DNA of 64,000 nucleotides from Laetmonice hystrix (taxonomy: Eukaryota): positions 17,670,001 through 17,734,000 of the forward strand of contig OZ249445.1 of NCBI GenBank assembly GCA_965235115.1. Direction: 5' to 3'. The number at the start of each line of letters is the position of its first letter. Positions within the stretch are counted from its first letter, which is position 1. Made by a program: the position numbers and the translations under genes. Below the pieces are notes generated by a model that made no database searches, had not been told where the DNA came from, and was given only the letters and a program-made list of their open reading frames with translations. Shown here piece after piece: positions 1 through 64,000 of this stretch.

Positions 1-455
1 CAGTGACACGGTTCCATGTGACCTGATAACGTGTCACAGTGACACGGTTCCATGTGACCTGATAACGTGTCACAGTGACACGGTTCCATGTGACCTGATA
101 ACGTGTCACAGTGACACGGTTCCATGTGACCTGATAACGTGTCACAGTGACACGGTTCCCTGTGACCTGATAACCTGTCACAGTGACCCGGTTCCCTGTG
201 ACCTGATAACGTGTCACAGTGACACGGTTCCATGTGACCTGATAACCTGTCACAGTGACACGGTTCCATGTGACCTGATAACCTGTCACAGTGACACGGT
301 TCCATGTGATCTGATAACCTGTCACAGTGACACGGTTCCCTGTGACCTGATAACCTGTCACAGTGACACGGTTCCATGTGATCTGATAACCTGTCACAGT
401 GACACGGTTCCATGTGACCTGATAACCTGTCACAGTGACCCGGTTCCGTGTGACC
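1..455. repeat. 36-bp tandem minisatellite, ~12.6 copies, runs off the left edge
   Basis: Unit cagtgacacggttccatgtgacctgataac(g/c)tgtca repeats without spacers. The unit junction forms the interrupted palindrome gtgtcac-a-gtgacac. Confidence 0.97.
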
Positions 456-482
456 CCAGCCAGCTCCAGCAGACAGTCATAC

Positions 483-577
483 CTTCAAGTGTTTCTGGAC
501 CGAGGTTGGTTGGACTGGTGTTGGTGTTGGCCGGCTGTCCAGGCGCTTCCAGTCTGAGGGAAGTCTGGAGTTAGCTT
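483..577 (-). CDS. Candidate internal exon of a neighbouring minus-strand gene (95 nt, phase 1 to 0)
   Basis: Minus-strand acceptor ctgttattgtag| and donor AAG|gtatga enclose an open frame xANSRLPSDWKRLDSRPTPTPVQPTSVQKHLK. No partner exons identified. Confidence 0.3.
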
Positions 578-2370
578 CTACAATAACAGGTCGACTAGCA
601 GTTAACTCATGCCAGAAGGCTGGCTTGGAGAGCACCCCAGGTTAGATAAACTATGGAAAGTCTAGGGATGTAAGGGAAGAGCGGATGATGCAGTTAGAGT
701 CAGGTTGAAGATATGAAACAGTTAATTTAATATAAACATGAAAACAACTCATGCCAGGTTGGTGTGGGGGCACCTACATTTTGTAAGGCAAATGGGGTTT
801 CAACCTCGGACTTAGGATCAAGTTCATGTGAAGGATTTGAGAGTTATGAGTGACTTTCCGTTTAGGAATGTCTACTTCCAGGAATCTGTGGTTTCCAGGA
901 TTCCAAGAAATCATTCCATCACCACAGGATACTCTGGGAAAGGGAAAGTTCTCTGAGATGGAGTTTGGCTGAAATTCCTATTTTAATACCTGGAACCAGC
1001 TCTCCGAATGAGATTGAGATTGTGGAGATCTGTAAAGACACCTTGCCCTGACCATGGACTATATTTACTGTGGATAGTTTGGACACCATGACCATCCAAG
1101 AACCTCAATGATGGGATCTCTATCAGATACTCAATGTTGTCCCCGGTAGGCGGGGAGCAGAGACCTCATACAGGCCTGCCTATGGCGGGTAATGTTACCC
1201 GGAACATGATGACTCAGGGTCGCTCGGTACGGGCAACCTCATTCTAGACTTTTGGCAAAATGATACCAAAAAAAGTGGCAAAGTGTCGGGAAGCAGGGAG
1301 GTAGCTGTAGAATCGATCACCACTACTGATACTAACCAGAAGTTATAAAATTCTAGTACTAGAAACCAAAGTTTGAATGCAAGGGCTTACGGCAGGAAGG
1401 GCTGCAGGCCAGGTTATGGTGGGCCCGAGGGGTGCCATCCGATCCGAAGTCCCAAGTCTAGCGTACTGTCTCAGAGGATGACTTGTCCGCCTCAGGTCTC
1501 AACAAGGTGTCCTCGAGTAGTAGGAGTTGTACTGTTTATGTTAACATGGTATATCCATGCCTGTCAGCGCCCGCCAACATCTACCAAATAACATAACAAT
1601 ATCGGGCTAGTTTGGTCGGACCTCGGCCCCCGCTACATGGGTGGCACAGCCCCCCCCCCCCCCCCCCTAGTCTCTGGTCCGGCACCTTCAGGTCAAACTT
1701 CAGCATCTCCCTGTTCGGCTCTGGTTATTTCTACTCTTTGATGTCATGTTTAGACGTTGCCATAGATACACTGACAGAAAGAGGGATCGAAAACTGTGTC
1801 TGCAATGAGAGTAACTTTACATTACACCATATTCTGTGCACGGTTCAATGGTAGAGTGTACTACTGGGTGACTGACATGATAGTGCAAACTCTATAAATC
1901 TGTATGAGTAAAAGTCTGTAAAAATTTATCAGTTTGTACCACATTAAGGATCGAAACAGTAAACATTTTATTGAAGAGGAAATAAAAACAGACAGAAGAT
2001 CTGTGTAAAATAATATCTAGTATTTGGTGTTAGCTCAGCGGGATCGAGGTGTAAGATGTATAACAGAGTGTCTCCGGACACAGCAGGCTTCAGTCGGGGA
2101 CAAAAAAAACTGGCTCTGCCATGCTGAGTGCTATTACAATAGATGATAGTTGTAGCGACACATACTGGCAGGGTTGAAGGCGGCGGAAAGTGTTCTTTTG
2201 ATCTTTTTGTTACCTTGTGCCAAGTACAGAGGGGGGGGGGGTGAATGAATGAAGTAAATAGGGCAAACTGTGGGTAAAAATACTGGGCAGTATGGCCAAA
2301 CAGCGTTATTAGAGAAAATCTCTGCCCTGTGAACTGGCGACAGATTGTCTTGATCGAAAACAGTGAAAAA

Positions 2371-4219
2371 ACGGACAATCGCTTCCTGTCATACTCTGTA
2401 TCCGTGAAGTAAGTGATGTTGAGGGTTCATAATTACGGACAATCGCTTCCTGTCATACTCTGTATCCGTGAAGTAAGTGATGTTGAGGGTTCATAATTAC
2501 GGACAATCGCTTCCTGTCATACTGTGTATCCGTGAAGTAAGTGATGTTGAGGGTTCATAATTACGGACAATCGCTTCCTGTCATACTCTCTATCCGTGAA
2601 GTAAGTGATGTTGAGGGTTCATAATTACGGACAATCGCTTCCTGTCATACTCTGTATCCGTGAAGTAAGTGATGTTGAGGGTTCATAATTACGGACAATC
2701 GTTTCCTGTCATACTCTGTATCCGTGAAGTAAGTGATGTTGAGGGTTCATAATTACGGACAATCGCTTCCTGTCATACTCTGTATCCGTAAAGTAAGTGA
2801 TGTTGAGGGTTCATAATTACGGACAATCGCTTCCTGTCATACTCTGTATCCATGAAGTAAGTGATGTTGAGGGTTCATAATTACGGACAATCGCTTCCTG
2901 TCATACTCTGTATCCGTGAAGTAAGTGATGTTGAGGGTTCATAATTACGGACAATCGCTTCCTGTCATACTCTGTATCCGTGAAGTAAGTGATGTTGAGG
3001 GTTCATAATTACGGACAATCGCTTCCTGTCATACTCTGTATCCGTGAAGTAAGTGATGTTGAGGGTTCATAATTACGGACAATCGCTTCCTGTCATACTC
3101 TGTATCCGTGAAGTAAGTGATGTTGAGGGTTCATAATTACGGACAATCGCTTCCTGTCATACTCTGTATCCGTGAAGTAAGTGATGTTGAGGGTTCATAA
3201 TTACGGACAATCGCTTCCTGTCATACTCTCTATCCGTGAAGTAAGTGATGTTGAGGGTTCATAATTACGGACAATCGCTTCCTGTCATACTCTGTATCCG
3301 TGAAGTAAGTGATGTTGAGGGTCCATAATTACGGACAATCGCTTCCTGTCATACTCTGTATCCGTGAAGTAAGTGATGTTGAGGGTTCATAATTACGGAC
3401 AATCGTTTCCTGTCATACTCTGTATCTGTGAAGTAAGTGATGTTGAGGGTTCATAATTACGGACAATCGCTTCCTGTCATACTCTGTATCAGTGAAGTAA
3501 GTGATGTTGAGGGTTCATAATTACGGACAATCGCTTCCTGTCATACTCTGTATCCGTGAAGTAAGTGATGTTGAGGGTCCATAATTACAGACAATCTTTT
3601 CCTGTCATACTCTGTATCAGTGAAGTAAGTGATGTTGAGGGTTCATAATTACGGACAATCGTTTCCTGTCATACTCTGTATCCGTGAAGTAAGTGATGTT
3701 GAGGGTTCATAATTACGGACAATCGCTTCCTGTCATACTCTGTATCCGTGAAGTAAGTGATGTTGAGGGTTCATAATTACGGACAATCGCTTCCTGTCAT
3801 ACTCTGTATCCGTGAAGTAAGTGATGTTGAGGGTTCATAATTACAGACAATCTTTTCCTGTCATACTCTGTATCCGTGAAGTAAGTGATGTTGAGGGTTC
3901 ATAATTACGGACAATCGCTTCCATCATACTCTGTATCCGTGAAGTAAGTGATGTTGAGGGTTCATAATTACGGACAATCGCTTCCTGTCATACTCTGTAT
4001 CCGTGAAGTAAGTGATGTTGAGGGTTCATAATTACAGACAATCTTTTCCTGTCATACTCTGTATCCGTGAAGTAAGTGATGTTGAGGGTTCATAATTACG
4101 GACAATCGCTTCCATCATACTCTGTATCCGTGAAGTAAGTGATGTTGAGGGTTCATAATTACGGACAATCGCTTCCTGTCATACTCTGTATCCGTGAAGT
4201 AAGTGATGTTGAGGGTTCA
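2371..4219. repeat. 64-bp tandem minisatellite, ~29 copies
   Basis: Unit acggacaatcgcttcctgtcatactctgtatccgtgaagtaagtgatgttgagggttcataatt, highly homogeneous with a few recurring variants. Confidence 0.98.
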
Positions 4220-4587
4220 CAATTTGTATCCGAGGACCAATCCACGCTACTGATGTTTCTTACAACACAAATTGAGCAACTTGAATTGTCCAAGTAGAAG
4301 AGTAAAACGTTGCTAACCATGTTACGGCTATAGTTGTAGACCGAGCAGGGCCGGGTTGCCAGGCTGACCCAGACAGAGATGTAATTTGCCTAGCAACAGA
4401 AGGCTGTAGTGAGACAGGTGTTGGTTTACATGCTGGGCCGACTCACATGGGAAATGTTTCAGCAGGATATTATGATCTTTTACCTAGACGTTAGCAAGTA
4501 AGTTAGGAACACCATCAGCAATACCTCCCCCCCACCCCCACCCCCACCCTCACCCCCCAATCACTTCCACCCGATTGAAAACACCTA

Positions 4588-4601
4588 CTGCCCCCTGGTG
4601 G
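4588..4601 (-). promoter_or_regulatory. CTCF-like core motif
   Basis: Minus strand reads CCACCAGGGGGCAG, matching the CTCF core consensus. It lies ~80 bp upstream of a candidate start exon. Confidence 0.45.
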
Positions 4602-4682
4602 CGACCCAGATGTTAATCACTCAAGATGTACATATTTGGCTTCTGGCCCAGATTCTACAGCACGGGTCATCCAGGAAAAAAG

Positions 4683-4701
4683 ATGGCCGATATAACCTTT
4701 G
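4683..4701 (+). CDS. Candidate first coding exon (MADITF, phase-1 donor)
   Basis: aagATGG start context, followed by the donor TTG|gtgagc. Linkage to the downstream gene is not demonstrated. Confidence 0.35.
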
Positions 4702-5950
4702 GTGAGCGTGTGTGAGGTACGTCAGTCGGGCGACTGTGAGAACAAACTGAAGGAGCTGGCTTCTCTTTGAGATTGAGGAGTACGGGGTGTGATAGTGGAA
4801 GGGCTGTTGGTTCGCCTTGACGTCAGAGAAAGTCTGTACTACCCCCTCCAAACTTACCCCTGCCAGTAGGTACATAGTAGGCCAGGTATAAGTGGGCTTA
4901 TAAACAACCTATGTGCATTTGGAGATTCTATGCTCATAACAGTGGAGCGTCATCTGGAATTTAAGTGCGTAAAATGAAAAGAAAAGAGGAAATAACGGGT
5001 CAATATGGAAAGAAAAAACCACAATAACCAAGGATACGATAATCAATACATGTACATGTATATTCTTGTCCCTTTATAGGATTAAGAACTGATTTTTTTT
5101 TTCATAACAAAAATCATAATTAGTTTGATGGGTGAATTCCTCAGCTGGTGCCCACATCTGGATGTTGGCCTTACGACCGTGCCGCAAGCAGTTGCCATTA
5201 CATCACAACGGCAACAGTCAAAGTAGGTCATGTGACCTTCTCTGAATACAAAAAGGGGGGTGGAGCTCCTGTCAGGGCGGGTATTTGACATGAGGACTGG
5301 GTACATTGACAGGAGATTGGACGTTGACGTCCTGCATGTCGCCGCCAGAGTCACAATTCATGGTGACACTATGTGGGCCCAGCAGTAGGAACGATGGTGA
5401 GACCTTCATATCTATATATCATGCAGACGCTGAGTTTGTCCATTGTTTGAGCGTGTATGAATATATCAGAGTTTGGGGTGGCTGGAGTGATGTTTGACAT
5501 TGAACTGACACGTGGTGGAGAACTAATTGCAGGCAGGTTGGGTAAACACCACGTGATCAGAGATTCGATGAGGTAAGAGACTGCCACTGTAATCTCTAGA
5601 CGTCACAGTCTTCAGGAAGAAAAATCGTGCCCCTCAGGCAATGTGAGGTGTCTCATTCGATATTTGTAATGGTAGGGCTAGAGTTATGAAGTATTTAATG
5701 TATATTGTATTGTCTGACATTGACAACCGTTCTGACTATAATATTGATAGGTGGAGCCGACAGCTGTCGTTCGGTGGACACTGTAGCTGTCAACTCCCGG
5801 GCTGTTCGTATGGCCCAGTCAGTATACCTTGGACAGTATTGTTCTGTGTCCGAGAGAACATATTTGTGGGATGCGATCTGGCTGCCATGATGAAATCATC
5901 TCAATATTGGGGGTGGGGGTGGTGGGTCGCCATCTGTTTTAGTCTGGCTG

Positions 5951-6469
5951 GGCTAGCCTTCACTGTTCCCACCGACCAGACAGTCATTAATGACGTACAC
6001 ACAGATAACAATTGACCGTTTCACGTTGTGTTTAGCATGAGGTATGTTTCTGTCCCTGGCTAGCCTTCACTGTTCCCACCGACCAGACAGTCATTAATGA
6101 CGTACACACAGATAACAATTGACCGTTTCACGTTGTGTTTAGCATGAGGTATGTTTCTGTCCCTGGCTAGCCTTCACTGTTCCCACCGACCAGACAGTCA
6201 TTAATGACGTACACACAGATAACAATTGACCGTTTCACCTTGTGTTTAGCATGAGGTATGTTTCTGTCCCTGGCTAGCCTTCACTGTTCCCACCGACCAG
6301 ACAGTCATTAAGGACGTACACACAGATAACAATTGACCGTTTCACGTTGTGTTTAGCATGAGGTATGTTTCCGTCCCTGGCTAGCCTTCACTGTTCCCAC
6401 CGACCAGACAGTCATTAATGACGTACACACAGATAACAATTGACCGGTTCACCTTGTGTTTAGCATGAG
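5951..6469. repeat. 107-bp tandem repeat, ~4.8 copies
   Basis: ggctagccttcactgttccc... recurs at 5951, 6058, 6165, 6272 and 6379. Confidence 0.97.
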
Positions 6470-7204
6470 ATATATTTGGTCCGACCTTTCATATATAGTC
6501 TGGACTCCACCGTAGTATTGTTTGACCTGGCAGAGATTCGTAGAATACCAATAGAGTCGTGGCTGGCAAGATGTCTTAGATTGGAATGCTAACCACGGTT
6601 GGTTCAGATTGAACGCGAGCCGGAAAAAGGGCGATTTGTTTGGCATAGTTTACGTGTATGACGCAGTGGTGCGCCCAGATTTGTAATGTTGTCTGCCTCA
6701 TAATGGCCGTTAGACTTATGAGCAGGAATTCCTCATGTTCCTGTATGATACAGTCGTAGGTTAATTTCCTTTCCATTGTCGAGGTGAAACTTGAGGTATT
6801 ATTATCTGGATGATCGTAGTGATCCCATTCTGACGGATGATTCAGTTATACGAGGCCACCCTCCTCTAGTTCTGCCCAGAATAAAATCTTACGGACTCCG
6901 TCAGATCTAATGGAATCTATAATCGGAGTAAGATTGACCTTCTGGTCAGGGGTGAGCTGGGTATTTGGATACGTTTTCTGCCAGACGTTGACGGTTGGTG
7001 AATATTGTATTCAGACTGTACTTCAGGTGTGTACGCCACTGGAGCTGACATCTTGATACGTACCCCTACCCTGGCGGTATGATACAATGTAACCTGGGCA
7101 ATAATAGGTAACCTTACCTAACGGCAACCACCACCTACTTCATCACTGTCATCAGTGCAAGGAATGTGGCCCGTTAAGATTCCCTAGATAAGTTAGAGGT
7201 GGCG

Positions 7205-7480
7205 GTAGGGTCCTCCTGGCGCACTGTCCTCCCCAGGGCAAGGGGTGGGGGGTGGGGGGTGGACGGGACATAGCGAGGCTGACACAGGGGTCATTCGATC
7301 CAAGGATCCTTTACCAAGCCATTCCCCAGTATATTAAAATAGTAGGGTCCTCCTGGGGCCGTGTCCTCCTCGGGGCAAGGGGGGGGGGGGGGGTGGACGG
7401 GACATAGCGAGGCTGACACAGCTAGGGGTCATTCGATGCAAGGATCCTTTACCAAGCCATTCCCAGTGTATTAAAATAGT
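7205..7480. repeat. Tandem duplication of ~137 bp (2 diverged copies)
   Basis: gtagggtcctcctgg...ttaaaata occurs at 7205 and 7342. The internal G-tract is interrupted in copy 1 and a pure G15 in copy 2. Confidence 0.9.
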
Positions 7481-8112
7481 TTAACAATGATTAGTTTCCA
7501 ATGATTTGTTTCCGATTTGTTGATTTGTGGTTATTGGTGATAATTACATGGTGACCTACTTAAAGATTTACCACGTGCACTGATTGGTGGGTGTAGTACT
7601 TGGCTGATTTAGACAACATCTTTGGTCAGGTGAGGACATCAAATATTGGCTGGCAGTCCCAATAGTGAGGTCTGACCCGTTTTGACCACTAGACCGTACA
7701 TCCCCTGACCTTGCTAATTGTTACTCGTTCTCAGACCTGATTATTCATGAGGTCATACAAGACATCAGATTTTGGTTGGTTAATAGAAACAGCAACCCTA
7801 ACGGACGTTTTCTCCATTTAGTTCAGTTAGATTTACAGTTCAGTCTAGGTATAGTATCATTTACAATAAGTCAAGGACTTTGATGGGTTTAGAGAATTGT
7901 TAATTTTTGTTGTGCCTTGATTCCTGACGTTCTGTTGAGTCAGATGTGGGGAAACACCCACAAACTGGGCGAGGACTCTGTGACCTCACGCAGGGACAGT
8001 GGAGAAAGTCATCTCAATGGAGAGGGTTGGGGTGAAGGGTTGATTAGCATGCACCCCCCACCCCATCCATCAGGGTGTGGACTCTGAAGGCTGACCTTGA
8101 TAAGTACTGGGG

Positions 8113-8695
8113 CAGAACATTAACTCGCTCTTCACCATGTCTCAGGGTCCAAATTCTGACGATGTCGGCCCAGAACATTAACTCGCTCTTCACCATGTCT
8201 CAGGGTCCAAATTCTGAGGATGTCGGCCCAGAACATTAACTCGCTCTTCACCATGTCTCAGGGTCCAAATTCGGAGGATGTCGGCCCAGAACATTAACTC
8301 GCTCTTCACCATGTCTCAGGGTCCAAATTCTGACGATGTCGGCCCAGAACATTAACTCGCTCTTCACCATGTCTCAGGGTCCAAATTCTGACGATGTCGG
8401 CCCAGAACATTAACTCGCTCTTCACCATGTCTCAGGGTCCAAATTCTGACGATGTCGGCCCAGGACATTAACTCGCTCTTCACCATGTCTCAGGGTCCAA
8501 ATTCTGAGCATGTCGGCCCAGAACATTAACTCGCTCTTCACCATGTCTCAGGGTCCAAATTCTGACGATGTCGGCCCAGAACATTAACTCGCTCTTCACC
8601 ATGTCTCAGGGTCCAAATTCTGAGCATGTCGGCCCAGAACATTAACTCGCTCTTCACCATGTCTCAGGGTCCAAATTCTGAGCATGTCGGCCCAG
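8113..8695. repeat. 58-bp tandem minisatellite, 10 copies
   Basis: Unit cagaacattaactcgctcttcaccatgtctcagggtccaaattctgacgatgtcggcc. Confidence 0.97.
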
Positions 8696-10960
8696 GAGAT
8701 TTTCTGCAGTCCAAAAACGAAAAAAAAGGGTAATGAAGTTGTTTTACGAAACTGACAGAAAAGTTCGATTCCTTTTCTGGGTGATTCATTACATGTTTTG
8801 GCGTGTCATGGGAGGTTGATAGCAGCGTGTATGAGAAATACAAGTGAAAGTGCATGTGAAACTGACGCCTGAGAGAATGAACCCGGGTTTCTATGTATAG
8901 TTACCCCTATTCGACTGTAGGTGTCACTGTTGTCTGCCAACTCGCGCCACTACTGCCCCCTGGCCACAACAAGAGGACTCAGTCCGGCCCAGTCAATGTC
9001 GTTCAGCGGACTTGCCTGATCGACAGAGAGTTCATATCTGATCCATGATGACTGGATTACCTCGAGTAACAGAATATAGGTTTGAAGGAGCTGTATTTTC
9101 TTAAGGGACCTTCAAGTCAGGGATCCTGTAGCATAGAATTGCAGTTCATGAACTGTGGCAAATCCAAATTCTTGATTATAGTATTTTCATAAAATAACGT
9201 AAAGTTAGGTTAAAGGGTGATTTAAGTTATGAAATAAATCACCAGGAGGTTTTGATGCACCCTCAACATTAGGCCAAATTGTTATACTCATTTTATCGAA
9301 AAGACAAGGATTTAATTTTTTAATTTCTTAATTTTTATTACAAAGATGTGAGCAGTTAGCAAGACTAGTACCTGTTGATTTGTTAGGACAGAGAAGTCTG
9401 AAACAAAACGGGAAAACAATGTAGGGAATGTTAGGTACTTGAACATTGTCAGTCAGTTTGAAGTGAACATTTAGCAGACGTAATGAGAGGAAACGATGAC
9501 CTAATCAAGATCATCTCAGACATTGACCTCTCCACAATGGATCCCGGCTGGAAAGTGTTAAACGGTGTAGGACCTTGACATAGTGAGAAGCACCCAGCAA
9601 GCTGTTGCTGCCCAGCGCCATGTTTTCTTAATGAAACTGTAGATTGGGACCCACCATCAACCTACAACACAGCCCGGCATCTGGTGGTAGTCCTGGCCCG
9701 GACACAAACCGTGGGGGGTATGGGGCAGGTAAAAATAGACTTCCTCATGTCCCAGCAGTTGGTGGGGAGGAAGGAAGGATTTGGGGGGGGGGGGGGTTCC
9801 TAGAAGAGCGGCAGGAATGAAGAGTAATGATATACGATTTGATGCTGGGGTAGGATGGACAACAGGGCCGCCAGGAAGGAAAGGATGAAGTTTGAAAACA
9901 GGGAGGGGAGGGGAGAGGTCGTAAAGCAAATGTTGCATGACAGTTAGAAGGCAGTGCCCACCTTTGCCCCCCCCCCCCCCCCCAGGGGTGATGAGGAGGG
10001 TAGAGACCCTCTAAGGGTGGAGAGACCTGAGGCAGTGCCTGGTACTGAACGGCTGCACACCGGCATGGTAACCAAACCGGCACCTCTCTACAACACTGAG
10101 AGATGAATTTCTTACACACGGCTCACCCCTAGCTCAGGCGTACTGAAAATGCTAGAAATTATGTACAAATTGACAATTTGTCTTCAAAGGAAATCCTTAA
10201 AAACTTGAAGAATCAAAAAGAACAATATATATCAAATTAAATCATTCAAAACGAGAAAGCATAACTTGATTATAAAGGATTGATCCCCGTACGTCCCAGG
10301 GGCTAGAAATAATAGGTTATACACAAAAGTTGTGGTATCAATAAAGTAGGGTTTTTATAGTACTTAGGACCACAGAAAAAATACTAGAGCAGAATAAGTC
10401 TGAAAAATATGGTATGAAATTGTGATAGGGAAAAATTGAGATAGGGAAGCCCCTAAGAAAGAGGACGAGCTCGCGATAGGGAAAATTTTAATATGACGTC
10501 CAAATTCACATTACATAATGTAATTAGTGTGTGAAGTACTTTGAATTAGGCCATGGGTTATAGGAGTCGTGGGAAGCGAGGAGGGACCATGATGTTGATT
10601 TAATTAAAGTTATTTTGGGAAGCGACAGCCTGTCGAACGTTTTTTCCATCACTCAAAATTCAGGCAAGTATTAAACCTCAATCTGTAATGCTGTGCGCCT
10701 CAACCTTGAATGTGAATGCCACAGCTTGGTGCACAGCTACGACTGTCAGGGATGCTGGCAGTTATTACAAACGTCTACAGACAAAGAAATGGATTGCCAG
10801 CTTGGGGACCTAATTTAGCCTTAGATTATAGTCGGCATAGCAGCGTCCGTGAGAGGAGGCAGTACTGAGGAAGGGTGTGCATTCACAGGCAGACAGAGGA
10901 AGGAGTTTCTATACACATTGAGACTACCAAATAGTGAGTATGGTAGGTTTGTTATATAGG

Positions 10961-12085
10961 GGGAGGTTGTCTGTGCCTGATTCATGACCTTCTTAGCCAG
11001 TCGGGTATCTTACAAGTGTGACCGACTATCTTGTACCTATAGGAAACCTCTGTAATGTGGAAGTGGGAGGTTGTCTGTGCCTGATTCATGACCTTCTTAG
11101 CCAGTCGGGTATCTTACAAGTGTGACCGACTATCTTGTACCTATAGGAAACCTCTGTAATGTGGAAGTGGGAGGTTGTCTGTGCCTGATTCATGACCTTC
11201 TTAGCCAGTCGGGTATCTTACAAGTGTGACAGACTATCTTGTACCTATAGGAAACCTCTGTAATGTGGAAGTGGGAGGTTGTCTGTGCCTGATTCATGAC
11301 CTTCTTAGCCAGTCGGGTATCTTACAAGTGTGACAGACTATCTTGTACCTATAGGAAACCTCTGTAATGTGGAAGTGGGAGGTTGTCTGTGCCTGATTCA
11401 TGACCTTAGCCAGTCGGGTATCTTACAAGTGTGACAGACTGTCTTGTACCTATAGGAAACCTCTGTACTGTGGAAGTGGGAGGTTGTCTGTGCCTGATTC
11501 ATGACCTTAGCCAGTCGGGTATCTTACAAGTGTGACAGACTATCTTGTACCTATAGGAAACCTCTGTAATGTGGAAGTGGGAGGTTGTCTGTGCCTGATT
11601 CATGACCTTAGCCAGTCGGGTATCTTACAAGTGTGACAGACTATCTTGTACCTATAGGAAACCTCTGTAATGTGGAAGTGGGAGGTTGTCTGTGGCTGAT
11701 TCATGACCTTCTTAGCCAGTCGGGTATCTTACAAGTGTGACAGACTATCTTGTACCTATAGGAAACCTCTGTAATGTGGAAGTGGGAGGTTGTCTGTGCC
11801 TGATTCATGACCTTAGCCAGTCGGGTATCTTACAAGTGTGACAGACTGTCTTGTACCTATAGGAAACCTCTGTAATGTGGAAGTGGGAGGTTGTCTGTGC
11901 CTGATTCATGACCTTCTTAGCCAGTCGGGTATCTTACAAGTGTGACAGACTATCTTGTACCTATAGGAAACCTCTGTAATGTGGAAGTGGGAGGTTGTCT
12001 GTGCCTGATTTATGACCTTAGCCAGTCGGGTATCTTACAAGTGTGACAGTCTTGTACCTATAGGAAACCTCTGTAATGTGGAAGT
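10961..12085. repeat. 104/101-bp tandem repeat, 11 copies
   Basis: Unit begins gggaggttgtctgtgcctgattcatgacc. Two length classes differ by a 3-bp ctt indel (accttcttag vs accttag). Confidence 0.97.
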
Positions 12086-12095
12086 CAACCAGAGA

Positions 12096-12462
12096 TTAAA
12101 GCTGCAGGTGAAATTCCTCAAAAAGTTCACTTTTATCCTCAGCAACACCATGTTAAAATTTCAAGTTTGAGTGATCAGTGAAAGTATACAGAAATGGAGT
12201 TACAATTGGCCATCCTGTGACCTGTTGGACCGAATGGTATCTGCAAGGTGAGGTTTGTAGGGATTGCCCTAAATACGACCATACCGAAAGTACTGCGTCG
12301 GATGTAGGGGAATCCCCTACGAGCCTCACCTCGCAGATAACGTTTGGTCCCAACAGTAGCGGACGGCCAGTTGTAACTTTCACACATCGATCAAGCATCA
12401 AATTTTAACATGGCGTTGCTGAGGGTAAAAGATAACTTTCTGAGGAATTTCTGCAGTTTTAA
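12096..12462. mobile_element. Non-autonomous DNA transposon (MITE), ~359 bp with ~60-bp imperfect TIRs and TTAA on both sides; Kolobok-like termini
   Basis: Left end ttaa|agctgcaggtgaaattcctcaaaaagttcacttttatcctcagcaacaccatgttaaaattt. Right end reverse-complemented: ttaa|aactgcagaaattcctcagaaagttatcttttaccctcagcaacgccatgttaaaattt. No transposase ORF. Confidence 0.75.
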
Positions 12463-13348
12463 TGTGTGACCGATGATCCTGTATCTTGAATTCAGAAAGA
12501 ATCTTTGTGAAGTTAGCCGGAGATTAGTAGATGGTTGATCCTCCTCTACTGGAGGACATGGACACGGCTCCCAGATTTCTCATCACTTTGGATACAATTG
12601 ATTACGATGGCCACAGGCAGCTTAGTTCTCGTTACACCAACCAATTTACAGGCTACAGACAATGAATGGCCAGTAATCTTGTAGAGAAACAAATATTTAA
12701 AACGTAGCAAGATACGTGGACTGTGAGGTAACAGTCACCTGAATCCAGGCCTGATTAAGGCACTGAATTAGCGCCAACTTCAGCGCATGTCTTTAATTTT
12801 ATGTTTCTATTTAAAAGATACTTTGATCTTTGTTTTCCTGAATTCAGGTCCCATTTCTATGGTATGGTTTCCATCAGTGACTTTTTGGCCACTATTAATG
12901 GCACACCAGTCTTCTCTAATACAGGTCAGCAGCCCAGCAGAGGTACTCAAACGATATAATGTTTCTCTTTACAGGAAGATATATTTTATATTTTGTACCT
13001 TTGTAACTTAAGTCAGAGAAACTAACCAATAATTTTTGTTGCAGTGTTCAGGCCAAAAACAATTTTCTTCTAATTTAAGTGTGATTTTGAGTTGTGCACC
13101 AAATCTTTTATCAAATAGTTTCCGATAGTTTTGGTGACTTACTCAGTTTTCTATTGGATATGCTGGTTAGTAAGACTTTAATTCATTTGCAGAATAAGGC
13201 AGACATAATATTTATCTTGTTTTCAATGAAATGCCCTATTTCTCAACCATCTGGCAATTAATGCATATACCTATCATTAAGTGGTTAGTACATGTGTTAA
13301 TGCATAGATGGCGCTGATTTGAGCACATGCACATGTATGGGTTCGCAG

Positions 13349-14140
13349 GCTGTACCTCCCGTAGCCACACATTCTGACGTCACCCACACAACTAACACCA
13401 CAACGGAGGCGACTATCTCGTACTCACCAGCATCACCTGATTCGGATGCTGAACAGGACGAAAAAGACGAGGCGGATACGAACCGTGAAGAAGATCACAC
13501 AGCACGAACCAGTCTGTCCCTGTCGGCATCGGGCTCGCCTCCGAGCGAGAGGCACAGTACAGCCGAGGCTGCGTACGAAGACATGCTGGCTGATTTTGGG
13601 GAAGCCCAGGCGCCCCGAGCAGAAATGGAGGACGCCGAGTTTGATCTGTCTCCAATGGCACAGATTACACAACTGGAGATGATGGTTGCACGCCACTCGG
13701 CTCAACTCGACGAAGAACAAGATCGCATCGATGAAGAACGCGAACGAATTCTAAACGAACAACACCGGCCTGGTTTTGGTCCAAGTCAACCTGAACCTTC
13801 CAAAGAACCAGAGAGAGAGGACAATGAAGGAAAAGCCAAAGAAACACCAAGTCCAGAACCTGAACGGTTCCGGGCCCCAGGACCAGAGATTGAATCCGAC
13901 CTGGAGGCCGAGATCGAGCCCGAGACAGATTCCGAGCCCGAACCCGAGCCCGAGCTGAAAACACACGGTAGGGAACCAGCAAGAGAGCCCAGTCCCGAAC
14001 CTGACATTGCTCAATCCAGTCCCGAACCCGTGGTGGAGCGTGAACCGTCACCGAAACCAGAACCTACGTACACCTCAGTGTACAAGTACAGCAGGGAACC
14101 AGCCAAGGAAGCCGAACCCATGTCAAGGACCTACAAGCCG
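13349..14140 (+). CDS. Exon of the large LIM-domain gene: acidic, E/P-rich disordered segment (792 nt, phase 0-0)
   Basis: Lies within ORF 13319..14263. Acceptor ttcgcag|GCT and donor CCG|gtatgt. Contains EPSPEP/EPEPEP low-complexity motifs; the ORF tail after the donor looks intronic. Confidence 0.8.
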
Positions 14141-16526
14141 GTATGTCTTGATGCAAGGCGTCAACCTCGCAATCAGCTGGATGTAGTTTTCTCACTCCAA
14201 GTCTTTTCTCTCTTTTATTTGGTCTGCTCTCTGCTTCTTGATGTCAACAATCAGCAAATGTGAAGGCGATTACACATACTTTAGCCAGCAAGTTATCCAG
14301 AGTATATTATTTCTGTGGATCAAACTTCTTTGAAAACATAACTGTATAACAATATATTGATTATTTTAATGTGTCATAATCCTGAATGAAGAATACAATG
14401 TCGAAATCTGTTTTCCGTTATCAGAGCGATAGCGTCTACATAAGAGTAGTTTATGTTTACATAAGAGTAGATTATACTTAGATTTCAATTATATTGCTGG
14501 CTAAGAGTTTGTGTGTTCTACTTGTTGTTTGTACTGTTTTGTGCCGTCTGTCCCGTGATGTTTTAGTCTGTTGCTTCGCCATTTTGCCAGCAATTGGGGC
14601 AAATCTTGCTTCTTTTGTTGCCAATGGAGAAAAGTTCTATCTTGTTTTTTTACGATATTGTAGATTAATTATTGGAGATCATGTTGTGAGAATCCAGAGC
14701 CGTTTCTGTTGTTGTTCTGTTATTGTACAACAATCAGATTTATTGATAAAAATTTATTTCTCTTTTAGGTGACTTAAATTTGTTTTCAGTTTTGCGTTAA
14801 AGATGGGATAAATAGTTCATTTATTTGTACTATTTTGAACTGATTTATTTGTACAATTTGCTTTGTACGGTACTCTATGGCAGCTTTAAACGATTTCCTT
14901 ATTTTTGTTACTTTTCTACAGCGTATTGTCTGTTTCAGTCAGTAGTCAATATTTTAATAGTGCTAAGTCTGCTTTTGTTTGATTTCACGGTGAGAAAAGC
15001 AATTCGTGCCCTTACACCTTGGTCCTTATGTTTGAGTACCTGTCAGTTTTCTGTGTGCACTGTGGGCCTCAATCAAAGTGGCGAGACTGGATTACAAATG
15101 ACAGCTTTGCATCCTGTCATCCTTAATCCATCAACGCACATTGTAAATGAGCATTTGATTCAGGCGGTTTTTTCTCAGCATTTATACACTGCATTCTAAT
15201 TAAAATGATTCTTCTTCCTTTGGGTATTGCATGAGCGTGTACGTTATAGTTGTATACCTGTGGTCTTGAATGTTGTATGTACTTGGATCTGTTTTAAATG
15301 TTATGGTATCTAATTTGGTACATTATACATAATGCACTTTATCTTATATAAGTATATTTTTGCCCTTGTTTGATTTTCGTCATTGCGATGCATAATGAGA
15401 AGCTATTGTTTAATGTTATGACTGTAAGTTTAACAATATTATGTTCTAAGTATGTCACATGGTTACTTGATGGCATGAAATGAGTTGGACCAGAATAAGT
15501 CATTATTCAGAAAATAACTTGAAATGATATGAATGTATTTACATGTTTGTTGATGATCTCCATATGGTTCCACTCAATTAACTAAAAGCTCTGTTACCTT
15601 GTTACGATGTCATTTACTTGTCTTGACTGAGAAGCATTTTGAATCATGTATTGGATTGTCAATATCATTTTTCACCCACTTTCTTCCACTGTGGTGAGGT
15701 TGTTGGGTAGATTTCCTGATGTTTGACTCTTCGTTAGTTCCTAGACCCGGGGCCAATGCCCCCCTCAGGGATGTCTGACTGGACCATTCACCGCCAAATG
15801 GTTACAACAACCTCGAGTGGAAAGGTAGAGAAAGAAGAATTGACCCCAGGTTGACCTTGATATGTGTCCTTGACATTGACGCCCGTGTGACCTTGTAGAT
15901 CCAGATAAGACACAGTTTCAGTGTAGGGTCAGTGTGCGGGTGCCCAGTTGACCTAATTTTGACATCCGTGAGTGACCCTAGTTTGACCTTGCCCACAGGT
16001 GTGACCTTGGTGTAGCTGGAGGTTCTGTCAGTGCTCGGTGGTCACAATGTCTGAGAGTTCTCCTCCTCCACCCTTGATTTTGTAAGCTCAGTATGACCTT
16101 GGGTTGACCTTGTTGATTTTGGTGTCGTCCCGTCCACCTGGTGGTTTGGATCTATGTGGAACTCACTAACCTAAGGCAGCGGTACATTGAGTGGAACTTG
16201 GTTGTTTTCTCTGAGATTGGTTTGTGTGAACCAAAGGAAGAAAAGTTTTTGAAGTGGTCTCTTGCATTTTTATGCGTTTGTTTCTGTTGGTTAACCCCTT
16301 TTCCCGAAGAAAATGGCATCCAAAATCTAGGTCCTATATTTGTTGAAAGTGTGCTTGATTGGGGTGCTGGGTTTTTCTGGGTTGATTTTGTCAGTGTTCA
16401 AGGAAGTGTGATTTTTGTTGCAGCCGGGAGCGTGATCAAAATTAAAGGGACCGTTTTCATGTTGTGTCGATCTCTATGACAACCTGTGACGGTTTTTACT
16501 GACGTATTGTTGTGTTCGTGCTACAG

Positions 16527-16640
16527 CAGGTTGCGCCACCCGTTGTCACAACAACAACAACAAAAAAAGGGAAGGGCGGGAAAGCCAAGAAGGTCACCAA
16601 AAAGGTGGTAAAAAGCGCCGCCGAGCCACAACGTGTCCAG
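16527..16640 (+). CDS. Exon of the large gene: T/K-rich segment (114 nt, phase 0-0), NAGNAG acceptor
   Basis: ctacag|cag|gtt acceptor and CAG|gtagag donor. Translates QVAPPVVTTTTTKKGKGGKAKKVTKKVVKSAAEPQRVQ. Confidence 0.65.
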
Positions 16641-18597
16641 GTAGAGGTTCTCGCACAACAAAGGAGGCATTTGGCCCCTTGACTATTGCACTTTGTGTGG
16701 TTTGATGCGCTCGCGACATGCACACCTGCAGTTGTTAGCAGTTGTAGTGGCTGGTATCATACATTGTTGGTTAATGTATGATAAGAGCCCATCTCATACA
16801 GTTTGTTAATAATGTTGACATATTACTACATCATGAATGACATGTTTCTACTAAGTCACCATCCATCCATCCATCCATTCACACAGGTCATCATCATACA
16901 ACCCTGCTTGTTCCTTTAAATTCCCCAAACGTCAACTCGATGCGCGCATCTGTCTCATCAGCAGTATCAATGCAGCAGTTCCGTTTGAATGATCTTTCCT
17001 TCCCTTTAATGATTTTCAGGACTCAAAGACTGAGTCTTCGCCAACTCAACACGAGGTAACTTGTTGTGTGTTTCATCCCGCCATCATAGCACATTACCGT
17101 ACCAGGTTAAGAGTGTATACAGAGCTTACCTAGATGAGAAACCACCTTCCCGTTTTTACATGCAGCCACCACCATCATTATTCATCTGCAAGTTTTATTC
17201 TCAGATTTTTGACACACTCATGTTAGACATGTTCATTAATACTTACTTATCATCACAATTTTTTGCGGCTTCTGAAAACCTTGTTTCACACATGTTTACG
17301 GTTGTTGATAAATTCCCCTCGTCACACACACAGTCCTTGCTGCAGAGCACTGTTTGTCCTTGTTCACCGTTTGAAATAAGTTCCTTCCACCTGAGAGTAA
17401 TCTAAGGGGAGGTTCACAAAGTACCAGACAAAATGGCCGCTACTGTGTAGGCCGGATTGTGGGCAAGGGAAGTGGTTATAAACCATGCTGTCATCTATCT
17501 CTCCTACCCCACACTGACGGCAGGGCTAGGCCAGGCCAGTCGGCGGCTGTGGAGAAACGCCGACTCAGCAGTTCTATCAAGAAATGTAAATCTTGCCCTC
17601 GTACTCGTACCGATGACCTTGTGCTATTTCGGCCCTCGTAAAATTTGGAATGTACGAATTAGTTTTCTCCATAAAAAAATTGCATGACCCCGATTGGAAA
17701 ATATTCTAAGTGGTCAGTGGTTTAAAAAAGGATAATATACACTTGACCCAGTACTAAAAAAGATCTTTCATTTTTTTTTTTTGGAATTATCGTTTTCTCC
17801 CTTTTTTTTGTTCTGATACCCAGAAAATATTTTGAAGTGAAAGCAACCCTTCTGGCCGCCACCTTGTCCATGTGGTTTGAACTCTTTGTCTAACTATCAA
17901 ATTGTTTGTTTGGTTACGTTGATCATATGTTGCGTTGTGCGTTCATCTTCTGTTATTTCTTTTGTTTGACATTTTATATTGAATTTCAAACTAATATAAT
18001 GGAGACATATGTATTCATTTACAATTTGAATTATTTATTCTCATTTTATTGTCATATTGCCATACCAAAAGATGTGTTTTGTGAATGTTATGACCTAGTT
18101 CATACCAGGTCATAACATATGCTATCATATTTCACGTCACTGTCGTATTGAAATGGCTTTCCATTGTTTGCTTATATCTCCCTATGTTCCTTACCTGTAG
18201 GATGGGTATAGAGTAAGCCCCCCCCCCTTGTATATAAAGGTGCTTTAACTACAGCTTTCCCCAGGATACCTCTGATAGAATCAGGAAATGTTACTGGGGA
18301 CAGGGACATTATAGACACATTTGTGTGCAGCCCTTACATATTCCACATTTTAATTCTCTATCAGAGTCGCCAGGCTAGATGTATTCAATTAAACACAATC
18401 GTATAAGGCATTGGCCGTGCAGAATCATTTGTGACCATTGCTCTTGAACACGTTTTTGAATTATGTCCTTCCCTGTCCATGGTATGTCACAGTAGCTTTA
18501 CATCACAATACAATATTGGATTTCTTTCTGAAGCTACTTAGCCGATTATATCACTAATCTTCCAACTAATTCCTCTTCCTCTGATCTGTTTATGCAG

Positions 18598-19386
18598 CCC
18601 GATGGACATAAAGCCTCTACTCTATCTCCTACCCCTTCATTATACACAAACACACACTCTTTTGACATCACAACAAATAATATGACGTCACCACACGAGG
18701 CCAGTGTGACGTCATCAGTATTAGGGCAGGATGGCAGTTCGGCTGCCGTGAGCTCAGTCCATTGGGTGGAAAACATTCCTCCAGTAACTGAGGCTGGAGG
18801 AGAACTAATGTACAGCCTGGAGACCGTGTCCCACACTACCGAACCTGTTCAGTACAACATGGCCAGTTGTTTGAGCCAGGAGGTGTTGGTGGGGGATAGA
18901 CAACCACCTCTGTCTCCATTGAAAGAATCACCATGTGATTCTGATACTGGTGGTCAGGTTGAGGAGAGTCCAGCCAAGCCATTGTTAAGCCCTTGGAATG
19001 ACTTTGAAATCCCCTCCACAGATGACGTTGTTCTAGAGAATTCCAACCCTGTCAAAGTAGACGGAGGATTATCCGATTCCGATCCTTGGAAAACGTTCAC
19101 AATTCCATCAACTGACGAGTTTGATCATCTCGCTTCAAATCTGAATACAGAATCTCAAAACAGTTCGCTTGGTGCTGAAGATATGTCAAAGGTTATCTCC
19201 TGTGTGGAGATAGACAAAACTAAACAGAAGGATACCACTTCCAAGGTTGGTGACCATAGCCCCAGTGTAACTAATCTGAGATCAGCGTGGGAACCCACAT
19301 CTACACAAACACAGAAAACACATACACACACTCAACATATTACTTCATCAACAGGCACGCCCGCTCTGCCATTAAAACATGAAAAG
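18598..19386 (+). CDS. Exon of the large gene: S/T/D/E-rich disordered segment (789 nt, phase 0-0; alternative phase-0 donor at 19245)
   Basis: Lies within ORF 18592..19404. Pyrimidine-rich acceptor ...ctgtttatgcag|CCC; donors AAG|gtacat (19386) or AAG|gttggt (19245). Confidence 0.7.
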
Positions 19387-20054
19387 GTACATATTTTTCA
19401 TTGAAGCTTTTGAAACATAGACGCCATAGACGTGCATGCTTTATTATTATGATTCCGCATAACGAGATAGACACAATCAAGTTTTACTGCTTCTGTCAAA
19501 TAAGAAAACCGTTTTTGTTTTCTGTCAATAGAATTAAATAATGCTGTAACAAATAAGTTCCTTGTGTGATAAACAGGTGCCTAGTTAATAAGTAATTGTC
19601 ATCACTGAAGTAATTCTTGCAACTACTTTCTCCCATGTGAAAATGGAATACATGTAGACTTTCTAGTCGTTATAATATAAACTATCATATGAAATATGTT
19701 AATAGAAAAGCTCAAATGATAACAATGTATCATTATTTCCCAGAAATTTGGTATTTTCCCATAAAATACTAACGCTTCTTTGGTAGTTACTTGTAAAGGC
19801 CTTTGTAAAATGCTTATTACAAATAATAATATGTGAACATTCGTTTTTCAAGCCTTTAGCTGTAATGTAGTGTAAATTTGATTTCGCTGCCGTTCAGATA
19901 TATTTTGCCTAATTGCATATTTATTCTAAAGCAGTAAATACTAAATGTAATTAATTATTTATCGGAGAAACTACTTAACTGATTGAGAATAGGATTATGT
20001 GGTAGAGGTATTCGTAATAGATTGATTTTGATTTAAATAATGGCGGTGTGACAG

Positions 20055-20168
20055 TCTGCCATCAAAGTGCCTGTGTTGGACTTTCCACGGAGCGGCCCTC
20101 TCCGGCCCCCGCCAAAGTCGCCTGTCAATCTGACTGACAGCTGTCAATCACCCACAGCTCAGACAAAG
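20055..20168 (+). CDS. Short symmetric exon A (SAIKVPVLDFPRSGPLRPPPKSP...AQTK)
   Basis: gtgacag|TCT acceptor and AAG|gtagac donor; 114 nt, phase 0-0. Shares a motif with the exons at 21502 and 22274. Confidence 0.6.
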
Positions 20169-21091
20169 GTAGACCTATTATTATATCCTAGACGTAAGCC
20201 ACCGTGTGTGCCAGCAAAATATACGGTCTTGTTCACACTTCACCGCCTCTTTTCAACATTTCCACTCGCTGAGATTTCTCTTTTCACACTTGGAGCCCAG
20301 TCTTTTTAGCTTGAGTGACATGCGGTGAAAACTTAATGATTCAGCATTAAATAGCCACAGCAAGATCGTATTCTTCATGTGCATTGACAGTATGACCTTA
20401 CACAATCTGAGTTACATCTGAAACAACACTTTAACAGATTGTCCATGTTAATGTAGCCAATCTATGAATACAAGACGGCATGCATACCTGACCACATACT
20501 CGGTCAGTGATTGTGGCTAAGATTGTCATGATGTTGTGTACCTATCATAAGGATTGTTAAACCTATTCTTTATAATGTACATGGAAGACCTGACTCAGCT
20601 AGGTGACCCGGAACCAATGACCCCTGCCGTGACCCTATACCAGATGTACATACCTCATACCCTGGCAGACAGATCTTTCTCCTCCTCCCTACCTGCTCAG
20701 TGTCTCACCTTCCACTCCTGGCAGTATGACCTTTACAACACAATTACCTGGTCTCATCTTCTTGCAGTATTCCAAGTGGAAGGGAGTGTCTCTTTACTTC
20801 AATACATCCAAGGCAAACAAATCATTACATGTATTATGTAGATGATTGCATCATGTTTCTATTGTCTCTGAAAAAAATTCTTTTTTTTAAATGGTAACCT
20901 TTATGAATATATGCGGCTATATGTTATGTAGATTATTGTCTGACCTAGTTTCGGTCAGCTTATGCTTCCGTAGGGAGGACGTGTGTATGTGTTATCATAC
21001 CTAGCCCCAGGCTTTGTATATGTTGGTGGGTAGAGGCTGGAGATTCTGCTGGTTTAGCATAAGTATATCATCCTGACTTATACCAGTGGTG

Positions 21092-21113
21092 ATGTTTGGT
21101 ATGTGTGCTGATG
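21092..21113 (+). CDS. Candidate alternative first exon or micro-exon (MFGMCAD, phase-1 donor)
   Basis: Strong donor GATG|gtgagt. It ends in the same GCTGATG as the candidate start exon at 27494. A possible acceptor at 21086 would instead give a 27-nt phase 1-1 exon. Confidence 0.35.
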
Positions 21114-21501
21114 GTGAGTACCTTGCCCAGTCCCCCCCCCCCTCCCAGACGTACGTACCCCCCCCCCCCCACCCCCCACTTCATACTTCACCGAGCGGTT
21201 CCTATTACCCCTGCTTGCACAATGCCTTCATCCTAGAAAATAAGTTTTCTCTACGTCCAAACTTGCAATTACCTCTCCATTAGTTGGTGCCCTGCCCCTT
21301 ACCCGACCCCCCTTGGAAAAAAATACTGGACCGGTGTGTGCCGATTATGTCAAGGCCTCCAGGTTGGTGGTGGTGTAGGCCTCCTCCCGGGAGCGGCCAT
21401 GTTGTGTGTGTGTTTGTGTGTCGGTCCGTTCACACAGGCCGCCTCCGTCTGTCCGTCCGTACGTACGTACTAACAGCTCTCACACCTTTCTGTGGCGGTA
21501 G

Positions 21502-21654
21502 TCTGCTGACGGCGGTTGTCCCAGGCTCTCGTTCCCCCACAGCGGTCCCCTCAGGCCCCCTACCTCTCGGCCGTGGTCAGCAAGAGTACCGCTGTCAATA
21601 CCATCATCAGCACCATCTTCTACATCAGCAGCAGCCTCTGCAGCAGCAGCAAAG
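21502..21654 (+). CDS. Short symmetric exon B (SADGGCPRLSFPHSGPLRPPTSRPW...SAAAAK)
   Basis: TACTAAC branch-point-like motif ~27 nt upstream, acceptor ggtag|TCT and donor AAG|gtaaac; 153 nt, phase 0-0. This frame is not in the ORF track. Confidence 0.65.
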
Positions 21655-22273
21655 GTAAACCACACATAGACACTCCAACACGAGCTGCATTTATTTCTAC
21701 AAATATATTGAAATATCTAAATCAATAGGTCAAAAGCAAGGATCCATTAGGGGGTTTAGATTTAGGGGGATAAGAAAAGAAAAAGAAACTTCGGTTCAGG
21801 GTGATCATCCATTTGAAGAGCATTAGGTTAGTCCGGGAGGTGTTTGACCACTTCCTGGAGTCTACCAGATGCTGAGTACAAAGATGCAGGCGGGCAAGTC
21901 TCCCCTGTTTTGCCAGATTGCAGCTTTCAGCTCCATAAGAGAGACAGGGCACGCACACATTCACACACGCACATGGGGGGGGGGGGGGGTAGGGGGAGGA
22001 GCCAGTAGGTTTCTCCAAAATCCCTGCCTCAGCAGCAGGATGAGGAGCCGTTGTGTACGTATGTGTGGGTGTGTGAGTGCGTGCGTGGCTGGCTGGGCCG
22101 GCGGCTGACGGCGGCGGGGCGGACCCAGCCAGTGTAGGCCGGCCCTCAGACAAACTCTCAGCCGATCTCCTACTCTCCGTCCTACCTCGGCCAACTTACC
22201 ATCCTCTCTCCACCACCGTCTCTCTTGTGTGTGTGTCTGTGTCGGATCCGGATCCGTTTCGTCTCGTCTCCAG

Positions 22274-22393
22274 GTCAGCACATCCAGTTTTCAGTCTCCC
22301 CCTCAACCCCCCTTGTGTTTCCCGGCTCTCAGACCCCCCGGGCCGAGGACCAGTGGTCAGAGGTCCTCTGGGCCAGCCTTAGGTCGGGCAGAG
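22274..22393 (+). CDS. Short symmetric exon C (VSTSSFQSPPQPPLCFPALRPPGPR...GRAE)
   Basis: Pyrimidine-rich acceptor tttcgtctcgtctccag|GTC and donor GAG|gtagat; 120 nt, phase 0-0. Confidence 0.55.
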
Positions 22394-25385
22394 GTAGATA
22401 TCCGCTTCATCCCACCTTAATGCTTGTCTGTCTGTGTGTCCAAGCTTTTCGCCCTGTGGTGAGGTTCTCTGACTCGAAGGACATGTCCTCTCGCCAGTGG
22501 CGGTGGGGGCACAGTTCTTACACTGCACGGTTCTTTGATCATGTCCTCAGCAAAGTTTGAACATTCAGACGCTGTGTGTAACTCAGATTATTTTTTTCCA
22601 GAGGTTTTAGTCACAGATTACAGTGAGGGTTATCCCGGAGGATCGTGTTGATTCATGTATATCTGTCAATGTGTCACATAATGCGAGCAATGAAAGCAGG
22701 AGGGTTAGGTAGGGTGGATTTACAATCGGAGAGGAGGTGATATAAAGTGTACAGATTGTGCTCAAAGATACTAATCTTTACCCCCCAACGCCTGCCAGGC
22801 CTATCCCCCAACCAGTGCCAGCGCTGGCCGAGGATTCCGTGGCCCAGTTAAGGTATCTTACCGCAGTACATAATAGACTAGACTTTTACATTATACATCC
22901 TCTTAATTATACAACCCAATTAACAATAACGTAGCAACTATTGTTATTTGATATTGAGCATGCCTGACCCAATTATTTGCCCCGGTTTAGCGGCCGGGTT
23001 AGTTTAGTGGCAGACTACAGTATAAGTTTGCAGTGGTAATATTTCGGACAGTTCTACTCATGGCTGTCCACAGCCCCATGGAGACCCCGACTAGATTTAC
23101 TGTAGCTTCATTGGAGGAATGTCATATCTGCTTAAATATGCTAAAATTACTAGTTCTGATCAATTGTTCGTATAGTAATATTTCCCCCAGTGTTAAGCGT
23201 TTCCCCCAAAATACCCAATGCACCAAATATTTTCATTTTAGAATTTATGTGGGAAATTTTAAAAAAAGGTTTGGTCAGTAAGAACTAAAAAATGTTGGTA
23301 TGCTGTGGTGTCGATCATGTCGTTAGTCTCCAGGGGAGTTGGGGATGTTTTCTACTGGGAAGGTTGTTGGCCCAGTTGAACTGCCTCTCGGCGGTGGGGG
23401 GGGGGGGGGGGGGGGGGGGTTGAAGGTACAGTGGAGCAGAGAGGAGGAGGGTGCAGGGTCTTGGCAACAGGTTAGAACATTATAACCATGGGCGGTGATT
23501 GTGTAGGCCAAACCCCCACACCGTATATCAGTATGGCTCTGGGTCCCCCTGCTGCCTTGCACACCTTGGCTGCCCGCCCCACCCTTGACTCAGCACATGC
23601 CCACCCATCTACCTGTCTGGTTAAATCCATTCGTCATAATCTGGGAATACCGCAGGCTGCTCAAAGTTAATTAGCTGAAATCATTTGAAAAAAGAAATTA
23701 ATTTATAGAGGTATATACTGCAATTGCAAAGTATATACTAGGTCCACAGATAGTGTATATCGCGTAAACTATGAGAGCATTAACTGCTGTTAAGGAAGAT
23801 TCGGTATCAGAAATGATTAATTTGATTTTCAGAGTCGTTTTTGAATTGTGATTTGGACTTTGGTGAAAAGGATTGTTGAGGGATAAAAAATGCTTTCGGG
23901 TGGTCTTAATTACAGTCAGATTTTCGTGACTTCATTGATATATATTGTGCTGATAAAAGAGCTGAAAATTGTTCTTCTGGCGGCAAGAAACAAACTGTCG
24001 TCCCAAATTATGCGAATCGTGATTACAGATGAAGAGACACATCTCCCTGTCGCCTTTTCTTAACGTACCAGGTCATTGAGGTCTATAGATTGCTGGTACG
24101 GTTTTGCAAAATAGTATTTCATCCAATGGCGATGTTTGGGGAGTAAATAAGGCGGGGTAGGACCCCATCTGGTCCAGCTTTCACCCCCCCCCCCCCGACC
24201 CGACCCCGGCCCCCTGGCCGTTAGAGCCGACCGGCCGCCATGGAGGCCGTCCAGGAGATGGTTTGTAAGGTAGGATTCTCCAGGTGACAGAGAGGTAGAC
24301 CATGCCGGTGTCAATCCGGCCCGGCGGTCGGTCGGTCAGGTGACGGTACTGACCCCCGCCGGTGGCGCCCCCTGTACGTGCAGCCCGTGGCGGTCGGTCG
24401 GGCATTCCTCCCGCCGCTCTGGCTCCTAGCATTCCTTCCTCCAGACCCACACTGAAACACTGATACGTACCCCCGCATGACAAATCACCCGCTTCACACA
24501 CCCCACCCCACTGCTCACCCCCACCCCACTCCTCCCACTGAATCAACCCCAAGCGTCCTCCAAAACACCTCCAGAGGGTTCCTCCAGCAACTTTCTCGAG
24601 CGTTCTCCTGATCAACCTGTGTGCTGCCACTACCGTAGATAACGAGACTCCATGCACCACCGCCCTCTGTTGGCGAGGAGCGGAGGCTGGTAGGCAGGCG
24701 GCCTGTTGTGGTTGACTCGGCCGGGGTCGGGCCGCCCTACGTCAGTAGACCACTGCCAGGGCCGCCCCGAGCGCACCTTATATGTCGTACTGCAGGCCCG
24801 ACCGGGGATTCCTCATCCGACGCGAATTCCATAGAAATGCTTTAAAAACTATCAGAAATACGCTAGGTCCAGTTCTCATTGCCAGACCTACTAACTAGGC
24901 CTGATATCATTGAAGGCGACTATAAGCTTGTGGAATAGTTCGGAATCACCCCTCCCCCCCCCCCAACAACAAAAAAATAGAAGTATAAAAAAAATCGTTT
25001 TTATCGGTAGGCTACTGACTTTTTGGCTAGATTCTTTTTCTACTAGTTATTTGCTGGAGAATTGTTTATATTATAAAATGGGGGGGGGGGGTGTTATAAT
25101 ATAGTTCTCTGTGAGAATGAAAGATTTCCAATCTTGCAGCCCTCGTAAATAAGACATTGGTGTCTTGGAGTAAAAGGTCCGTGAAAGGCTAGAATATATA
25201 TTTCTCTGCTCGATTTTATATTAATATCCCACATGCCTGGTACACAGGACCTGTCTAGGAATGCTTCCCAATGTACATAAATGGCATGCCTGTTTTAATT
25301 AAATATTACACCAGTTTGTTACTCAGGCGCCTGTTACACTGGCCCCGCAGTAATAATAATAATATCCCATCTTTTATTTTCAAAG

Positions 25386-25572
25386 AAAAAGAGACTGTCC
25401 CCTACTGAGTACAAAGAGTTCGTTGCCATCGGTGTCAAGGTTGGTGACAGATGTGATGAAAGTCCTCGTGTCCCTGTCATAGCTGTAGCCGCATCTAGGC
25501 AACCATCTAAAATTTCAAACACCCGTCCTTCACAAATGCATGATTTTTTTTTATCCAGTCAGTACAGCTGTG
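25386..25572 (+). CDS. Exon of the large gene (187 nt, phase 0 to 1): KKRLSPTEYKEFVAIGVKVGDRCDESPRVP...SQYSC
   Basis: Acceptor cttttattttcaaag| and donor TGTG|gtatga with an open frame. It supplies the 0-to-1 phase switch needed to reach exon 29313. Confidence 0.65.
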
Positions 25573-27493
25573 GTATGAAGAATGTATTTTTTTTACCTAG
25601 TATTGTCCAAGTTGAAATTGAAGTTTTGTTATTGGTGTCATTAAGAGAATCTGGTGGCCGAGTATTCTAGTTGTACAGTTTTACCGAATGTAATTATATC
25701 CTATATATTATACATTCCCTGGTATAATGTACCTTTAGGTATATACCTTGTTTGATTCTCATTAGCATCACCACCATTATAAAATCTTATCCTTCTAAAA
25801 TTTCAAACAGGTATTGTCTTTTTAATATTATGTGTTTGAAATTTTAGAACTCATGTAGCCTAGTTTCAAATCAGTTGTAAATACACAATAAAATTATATG
25901 CTTTTTTATCTATAGTGGCAAGCACTATGAATTTTCCCTGATCGCTGTTTTATGTGCTTGCTTGAGTTTACCCCAGAACTCGGTAATAACCCTTCAGTAC
26001 AGTTTATGTTAGATGTTGAGACTAGGTCAGGTCAGTTAGGAAGATATAACTCCATTGAAACCTTAATTCAGGTGCTCAGAACGACGCAGATAGGTTACTG
26101 TGATTTCAACATATTGAATCAGTTCCTAGACAGACAATTGAGGGTGAGGTTGTCTTCAGTGTAGCAGGCTTATGTCCGGAATTATAGAATTTCCAACGCG
26201 GGCTCTGTCTTTTAGTTTCGTTGATACATTATCTTGTCATGTACACAGATATAATAATATTATATAGCAGTGACCCTGCATCATCCTTGCCTTCCTGATT
26301 TCTTAGACTTAAGCCGCTGTATCAAACACAAATACATGCTAACCCTGAATCAAACACAAACCGCATAATTGCCTCAGGTGGTGTGAATGTGTTACATTGA
26401 CCTGTGTCGTTGCTGTCATCTACTCCGGTGGTGTCCCCCATTTTCTTATTCCTCGTGGTGTCTGTCCCGTTTTACCATATTTTCTTACCCCTTGTGGTGT
26501 CCCTATTTTCTCAGTGTGTCCCATGTCCCTGCCGGAAGGCATGCAAACCTTTAGTGGCTTCTAGACAGGTGGTTACCGTCAGTGTGCTGTGGGCAGTCGA
26601 TGTGTGGGCACACCTGCCTGTGTGTAGATAACGTTTCCATGACAACAAACACCACCATATCGTATCCATTGACAACCAGTACATGTCAAACTTACTCATC
26701 ATGTCATCACAGGACTTTCACAGGCAGAAACGTAGTATACGATCTACATTTTACGATTGATTGGGCAGACTTTTAGGGGACATATCATTTTGAATGGCCC
26801 AGCAGTAAGGGAGCTACTCGGGAGAGATAGATAAACGTTTAGGGTCAGACTACTGACCCAGGAGGGTCTGAGGTATTGGCCTGGGTATTTTCCTCCATGG
26901 TTGTCGTTAGAACCCATCCTCATCCTGTATTGATAACTCATGTTGTCGCTTGCATCACCTGTCGGCATCAGCCAATTTTCGTTTCAGAGCAGCACATGGA
27001 TCTAATGGTAACACATAATATTCATTTTTCCATCGAGTTGTGCCTTGTGTTTTGTTAACTCGGAAATGTACGTGTACTTGGAACTGATGATTGTATATTC
27101 TTGGGAAGGACTCGGATCCGATTTGTGAACGGTTACTTATGATTGTTGACTTTGGTTTTACAGACAATCTCCAGTGAGACAGGCACTACCTCTGAGGGAG
27201 GTAAGTCACCATATATTGCTGCTTTATTTCTCGATTTCATCCTCATACATGTGTTGGACATTACAGATATTTCACGACTATCTTCACGTAGTTTATGTGT
27301 ATATGGACCTGTCGGTTACCATAGTGATCCAGTGTGCCTGTGTGTGTTGCTGTGATAGGATGAAGTGTGATAGCTGTTGATTGGTTAGAACGAGATTGGG
27401 GATGACTGTTGGCTGTGATTGGTTGAGAGTGGGGACAGAAAAGGTCAGGGGTCAGTTTCAGATTTTTTTATTCATGGATGACTTGACATCGAG

Positions 27494-27533
27494 ATGAAGA
27501 TGCTTACAAATGATCCAGTTTTCTCGGCTGATG
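27494..27533 (+). CDS. Candidate alternative first coding exon (MKMLTNDPVFSAD, phase-1 donor)
   Basis: gagATGa start and strong donor GATG|gtaagt. Splices in frame to 29313. Confidence 0.5.
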
Positions 27534-29312
27534 GTAAGTATATATGTATTTACTTATTCGATCCATGGCTATGAAAAAATATTATTCTCAAGACTTTGAC
27601 TCACGAGTATCGCAAATTTGGAAGGGATATAATATCACATTGCTTTCCTGAAATATGTTATTTTTAGGTGTTTTTATTATAAAATATCGGATAGAATCTG
27701 GTATGAATCTACCTGCTTGATAAGTCATCAATCTAGATCTAGCATTTCCATGATATTGTAAAGTGACAGGTCGCCAGGCTTGATAAGGTTGGAAAACCAT
27801 CGAACAGAATCAGGATGATAACACATGTATCGATTACCCAAATGTATGATACTTAGTCTGTCCGTTAATAAGGTTAATAGTATCCTCCACAAACAGATTA
27901 TTGAACAATTTATTTGAAAATCCTCATTGAACATTAAATGCCCATAGATGTTGGAGATGCAGCCCATCTAAAAATCCACTTTTGTAATCATTATAAAATT
28001 CTGGATACGGCAGAGGATCGTCATCGAGCGTTTATTATAAAGCATTGTTTAGCCATCATTTTTGCGGGTTTTCGTAGTGCCGGTGATTTTTCTGTGCCCT
28101 CGCGTCGTTGGCGGTCAGCGTTGGTCGCTGGCAATCGGTGGCGGTCGGTTTCCACTCGGTCGCACGGTTCCCCCAGTCTGTCACCTGTCCGCATCCCTCG
28201 ACCCTGTGTCCGGTGTGATACGGCAGAGGGTGGCGGCAAGCGGGCCTGGTGGCCAACGACTGGGGAGACTGTGGGACGGACGGGCAGGCCGGTCAGTGCG
28301 GCCGGACGGTGAGGGGCCTGGTCGACAGGGTTACAACATGCCGGTCACGGCGGTCCTCTGGGGGTCGTCGGTAACACTCGACTGGCACGGACCTGGTCCT
28401 GTCAACCGGCTCTCTTCTGTCCCCGCCTCCCGGCACTGCAGGCCCTGCAACTACTTGATATCAACACACTGGAGGGAAAGTACAATTCACACTGGAGTAT
28501 GCTAACACAGGAGCAGCGCCGAAAGGATATCATAGGATTGAACACAAGGATTCACATGGATTCACAACACTTGAGGAATGTTTACATTGGATTACAATGA
28601 GGATTTGATCTCTACGATTATGGATATTAAGGATACAAGGAATCTCACTGTCACACTCGGATGTTATGGATACTGTGTTTGGCGGTCGTCCGAATTTTTA
28701 ATGTTCTACTTTGTTTGCACAGTACAAAGTACAAACATTTTTCGGGTCTTTGTTGTTAAAAGTCGTGCGAGTTTTTGATGGATACGGGATACAACAGCAG
28801 AAACCCCACGGGAAAGTCAAAATGGTCTGAGAACAGTTTTTTAAATATCACCAGACTCACGTTTAAACAGTAGCAAGGTATAAAAAGTAGTGTTTTTTTT
28901 GTATCACCAGATGTGCTGGCACCTTAACGTTCACTTCCCGGTAGCACGGCAAGAATTATCACTTCTTTCCAATGACTGCACCAAAGTTCAAAGCTTTGCC
29001 AAAGTATTTTTTAATCTTTGCAAGTTTTTATATGATAATGATATGATAATGTGAAATACCGCTTGTGCTTTGACTATTTGAGATTTAGAAAATGTGTCCC
29101 ATTTCAAGGTGAAATTTTACAGTAGTTGTCGCCTGCCGAGCTGTTAAAAAACAACCCGAATTTAAATTGCCTCTTTGATGTTGCACACCAACCACTGTCA
29201 GACATAGGGCGTGTTGTGTTCATTTAGAATATAAAAGGGGGGTTTCCCCCCTTACATAATCAGTGGTTGGTGTGTTTGATGTGTTTTTAATACTTTACGT
29301 CTCCTACCCCAG

Positions 29313-29391
29313 GAACTCGCACAGTTACGTACGGCGAAGGAGGACGCACCATGACCACCGTAACCACCACAAAACAGGCGGGGAGCGAAAA
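29313..29391 (+). CDS. Exon (79 nt, phase 1 to 2): GTRTVTYGEGGRTMTTVTTTKQAGSE
   Basis: Acceptor ctcctaccccag| and donor AAAA|gtaagc. Joins in frame to the 30127 microexon and to 31798. Confidence 0.75.
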
Positions 29392-30126
29392 GTAAGCACC
29401 AGTTTCTTCCTTAACTTGATTCAATGTGGGAATAGTTGCGGTCAAAATAAAGAAATAAATTAAAAAGAAAACTGTAAAATTGCACTATAGAGTATCGTAT
29501 GAATACCATGTCTTTATTGATGTTTGAGTGAAACCCGTAGTGTTTTGAAAATATTTTCTTCTACATAAAGTTTGAACTAGTAACTATTACTACCCCCGGG
29601 AAGATGTAAAAATGGGCATGGAAGCAGCAGGGATGAAAGTCCAGTCCGATTGTGTATTTGGGAAATTGATAATTAAGTTTTGACTTTGAAATGTTGATCC
29701 TACACGTAATGGCCAGAAATGATGTTGGGAGTGATTTGGGTGATTCCGAAGTTGTTTACCCCCTGGCGGGAATGTCTGGATTCAGAGGCCATCATTTCAT
29801 CTTCATTAGATCTGGCATTTGCCGGTCCTCCTGGACGGGTAGAGGAGGCATGCCAGTTATTGAAGGGGTGTTAGTAGCCAAGAGATATACTACGTATATG
29901 CACGGGAACATTGAAGGGTAAACAGGGGTGAACGGGCAGACAAACACATGTGAGCGGAGCGGAGTTTGTTAGCAGTGGTAACCCGGGGAGAGGGCATGAT
30001 GTTTGTGAGATCTTCATCCCTGCTGTGTTCAGGCCTCGATCCGAGATGTTCAGCCCTCACGACTGTGTATGTCATCATTTCAAGCTGACTGCCTGTTAAT
30101 CTGGTTTTTCTCTCCTTTTTCTACAG

Positions 30127-30148
30127 TTTATCCCGGGAATATGATCCG
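30127..30148 (+). CDS. 22-nt microexon (phase 2 to 0): (N)LSREYDP
   Basis: Very strong acceptor tttttctctcctttttctacag| and donor CCG|gtaagt. Required to keep the frame into the 1800-nt exon. Confidence 0.75.
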
Positions 30149-31797
30149 GTAAGTAATTTTCTGTTGGTCTCAGGTTTAATTAAACAAAAGTTGATCAAAG
30201 GGTGCTCAGAAATTCATCAGTTGTGACTGGTTGATTACGCTGATATCAGGAATGTAGTGTGGGAGAGGGGTATGTAAGAGGGAGGTCGAGGTTAGGAGGA
30301 GCTAGGGGGGTTGGGGGTTGGAAGGAAGCCAGAAGTGGCAGGTGGAAGAAGGGGAGTGAGGGCCTTTGCTACCCCACCCGGCTCTCACGACCGCGGTACC
30401 CCTCCCCAGCCTGTCTGTCACTCCATCCCCATCGTCCGGCAGCAGCAGCAGCCCCCATCTTCCAGTCAGGCTATATATAGCATTGTCCTAGAAGTTTTTA
30501 GTTACACATTGGCATATAAGTACTCTGGTTGAGGCGTGCCTCGGGAGCGTCGAGTTGTTGAGACCGACCGGACGTAGTGCCTGCTGTAGCGGGGTGGGCT
30601 GTGAACGAAGCCAGGGATCCAATCGGTACAGTGGGAGTGTATCAGCCAGCCTTGGTTTACCTGGCGCCCCCCGACCCAACCCTCTTCCCCCACCGTACAG
30701 TGGGGTACCCGCAGGGGCACCGGCAACGGGACCAAGCCGGCACTGGCGGCTGGCATACAAGTAATAGACTTGACCTAGAACTAGAGCCATGCACTGAGGG
30801 CAAAGCAAGCAGACAAGCGGGCAAGCAAGGGACCGGCTGAGACAGCCAGAAAATGGACCGTTAACCAGCAACTTGGACACTTGCATTTTCGTCCATTTAG
30901 CGCGGGGCCAGTTTTTCCTACAAAGTAAGTTTGGACTTGTTGAATCTGTGAGTCTCGAGTCGGGGAGGTTTGAGAATTGCGCAGCGTTTTAGAGATAAGG
31001 AGCCGGTCTGGGGAGGAAGGGTCTATGGAAGGTTCGAGTTGACGTGGAGCGGGCTACAACTGAGTCATCTTCATGGGACGGGCAAGACGTTGTAATAGTT
31101 TCAAGCAGAATAGTTTGTTTGATAATATTTTCTTATGAAACTGATACTTACATCACGGAAAAAAGAATGACTCAAATATTTCCCAAACTTACCAAAACCT
31201 CTGAAAATGATAAAACCTGGAAGATGAGAAGAAGGGTGGGATTTGAAACCTTCCCGCTTTAGCCTGCCTACAGTCAGAGTCTTCAGATCGAGTTGAGTTT
31301 AGTTTCTGCTACTATTATAACTGAACGGTTTCCCTTTGCCTGAGTGAATGCTGATTGGGAGAATTGTGGTGAAGTTATTGGGTGAGGGCCGTCTTGGCTG
31401 GCTGACTGGTTGGCCGACTGGCTGGCTGGGTGGGTGGGGTGTAAGCTGATAGACCGGGGCCATGACGCCCTTCCCGTCTCAGGGGGGTTCCTCGCTGTGC
31501 GGGACCGGCACAGACAGGTGTGAACAAACAGATCGGACTTAATAAATTCTGATCAACTCCTCATGATATCACCGTCACAATGGGTCGATGGTTTCTGGGC
31601 ATGCTTTAGCTGTATAATAACATCAAAGAAGAAATAAAATGTATTGTTTAAAAGCTTATGATTATCGAGCCAACGAAAAAGTAAACTAAAGGCTGTTGTT
31701 TATATTCATTATTGAATGAAAGCAAACATTTTTATATGATAGAAAGTGAGCTTTTGTTGAGCAGTTCCTCACGTCTGCCTTGATCTGTGTGTTCCAG

Positions 31798-33597
31798 GTT
31801 GAGTACTTCAAGGGTGGCCACGACTACACGAGCTACCAAGGCGGCAAGGTCGACGACCGGGCCAGGAACCGCTATGGAGTTGCACTGGGGACACCGGTCA
31901 ATAAGATCTTGATCGAGAAACTCCAAGCACCAAAGATCGCTACTTCTATGCGTCAGATGTTTGAAACTGGCGACTTTTTGGACCTGCACCGTGTACAAAA
32001 GTTGGAGATCAACCGGGAAGACGCCCCAGAAGCTGGTGTGTATGAAAACGCACCAAACAAGATGGAAGGAGTTGTACGTGAGTCTGATGAAGTGACCGAA
32101 GGTGAGGTTCTGGAAGAGGGAATGACCAAGAACATTGTTCACGCGTGGAAGCAGTTCTCCGTGGACAAAGGCACCGAACCCAAGCTCTCCACCATCACCA
32201 TCGACACTTCAATGAGTGGCCCCGCCGAGCTGGAGAACCAGCCCATCCGCTTGGACGGAGTTTACCGTGAAGAAGACCCTCTGGACGAGGTGGTCGTACC
32301 AGAAGAGGGCTTCACAAACAAGCTGCGCTATAAGTTCCTGTACCCTGAGGACAACAAGATTGAACGTGGACCAATCAAGTTGGTGGAACGTGAAGATGAA
32401 CCAGTCGTCTATGAGAACGAGCCTGCCGAACAAGCCGCAGGTGTCGTGAGGTCTGACTACGAGCAGGAGCAGATGGAGTACGATTCAGGATACATTCGTA
32501 ATGTGGCAGGATTCTTCGCTACCGTCACCGATGACAGCCGCAAGTCCAAGGCACCCATTGTCATTGACCGTAGCAACGTGACCATCCTGGAGAGCCAGCC
32601 CGTCACTCTCGATGGTGTTGTGCGTGAATCGGATGTGCAAGATGTGGATGCTCAACTCAGCCTTGAGCAAGGCCGCACTCGCAATCTTGCCAGCCGATGG
32701 CAGAACATAGAGGAGGACGGGCCCAAGGAACGCAGGCAGCCCATCAACATGGATCTGGCCCCTGAAGCTGGTGTGCTTGAGAATGAGCCGGTCGTTCTGG
32801 ATAACGTCATCCGTTGCGATGCTCCAACGGAGGACGTAATGCTTCCAGGCGCTCCTGGAAGAATCAAGACCATAGCTGGCCGCTTTATCTCACCATCTGG
32901 TGAGTATGAAGGTAAACGCAAGGACATGATTCAGATCGATTTGGCAGCCGAGTCTGGCGTGGTGGAGAACACACCCGCAGAGCTTGCCGCCCATATCGTC
33001 CGCTGTGATGCGTACACAGAAGATCAGAACGAGGTCCGCATTGACCAGGGAACAGCAGGAAGCATGAAGTCGAGATGGCGTGAGCACGAAGAAGACCACA
33101 TGAAGATCCGTTCAACTGCCGACTTCCAAGAGGGACCCACGCCTTCGTGGATTCGCGAGCTCGAGAGCAAGGGTAACGGCGGCGTTTTCGAGAATCAACC
33201 CAACGAGCTCGAAGGGGTCCACCGCGAGAGGGATATCAACCCAGATGAAGTTGAGGGAGAACTAATCCAGTCCAACTTCTCCAGGTCAATGAAGAACATG
33301 TGGCTTACCCGAGAGGCCGAAGAGGAGAGGAGGATCGCTGAATCTCGCAGATTTATCCCTGAGGTAATAAAAACTGATGGCCGCCTCAAACAAGCGATAC
33401 GCGAAGCTGAAAGAGAAATGCGTTCATTAGAGACCCCGAGAGAAAAATTTGAAAGGGAAAGGAAGGAAAAGAAGGAAAGGGCAGAGCGGGAGAGGGCAGA
33501 AAGAGAGGCAGAGGAAGAGAGAAGGAAGCAGGAGGAGGCAGAAAAAGAAAAAGAAAGGGAAAAAGAGAATAGGAGAGCAGGCCACCGAAAGAAAAAG
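31798..33597 (+). CDS. Giant exon (1800 nt, phase 0-0): seven ~62-aa repeats followed by an E/R/K-rich helix. The frame stays open to a stop at 33670-33672.
   Basis: Lies within the 630-aa ORF 31780..33672. Acceptor tgtgttccag|GTT; phase-0 donor AAG|gttacc at 33597 (alternative phase-2 donor at 33668). Confidence 0.9.
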
Positions 33598-35029
33598 GTT
33601 ACCCAGCCTGCAGCAGCAGCAGCAACAGCAGCTGCTGCTGCTGGGAAACCCAAAGTGTCATTATTCAGGTAGAAGGCTACTGACTGTGCTGATCTGAGCA
33701 AAGAGTGGGGCCAGGGGACCCCATCAGAGCATGCCCAAGCTCGTCAGAGCTTTGCTGGGCTCTTAGTGCTTCGTGGAGCTGATCCAGAGAGAGCCTTTGA
33801 GTGGAGCGAGGGTACAGGAACTTATAGCGCAGCAGCTAAAATCTTGAATTGTACTCCATTTACTCTTGCTCGCCGTCATACCTCATTAAAAAGGTAGTAG
33901 TCGGGTAGAAAAGTGTTGGCTCTGGGAGTTGATAGCTATGTCATAAGAACCATGTGAGTTCGTTTGAGAAATGAAATCAGCTCTTGATACTTATAGCTCA
34001 GTCAGCAGTCAGTACTGCCATCTATCTGTGGTCGGCAGTCCGTGGAGTCAGCAGCAGCAGAATCAGACAAGAAAGGCATTTGAACTGTTGGGAGGGGAAA
34101 AATAGAGCGGCTGAACTTTTATGTTGCTATATTACACGCCAAAGTGCATTTGGAGACAGTCATGCTTTTTTTTTCTTTTTGCTCGTTATTATGATTTGCT
34201 GATCTATTGATCACGGAACTGGTGCTATGAGAAGACCACACAGCTATGGCCAAACGGGACCTTTATTGAAGAGACACGATGGAAAATGCACGCACGCATT
34301 ACCAATTCCATGAAGCGCAATTCATGGCAGTGACTCAAACTAACTCTTAACATGCCGAACTGGTGGATTAATATTATATATTTAAACGCGGATCAGTAGT
34401 ATCATATCGCTTCCAATAACTACAGCTGTCTGAATATCTTAAATTATACGTAGAGGAAACTCGCGACTTTCAGTCATCAAGTGTTGTGATTTTCACTGAC
34501 TTGAGGTTGATGATCTTGCAGATAAAGACCTCATGTATTCACTGCCTTACATTGGGAGACAGCTTTCTGTGTGGTAAACTTAGTATATTGTGTGTAGAAA
34601 GTGAAACTGAACACGTTACTGTGGAAGCACCCAGGAATGGAACACCTAAGTTATATGTTTGCCATTAGTCTGGCAGGAGAGATACTTTTGATTACACTTC
34701 GTCAAGTGAAAGACGTTGGGTTTTGGACAAAGCCCTGCCTGAACAATCTTGGGAAGTCAATATGTGAACTAGTATAAATGTGCTGGATTCTGGATTACAT
34801 CAACATTTATGTCTATGGAGACCACTGGAATTTAAAAACTAAAAAAAATGGATTGATAATCTTGGAGTACAAGGGCTATTATTAAATATCTATAGGATTA
34901 AAACAAAAATAACAATGGTCCCTATAGGGATGATGCAATTGAAGTAATACAGAAAAAGACCAAAAAATGCAGTTTAAAAAAAACCCCTAAGGTTCATGCA
35001 AAATGTGTGGATAGTGGACATGTATGTCC

Positions 35030-35189
35030 TTTGCATTTCTTGAAAACATACATTTTGCATTTCTTGAAAACATACATTTTGCATTTCTTGAAAACATACA
35101 TTTAATGAAAACATACATTTTGCATTTCTTGAAAGCACACATTTCCTTTTCTGAAAACATACATTTTGCTTTTCTTGAAAACATACATT
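35030..35189. repeat. Degenerate 24-bp tandem repeat (~6-7 copies)
   Basis: tttgcatttcttgaaaacatacat units. Confidence 0.85.
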
Positions 35190-36841
35190 GTGTGAACATA
35201 ATGTAGCGGCAGGTCAATGAAATTTTACCCGACCAGAGTTTGATTCGATTTCTCCGCACCAGATAAAAGAGATCATAATTGAACAAAGATTATCGTAGAA
35301 TTATACATTTGGCTATATTTTATTGACATAGTTTTACATTACTAGGGGCGGGTGGAACAGCCCAAAAAATATTCAGATCGCTACCGAAAATATTAAATGT
35401 GCGTCTTAATGTTAAATTTAAAACATTGTCCTCATGAAAAATGATTACTACGGTGAAAAGAAGCAGGACGATTAAAGTAAATGGTACGTTGACATATCTA
35501 CAATAGATAACACAGAAGCTTAACATGCCTGACTTGATTCAAAAGGCATTTGTTAGTAACAAAAAGGCGAATCCTTAATGAACAAAAATGATGTAATTGA
35601 ATATGATACGCTAATAGTTTATCGCTTCTATTTCCTCATCTTAAAAAACATTAATTCGCTTGTTCGGCAGTTTTGTCCAAAATCGTCCAAATTATACATG
35701 AAGCCCTATCTGCAAGTTTCAGCTAACCATTAGCTTCAATATTGCATCTATGAGAACCAGTAAATGGAAAAAGCTTTTATAATTTAGGTAAATACCGACG
35801 CCGTTACTCTCCTCTGTGCCATCATTTGACAGGAAAACGGAATTGTTCAGTTCTGTACATGCTTATAACCTAATCGTTGTGTTTGTGTTTGGGAGAGGTC
35901 TAGTATTCAGTATCAAGTACATGTATTTATTATGGTTTGGGTTCAGACATGACGACGATAATAAGACAAAGGCACAGAATCATAATGTGATACTACTGTC
36001 TACGTTCGTCCCAAACCTTTGAATTTTGAAAGTTTGGGGACACTGACAGTACGATACTAATTGCCAAAGATATTACATCGTTTCGTTAAAAAGAAAATAC
36101 GAGAAAACATGGTTACGTACATGGACTTACTTAAGCCTTTAAGGGCTTCTAGACTGAGTTTCATGAAGTAGATACATGATCCACCATGGTGCCTTAAAAA
36201 GAGAGTTGGGAAGGGTTAGGTTTTTTTCACAGAGCACCAAGACGTTGAATGAGGTGGTCCAAGTGATTACTACGGCAAAAAGAAGTGGGAAGATTTTCGG
36301 TGGGGAAACTATAAAGTAAATGTTACGTTGACATATCTACAATAGATAACACAGAAGCTTGATATGCCTGACTTGATTCAAAAGGCATTTGTTATTAACA
36401 AAAAGGCGAATCCTCAATGAACAAAAAATATGCACCAAAGAAGGATTGTGAAACAATTAACAGCTTAGATGAATAAGATTCTGAAACACTGTTTATGTTG
36501 ACTTCTGAATCCGTTAGAAAGGTGATTAGCATAATAGAGAAAGAAATGGAGATGGCGGGACCTCGAGGTGATAGGTGGGCGGAAAATAAGAGAAGGGAAA
36601 ACAGTCTAGCAACAACGACCATTCAGCTCTTAACAGGGGTCTGTGGTTTTATAGAAGAATGCCTTTGATATTTATTCAGTTTCACTAATATACAGATTAT
36701 GTATTTGACGGCGTATTAACACATTGTACATCTGACATATGTACTATATCAATAAATGTTCTGTCAAATTGCTGCCTCGATTTCTTGATTTCCAATAAAC
36801 ACCAACTCGTATCTATATGTGGAATGCCTGATTGGTTTCAG

Positions 36842-37015
36842 CCGATTCGTTTCACGCCCCCGCGTGATGCGACACCTCCCCCAGTCAACCAAGAGACAAC
36901 GCAGTCTTTCCAAACTCTCACACTATCTGAGCCATCTGGCCAGGAAACTGTGACAGAAACCTCCGAAACTATCACCTTTGATGCCCCAGCTCCCCCACCT
37001 AAGCCGGAGAAGAAG
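36842..37015 (+). CDS. Exon (174 nt, phase 0-0; alternative donor at 37042): PIRFTPPRDATPPPVNQETT...PPPKPEKK
   Basis: Lies within ORF 36785..37096. Acceptor ggtttcag|CCG; donors AAG|gttacc or AAG|gttggc. Confidence 0.65.
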
Positions 37016-38519
37016 GTTACCCAGAGATCTGAAAGGAAAAAGGTTGGCCCCAAGTCCTCAAGCGTCAAGTCCTCAGCGACTCTTGTCTTCTCATAAATTT
37101 TCAGAGCCCTCGCAGCACGCGCAGACTGTCATTCACAGCTTGTAAAGTCATCACTGGCACGTATTGACTGCCCTCACAAAGCCCTCACTGTAATATCTAC
37201 TGTAAAAGTTTATCAGGTATACCCAGCGTTAAGTCCCAGCTGGTGTAAGTGGCAGATTTCGGTGCGTGAACCAAGGATGACTTTGCAAAGCCCGTACATG
37301 TTGATTTCAGAAGAGGAGGCCTCCCGAAAGTCTCAGTAAAAGCCAAATTAAAGCAGAACTGCTATGCCATGAATTAAGAAAAAAGCTGAACCAGAGCCTC
37401 GTCTCGATCCACTCTTTCAGACACTAACTCAAAAAGGGGAAAATAAAAAAAAAAATAAAACAAGGTCACCTTGTATAATATTTTGTGGACCTTGTATAGA
37501 ATGATGCCTCCGAATGTCCTTTCGGGATGCCTGCTTCCAACAGAGGAGCCGTCTGTAGACGACTGGCCGGGTCTCCGCTCTGTACAACAACCTTCCCACA
37601 ACGTACTCGGAACATTTCACTCTTACTGCGGACATAAACAGCACAAACCTGCCGGAGAGAGGTAACAAAATGGGGGATAATCAAAACTACGACCTAAAAC
37701 CGCATCATTGAGGGCACAAAGTGAATCATGGGACACCAGTGCATTGTGGGAAGGTAGGCAGACGGAAGTGCCCCCTGGGGACAGGAAACAGTGAGCTGAT
37801 GAATAATGTTGGATGCAAGGTGTTAATTATGTAATGAAGTTCAATTTTCTTGTTATTGTTTTTCACAAGACGGCTTCAGTAACTATTCTCTAGGATGCTT
37901 TTTTTACGGAACCTTAGCTTTCTGTTATTTTGAACGGGGGAAAAATATGAGGTACTCGGTGTGCTTCATTGTAAAAAAGTTCAACTAAATGGCAAGCTTT
38001 TATTTCCAACTAACAATTCAGGTAGAGGAAAAGAGGGTTAAAAGAAGAATGAAAGATTCCAGGTGTTTTTTTTAAAGTGACTGTGTGAAGATCTGCACAG
38101 GAAACCAGTCTTTCAAAAATCCTTCCAGTATTTGTCACAAAATGTTTTTTATATTTCCACCATATACTCACTCACTCAGTCACTATTTCCACCAGTGATG
38201 AAGTTTAGCCTTTAAGGCCGAATTCGGGACATTTCCCTCCCCCCAAAAAACAACTTTGGCAAATACCAAATTGGCAATTCACTGAATACTATAACAGGAT
38301 GATTGCCCGAGCATTATAAGTCGACGTGAAAGGTAGAAGAGCACTTTGGCCTTAAGCGCATCATCTATTGTAGGTACCTTGTAGTAATACCTTGGTAAGT
38401 TCAGAGATAGATCTAGATGTAGCACCCCGTGAATAGATAGAGAGTAGTAAAAATAGATGGTGAGTCTTGAGTCTGGGATGCTCCAGAACATCGGCCCGGC
38501 TGCATCCGTTCAGGTAGCG

Positions 38520-38810
38520 TCAGCCAATGAGAACGTTCGTTGGTATTTACTGCGAACGAAAGCAGGAAGACTATCGGCGACCTCGCCGTCGTGCTGAGTC
38601 ATAAACGAAAAAGCAGTTGCCTAGCAACTGTGTACTTGATCCTGCTGTGAGATTGCAGACATACCGGCTTGGCGATGAGACGCTCCCCACCTGGCCTGCA
38701 CTACGGGCCAGTTAAGACCAGTTTCCCCTTACAAGTTACATGTTGCCAGTGTAAGGGGACGTGCCACCAACTTTGAGCCGACGTTAAGTACCGTGACGTA
38801 ATGACGTAAT
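38520..38810. promoter_or_regulatory. Candidate internal promoter/enhancer motif cluster
   Basis: CCAAT (38524), AP-1-type TGAGTCA (38595), RFX X-box-like GTTGCCTAGCAAC (38616-38628) and two adjacent TGACGTAA (38794, 38802). Confidence 0.3.
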
Positions 38811-41800
38811 GTCATCCCGATTGGTGTCGTCTGCTTTAAGATAAAAGTTGTAGGTAGGGTTCTATGAGACAGTGCTGCGTTCATTTGACCCTAACTGTAA
38901 TAAAGGAGGATGAAAGGAGTAGATCAATGGAAGGTCATTAGAAAGAATTGATCTCATGTGTGGCCCACACATCGGAGTCTACAAAGCTTAAACGTTTTAT
39001 GTTTTCTTAATTCTTTACAACAGATGTTTTTGTTTCTTACAAAAAAAGATTATCTATGTCTCTATAACAAGCCTGGGTCCTTTTGGACTAGGGGAGATCG
39101 TCGGATGGACCCTCAGAAGCTGTTAGTCTGTCCTGATGATTTTATCCTGCTGGGTAATAGCTTCTGGGGTACTTGAAGGGAGACCCATTGGGCTGGCTCC
39201 ATTGCGGTTCTCCAGTTCATGGAGGACGTACCTTGTATAAGATGCCATTTGATGGACCGGAAGTCGGAACCCCCAGAAAAGGAAAAAAAACATCGACCGT
39301 AGAGGTTGTAGGCTTATGGCAAAGTTTTGGCTTAAAATAATATTTTACCAAGGAGCAGGAACGCTGATAAAACAGGAAAAGATCATGTACGAGGATATGA
39401 ATCGACCCTTAGTTAATTAAAATGGGTTAATGGGGGTTAAGTCGGTTGAATGGGCCAGTAAAACCTTCGGCATCCTCGCATCAACTGCCAACCGAATGAT
39501 GAATTAGGTTAACAGGCGCCGCTGACAACAGCCCAGGAACGACCGAGAGGCACTGAATACCAACATGGCGGGCTGGTGGCACTCCGCAATCCGTCAGCAA
39601 CTTCTCCCAGCCTCAGCTATAGTAAATAAGGCGGACTTTGGCTTCACATTAGGACGTAACATACAGATGGGGAAACACTGTGACGTCATTCATAAGGGTG
39701 TTAGAATTCCTGGGGGTAGGGACCGTTGAAAACGGGATTTTCCCCCCCTGAGCAAGAATATCTAGTCGTACACCAGGGTGTGGTGGGTGTGGAGGGGGCT
39801 GAGCAGGGCTTGTGACGGTACTTCCCGTTATGGTCCAGGGGGTCATTGGTGTGATCCCGACTTGACAGAAGGTTGACAGAGATCATGTAGTGATCAGGTT
39901 GGCATGGTTACCGCCTCCAGCCTGAGTGACCTGTAGGACGTAGATTATACGTATATTATATACGCAGCCCCATCGTAGATTTGTAGACGCTATGCACCGT
40001 GCAGACCCTGTTGCAGACCCCTCTTACTTCACCATATCTTAGGGGAACTGTATATTTACACCATATATCCTACCTCCTTTCTCTATGCGATAGAAGGAAA
40101 ACACAGAAGGCATGGAACGTTGCAAGAAAATACAAGGAGTAGACGTGAAGAATTGTGTGGTGGTGATGTATTAGACGGGTTTTTGAGATGTGCCCTCCCT
40201 GGTCCGTCACAGCGGACGCCATGCTGAGACGGTCCCCTGCGGCGCTGACGAGGGCGGGCGGGCGGGGCAGGACAAGCCGGGAAATCACTTCCAGGAGGTT
40301 GGGGCGCTGAAGGGGGTCCCAACTCCCCCAGTCCACAGACCATGAGGAGGTCTCTTACCCTGTCCGACTGTCAGTCATCTTCACACGACGCCCCCCCCCC
40401 CCCCAACCCCTCCACCGGCCGCCCCGAACAACACCACAGACTTGGACCAACCCGCGGCCCGGACCGAACTCAGCACAGCACCAGGCCAGCTTTATCTCAC
40501 GGCAGTATATCACAGCCTGGCCAGCTGGCGTAGTCCGAGAACCTAGAAGTATCTGTTTGATCCAGATCCCTTCACAGCGTGGACTAGTTCCCACTGGTTG
40601 GGCCACCATCCATGTGAGCCTTCTTAGACTAAGAGGCCACAGACTTTTATAAACTCTTAGCGCTAGTGTTGCTAGTACTTATTGGAGGTTTTGTATATAT
40701 TGACGTGGATAAGGCTGGCCGATGAAACTGATGACCTTAGCTTGACCCCTGTGACCTGAGGGCTACAGGAATGGGGTGAAGACACCATGGTGTGTGGGTG
40801 GACCCCCTCAGCCTATAAGTGGGAGTTTTCCAAGAGTGTACCGTCTGAAGTCACCCCACACATACACACAGCACCCCGGCCAAGGGGGTGCTTTAGGAAT
40901 GGCAGGCATCCTGCCCGTACCACCATCATCACGGGAGAAGAAAGAACCCCTGGCTACTCGACATGTCGGACATAATTCATCATCAGAGGTCAAATTAACC
41001 GAGGCTTTGGACACTTGGTCTGCCACATGAAGGGGTGCCTGCCCATACCCCTAGATCTTGGGGAGAAGTCCTCCAAGCAGATGGCTGCTAAAGAACATTG
41101 GATTGGGGTCATTTCCGGTTCCGGAAAATTCAGATTATATCCGAGAATTGTAAAGTTGAGGAATCATAGAGTAGGGAGAAAATACCAACCCTTATGAATG
41201 CCGGGGACAAGGGAAAACAGCCGGTGGGGTGTAGGCCTAGGTGAGGGAGGGGGTGCTGACGAAGCAGAACCAGCCAGGTACTGGATCAAAGCCAGCGGTA
41301 GGCCGGGAGACAGGCCCTCGCTAGAGCACTCCTTCTTCCTCCAGGGCGGGGGGACCTGTCCTGGCAGGGGCCTCTCCTCCAGCCGCTGGGATGTAACCTT
41401 ACCTGGTGGATGCCACAAAACAAGGCCGGTAAACAAGGCCCGCCGGCGGGGAGGGGAGGGGTGGAGGGCCGGTGGTATGATCACCGCCCCGCCCGGTCCT
41501 GGTGTCAAGGTACAGGTTGACGGAGACAACAAGATGACACGATTCTCCCCATTACTTATGTACGGCCGACTGTCATCTCCGGCCTGGGGAAATGGGAGGG
41601 TGGGGTGGGGTGGATAAATCGAATAGAGTATACTGCTCCAATAATATAGAAAAAATAAAATAACATTTATTCAAAAATAAATTTAAAAACGTTAAAAAAA
41701 GAAGAGCTTAGACCCAGTTGCTGGTAGCTTCCCAACCTTAAGCTTTGCTATAGGCAAGGAGCAGTAATGCTAGGAATGCACTAACTAGTCCGTGTGAGGA

Positions 41801-43106
41801 AGATCTCGATGTGTGGGCGACTCGGAGAGAATTAGCTGAGAGGCAGACAACCAAGGCATTTTTTGGACGTGACTTGAAAGCCAGTTTCATTCGCCACCGC
41901 TAGAGGGCAGCCTGGTTCGCAATCGGGGAGTCGTATCCTTGGCAACCGCCCGGCAATGTCAGCCTCTGACGGCTGTAGGGTCCTTGTTTCTGGAGGCACC
42001 CGAAAGGCATGAATATGGCACATAGGTATCTGATTCAGGGCCACTGGGGGTTTAAAGTTTCTGGCAAGGGGGGGGGGGGCATTTTTTATTTCAAGGTCTG
42101 GAAAGGGGTTTTGGGTGTCGTGTGGTATGGGGTTCAACCTGAACGGAAGGTGCTGGCCCCTAGTGAGGAGAGGTGGAATTGATGAGGGTTAGGGTCCCGC
42201 CTGCCGGGAAATGGGACTTGTATTCTCGTGTTACAGATATCAGTGCAACACCAACCATGTCCCCAGAGAAATACCGAAATCCTATCCATGTAGAAAGAGC
42301 TAAAGTAAAAAGCGTAAGCAATTACGTGGAAATATTAACATTAATAACGATATGTTAGTATTGTGTTGAAAGTTTGGGATCGTGCCAAACTTATGATCTC
42401 GTGTATTTGTGACGAAGACTGGAAGGAGGCAAGGAAAGTTGGCACCTGTGTGTCTGTGAAAGGCAGGGGGTAAAGACACAAGTGTTGTCCACAGTTGTCA
42501 GGAGAGATGAAGATTAAAAAACCCAGAGCATAGAGAGGACAGAAAGTTTTCACTCCAAAATGTGCCTCTAATCGGTGCTTGAGAAAACAGTATTTCCTTT
42601 TTTTATTGTAGAATTTGCGCAGTACTGCGCACATGCTCATGTATATTGCACGGGAACAACTAATTTATTTGTTGATCTTTCTTTTTTATATACGTATTTA
42701 TACATTATTTATATGCAGAACCTTTTTTAAGAAAACCCTTCCCCTTTCTCAGAAGTGCAATAATTCATGTCCTAGTTAGTGTTCCTCTGGAATGTAATTG
42801 TAAATTATTTGTACTAACCAGGTTTGGTAAGAACATCTATAAACACCTGAGGTATGTTGTATAGGTCAGCACCTACTGTTGGTATGGTGAGAGATACACA
42901 TTTTGGGCAAGAATCAATGCTTTCATTGGCATGTTGCTGAAAACAAAAGCGAATACAAACGCAGGTTGTCGTATTTGTAAAGAAGTACATGTGATCCCAT
43001 AGTTATGTGTGTAAGGCCCGTAAGATCTGTTCACGGGTAGTATCAAATGCTCTGGTAGTAGTTAGCCATTTCTCGTTACGTGGGAAAGTTTAGACCACCC
43101 AGGACC

Positions 43107-43276
43107 AGGCTGGGAGGTAGGGGGGAGTACCTGTAAACTACCGTCTCTGGCACCGCCAACCGATGGCTGTTTTCATCACACCAACCGTTGTTAGGCTGGG
43201 AGTTAGGGGGAGTACCTGTAAACTACCGTCTCTGGCACCGCCAACCGATGGCTGTTTTCATCACACCAACCGTTGT
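43107..43276. repeat. Tandem duplication of 86 bp (2 copies)
   Basis: aggctgggag..gggggagtacctgtaaactaccgtc...ccaaccgttgt occurs at 43107 and 43193. Confidence 0.9.
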
Positions 43277-43335
43277 CTGCGGACATCCTGGTAAAAACCA
43301 AACAACAGTCAAAACAAGCTCCTACAGTGAGCTCA

Positions 43336-43351
43336 CAGCGCCATCTGGTGG
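43336..43351 (-). promoter_or_regulatory. CTCF-like core motif
   Basis: Minus strand reads CCACCAGATGGCGCTG. Confidence 0.45.
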
Positions 43352-46272
43352 TCAGATACGGTGGGCAATGACACCTGGTTTATTTGGCTTTCAATTGATC
43401 GTTCATGATTGGTGGGATCCTAGAGTTTGTACGTAACCAACTCCGTAAGGTACTCCGGTTAAAAATGCATGTTTAACCTGCGCCCAATGTCAAGCAGTTT
43501 CCTCCCCATGTTCCTTGGCTCTCCTTTCTTGTACTACATCTGACGGGACGAGGTTCTTTTGATGCCCGCCAGCTTCGATGTTCATTACGCTCATGTAACA
43601 GTGCTCTCATGTTGTTCGGCGCTACATGTTCTTTTCAAAATAAACCAAGAAATGCGAGAATAAGGGGTCAGTTTTCATGTGTGTGAATGGGGCTTTGGAG
43701 TGTGGACTAGCCTCTCACAGGGGCTGTATGTCTTTTATTCAATTTTTTTAAAGTCAATTATTATAGGTAGTTAATTATTTGATGAAGTGCAAGATTCACA
43801 CCTAAAAGTCCATTAAAGGTAGCAGAACTTGAAAAATTACATGAGAGGTATTTCAATACAGTGTACAGGTGTTTGGAAATCCATGAATACCCTATCTCGT
43901 ATGTTGTTCTTGAGTGCTGCATGTGGTAAGTGGACAACCGCCCCTGGAGTGAGGTTTGTGAACACTGCTGTGCCTGGTATGTGTGATATACGACCTCTGT
44001 CCTCACTCCTAGCGTGACGTTTTCATCATAGATAACAATATATTATTTCAGTTATCTGGGAGAATGAGAGAAAGGTATGGAGTGGTGTGTGTAGATGAAT
44101 GAGAGGAGAATGTAGTGGGTTATATTTGTGTGTGTCTGTGTGACGGTGAGTGAAAGTCGTGACCTGAGTGACAACATGTGTATATGTCTCTGAGAGAAAG
44201 AGTGGGTCACTATACGACACGGTCCGTCTTATGTCTTACCATAAACCTGCCTATGGTGGTGTTCTTTTAACGGATTTGCGGAAATAGAAAATCGTATTTT
44301 CATAGCCCCACAATGAAGGTACATCTATACAAGTATTCAAAATGAATTTTCGAAAAAATGAAGTGATTGTTTTGAAAAATCATTTTCTCAAAGTCGTAGA
44401 GTAACCTTTAAGACTTTTCCAAAGATTAAGTGATTTTTCGGTTTTTCTAACTTTTTTCAAAATTCATAATCTCAACAATCAAGAACATCGAAATACATTA
44501 TATTCCATGGCATGGTTTGCCGACTGATTTGCATTATTTTGTTGTGAAGGGTACAGTATATGCCATGACAACAAACTGTCTTGTCAAGCATGGTGTCTTT
44601 TTGGTGTGATTTGTATAATTTGCCAGTGTTTCCCCTCATTTTCCTCTTTCTGTGCCGCTCTGTTCATTTCAAGCATGATCTGACTTGGCTTCATTGTCCT
44701 GCCAATTTGATTTAGCCATGAGATTTGCTGTGTGATCAGTTGTTTGCTGTTTCATTAACTCCAACCCAACCACCAGTCTTTGACTCAAACCCGTGTGACC
44801 CAGTTAATAGTTTCTATTGATGAAGACGGCATGTCAGGCTTACATAAGTCCCAACAAGTATCTTGAGATAAATTAGTAGCCTTAGGAGTGCATTATACAG
44901 AAATATTTGGAATTATCAAGATGCAGGCCTTGAAAGCAACCGTGTAGAAAAAAAAACAAAAAAGTAATGCAGGTGTTTAGAACAGACTGCTATTGAGTGT
45001 GGTTTTCAAATTAGTGGGATAACGTTAACCACATGCCATAGTCAGACGTCTCGACCCAAACCCTGCCTTGTGAGAAAAAAAAGGTGCCTAGCATCTGAAA
45101 GGTCAGAGCATTCAATTGGAGTTAAATACTGTCGAGACTGCCATCGCCTCCTGCTGCCAGGTGCATTCTGGGATTGTTCCTGCTTAGACAAGCGCGGTGA
45201 ATTCTGGGAAGTGTCAGTGTCCGGAGGGTTGGTATGGCCCCATAATAAGGCAAGGGTAAAAGTAAAACCAGATTTGAAAGAAATGGTCCAGTGAACAAAA
45301 ATCAGGCGGTGTTAAAAGAGGCAAAACCCAGTGGGGTTTATGCATTATGTAGTTCATGGGCCAACCACCAGAGGTCTCTGCCCCGAGCAAGACAAGAAAA
45401 ACCCGACCCCAGGGTAACGCTAAGGCGGTGGCGCTAACTTAGGTTCAGAAACATATATTTTGGGACCGTCAAAGGCCATGTAGTATGAGTTTGCAGAGAG
45501 TCAGACAACCCCGTCCACCCCACCCAACCCCACCCCCATCTCTCTCTCGAACTCGTATCTGTGCAGTGCTCTGACGTTTGAGGCCAGTCTTGATTATTGA
45601 CAACCTTCTGGGAATATCCCGTGTGCTTCCATACTCTGATACGTGATATTGAAGGAAGATCTGAGCCCATGTTTGGCATCCATTGCATGAGGTTGAGCCT
45701 AGTGTTAGCCCCGTTTAATACTAATCACTAAAACCCGCCCGGAGAGATGCGGTTCACTGATAAGCCGGACAGAGCGAGGCTGTCAAGCTCGGCCATCCTG
45801 GGCCAACCTGGTAGGTACTTCTCTACAAAGTAGTGACATTTATTGGCCCCAACAAACGGTTAAAAATTTGGTGGAGAAGTTTGGGGTTAGGGTATTAATT
45901 TGATAATTGACGACAAAAAGTTTGAGTGTCGGTCGTTAAGGAACATTGATTCTCATTGGATATCCCTGATTGGTCCATGGTCCCCCGGTCCCAGCATACC
46001 CGAGCCAGTCAGCGTGCTTCTTTCTGCTGCTCTGTTTATTCTTTGTTCTATCTTTGTCCTGGTTTCTATTTCTCTGTCTATTGTCCTATTGTTATTAATT
46101 GTCTTCATGTTGATCATGTTAAGATGTGTTTCCGTCCTCGTTCACCATCACCACCATGCCATTCTTAAAGAATGTGATGTAACATAAAAGATATCGCACA
46201 GAGGTTTATCATTCCCCAGGTCATTATAGGATACGTGTATATTGAGGTCACAGTTGTGTACGTCGCTAACAG

Positions 46273-46440
46273 AGCCAACACTTCCTTGGTACAGGTCACT
46301 CTGGGACCGACGATGTTAGTATGGAGATGACGTCACCGTCTCGTCTGGAGGACACCCTGCCCACCTTCCAGCAGCCCAAACGTTACGTCAAACCGGACGA
46401 TAAACGCGAGAGCAAGGCTGCACCTGGAGTCATCATAATG
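46273..46440 (+). CDS. Exon (168 nt, phase 0-0; alternative phase-1 acceptor at 46295): ...DDVSMEMTSPSRLEDTLPTFQQPKRYVKPDDKRESKAAPGVIIM
   Basis: Overlaps ORF 46321..46515. Acceptor cgctaacag|AGC and donor ATG|gtacgt. Confidence 0.6.
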
Positions 46441-47735
46441 GTACGTCAAGTGACGTCACGTCACGTCAAGTGTCTGTCAGGCAGACGACTGCCTTGTTGT
46501 GCGAGGACCGAGTAGTGTTTTTAGCAGTTTTCTTTAAGCATGTGTTATCTTTTGTTGTTGATAGTTACACTGTAATGTTGAAAACTTGGCATGTGTATAA
46601 AGACCAGCTTTGTTTTTTGTTTGTTAGATAGATTTTTGCATCTGTAGGATTGAAAAGTTTGTTTATTTTATTGTTAAAAATGTTTTCATAGCATGGTCCT
46701 GAATTTGCATCATAATACAGCCGTATTGCGTTGTGAGGGGATGGAGATAATATATATATTTTTTTTTTGGGGGGGGGGTCCCACTCGGAAACTCGGAAAA
46801 TTGGTCACTTGGAAATATGATACAAAACACATCGAAAATCCAGTGAATGATTTTTCGCAATCGTCCAGTTTTTTTTACCGACCAATGAAACACACATGCT
46901 TTATGCGTCAATAATTAATACCTCACCAAACCGTAGCCCTCACCCACCCTGATCGCCTGTGTGGTCGGAGCAAACTTACCTGACGTCATTTGTCACATGA
47001 CCTTACACGAGGCACAGCCTGCAGAGTTTGCGCACTCTTCACCAGATGTCGCTTGATACACAAAACTGGCGCACCCTTGGCGAATGGGTACACCCGGGGA
47101 ACGAATGGCAAATAGTGGGGGAAAAACATTCTTTAAAAAGTCTCCAGTACCTAATGCATGCTGTTAACATCGTAAAAAATCTTTTTTAATGGCAAACTTG
47201 GTTTAATCGATTTTTTGTATAAAGCGTAACAATAAATAATGTAAAACGGGTATGTGAGAAATATTTATATTAATTTGCCAATTTCATAACCTGGGACATG
47301 ATGCTTTGGAAGGGTGCCGGTTGAAAAGAACGTAAATTTGGAACAGTGGTATATGGTAACGGGATTAAATGTTGTGACGGGCAAGTAAACTACTTTGTGG
47401 TTTAACATTTGGTGCCGAATACTTACAGATAATTAACAGTGAATGTAACTGATTCCCTGTTACGCTGAGTCCAACCAATTTAAACGGACAAATGGACAAA
47501 CGCACAGCGACAGAGAGGGGCATTCATTCCTCTTGGGTGTAATTAAAAACAAAAACATAGTAGAATGTTCCAAACAATGTAAAAACCGTATTCTCTTTTT
47601 ATTCAGTAAAGTTCTATACATCGCTTATGACATGTAGAAGAGAATGTGTTTTAGAGATTTTCCTTTGCCTATTGATTGTTTACGTTCGTACTAATTCTGT
47701 GCACCCATGGTCTGGTTGTGCTGGTTTTCCCCAAG

Positions 47736-47921
47736 GAGGAGGACGTTGCTAGTCCGGCCTCCACTGCCGGTAGTAGCCGGGCGGTGACGGTGGCCGCTCG
47801 GGCCGCCGACCCGGCCCCCGAGTACGAGGTGAAGCCATCACAGCCCTTTGGTTCCCTCCTTGCTAAGTGGAAAGTGGAACCCTCTCCTCCGGCGCCCAAA
47901 CAATCGCCCAAGTCCATGCAG
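47736..47921 (+). CDS. Exon (186 nt, phase 0-0): EEDVASPAST...FGSLLAKWKVEPSPPAPKQSPKSMQ
   Basis: Lies within ORF 47676..47966. Acceptor gttttccccaag|GAG and donor CAG|gtagag. Confidence 0.7.
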
Positions 47922-50128
47922 GTAGAGTGGCCTGCCGTCTGGCGGCCAACTGTGACACTAGCTTAGCTGGCAAGGGGGCTGTGTCGTGGGCAGCGCTTAC
48001 AGTGTGGCCACCATGGCTGTGGGCTTAACGTGCTATATATTTTATATATAGAGTATATCGGTATGCACACTGCAGGCGGACTCGACACGACATGGGCCTT
48101 ACATGGGGTCGTTTGGGACAAATTCTTATTCTAATTTAGGAATCTTGAAAACGATTCGGTAATTTGGGTCGATTTTAGTTGATTTATTTCATTTTTTTCC
48201 CCACAGTTAAGTTTACTTTGTGGCTTTTCCTTAGTGTGCAGCTAAATGGCGAACACCTACAGAGTTTGGAGAGGTAAATGTGTATGAGGGCCAGACCCAG
48301 GTACCCGCCTATCCAATCTTACCCGTGAGCATTCACAGTAATTAGGGTGCATGCCCTTAACCAACTTTGCATGTTTCTCACCAGGGTTTTTTTTTTAATT
48401 TTTGCGCTGGGCTAAGGAGGCAATGGTGTACCAAGAATCGATACAACCAAATGGACCTGATTTGTCCGTTGAACAATAAAAATTCAGTCAAAACTACAGA
48501 ATAATCCCCAACACCCAAATTTCTGCTTTCTGGTGCCGATCAAATGTGGCGACGACGAATAGATGCATGCATGTCATTTACCGACATACAGCAGTGTTGA
48601 GCTGGCGTTTTTTGTTTGAAAAGCCTGTAATTGTATGTCGTTGATATAAAATGTATGCTGTGTGGGTCCCGTACTGTTATATAATGTCACTTCACCTTAT
48701 TGACCTACCCTTACTTTCACATTGCAGTCACCTACGGTATAGACCCGTTTGTTTATAAGGCTTCACCGGGAACAATGGGTTTTTAGGATTTACTACTGGA
48801 TTGAAATGCTTGACATTACTAATCAACATCTACTAACACCTCTACTTTTAAGCTCACAGTATTGCACCCTTAACACACACACCGACTTGAGCACTGTAGC
48901 AGAAATTAGCAAGTTAAGTTTAGTGACTTGAGATGGGGAACTCTAGATATTCGTGCATTATGTATTTGTATGGCAGAGTCTAGTTATAGAACGAGTCGGG
49001 AATATTGGTAGATTGGGGTAAAATTGAGTTTGTAGAAAATGAGTCACTTGTACAGCGCTGAAGAGGAGGTATATATTTGGGATATATTATGTGGTATTAA
49101 TTATGTTACTGGTAGATAGTTTTTTTCCCACGTTCGGTACAGTGCAGATTCCAGCGGCTTCTATACTAACATCGACCCTATAGCTGGCACTGTCAGACAA
49201 CATCGACCCGGGCAAGCCAAAACAAAACCTGTGCAATGTCGAGCTTGCATTGGGTTATTTTCTTTGCTCGGTCAAGAAAGTGCCATGGTCTGTGTTGTGC
49301 ATACAATGCAAGAGAAAGTAAGAAAAATAAGGAGCGCTTTGCACTGTAAGCAAACTGACCGATCAGTTCTATTGGGCATTAAACACATACTGGAAAGTGT
49401 TTGGGTATGTCTCATACTTGTGTTAAAAGCTAGGCTGAAAAGTATAGTACGGTCAAAGGAAATTTTTTTTTTCAATCCGGTCCTTCGTTTGTTTGCTTTC
49501 GAAACGGTATATGTAAAGACCCAAGAGTACTTTATTAATATTAGTTGGCCATTTCTAGGGGTGAAACTTGAAACATTGCAAGATTTTGGGGGTGACAGAC
49601 TGTCAGAAAGTCCAGCGCTGCAGTGCGCCGTTTCCATCTGTGCGATGTTTCCATCTGTGCGCCGTTTCCATCTGTGCGATGCTTTGTCTACCCATTTTGT
49701 GTGATAACCTGTCTCGTGCTCCAATTAACACTTCTATCAGGGTTCAAGTCTTTGGTCGCCACCAACAAATTCTAGGGAAACTTGCTGGTCTTCGCTGTCT
49801 CTTCAGCATGAAGTGGTACAAAGATTGGTCAAGTATATAGAAAGCTCACCGCTTGGAGCTGTGCTACTGCTGCTGCCACCATGTGGAGAATATGTACAGT
49901 AAAAGCTTGCATGCTGGCGAATGTAGCTTTATCTCTAGAGAGTTTTGACTGCCAGAGATCACCACGGAACAATTGGCCTGCAGTGTAAATTTCAGGTAGT
50001 GTAAGAAAGGAACTGCCTTGTCTATAGTAAACACATATTGACAGAATCATGGATTGAAAAACAAAATGTCTGCATATATTTACGTCTAGTAAATCTCCTT
50101 GCGTTAAAAAACAGCGTATGTTTATGGA

Positions 50129-50249
50129 GGGGTAGTGTAAAGTAGGGGCTCAAGTTGTATATCTCCAGTTGAGTCTGTATCTCGCACATAGGGGTAGTGT
50201 AAAGTAGGGGCTCAAGTTGTATATCTCCAGTTGAGTCTGTATCTCGCAC
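50129..50249. repeat. Tandem duplication of 62 bp (2 copies)
   Basis: ggggtagtgtaaagtaggggctcaagttgtatatctccagttgagtctgtatctcgcac occurs at 50129 and 50191. Confidence 0.9.
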
Positions 50250-50793
50250 TCTCATTTCAAACTAAGACTCCGTTCTCAACCGTCGTCTGTTCTGCTGTGA
50301 TAGCACGGCCGCTATGTGCTGCCCCCTCGTGGGGACAGACTGCACTACATGCCCTACCCCGGCCAGATGTGAAGTGATGCACGTAAATGACTACCACTCA
50401 CTCCCGACAGTATCTCATAGTATTTTCGCCACTTTAAAAAAAGTGCTAGTTTAAGTGTTAACATACAATTAGATGAGTCGTGTCAAGTAATATGGCATAG
50501 AAGGCCGTTTACTAGGTCCTATGGATTGTATTATTATTAGAAAGTGTTTTTAACGTTATGAATTATTGAAAGTATTTCTGATTTAAAAGTGCTGATATAA
50601 ACTTGGTCCTAGACAGCTGAAATCTTACCCAGTCTTCCTTTACCTTACAGCTATGGTTACCACAGTCTTTTTCTCATCTTACATGATCTGCTTATATGAT
50701 TTGAAAAAAAAAAGATCTCTTAATGTAAATGTAACACCCCGTGTCGAATGTTCTATAAATGTTCACATAGAGGTGGTGCTGCTGATAGCTTGT

Positions 50794-50873
50794 GCCATGT
50801 TTCCAATGGTGACGCCGTGTTTCCAATGGTGACGCCGTGTTTCCAATGGTGACGCCATGTTTTCTAATGATGC
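50794..50873. repeat. 20-bp tandem repeat (3 copies plus 1 degenerate) immediately upstream of the LIM exon acceptor
   Basis: gcc(a/g)tgtttccaatggtgac units. Confidence 0.85.
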
Positions 50874-50889
50874 GGCGCCGTGTTTGTAG

Positions 50890-51014
50890 GGTGCGGGTGA
50901 CAACCGTTGTCAGCTGTGTAACAAGCGGGTGTACGAGATGGAGAAGTTGATATCAGACAAGGCTATCTATCACAAGATGTGTTTCAAGTGCTCACACTGC
51001 AAGCGGATCCTCAG
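50890..51014 (+). CDS. LIM domain exon 1 (EPLIN/LIMA1/LIMD2/XIRP2-type LIM), phase 0 to 2
   Basis: GAGDNRCQLCNKRVYEMEKLISDKAIYHKMCFKCSHCKRIL gives C-x2-C-x17-H-x2-C-x2-C-x2-C. Acceptor tttgtag| and donor CAG|gtaagg. Confidence 0.93.
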
Positions 51015-52170
51015 GTAAGGCGCCTTCAATCTCAATACCCGGGACCAGTTTGTTCAAAATAACAAGTCTTAAATTCATGATTAAGCTTGAGGCGTTTGAT
51101 TGGCTGGTCTTCTTATAACCAGGTTATCAGAAGCAGTAAGCTCACGTTTAAGCAAGATTTTAAGTTTTTAAAAAAACAGGACTGAGCAAGGTTTTTGGGG
51201 AGCGGTTCCGGACCATTTTCCGGACCATTTTCTGGAGAAAAGATATCTTTTGATTATTGAACTGTCAAGAGACTGCATTAATGTAAAGTTTTTGAGGAAA
51301 TTTATCAATATGGATGTTGGGTGAGACTTTGATTGAAAGTTTAAACGAGAGAGCACTAATGTCAAGTCAGTTTTTGACGAAGCCGACCAGATATATTTGG
51401 TGAGATATTTTCGAGGTGACTTTGCCCTACCACTGCTGGTACCATGGAATGCTGGAGTATAAAGTTACCTGAGAATGAGGTATACAGGTGAGAGGTATTA
51501 CTTGAAACAGGTGCCGGAGGATTGGGTGGGGGGGGGGGTCCTCCCGGCTGACAGCTGCTTCCATCAGTCGTACAACCCGCCACCTGGGATCAACTATTCA
51601 CAACTTGAGGAGGCCACACTCTCTTGACATTGACTTGTGTAAGGCCAAAAACTCGAATGAAATGTAATACCATAACTTTACATTGGAGTCATTTAACCCT
51701 TGGATGTTGCTTTCACTAGACGTTACATGTCAACTTATGATGGACGCTAGGTCGGTCTGTGGACACGGTGTCCAACTGTCACCGTGTCAATAAACATAAT
51801 AAACTAGTCCCCCCCCCCCTCCCCCACCAACAGCCCGGTTGTCATGGTGACAGAAGACGAACAGTCGCCTTATACATAGCAACAGCTGCGGCCGAGAACA
51901 CGGACCACTCAGTCGTGGGCCGGATTTCTTCCGAATTCATGGAAATTGTCGGGGGGAAAAAGGTGTAGCGTTACTGTGAACGTTGGATAATTTCGTTGCC
52001 TTCCGGCAGTAGTGTTGAGCTCAGGTGTGGGGGAGTGTACCGACGGTCAGGATGCTGAGGTCTATATCAACATTATCTTTTTATTATCTCATCTCTTACC
52101 CATCTTGTGGACACTTGGGAAGACTTGTTTTAAGCGGACTGTAAAGAAAAAATATCTTTGATATTTTTAG

Positions 52171-52244
52171 CCTCGGGAACTTTGCTTCAATGGAGGGCCA
52201 GCTTTACTGCAAGCCACACTTCATAGAGATGTTCAAAACTAAAG
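52171..52244 (+). CDS. LIM domain exon 2, phase 2 to 1
   Basis: (S)[24 protein letters not shown] completes x17-C-x2-H. Acceptor atttttag| and donor AAG|gtgaga. Confidence 0.93.
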
Positions 52245-52486
52245 GTGAGAAGAACATATATTAGCGTGCCAGGGGATGCAGAGAAACACTTGAACTGGGA
52301 TGAAAAGGTGGGGAGGTGATGGCTTTCATGGACTACCCAGTAACCAGTGTTTGTGATTATGATATCGAATATAAATATTAATGATCTAATCGGCTCTCTG
52401 TATACATGGACTCGTATAGACTGTGGTGGCACATTCCTACTTTACTTAACCAACCCGGTGTTTTATATACCACTCTTTGTTACCAG

Positions 52487-52558
52487 GCAACTACGAGGAG
52501 GGTTTTGGCAAGGAGCGGCATTCACGAATGTGGCAGAAGGACTACTCACCCGAGGAAG
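52487..52558 (+). CDS. Post-LIM exon, phase 1-1
   Basis: (G)NYEEGFGKERHSRMWQKDYSPEE matches the KGNY(D/E)EGFG..H...W tail typical of EPLIN/LIMA1- and LIMD2-type LIM domains. Acceptor ctttgttaccag| and donor GAAG|gtcagt. Confidence 0.88.
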
Positions 52559-55500
52559 GTCAGTCTCAATCTACAAATCTATCGTATTGGAGAGTAACAC
52601 ACACAAGTTCTGTGTGCAGGCTGGCCCACAACTTGTTGAAATCAAATATGAAACAAGAATTCGTTTCTTATTCAAATTACCATCACCGGCTTCTACAAGG
52701 TGATATCAAGTTGGTGATATACCGACCCCCCCCGAGTTATTTTAATTTCCTCTTTGTATGAAAACCGGCCTCAGAGCTGTATTGGTTTCACCTCGAGGAT
52801 ACATTGCCTACTTTCTCTACGAGTTGCAGGTTGTGGCCCACCCTGTAAAAAAAGTGTACAATGATGCCAGGTGGTGAGAGTGGTTACTAACATTGAATTC
52901 GGTTTCCAAGGTGATGAGCGAATGGACGCCATTCAGAGAATTTCTTTACCCCCCCCCCCCTAATACTTGCATTGTAGCCGATCACTGAGGGCCGGTCACA
53001 GTAAAACACCCTCAGGTAAAAGGTACAGATATTCTAGATTGATTTAATAAAAAATGCTTTCGGCAAGACGCCTGTACATATCAAATTGTACAAATATATA
53101 GAAGACAAGAAATGAAGAGTGAGAGCATACTCACCAGGTGGCGCCAGTTATTTCCTCAAACCAAGGGAGCGCGAGTGTGGAGTAAGAGTGAAAACAATGC
53201 TGACTGACGTATTTCCTGTCGATGTGAACGCGGAGGTGGAGAGTGTTGAGGCCCGCCCCATGGTGGTGCCACCTGGTGTGTATGAACAGAACTCGAGCCG
53301 GATCGTGCCCCGATCTGATGGAGACTGTGGATTGTCGTCAGAGAGCCGACCTACCCTCACGTATAGTCGGACATGGTTGGCGTGTGTTTTACTGTCAACC
53401 TTTCACTAGATCAATGATTGATATTATAGTATGATGATCAGGAACTGTCTCACAAATGTTCTCACCACACGTTTCAAACATTCAGCCCAGATAAAGATTG
53501 TGAGAGATGGTGAATTGTGACCTGAAACCGAGTGGCTCCCACTGGTAGAGTTTCGGTTTGTCCTTCTATTGGAGACGTTTGTTGTATTGTTGTGAGCTCC
53601 AGCAGACTTGTACAAACCGCGGTGTGGAGGGGGGGGGGGGGGGGTTGTAATGATAGGTTGGTAGAGATAGCGTATCCCGCCTACCAGTCTGCAGACCCAG
53701 ATAAGGCGGTGGTGTTGACGACGTCTGCTATCTGCCGACCCCCATCCGATCTCTCAGCACAAACTGATGAAGTGTTGCAGGCTCGGCCGCCCAGTCGTTT
53801 TTACTGTGTGCACGTCTAACATGATATAAATCGAGGATGTCATCTGATTAGGGCGTCGATTGTCACAGATTAAACCTCAGGGGGTTGGAAGAGAAAAACG
53901 GGGGGAGGTATTGAAGTATGTGGCATTGTGTAAGGTGAAGACTTGATGCATAGATCAGTTTGATGTGATGAGCCGTTGTTATACACAGTTGATGTATCAG
54001 TTATTAATGTACAGTCTATAATGACCGTGAACCTACTCGAGCTATCATTAGTGAGCTAAGATACACAAGCCTAGATTTGTTATAGTGTTAGAACGACAGT
54101 GGTGGATGTCTGATTGGGACCTGGTACAAGTACTGGTACAAGTAGCAGATATGATTGGTCACAAATCCGGCTGTGCACTGATTGGATATGGTTATAAATC
54201 CGCTATTATTATTCACATGCTGTGATGAACTTTGTGAGCCTTCTGCCCTATTGATATAGACTATATACATCTGGTGAAGTCCAGTTTACACATTTGCAGT
54301 GGTACTGAGTTTTCGTCCACTCCTCACAGTCGTTTTACGCCCGTGAAGCTTAGATTTGTAAACAGATGAAACGGTCAAATCACCCGTCAAAATATTGTTT
54401 TTATTAAACAAACTTTGAGTATTGAGTTGGCTCTGACCTGGCCCGGTGAGTTGATGTCAGCAGTCCAGCGGGTCACATGTCAGCAGACCCCATTGATTGC
54501 TGGTAGGGGTAGGATCGATCCACATCATGTGGCCCACAGACTGACTACCTGTACACACAGGTGGTCGGTTAATGAACTCACTCCGGTATAGGTAGACCGT
54601 GTCTGTGTAGCACTCAGTGTCCGGTGAACCAGTCACGGCCGCTCACCTACACCAAGCCCGGTAAACTCCCCGTACCCCGTCCCGTGGGTGGACCCCCCGG
54701 CGGGGAGGAGGGACAGGTGATCCCGTCCACAGGGGTCAGCACAACTCGTGACCCACGTCTGCCGTGTTGGGCCGCTCGTCCAGGTACACGGGTGTGGAGA
54801 GTCTAGGACGGATCAACGTCGTTTACGTCACGTCAAGATATTTCACCGGATACGTCAAGGTTGACACCATTACGTCACGGTCCACCTGGAACCGTCAAGG
54901 TCCATTCGGGACCGTCAGGGCGTCACGAGCCCAGGTGAAGGTCACCGTCCTGTAGAGGAAGAATCGGGGTTTAGCTAAACCCGGATAAAATGCCCTCCCA
55001 CGTTCTGATCCGGGGCAGAATCATCTGTATAGGTGAGTGTTGAGTGAGGATTCGGTAAGACCGATTCAGAGCTGCTGTGGCATATCGTACCATGAGTACA
55101 ATCTTTATCATTATTAGCATTTCCTTTATTGCTGAATTTGTGTAGGCCAGTCGTCATTGGCATAGTTATAATCAAATACACGTGTTAATTTGGATGTAAT
55201 ATATAGAAGGTTCGGGAGGTCGGTTAAATATTTCACCAGCTCTCGTACGTTAACTCCTATAACTGTTCATACATGATACTATGTGATGATATACATGTCG
55301 GAGAATACTCTCGAGGGAGAATTCCCATTCAAACTGTTCCGGGACAACACCGGTATGTTTCTTATAGTCATGGAAGGTCTTAATGGTTCTCTGTGACCTC
55401 TCATAGCTGGGACTCCTAGGATATCCTCGGGTTTTGTAAGGGTATATTGTGAATGAAGAAAGTAGGTACTTACTGTGGTAGGTTTTTGATTTAGATATGG

Positions 55501-55990
55501 ATTGGATTGAGTAGTTTAGTTGTTGGGTTACCGAGATGGTTCACCATACAGGATATCCTTAGATGTGTAGGAACTCCACCGGGCATACCGCAAATACTAG
55601 ATTAATTCTGTCCTAATGACATGTTAGAGTGTCAGTAGATGGGCCAAATGCTTGAGACTGGGAGTGGGTTTTGACATTTAAGCGCATTAAAGGGTAATTT
55701 TTCAGTGATTAATTACGTCGGATTTCTTTGAGGCTGAAGTTGCGGAAGATTAGAGGAAATTAATGATATTGGAAACCGATTGAAAACAAAAATGTGAGAG
55801 ACAGATGAGAAGTTAAGTCGGCAGGGTTTGTGGCGAGGGGAGGAAAGGAGGTTACAAAATGTCATCTTTCCCCCAAACGACCTTGGTGTGATAAGAAAAA
55901 GGTCATTGAGTACCGTTTGGGTGATGTGATTTAAGAGACACGTGACATTGATGTGAAATGGCTGTGGCGGCGACTATCGTTCGATCATGG

Positions 55991-56514
55991 GAGGACTGTG
56001 TCTGAGAGTGAGAGGACTGTGTCTGAGAGTGAGAGGACTGTGTCTGAGAGTGAGAGGACTGTGTGTGAGAGTGAGAGGACTGTGTCTGAGAGTGAGAGGA
56101 CTGTGTCTGAGAGTGAGAGGACTGTGTCTGAGAGTGAGAGGACTGTGTCTGAGAGTGAGAGGACTGTGTCTGAGAGTGAGAGGACTGTGTCTGAGAGTGA
56201 GAGGACTGTCTGAGAGTGAGAGGACTGTGTCTGAGAGTGAGAGGACTGTGTCTGAGAGTGAGAGGACTGTGTCTGAGAGTGAGAGGACTGTGTCTGAGAG
56301 TGAGAGGACTGTGTCTGAGGACTGTGTCTGAGAGTGAGAGGACTGTGTCTGAGAGTGAGAGGACTGTGTCTGAGAGTGAGAGGACTGTGTCTGAGAGTGA
56401 GTGGACTGTGTCTGAGAGTGAGAGCACTGTGACTGAGAGTGAGAGCACTGTGTCTGAGAGTGAGAGGACTGTGTCTGAGAGTGAGAGCACTGTGTCTGAG
56501 AGTGAGTGGACTGT
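55991..56514. repeat. 21-bp tandem repeat, ~25 copies
   Basis: gaggactgtgtctgagagtga units with a few indels and 3' divergence. Confidence 0.97.
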
Positions 56515-57731
56515 TAATGGTGCTCGTCTGAAGGAATCAAGTAAGATTGGAGGATTGGGTTCCGACACACATACGTACCTTAGCCTTGTTATACCCCAGT
56601 ATTGGCTAAGAATGGCCCAAGGGAGGAGATTGTGGACGATTGGTGGCGACAAGCACTTTTGGGGCCGCGTGAAGTGGTGGGTAGGGTACAAGGCACTCGA
56701 GGCAGGAAGGTGTAATGACAGAAATGTCATTAGACACTGACAATCCTAGTTAGCTGAGCGACTATGTGTTTTAGTGATAACAAGAAATGTATGCATTCAT
56801 GGTTGCGCCGCTCTATCGCAGAAAACCTATAATCGAAATGAAAATGTCAAAGTATTTTCTGTGATTAGATTTATTGAATTTCCACGCAGGGAAAAGATTG
56901 TTCACTTTTGAACGCCATTGCAGGGGATTGTTATTGTAGTGTTCTGACTAATTAGAATGCCAGCCCAGGCAATCAGCAAGCCGCCTATGTGGGGTGATAC
57001 ATAGCAGTGTTTCCCATTCCAAACAGACGAACCAAGATGAAATTACAATGGTCATTATGAGAACTAATATTGACTTTGACAGAAAGATTATATAGCAGGC
57101 AGGGGGGCAGGTGGTGGAGGGAAAGAACGACGTCGGTGGTTATTTATAGTCAGCCCTCGGTCCGTTAGATTTCTCGAGCTGACGTACATACATCACAACA
57201 TGTTACCCAGGGGAATCGACTCCGCCATGCATGTAAACGTCGGGCGGCAGTACCAAGACAAATAGAACCGAATTATGGATTCTCCGGCCGGGGTCTGGTG
57301 TACGCCAAACTTTGCGGCCTCACCAATCGAGACTTGGTAGGATTCAAATGAGGACAGAGCCCTCTGGTGGGTAAGGGTGGAACTATGGCCGTATGGAGGC
57401 AGGGTAGTGGGTGATCGATAAGGATCCAGCGTTACCCCGGCGAAACTGGACGAGCGTGGTTGGTGGTGGTTGGGGGCGGGGGGTGGGGGGTGGGGGGTGT
57501 AAGGGGGGGGGGTGTAATCTTACCAGGCCATCACGACCGCCTCTATCTCCACGACTCCGGGCGGTCACTGGGATAGTTCTGGGCCGGGGTGGTGGCGGTG
57601 GGGTCGGTGTGCGTGCAGCGTGCCCGGCCTATGACATCAGGATATAAGGGACAGTGCCGGATGGTGCCGGTATCATCAGCCCACTCCGGCTGATAGCAAA
57701 ATTAACAGCCTTGGGACAGTGGTTTGTGGGA

Positions 57732-57923
57732 TGGGATATGTACATCATCAACTCAACATGGGATATGTACATACACATAATCAACTCTACATGGGATATG
57801 TACATACACATAATCAACTCTACATGGGATATGTACATACACATAATCAACTCTACATGGGATATACATACACATAATCAACTCTACATGGGATATGTAC
57901 ATACACATAATCAACTCTACATG
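57732..57923. repeat. 33-bp tandem repeat, ~5-6 copies
   Basis: tgggatatgtacatacacataatcaactctaca units. Confidence 0.92.
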
Positions 57924-58220
57924 AGTATATCCTGGAGTAAATCTCATACACAACCAATACCACTCTGGTATGTCACATCCGCCAGGATTTTGATACATTA
58001 TACATGATAGTTCTCCGTTTAATTTTGCGTTCTAAATTGAGCCCGGTTGGGGAATCTGATGTTAAATGATAGAATGAGGATGGTGTGTCTCGTGGTATTA
58101 TGACTTGTCCATTTTTTGTTATTATTTTGATTTAAAAACGGTGTGGGTTACAAGGAAGTCGGTCCCAGGGGAACAGGCCCATTAACCTCCGGCCCCGTTG
58201 AAGTCAGCCTCAGTACCCCC

Positions 58221-58278
58221 CCGCACCCACACCCACACCCACACCCACACCCACACCCACACCCGCACCCCCACCCAC
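58221..58278. repeat. (CCCACA)n hexamer microsatellite
   Basis: ccgcacccacacccacacccacaccc... Confidence 0.9.
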
Positions 58279-60592
58279 AACCGCCAACGTATCTGGGCCG
58301 ACACTATGGGCTCATTCCTGGGATAGCTCGGCAGGGGACGTCCGTGAAATCGGACACTTAAAGCCGGGTGAAATCGTTCACGTAGTAGATCAGGAGGATG
58401 AGGCGAGAGGGTCTGCTATGTGGATCTGGATACGTCGGACCGACAACTGGGTCATCACTAGAGGGCGGGCGGTGACGTCAGATTATCGAAAGTGGCATAG
58501 AATGCAATGAACTTACCAAAGGTTAAAAGGATGCGTTGTCTCTCTTCTAGGGTGATATACCGGCACAAATAACAAAAGTTACTTAGGTCTGTTAAAACAT
58601 AATCAACTTTAACTATAGAATGTGAAAGTAAAAATTACACTCAAAACTGACGTCTGGTTTCCTATGTTTTTTCTGGCTAGTATTTCTGCGTTGATTTTGC
58701 GTTGAGAACACGTATATGGTGATGGGATGGGTGGAGCTGGCCAGCCATGCTGTCTACATGACCCAAGGGGACGGGGCCCTGGGTAGTTGGAGTGCGCATA
58801 GCCAGACAATCTTCTCTTAATGCGTGCCGGTCAATGATTGCTTTACTCAGACAGATCGGTGAGAGACATGTCCAGGCACTACGTGTAGGTTTCAGCATGG
58901 ATAGACCCATAAAGCTTGGCACGTAGACTTCTCTTCTTGCTGGACACATAGACAAGGTTTAGAAATACAATGTAAGACAGGCTTGGCGTATAGAAGCCTG
59001 GTTTGACACATACCGTAGACATACCGGTAGCTATGGTTGACACGTAGACAGCCGGCCAGACACCTGGAGCCAGACAGCGCTGTAATGACGCACACCCATC
59101 ACCTATAGTCTGGACTGGTTCATCTTTACCTTGTCACCAATACATCATCCAGCAGATCCAGTCCTCATCTTTTCACCTACATAAATCAAAGGATATGTTG
59201 GTTGTATCAATTCGTTAAAATACAGGAAATATGTGGTATCATATTTTGTCGTTCTCAGTGCTTGGTTAATCGATTCAATCTGATGACCAAAATGAAACCA
59301 CAGGGGACATGTAATGACGACATGGAGGTTAGAGGATGAGGCGCGGCCTGTACAAATACAAGATGGTATCCAAGGCTGGGGACTGAAGTAGTGGTATCGT
59401 GATGGCACCCAGGCCTGCTTGCAAAAACAGGGCAGTAACAAAAACACCATCTGAATGTATCTTCATATGTGGATGGAAGCAGGCAATCATCATATCAAAT
59501 ATAGTCCGTCTGTCTTCAACTGTATTTAGTCGCCTCGCGTAGAGCCGCGGGTAACGGCTACTTCCTGGATTCTAACTGCCCTTTTATTTATTTTTTTTTT
59601 CATTCAGGATACTTTTGCATAGCATCCTCTACATCAATAAATATCTAAATAGGAAAATGTGGAAGAAATCAATTATTTATTTAAAGAGGATACAGACGAA
59701 AAAAAACCCATGGGCCAGGATCCTGACTAGTGCTCAATGACCTGCGGATAGAGAAGTTTGTAATGTCTCCGGACATTGGCACGTTCCTTGACACTGAGGG
59801 TGGAATGTACCGAGTGACCGGGTCTGTGTAATGAGATGAGGAGCCCTCCTCAGCCCCAGACCGGGATGTCCGATCTCAGTAATGGAGCAGCGTGGGTCAT
59901 AACTCCAAACGAAAGCGAGGAGGGCAATAGTAGCCCGCCCTGGTGTTTGGTTGGTTTGATCTAGTTGTCGACATGACCCGTGTAGTTATGATCAACGGGC
60001 CCCCGGCTGTGGGTCTCTATCAGTCGATAGGCGATCAGAGACAAGTCCTTCCTCTTCCCTGTCCGACCGCCCGGAGATCAGCAGAGGTCATTGGTCTTGT
60101 AATAACACGGCCTGGCCATTGGTGGAGATCCCTGGTCAGAAGGTCGTCCGCCAGGGATGGGGCACGCAACGGTTACAAAAAATCCGAAGGTTGACGTCCC
60201 CTGGAGATTTAGGTCTGGCACTGCTGCCGCTACTAGGGGCTGTTTGACGGAAACCTTCCATCGTTCTAGATCTCTGGTCGTGACCAGTATCGTGTGGGAG
60301 AACCTCTTATACTTCGAGACTAGGAATTAGAATATGAGAGACTGTACACGTAGAATAGATCTGGCATTGAAACGGCTGAAGATGAGATTGATGGTACATT
60401 ATCATGAGAAAGAAACTAGAGCTGGAGCCTGGGCCATTGTCTCAATGACATGCGGGGGGATAGATTCCTTGAGATTATGGCGTCTCAAGTTTCCATCTTG
60501 TATTCACTTGTGATCTTGAACATTGAACAGATGTGAACGAAGTCGAAATACAAGTCGACGTGTCACAACAATGGCTCAGTACAGGGGGCATT

Positions 60593-60674
60593 GTAAGTCG
60601 TGCAAGGCTGGAAGTAGCCAACTTATGAAGTAGTAAGTCGTGCAAGGCTGAAAGTAGCCAACGTATGAAGTAGT
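60593..60674. repeat. Tandem duplication of 40 bp (2 copies)
   Basis: gtaagtcgtgcaaggctg(g/a)aagtagccaac(t/g)tatgaagta occurs twice. Confidence 0.85.
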
Positions 60675-61530
60675 CGTTTTGCTATTCGTGTCGTGTCTGC
60701 CTTCTCCCCAGGGTGCTATCCTGATTCCATAACGCTGAGGTAGTTGAGGCTGACCTCTGACTGGTCAAAGTTCAACAGTAGCTGCTAGGATGCCACTTTG
60801 GGTCTATGTACTACATTATAAGAGAAAGTATTGACACATAGCGCCGGCATGACTCGATCTTCACCACCAAGGGGGGAATGGTTGCGGACGCCACTCAGGG
60901 GGTCAGATTGGTTTTCCAGAGTCAAGTGATGGACTATGCAAGCAATTTGAAAAAAAAAATATGGAAACAACATCTTCCCTGCCACATTCCGGAAACATTT
61001 TGTTGCCAAATATGGCCTGAGTGATAGGGATGGTTTGTATCGAGATATAACAGGCCTGAATCACTGTGTTTATCAAGGATGCTGGTTTAATATGTTTGTC
61101 ATGTAATTAATTAGGCCTGAGTTTAGACCGAGTTGACGTGGCTTTGATCTGATGTGTTAGTAGAGTTGGCCTGATTTAAGTCGAGTGAACATGTTGTATG
61201 ATCTGGTGACATTAACATGTGAGAAGAGAAAGCAGGTCGACTACTTCATAATGGAAGGTCACCAGGGCGGTTGGGCCCACCGCCTCATTGTGAACACAAA
61301 GATTGCTCTGTTTCACCAAGAGAAAAAAGAATATTCAAGTTTTTTAAGCGTTATCATTTGAAGCGTTGTTTAGTGATCCACGGCATGTGGTAGTTGGCAA
61401 TCGATGACCCAAGCAACCTCTCGTTCCTCGTACATAAATTTAGAAGACTTGGATCTATTTCTGCCCTGCCTGCCATGTTACGTATTGCATAATTCACTCA
61501 CGTTATATTTCCTCATTATTATGTAAACAG

Positions 61531-61650
61531 TGCTGCCTCATCCCCAGCACTGCTGCCTCATCCTCAGCACTGCTGCCTCATCCCCAGCACTGCTGCCTCA
61601 TCCCCAGCACTGCTGCCTCATCCCCAGCACTGCTGCCTCATCCCCAGCAC
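61531..61650. repeat. 20-bp tandem repeat, 6 copies
   Basis: tgctgcctcatccccagcac units. Confidence 0.95.
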
Positions 61651-62637
61651 TAAATCACCGTCTGTCCATCGTGGGTGGTAGAATATCGGAGGTCGTCTTC
61701 GACATATAATTTACGTCAGGTTATTTGTCCGGTTAAAGTGTGGATTTATAAATGCCTCTTATTCGGAAACGGTATATTTGCACTCTCAGACTGTAGACTC
61801 ATGAATAAATCCCGCGTTCATTCTTACAACGGGAGAAACCCACAGTCGGCCCCGCCGTCTTGTGCCAAAAATACCAACAATAGGTGGTATTATGACAAAT
61901 TGGTTTCGACGTTTCTCCCTCCTAACTAACCCCAGTGGCGGGGCTGGGCGGCCTTACATTAGATCCTGTAGGAACTGACCCCGTCACACAATGTACACCG
62001 CTCGACCTCCCATTGTCGACCCAACAAATGATTAAGCTTGAGGATCAAGCAAATGGGGAAGGGCTGCCGGTAGAAATGGGTGTTTACGAATGCAGATTCA
62101 GTGAGGAGAAGTTTGGGGGATGGTTTGGTGTTGAGCTGGGATGAGGAGGAGCAGATGGAAGAATGCGTGTACAGCCGGTAGATTAGCGGCTGTTTGGAGT
62201 GGCGGCGAGTGTAAAGTGGTTTGTGTTAATGTTAAGAGCAGGGGTGAGTCATACCGGGACGGTGGCGGGTGTGGAAAGGTGTAGTGGCCTTTTATTTCAG
62301 ACGAGATGATTCCAACGTTCGTGTGGTGGTTGGGGGTGGGGGGTGGGTGGGGGTACACACTAGTGGAAGCAACCATTGATGAATGAATGTAGAAGGGGGT
62401 GGGCAGGTGGTTGGTTTTGGCGGGGTGGGGGTAGGGGTGGGGGTTCACACAGACGAATGGGTGAATGACTCAGGGGTGGGGGCAATGAGGACAGGCGGGT
62501 TCGCCGCTCGTTCTGGTTGGCTGGGACATTTAGGTGGTCTTACCTAATGGAACTGCTGGCAATCCAATGAGGCCATTGATGCAGTAAGCCCCAGTTAACA
62601 AGGGAGGAGTTGGGACAATTGTTTCATTTTTCATCAG

Positions 62638-64000
62638 CCGTTGCAAAGCCGTTCACGTCGCCCCGGCGTTTAACTTGTACACGCTGCTTGTTGACGCACA
62701 CAACAAGTATGGCAGGACTCCCAGCAAATGGTTATACCAACGGTCAGCTGTCATCAGACGAGGAAATTGACCTCCGTGTCGCCAACAGGCATGGCAGTAA
62801 AGCTGGGAGCCGTCCATCAAGTGGGGAACTCGACTCGGACGACAAAGACTCTATAGAAGGCGAGGGGTGCATGAGGGATTACTACTGTGGAGGCGACTCG
62901 GACGGCAACCACGGCTCTGAAGACGGCCTGCCAGAATGCCATCGAGAGACCGGTCACCAATATGAAGAGGCCATGGAAATAGACGAGGACGGGGACTCTG
63001 TTGACAACCGTGAGACAAAAGGGGCCGACGCCATTGGGGAGGAGAAAGATGTAGGTGATGAAAAAGTGGTTGGCGTCAGTGGTGACGATGGCGCGTGGCG
63101 CCCCGACGGTGGGTGTTGGAGCGGGGAGGGTGGCGCCGGGCGGGAGCGCCAGGCGGCGGCACCGCGGCAGAGGGAGGCAGCGGTGGCTGTGGGCTGCAGC
63201 AGTCAGATGGTGCACACGGCCCGGCAGGCTGGCCAACGTCTGGACACAAACACAGCCACGGAGGCGGATGCAGACGGTAGCGGCGGTGTCAGAGAACCAG
63301 CTAGACACCATCACGATCATCATCAGCAGCAGCAGCAGTTTGACGATAGCTGCGACAGTCGGGCTACGGCGGCGGGAGAGAGCAGTAGTACTGGAGGACT
63401 CTGTGGTACGTCTGGAGTAAGTAACAGAATGGACACTGACCAACAGCTACACCAGGAGGACGAGGAGGAGGGGCAGCGCCGGGAGAAGGTTACGCTGGAG
63501 GAACAGGAGAAAGAGCATAAAGATGGTGGTTCAGAGGATGATAGTGAAAATGAAGGGGAGGACTTTGAAAAATCTGCCAAGAAGGAAACGGGTGAATATG
63601 TGAATGAGGCGGCGGCCGACCCTGACAAGGATGTGGATGACACAGCGGCAGCCTCCAGTCATACCGAGCGAGGTGGTACTGGCGCCGACAGTGAGCAACA
63701 ACCCTGTGATAGTCATAAAACTGATCCACTTGAACAGACAACTGCTGATGTAGGCCACCGGGAGGAGGAGGGTGGCAGTGATAACGAGGAGGAGGAAGAG
63801 GAGGAGGATAAAGAAATGGAGGAGGAGGAGGACCCCGGCGTCACACGTGAGGACCCGGTGGCCGTGACCGCGGCTGGTGACTCCGGCCGGGGGGAGGACA
63901 AGGATCAGGAGGAGGACAAGGATCAGGAGGAGGAGGAGGAGGAACAGGAGGAGGGTGAGGCAGAGCGGGGTCAGACCCTCCCTGAAGGTGAGACACACAG
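62638..64000 (+). CDS. Large open exon running off the window: very acidic D/E/G-rich disordered segment (>=430 aa from ATG 62709). Either the continuation of the LIM gene or the start of the next gene.
   Basis: Manual translation shows no stop from 62640 to 64000 (absent from the ORF track because it is unterminated). Acceptor tttcatttttcatcag| at 62637 is phase 1, matching donor 52558; ATG 62709 has aagtATGG context. Contains HHHDHHQQQQQ and poly-E runs. Confidence 0.8.

What the first reader, a model, noticed from the sequence alone, without database searches (positions are those of the whole stretch)
31933..33597. Seven ~62-aa repeats with caldesmon-like W/F motifs plus an E/R/K helix in one exon of an EPLIN-type LIM protein
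Seen: the EN-x-P...GVVR-x-D core recurs at ORF aa 89, 152, 212, 271, 334, 396 and 471 (spacings 63, 60, 59, 63, 62, 75). A short helix-like motif ending in W/F occurs 8 times: SMRQMFETG, GMTKNIVHAW, GFTNKLRYKF, GYIRNVAGFF, GRTRNLASRW, GRIKTIAGRF, GTAGSMKSRW, NFSRSMKNMW. An E/R/K-rich stretch follows (EKFERERKEKKERAERERAEREAEEERRKQEE). Similar motifs recur outside this exon: VTNLRSAWE at 19267-19293 and FGSLLAKWK at 47847-47873. Established: vertebrate caldesmon has the actin-binding segment GVRNIKSMWEKG and a central ER/K single alpha-helix, and EPLIN/LIMA1 is an actin-bundling LIM protein. Inference: this may be an invertebrate multivalent F-actin binder, ruler or cross-linker that combines caldesmon-like features with an EPLIN LIM domain. 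I do not recognise the 62-aa unit as a named domain family.
Basis: partly seen in the sequence, partly recalled or inferred. Interest (0 to 1): 0.78.

Follow-up and report, generated by a model that had tools for sequence, protein, structure and literature searches.

The report
Unnamed actin-type repeat array near EPLIN
This annelid-like exon encodes seven copies of a conserved but unnamed, disordered two-part repeat found beside or inside EPLIN/LIMA1-type LIM genes across protostome animals; it probably binds actin filaments at many weak sites, but that has not been tested.

Summary
The repeats are real. Over 655 repeat instances from about 105 proteins, E is 100%, P 99% and W/F/Y 98%.

No Pfam-A model, including Xin and caldesmon, and no solved structure matches. 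All named relatives are "uncharacterized" or "titin-like".

The family is found across protostomes:
- Annelids, molluscs, a brachiopod and a flatworm have full repeats.
- Insects, a mite and a springtail have degenerate ones.
- Amphioxus LIMA1 keeps only the helix half.

AlphaFold2 predicts a disordered chain with a helix at each W/F motif.

- The exon runs 31798-33363.
- An RNA-like contig splices 33363 to 36842, skipping the E/R/K stretch, and ends at a stop at 37094-37096 with no LIM domain.
- The E/R/K stretch is the in-frame tail of a read-through form (stop 33670-33672; poly(A) site at 36768). The frame is conserved in one relative.
- The LIM exons (50.9-52.6 kb) more likely belong with a second, degenerate repeat array 18-24 kb beyond the window, as in Owenia and arthropods.

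Actin binding is inferred from the motif pattern only; the complex prediction gave no answer.

The parts
31798..33363 (+). Coding exon (522 codons, phase 0 at both ends): an N-terminal helix motif followed by the seven-unit repeat array
   Evidence: X4 contig covers 31798-33363 with zero depth in 31400-31793. AG acceptor at 31796-7 and GT donor at 33364-5. The relative's locus L001 aligns at DNA level only across 31792-33550.
31945..31971 (+). N-terminal copy of the helix motif (SMRQMFETG), the only copy with F-E as in the published VxxLxxxFE motif
   Evidence: Conserved as VRxxFExG in 24 annelid-type orthologues. AF2 helix at residues 46-57.
32005..32154 (+). Repeat unit 1
   Evidence: HMM i-E 1.7e-18
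32200..32343 (+). Repeat unit 2
   Evidence: HMM i-E 1.2e-12
32371..32526 (+). Repeat unit 3
   Evidence: HMM i-E 1.6e-15
32554..32715 (+). Repeat unit 4
   Evidence: HMM i-E 2.9e-17. AF2 with a 117-sequence alignment: pLDDT 73, extended motif A, helix at motif B.
32737..32892 (+). Repeat unit 5
   Evidence: HMM i-E 1.9e-12
32926..33090 (+). Repeat unit 6
   Evidence: HMM i-E 3.3e-13
33163..33315 (+). Repeat unit 7
   Evidence: HMM i-E 1.3e-14
33364..33672 (+). Read-through extension past the donor: 102 codons plus the TAG stop, ending ...KPKVSLFR. The E/R/K-rich core is at 33439-33579. This is an alternative C-terminal tail, not part of the spliced form.
   Evidence: In the relative P0001/L001 the frame stays open: 51% identity, three in-frame indels, identical C-end. 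X4 contigs cover 33648-36768. Composition.
36753..36768 (+). AATAAA signal and poly(A) addition site of the read-through transcript
   Evidence: X4 contig ends at 36768 with 22 non-templated A. AATAAA at 36753-36758.
36842..37096 (+). Next exon, joined to 33363. It starts PIRFTPPRD and, read unspliced, ends ...SSATLVFS with a TAA stop at 37094-6, giving a LIM-less C-terminus.
   Evidence: GT..AG joint 33363>36842 in an X4 contig that runs on unspliced to at least 37300. The same junction is collinear and intron-free in P0008, P0016, P0018, P0024 and P0030, and in the Paralvinella model P0233.
30127..30148 (+). 22-nt upstream coding micro-exon spliced to 31798
   Evidence: Loose end of an X4 contig matches 30127-30147.
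30895..30924 (+). 3' end of an alternative upstream exon spliced to 31798. It has an in-frame TAG, so it is probably 5'UTR; the first ATG in the repeat exon is at 31948.
   Evidence: Exact match of a loose end of an X4 contig.
50890..51016 (+). EPLIN-class LIM exon 1. Linkage to the repeat exon is not shown.
   Evidence: tblastn with Owenia and mollusc proteins, 45-62% identity. Translation and splice sites. It is the only such exon near this locus.
52163..52246 (+). LIM exon 2 (limits taken from the alignment)
   Evidence: 71% identity to Owenia P0077 residues 441-468.
52486..52572 (+). Eplin motif next to the LIM domain (NYEEGFGKERHSRMW...)
   Evidence: The motif is defined in PMC3305314.

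Best explanation
Exon 31798-33363 encodes the seven-unit array of an unnamed two-part repeat family found across protostomes, in or beside EPLIN/LIMA1-class LIM genes.

The chain is intrinsically disordered. Each ~60-aa unit has three parts:
- (A) an acidic, extended, almost invariant motif [VI]-hydrophobic-E-[NS]-x-P-x4-[DG]-V-V-[RK]-x-x-D;
- an acidic linker;
- (B) a basic amphipathic helix G-x-[TA]-[KR]-N-[LMI]-x3-[W/F].

Shown here: the array is real, expressed, spliced and conserved. The one spliced RNA-like contig found ends in a product without a LIM domain (stop at 37094-37096). RNA also covers the read-through path, which would end in a basic tail with a ~47-aa E/R/K helix.

Inferred: the array lies along actin filaments as a multivalent, low-affinity side-binder. 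[quoted passage not shown] Motif A would make a second, extended contact. Many weak sites together would give avidity, as in Xin or nebulin arrays.
For: - Seven units at the stated places.
- phmmer against 1.84 billion representatives found 104 real relatives. All named ones are lophotrochozoan and uncharacterised.
- A profile search adds Lingula, Macrostomum and many insects, the insect hits all carrying a LIM domain.
- Column statistics over 655 repeats: E 100%, N/S 99%, P 99%, V 87%, R/K/H 93%, G 90%, L/M/I/V 95%, W/F/Y 98%.
- Repeat-by-repeat orthology with P0001 (7 of 7) and Paralvinella (6 of 7).
- Seven is the commonest unit count. Unit length is tightly held: about 60 aa in annelid arrays, about 82 aa in molluscs.
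- AF2 gives low pLDDT overall but a helix at each W/F motif. A single unit with a deep alignment reaches pLDDT 73 but pTM 0.23, with motif A extended and motif B helical.
- Helix B fits P4 and P8 of the VxxLxxxFE F-actin motif. That paper reports loss of F-actin localisation when P1 and P8 were both changed to alanine, and lists CALD1 and XIRP1/2 as carriers (bioRxiv 10.1101/2025.04.16.649135).
- Gene context: EPLIN-class LIM plus Eplin motif downstream (PMC3305314). Mollusc orthologues fuse array and LIM.
- Amphioxus LIMA1 carries the VVK...GTASNLKKRWE half-unit.
Against: - No binding data exist. The actin-plus-unit complex prediction scored 0.00 ('no answer'; ESMFold2, alignment not used, disordered peptide).
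- P1 of the published motif is Val, whereas here it is T/A in 87% of repeats. P9 is Glu there, whereas here it is mostly K/Q.
- The array is acidic (pI 4.66), with motif A and the linker about -3 each. This is unlike the basic nebulin or the caldesmon C-terminus.
- Motif A is the most conserved part and has no known counterpart, so the key partner may not be actin.
- No Pfam Xin or Caldesmon match.
- The W/F-helix pattern is short, and such patterns arise often by chance.
Confidence: 0.5

Rival explanations
1. The units are docking sites for a Ca2+ sensor (calmodulin or a troponin-C-like protein). Each basic amphipathic helix with a Trp/Phe anchor would be a calmodulin target, so the array would buffer or scaffold calmodulin, or be switched by it. 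This could coexist with actin binding, as in caldesmon.
For: Helix B is basic (+1 to +3), amphipathic and anchored by W/F. The SFM preprint notes that calmodulin displaces caldesmon's motif from actin.
Against: No test was done. It does not explain the invariant motif A. Many helices of this kind do not bind calmodulin.
Confidence: 0.15
2. The array binds a non-actin partner through the invariant E-N-x-P...DVVR motif, for example a myosin, alpha-catenin or another junction or sarcomere protein. The W/F helix would be secondary.
For: Motif A is more conserved than helix B (E 100%, P 99%). AF2 gives it raised pLDDT (76-85) without secondary structure, as is typical of binding motifs. It is acidic, so it suits a basic surface. 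Vertebrate LIMA1 has partners other than actin (PMC13329885).
Against: No candidate partner was identified. No known motif class matches it.
Confidence: 0.2
3. The array is mainly an acidic, disordered elastic spacer or entropic spring of the muscle or cortical cytoskeleton (PEVK-like). The conserved motifs would only tune its stiffness or weak self-association.
For: Disordered prediction. Acidic, E-rich composition. Automatic names such as 'titin-like'. Arrays expanded to 17-25 near-identical-length units in some relatives.
Against: Spacers do not normally keep invariant E/N/P/W positions and repeat-by-repeat orthology over long times.
Confidence: 0.1
4. Each unit is a small folded domain rather than a pair of linear motifs.
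For: Regular unit length. pLDDT 73 for one unit with a deep alignment.
Against: pTM 0.18-0.23, no tertiary packing, and only one helix per unit. No PDB relative.
Confidence: 0.05

Closest known systems
EPLIN/LIMA1 class of LIM proteins (LIMA1, XIRP2 short form 'xeplin', LIMD2; Koch et al. 2012, PMC3305314)
   Same: The locus has an EPLIN-class LIM domain followed by the Eplin motif (GNYEEGFG...). Mollusc orthologues carry the array and this LIM domain in one protein. Arthropod and Owenia EPLIN-class proteins carry the same repeats after the LIM domain. Amphioxus LIMA1 keeps the VVK...GTxxNLKKRWE half-unit. Turtle LIMA1 aligns its GTLSVLKKKWEN at the helix-module columns, but not significantly.
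   Different: Vertebrate LIMA1 and xeplin have no detectable full unit (E 0.04-7) and no FTPPR motif. In this annelid-like genome the seven-unit exon is seen only in a LIM-less transcript.
[quoted passage not shown]
   Same: A short amphipathic helix in a disordered region. Hydrophobic residue at P4 (L/M/I/V 95%) and aromatic at P8 (98%). It occurs in tandem copies, as in XIRP.
   Different: P1 is T/A rather than V. P9 is K/Q rather than E. P8 is W more often than F. The helix is coupled to a second invariant motif that the SFM class lacks. Binding is untested.
Xin repeats (Pfam PF08043) of XIRP1/2
   Same: Tandem actin-binding units in proteins tied to an EPLIN-class LIM domain. G..K....W and [LV]-F-E-[TN]-x-P strings are both present. 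A protein-language-model search placed Xin clusters third and fourth (score 0.77-0.78, below the reliable range).
   Different: The Xin unit is 16 aa and contiguous. Here the two strings lie in separate modules of a 60-aa unit. The Xin HMM finds nothing in the exon, in 117 single repeats or at this locus.
Caldesmon C-terminal actin/calmodulin site and central single alpha-helix
   Different: No Pfam Caldesmon match. The E/R/K helix is short (~47 aa, ~7 nm), sits in an alternative C-terminal tail, and was confirmed in frame only in one close relative.
Nebulin / nebulette repeats
   Same: Regular-length tandem units, with seven as the preferred number, proposed to follow the actin filament.
   Different: No SDxxYK motif and no Pfam nebulin match. 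This array is acidic and disordered rather than basic and helical. Unit length differs between lineages (60 vs 82 aa).

Membership tests
EPLIN class (Koch et al. 2012) | EPLIN-type LIM domain with the ~22-aa Eplin motif directly C-terminal to it | tested here: met
   LIM exons 50890-51016 and 52163-52246, then NYEEGFGKERHSRMW at 52486-. The LIM-region search returns LIMA1 and XIRP2.
EPLIN class (Koch et al. 2012) | The repeat exon and the LIM domain are parts of one protein | tested here: inconclusive
   Yes in molluscs. Here the only spliced RNA contig ends at the stop at 37094-6, before the LIM exons. The Paralvinella and Helobdella models are LIM-less. Owenia and arthropods place the LIM domain before a different repeat array.
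Xin repeat (PF08043) | Match to the 16-aa Xin profile | tested here: not met
   No hit at E<=10 for the exon or for 117 single repeats. A whole-genome scan gives no hit at this locus.
Caldesmon (PF02029) | Match to the caldesmon/LSP profile | tested here: not met
   Absent from hmmscan at E<=10.
Short linear F-actin motif (VxxLxxxFE) | P4 aliphatic and P8 aromatic on a helix inside a disordered region | tested here: met
   L/M/I/V 95% and W/F/Y 98%. AF2 helices at all eight motifs in a low-pLDDT chain.
Short linear F-actin motif (VxxLxxxFE) | P1 Val (the preprint reports loss of binding when P1 and P8 were both changed to Ala) and P9 Glu | tested here: not met
   P1 is T 46% / A 41% / I 8%. 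P9 is K 34% / Q 12% / L 11%. Only the N-terminal copy (MRQMFE) has F-E.
Short linear F-actin motif (VxxLxxxFE) | Binds F-actin | tested here: inconclusive
   Complex prediction with this genome's own actin (L002:1492-2619) and unit 4 scored 0.00, 'no answer'.
ER/K single alpha-helix | Long run of E/R/K with i,i+4 opposite charges, no G/P and almost no hydrophobic residues | tested here: met
   aa 554-600: ERK 0.75-0.86, 13-15 i/i+4 opposite-charge pairs per 28 aa, hydrophobic fraction <=0.07. This is composition only; the helical state was not measured.
Protostome EPLIN-associated repeat (proposed here) | Two-part unit (E-[NS]-x-P...DVV[RK] plus G-x-[TA]-[KR]-N-L-x3-[W/F]) together with a [KR]-x-[FI]-T-P-P-R-[ED] motif | tested here: met
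   Seven units. PIRFTPPRD at 36842-36868. The same FTPPR motif is present in all 16 protostome members checked and absent from the 3 chordate proteins checked.

The most novel reading that the evidence does not exclude
The two-part unit may be the ancestral actin-binding module of the whole EPLIN/XIRP lineage. On this reading the vertebrate 16-aa Xin repeat (G..K...W-L-F-E-T-x-P-L-D) is a condensed fusion of helix B with the start of motif A. That would move the origin of Xin-type repeats from the vertebrate stem back to the bilaterian ancestor. The conserved seven-unit, fixed-pitch array would then act as a filament ruler that contacts seven successive actin subunits, one tropomyosin period.
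Probability: 0.12. Interest if true: 0.75.

Novelty: new variant of a known kind. Interest (0 to 1): 0.52.

Why it matters
EPLIN/LIMA1 and XIRP are studied almost only in vertebrates, and their actin-binding regions are mapped only coarsely. This work defines a conserved, unannotated repeat family, with a usable HMM, invariant residues and a companion FTPPR motif. The family marks the protostome side of that lineage.

It gives clean, repeated sequences in which a Lifeact/caldesmon-like helix and a second invariant motif can be tested one unit at a time. It would also improve the annotation of hundreds of mollusc, annelid and insect proteins now labelled 'titin-like', 'MICAL3', 'enolase-phosphatase E1-like' or 'uncharacterized'.

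If the link to Xin repeats held, it would change the accepted view that Xin repeats are a vertebrate invention.

Tried and rejected
- **Complex prediction.** This genome's own intronless actin plus unit 4 scored 0.00, 'no answer'. The tool folded without my alignment and is untested on disordered peptides. This is not evidence either way.
- **Pfam.** Scans of the exon, of homologues and of 117 single repeats gave only scattered chance hits and no Xin, Caldesmon or Nebulin.
- **PDB profile search.** One chance hit (APC subunit MND2, E 0.76).
- **Xin HMM over the whole genome.** Nothing at this locus.
- **ESM Atlas feature search.** All scores were under 0.8. Xin clusters ranked third and fourth; this is a lead only.
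- **P0092.** A 2,736-aa hit with 26 stretches turned out to be a PKD-repeat protein, a false positive.
- **Repeat-by-repeat orthology between this array and mollusc arrays.** Not recoverable; scores are at noise level.
- **Candidate donor at 33597.** Rejected as a real splice site because it is not conserved in L001, even though it would keep the frame (234 nt).
- **Outlying motifs.** The helix-module HMM does not support the motifs at 19267 and 47847.
- **Literature.** Searches for an invertebrate EPLIN/LIMA1 description found none in the held library. The SFM preprint's table of sequences is held only as images.
- **Reads.** Only one reads call was allowed, so the LIM exons and the upstream exons could not be checked in RNA.
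Full report
**1. Observation**

The + strand holds a 630-aa ORF at 31780-33672. E[NS]xP cores lie at ORF aa 89, 152, 212, 271, 334, 396 and 471. Each is followed about 25 aa later by a G-x7-[W/F] string. A further copy, SMRQMFETG, lies upstream of the first unit. An E/R/K-rich run follows. Its core is aa 554-600, with ERK fraction 0.75-0.86, no G/P, and 13-15 i/i+4 opposite-charge pairs per 28 aa. A repeat HMM trained mostly on other species finds all seven units at i-E 1e-12 to 2e-18. The sequence features are therefore real and not chance.

**2. Exon limits and transcripts**

Four runs from one sample hold the stretch. Three behave like DNA. The fourth, X4, behaves like RNA:
- It has no depth in 31400-31793.
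- One contig covers exactly 31798-33363.
- It shows a GT..AG joint from 33363 to 36842.
- One contig ends at 36768 with 22 non-templated A.

The sequence agrees. There is an AG acceptor at 31796-7, a GAG|GTAATA donor at 33363|33364, an acceptor at 36840-1, and AATAAA at 36753.

The spliced contig runs on unspliced from 36842 to at least 37300. Its reading frame therefore ends at TAA 37094-6 (...SSATLVFS), and the product has no LIM domain.

Two upstream partners of the 31798 acceptor were located. One is a 22-nt coding micro-exon at 30127-30148. The other is an exon ending at 30924 that carries an in-frame stop.

The GT at 33598 is absent from the relative's locus.

**3. The E/R/K stretch**

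It lies after the donor that the spliced contig uses. It is nevertheless unlikely to be plain intron. In the 71%-identical relative (P0001, locus L001), DNA similarity exists only across 31792-33550, and nothing further downstream aligns. Even so, the tail stays in frame through three indels, is 51% identical, and ends in the same KPKVSLFR-stop. Together with the poly(A) site at 36768, this points to a second isoform. That isoform would read through the donor and end in a basic tail (pI 10) holding a ~47-aa E/R/K helix.

Other annelid-type relatives either fuse the next exon directly (..PE-x-VRFTPPRE..) or have unrelated read-through ORFs. Several of these ORFs are long and charged. The E/R/K helix itself was confirmed only in P0001.

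**4. Relatives**

phmmer against 1.84 billion representatives gave 105 hits. One of them, P0092, is a PKD-repeat false positive. The named hits are Helobdella, Owenia, Paralvinella, Haliotis, Gigantopelta, Magallana, Mizuhopecten, Liolophura and Babylonia. All are annotated 'uncharacterized', 'titin-like' or similar. Paralvinella is the closest named relative (38% identity), so the window is probably annelid.

A profile search added many more molluscs, the brachiopod Lingula, the flatworm Macrostomum, and many insects (aphids, ants, bees, beetles, a fly, a moth, a psyllid); the insect hits all carry a LIM domain. The unit HMM confirms that these hits rest on the repeat motifs. The same HMM also gives significant hits in a mite and a springtail.

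Amphioxus LIMA1 matches only the second half of the unit (VVKS...GTASNLKKRWES, E about 3e-5 in a targeted set). Vertebrate LIMA1 and the XIRP2 short form 'xeplin' align only at the short helix-module strings (turtle LIMA1 GTLSVLKKKWEN; xeplin forms VSTKILKEQFEK-type), and not significantly.

**5. Anatomy of the unit**

The figures come from 655 repeat instances.
- Motif A is [VI](92%)-hydrophobic-E(100%)-[NS](99%)-x-P(99%)-x4-[DG](89%)-V(87%)-[VI](82%)-[RKH](93%)-x-x-D(75%).
- Motif B is G(90%)-x-[TA](87%)-[KR](88%)-[NS](75%)-[LMIV](95%)-x3-[WFY](98%).

A third signature, [KR]-x-[FI]-T-P-P-R-[ED], is present in all 16 protostome members checked and absent from the three chordate proteins checked. 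In the window it opens the next exon (PIRFTPPRD, 36842-36868).

Seven is the commonest number of units, seen in 27 proteins. Some relatives have 12-25. Unit pitch is tightly held at 58-64 aa in annelid-type arrays. In molluscs it is about 82 aa, with a position-specific pattern shared by oyster, scallop, abalone and Gigantopelta.

The seven units are one-to-one orthologous with those of P0001 (7 of 7). The match with Paralvinella is 6 of 7. Orthology with mollusc units cannot be traced.

**6. Structure**

AlphaFold2 on the whole exon with 24 orthologues gives mean pLDDT 52 and pTM 0.18. Helices fall exactly at the eight W/F motifs and nowhere else of note. One unit with a 117-sequence alignment gives pLDDT 73 and pTM 0.23. 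Motif A is extended, with raised confidence, and motif B is helical. This is the picture of a disordered chain carrying linear binding motifs, not a folded repeat domain.

The array is acidic (pI 4.66). Motif A and the linker are about -3 each, and helix B is +1 to +3.

**7. Locus architecture**

Only one EPLIN-class LIM exon lies nearby: 50890-51016, then 52163-52246, then the Eplin motif from 52486 (the class is defined in PMC3305314).

A scan of the whole genome with the unit profile finds only this array and a second, degenerate array. The second array lies 18-24 kb beyond the window's end on the same strand (G000:C11:17752246-17758338). It carries RKPVRKMTPPRDD and a last unit with the D-x-D-W signature of molluscs.

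That order, LIM then repeats, is the architecture of Owenia P0077 (LIM at 403-468, seven units at 581-1222). All arthropod members checked have it too. Molluscs have units first and LIM at the C-terminus. The Paralvinella and Helobdella models of the seven-unit protein are LIM-less and end in the same ..T-[LV]-x-[LF]-type C-terminus as the window's product.

The most economical reading is two transcription units in this genome: a LIM-less seven-unit gene (about 13.3-37.1 kb; its N-terminal acidic exon matches P0233), and a LIM-plus-degenerate-repeat gene downstream. A long isoform joining both cannot be excluded.

**8. Mechanism**

A 2025 preprint (10.1101/2025.04.16.649135) defines the short F-actin-binding motif VxxLxxxFE from cryo-EM of ITPKA and Lifeact on actin. 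The motif is a helix in a disordered region that sits in the cleft between subdomains 1 and 3. Its Kd is 13-89 uM. F-actin localisation was lost when P1 and P8 were both changed to alanine. The preprint lists CALD1 as a carrier and XIRP1/2 as proteins with repeated copies.

It departs at P1 (T/A, not V) and at P9 (K/Q, not E).

I therefore rate 'multivalent weak F-actin side-binder' as the best explanation at about 0.5. The function of the more conserved motif A is unknown.

The one direct computational test used this genome's own intronless actin with unit 4. It gave no answer.

**9. Novelty**

No Pfam-A family, solved structure or paper in the held library describes this unit.

It is a new repeat family within a known protein class and a known style of mechanism, namely tandem linear motifs along actin as in Xin or nebulin. 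I therefore class it as a new variant of a known kind.

The more daring reading is that Xin repeats derive from this unit and that the seven-unit array is a ruler. It rests only on string resemblance and a sub-threshold language-model lead. The Xin HMM finds nothing.

Noticed in passing
G000:C11:17752246-17758338 (L017:1958-2989 and L017:7592-8344), 18-24 kb beyond the window's end, + strand: A second, degenerate array of about six units lies downstream of the LIM exons. Several units lack the E-N-x-P half. It also has RKPVRKMTPPRDD and a last unit with D-V-D-W as in molluscs. It is collinear with the C-terminal half of Owenia P0077.
   Followed up: partly
window 36842-36868; also the relatives: [KR]-x-[FI]-T-P-P-R-[ED] is a third signature of the family. 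It is present in all 16 protostome members checked and absent from amphioxus LIMA1, turtle LIMA1 and mouse xeplin. T-P-x-R fits a proline-directed (CDK/MAPK-type) kinase consensus (from general knowledge, not tested).
   Followed up: partly
window 33595-33672 and 37012-37096: The two alternative C-terminal ends look like duplicates. Both start AAG GTT ACC CAG (KKVTQ) and both end in a ..S-x-(T)-L-x-F-x-stop. Annelid relatives end in the same kind of C-terminus (SSTVLILK, ATISLLRK, TTLTFK).
   Followed up: partly
window 30895-30924 and 31948: One upstream exon spliced to 31798 has an in-frame TAG. Transcripts using it would start translation at the first ATG of the repeat exon (31948, MRQMFETG...), giving an N-terminally short form.
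   Followed up: no
window 30467-30523 vs L001:9292-9348: A 57-bp block is 84% identical to the relative's locus. It is the only alignable DNA outside the repeat exon in 16 kb compared, so it may be a conserved small exon or regulatory element.
   Followed up: no
P0002, P0003, P0004, P0006, P0007 (metagenome or ENA contigs); Helobdella P0018: In some relatives the array has grown to 17-25 units at an almost constant 59-61 aa pitch, encoded without introns on 4-11 kb contigs.
   Followed up: partly
window 13319-14263 (+): A 314-aa acidic, P/E-rich ORF matches the N-terminal region of Paralvinella P0233 (aa 100-195, 35% identity). It is probably the N-terminal exon of the same gene.
   Followed up: partly
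window 55903-56740: A long run of short tandem repeats gives open frames on both strands (SDTVLSL / RGLCLRV reiterations). It looks like satellite or minisatellite DNA rather than coding sequence.
   Followed up: no
G000:C6:11271850-11272980 (L002:1492-2622): A complete, intronless 376-aa actin gene, one of two full-length single-exon actin matches in this genome.
   Followed up: partly
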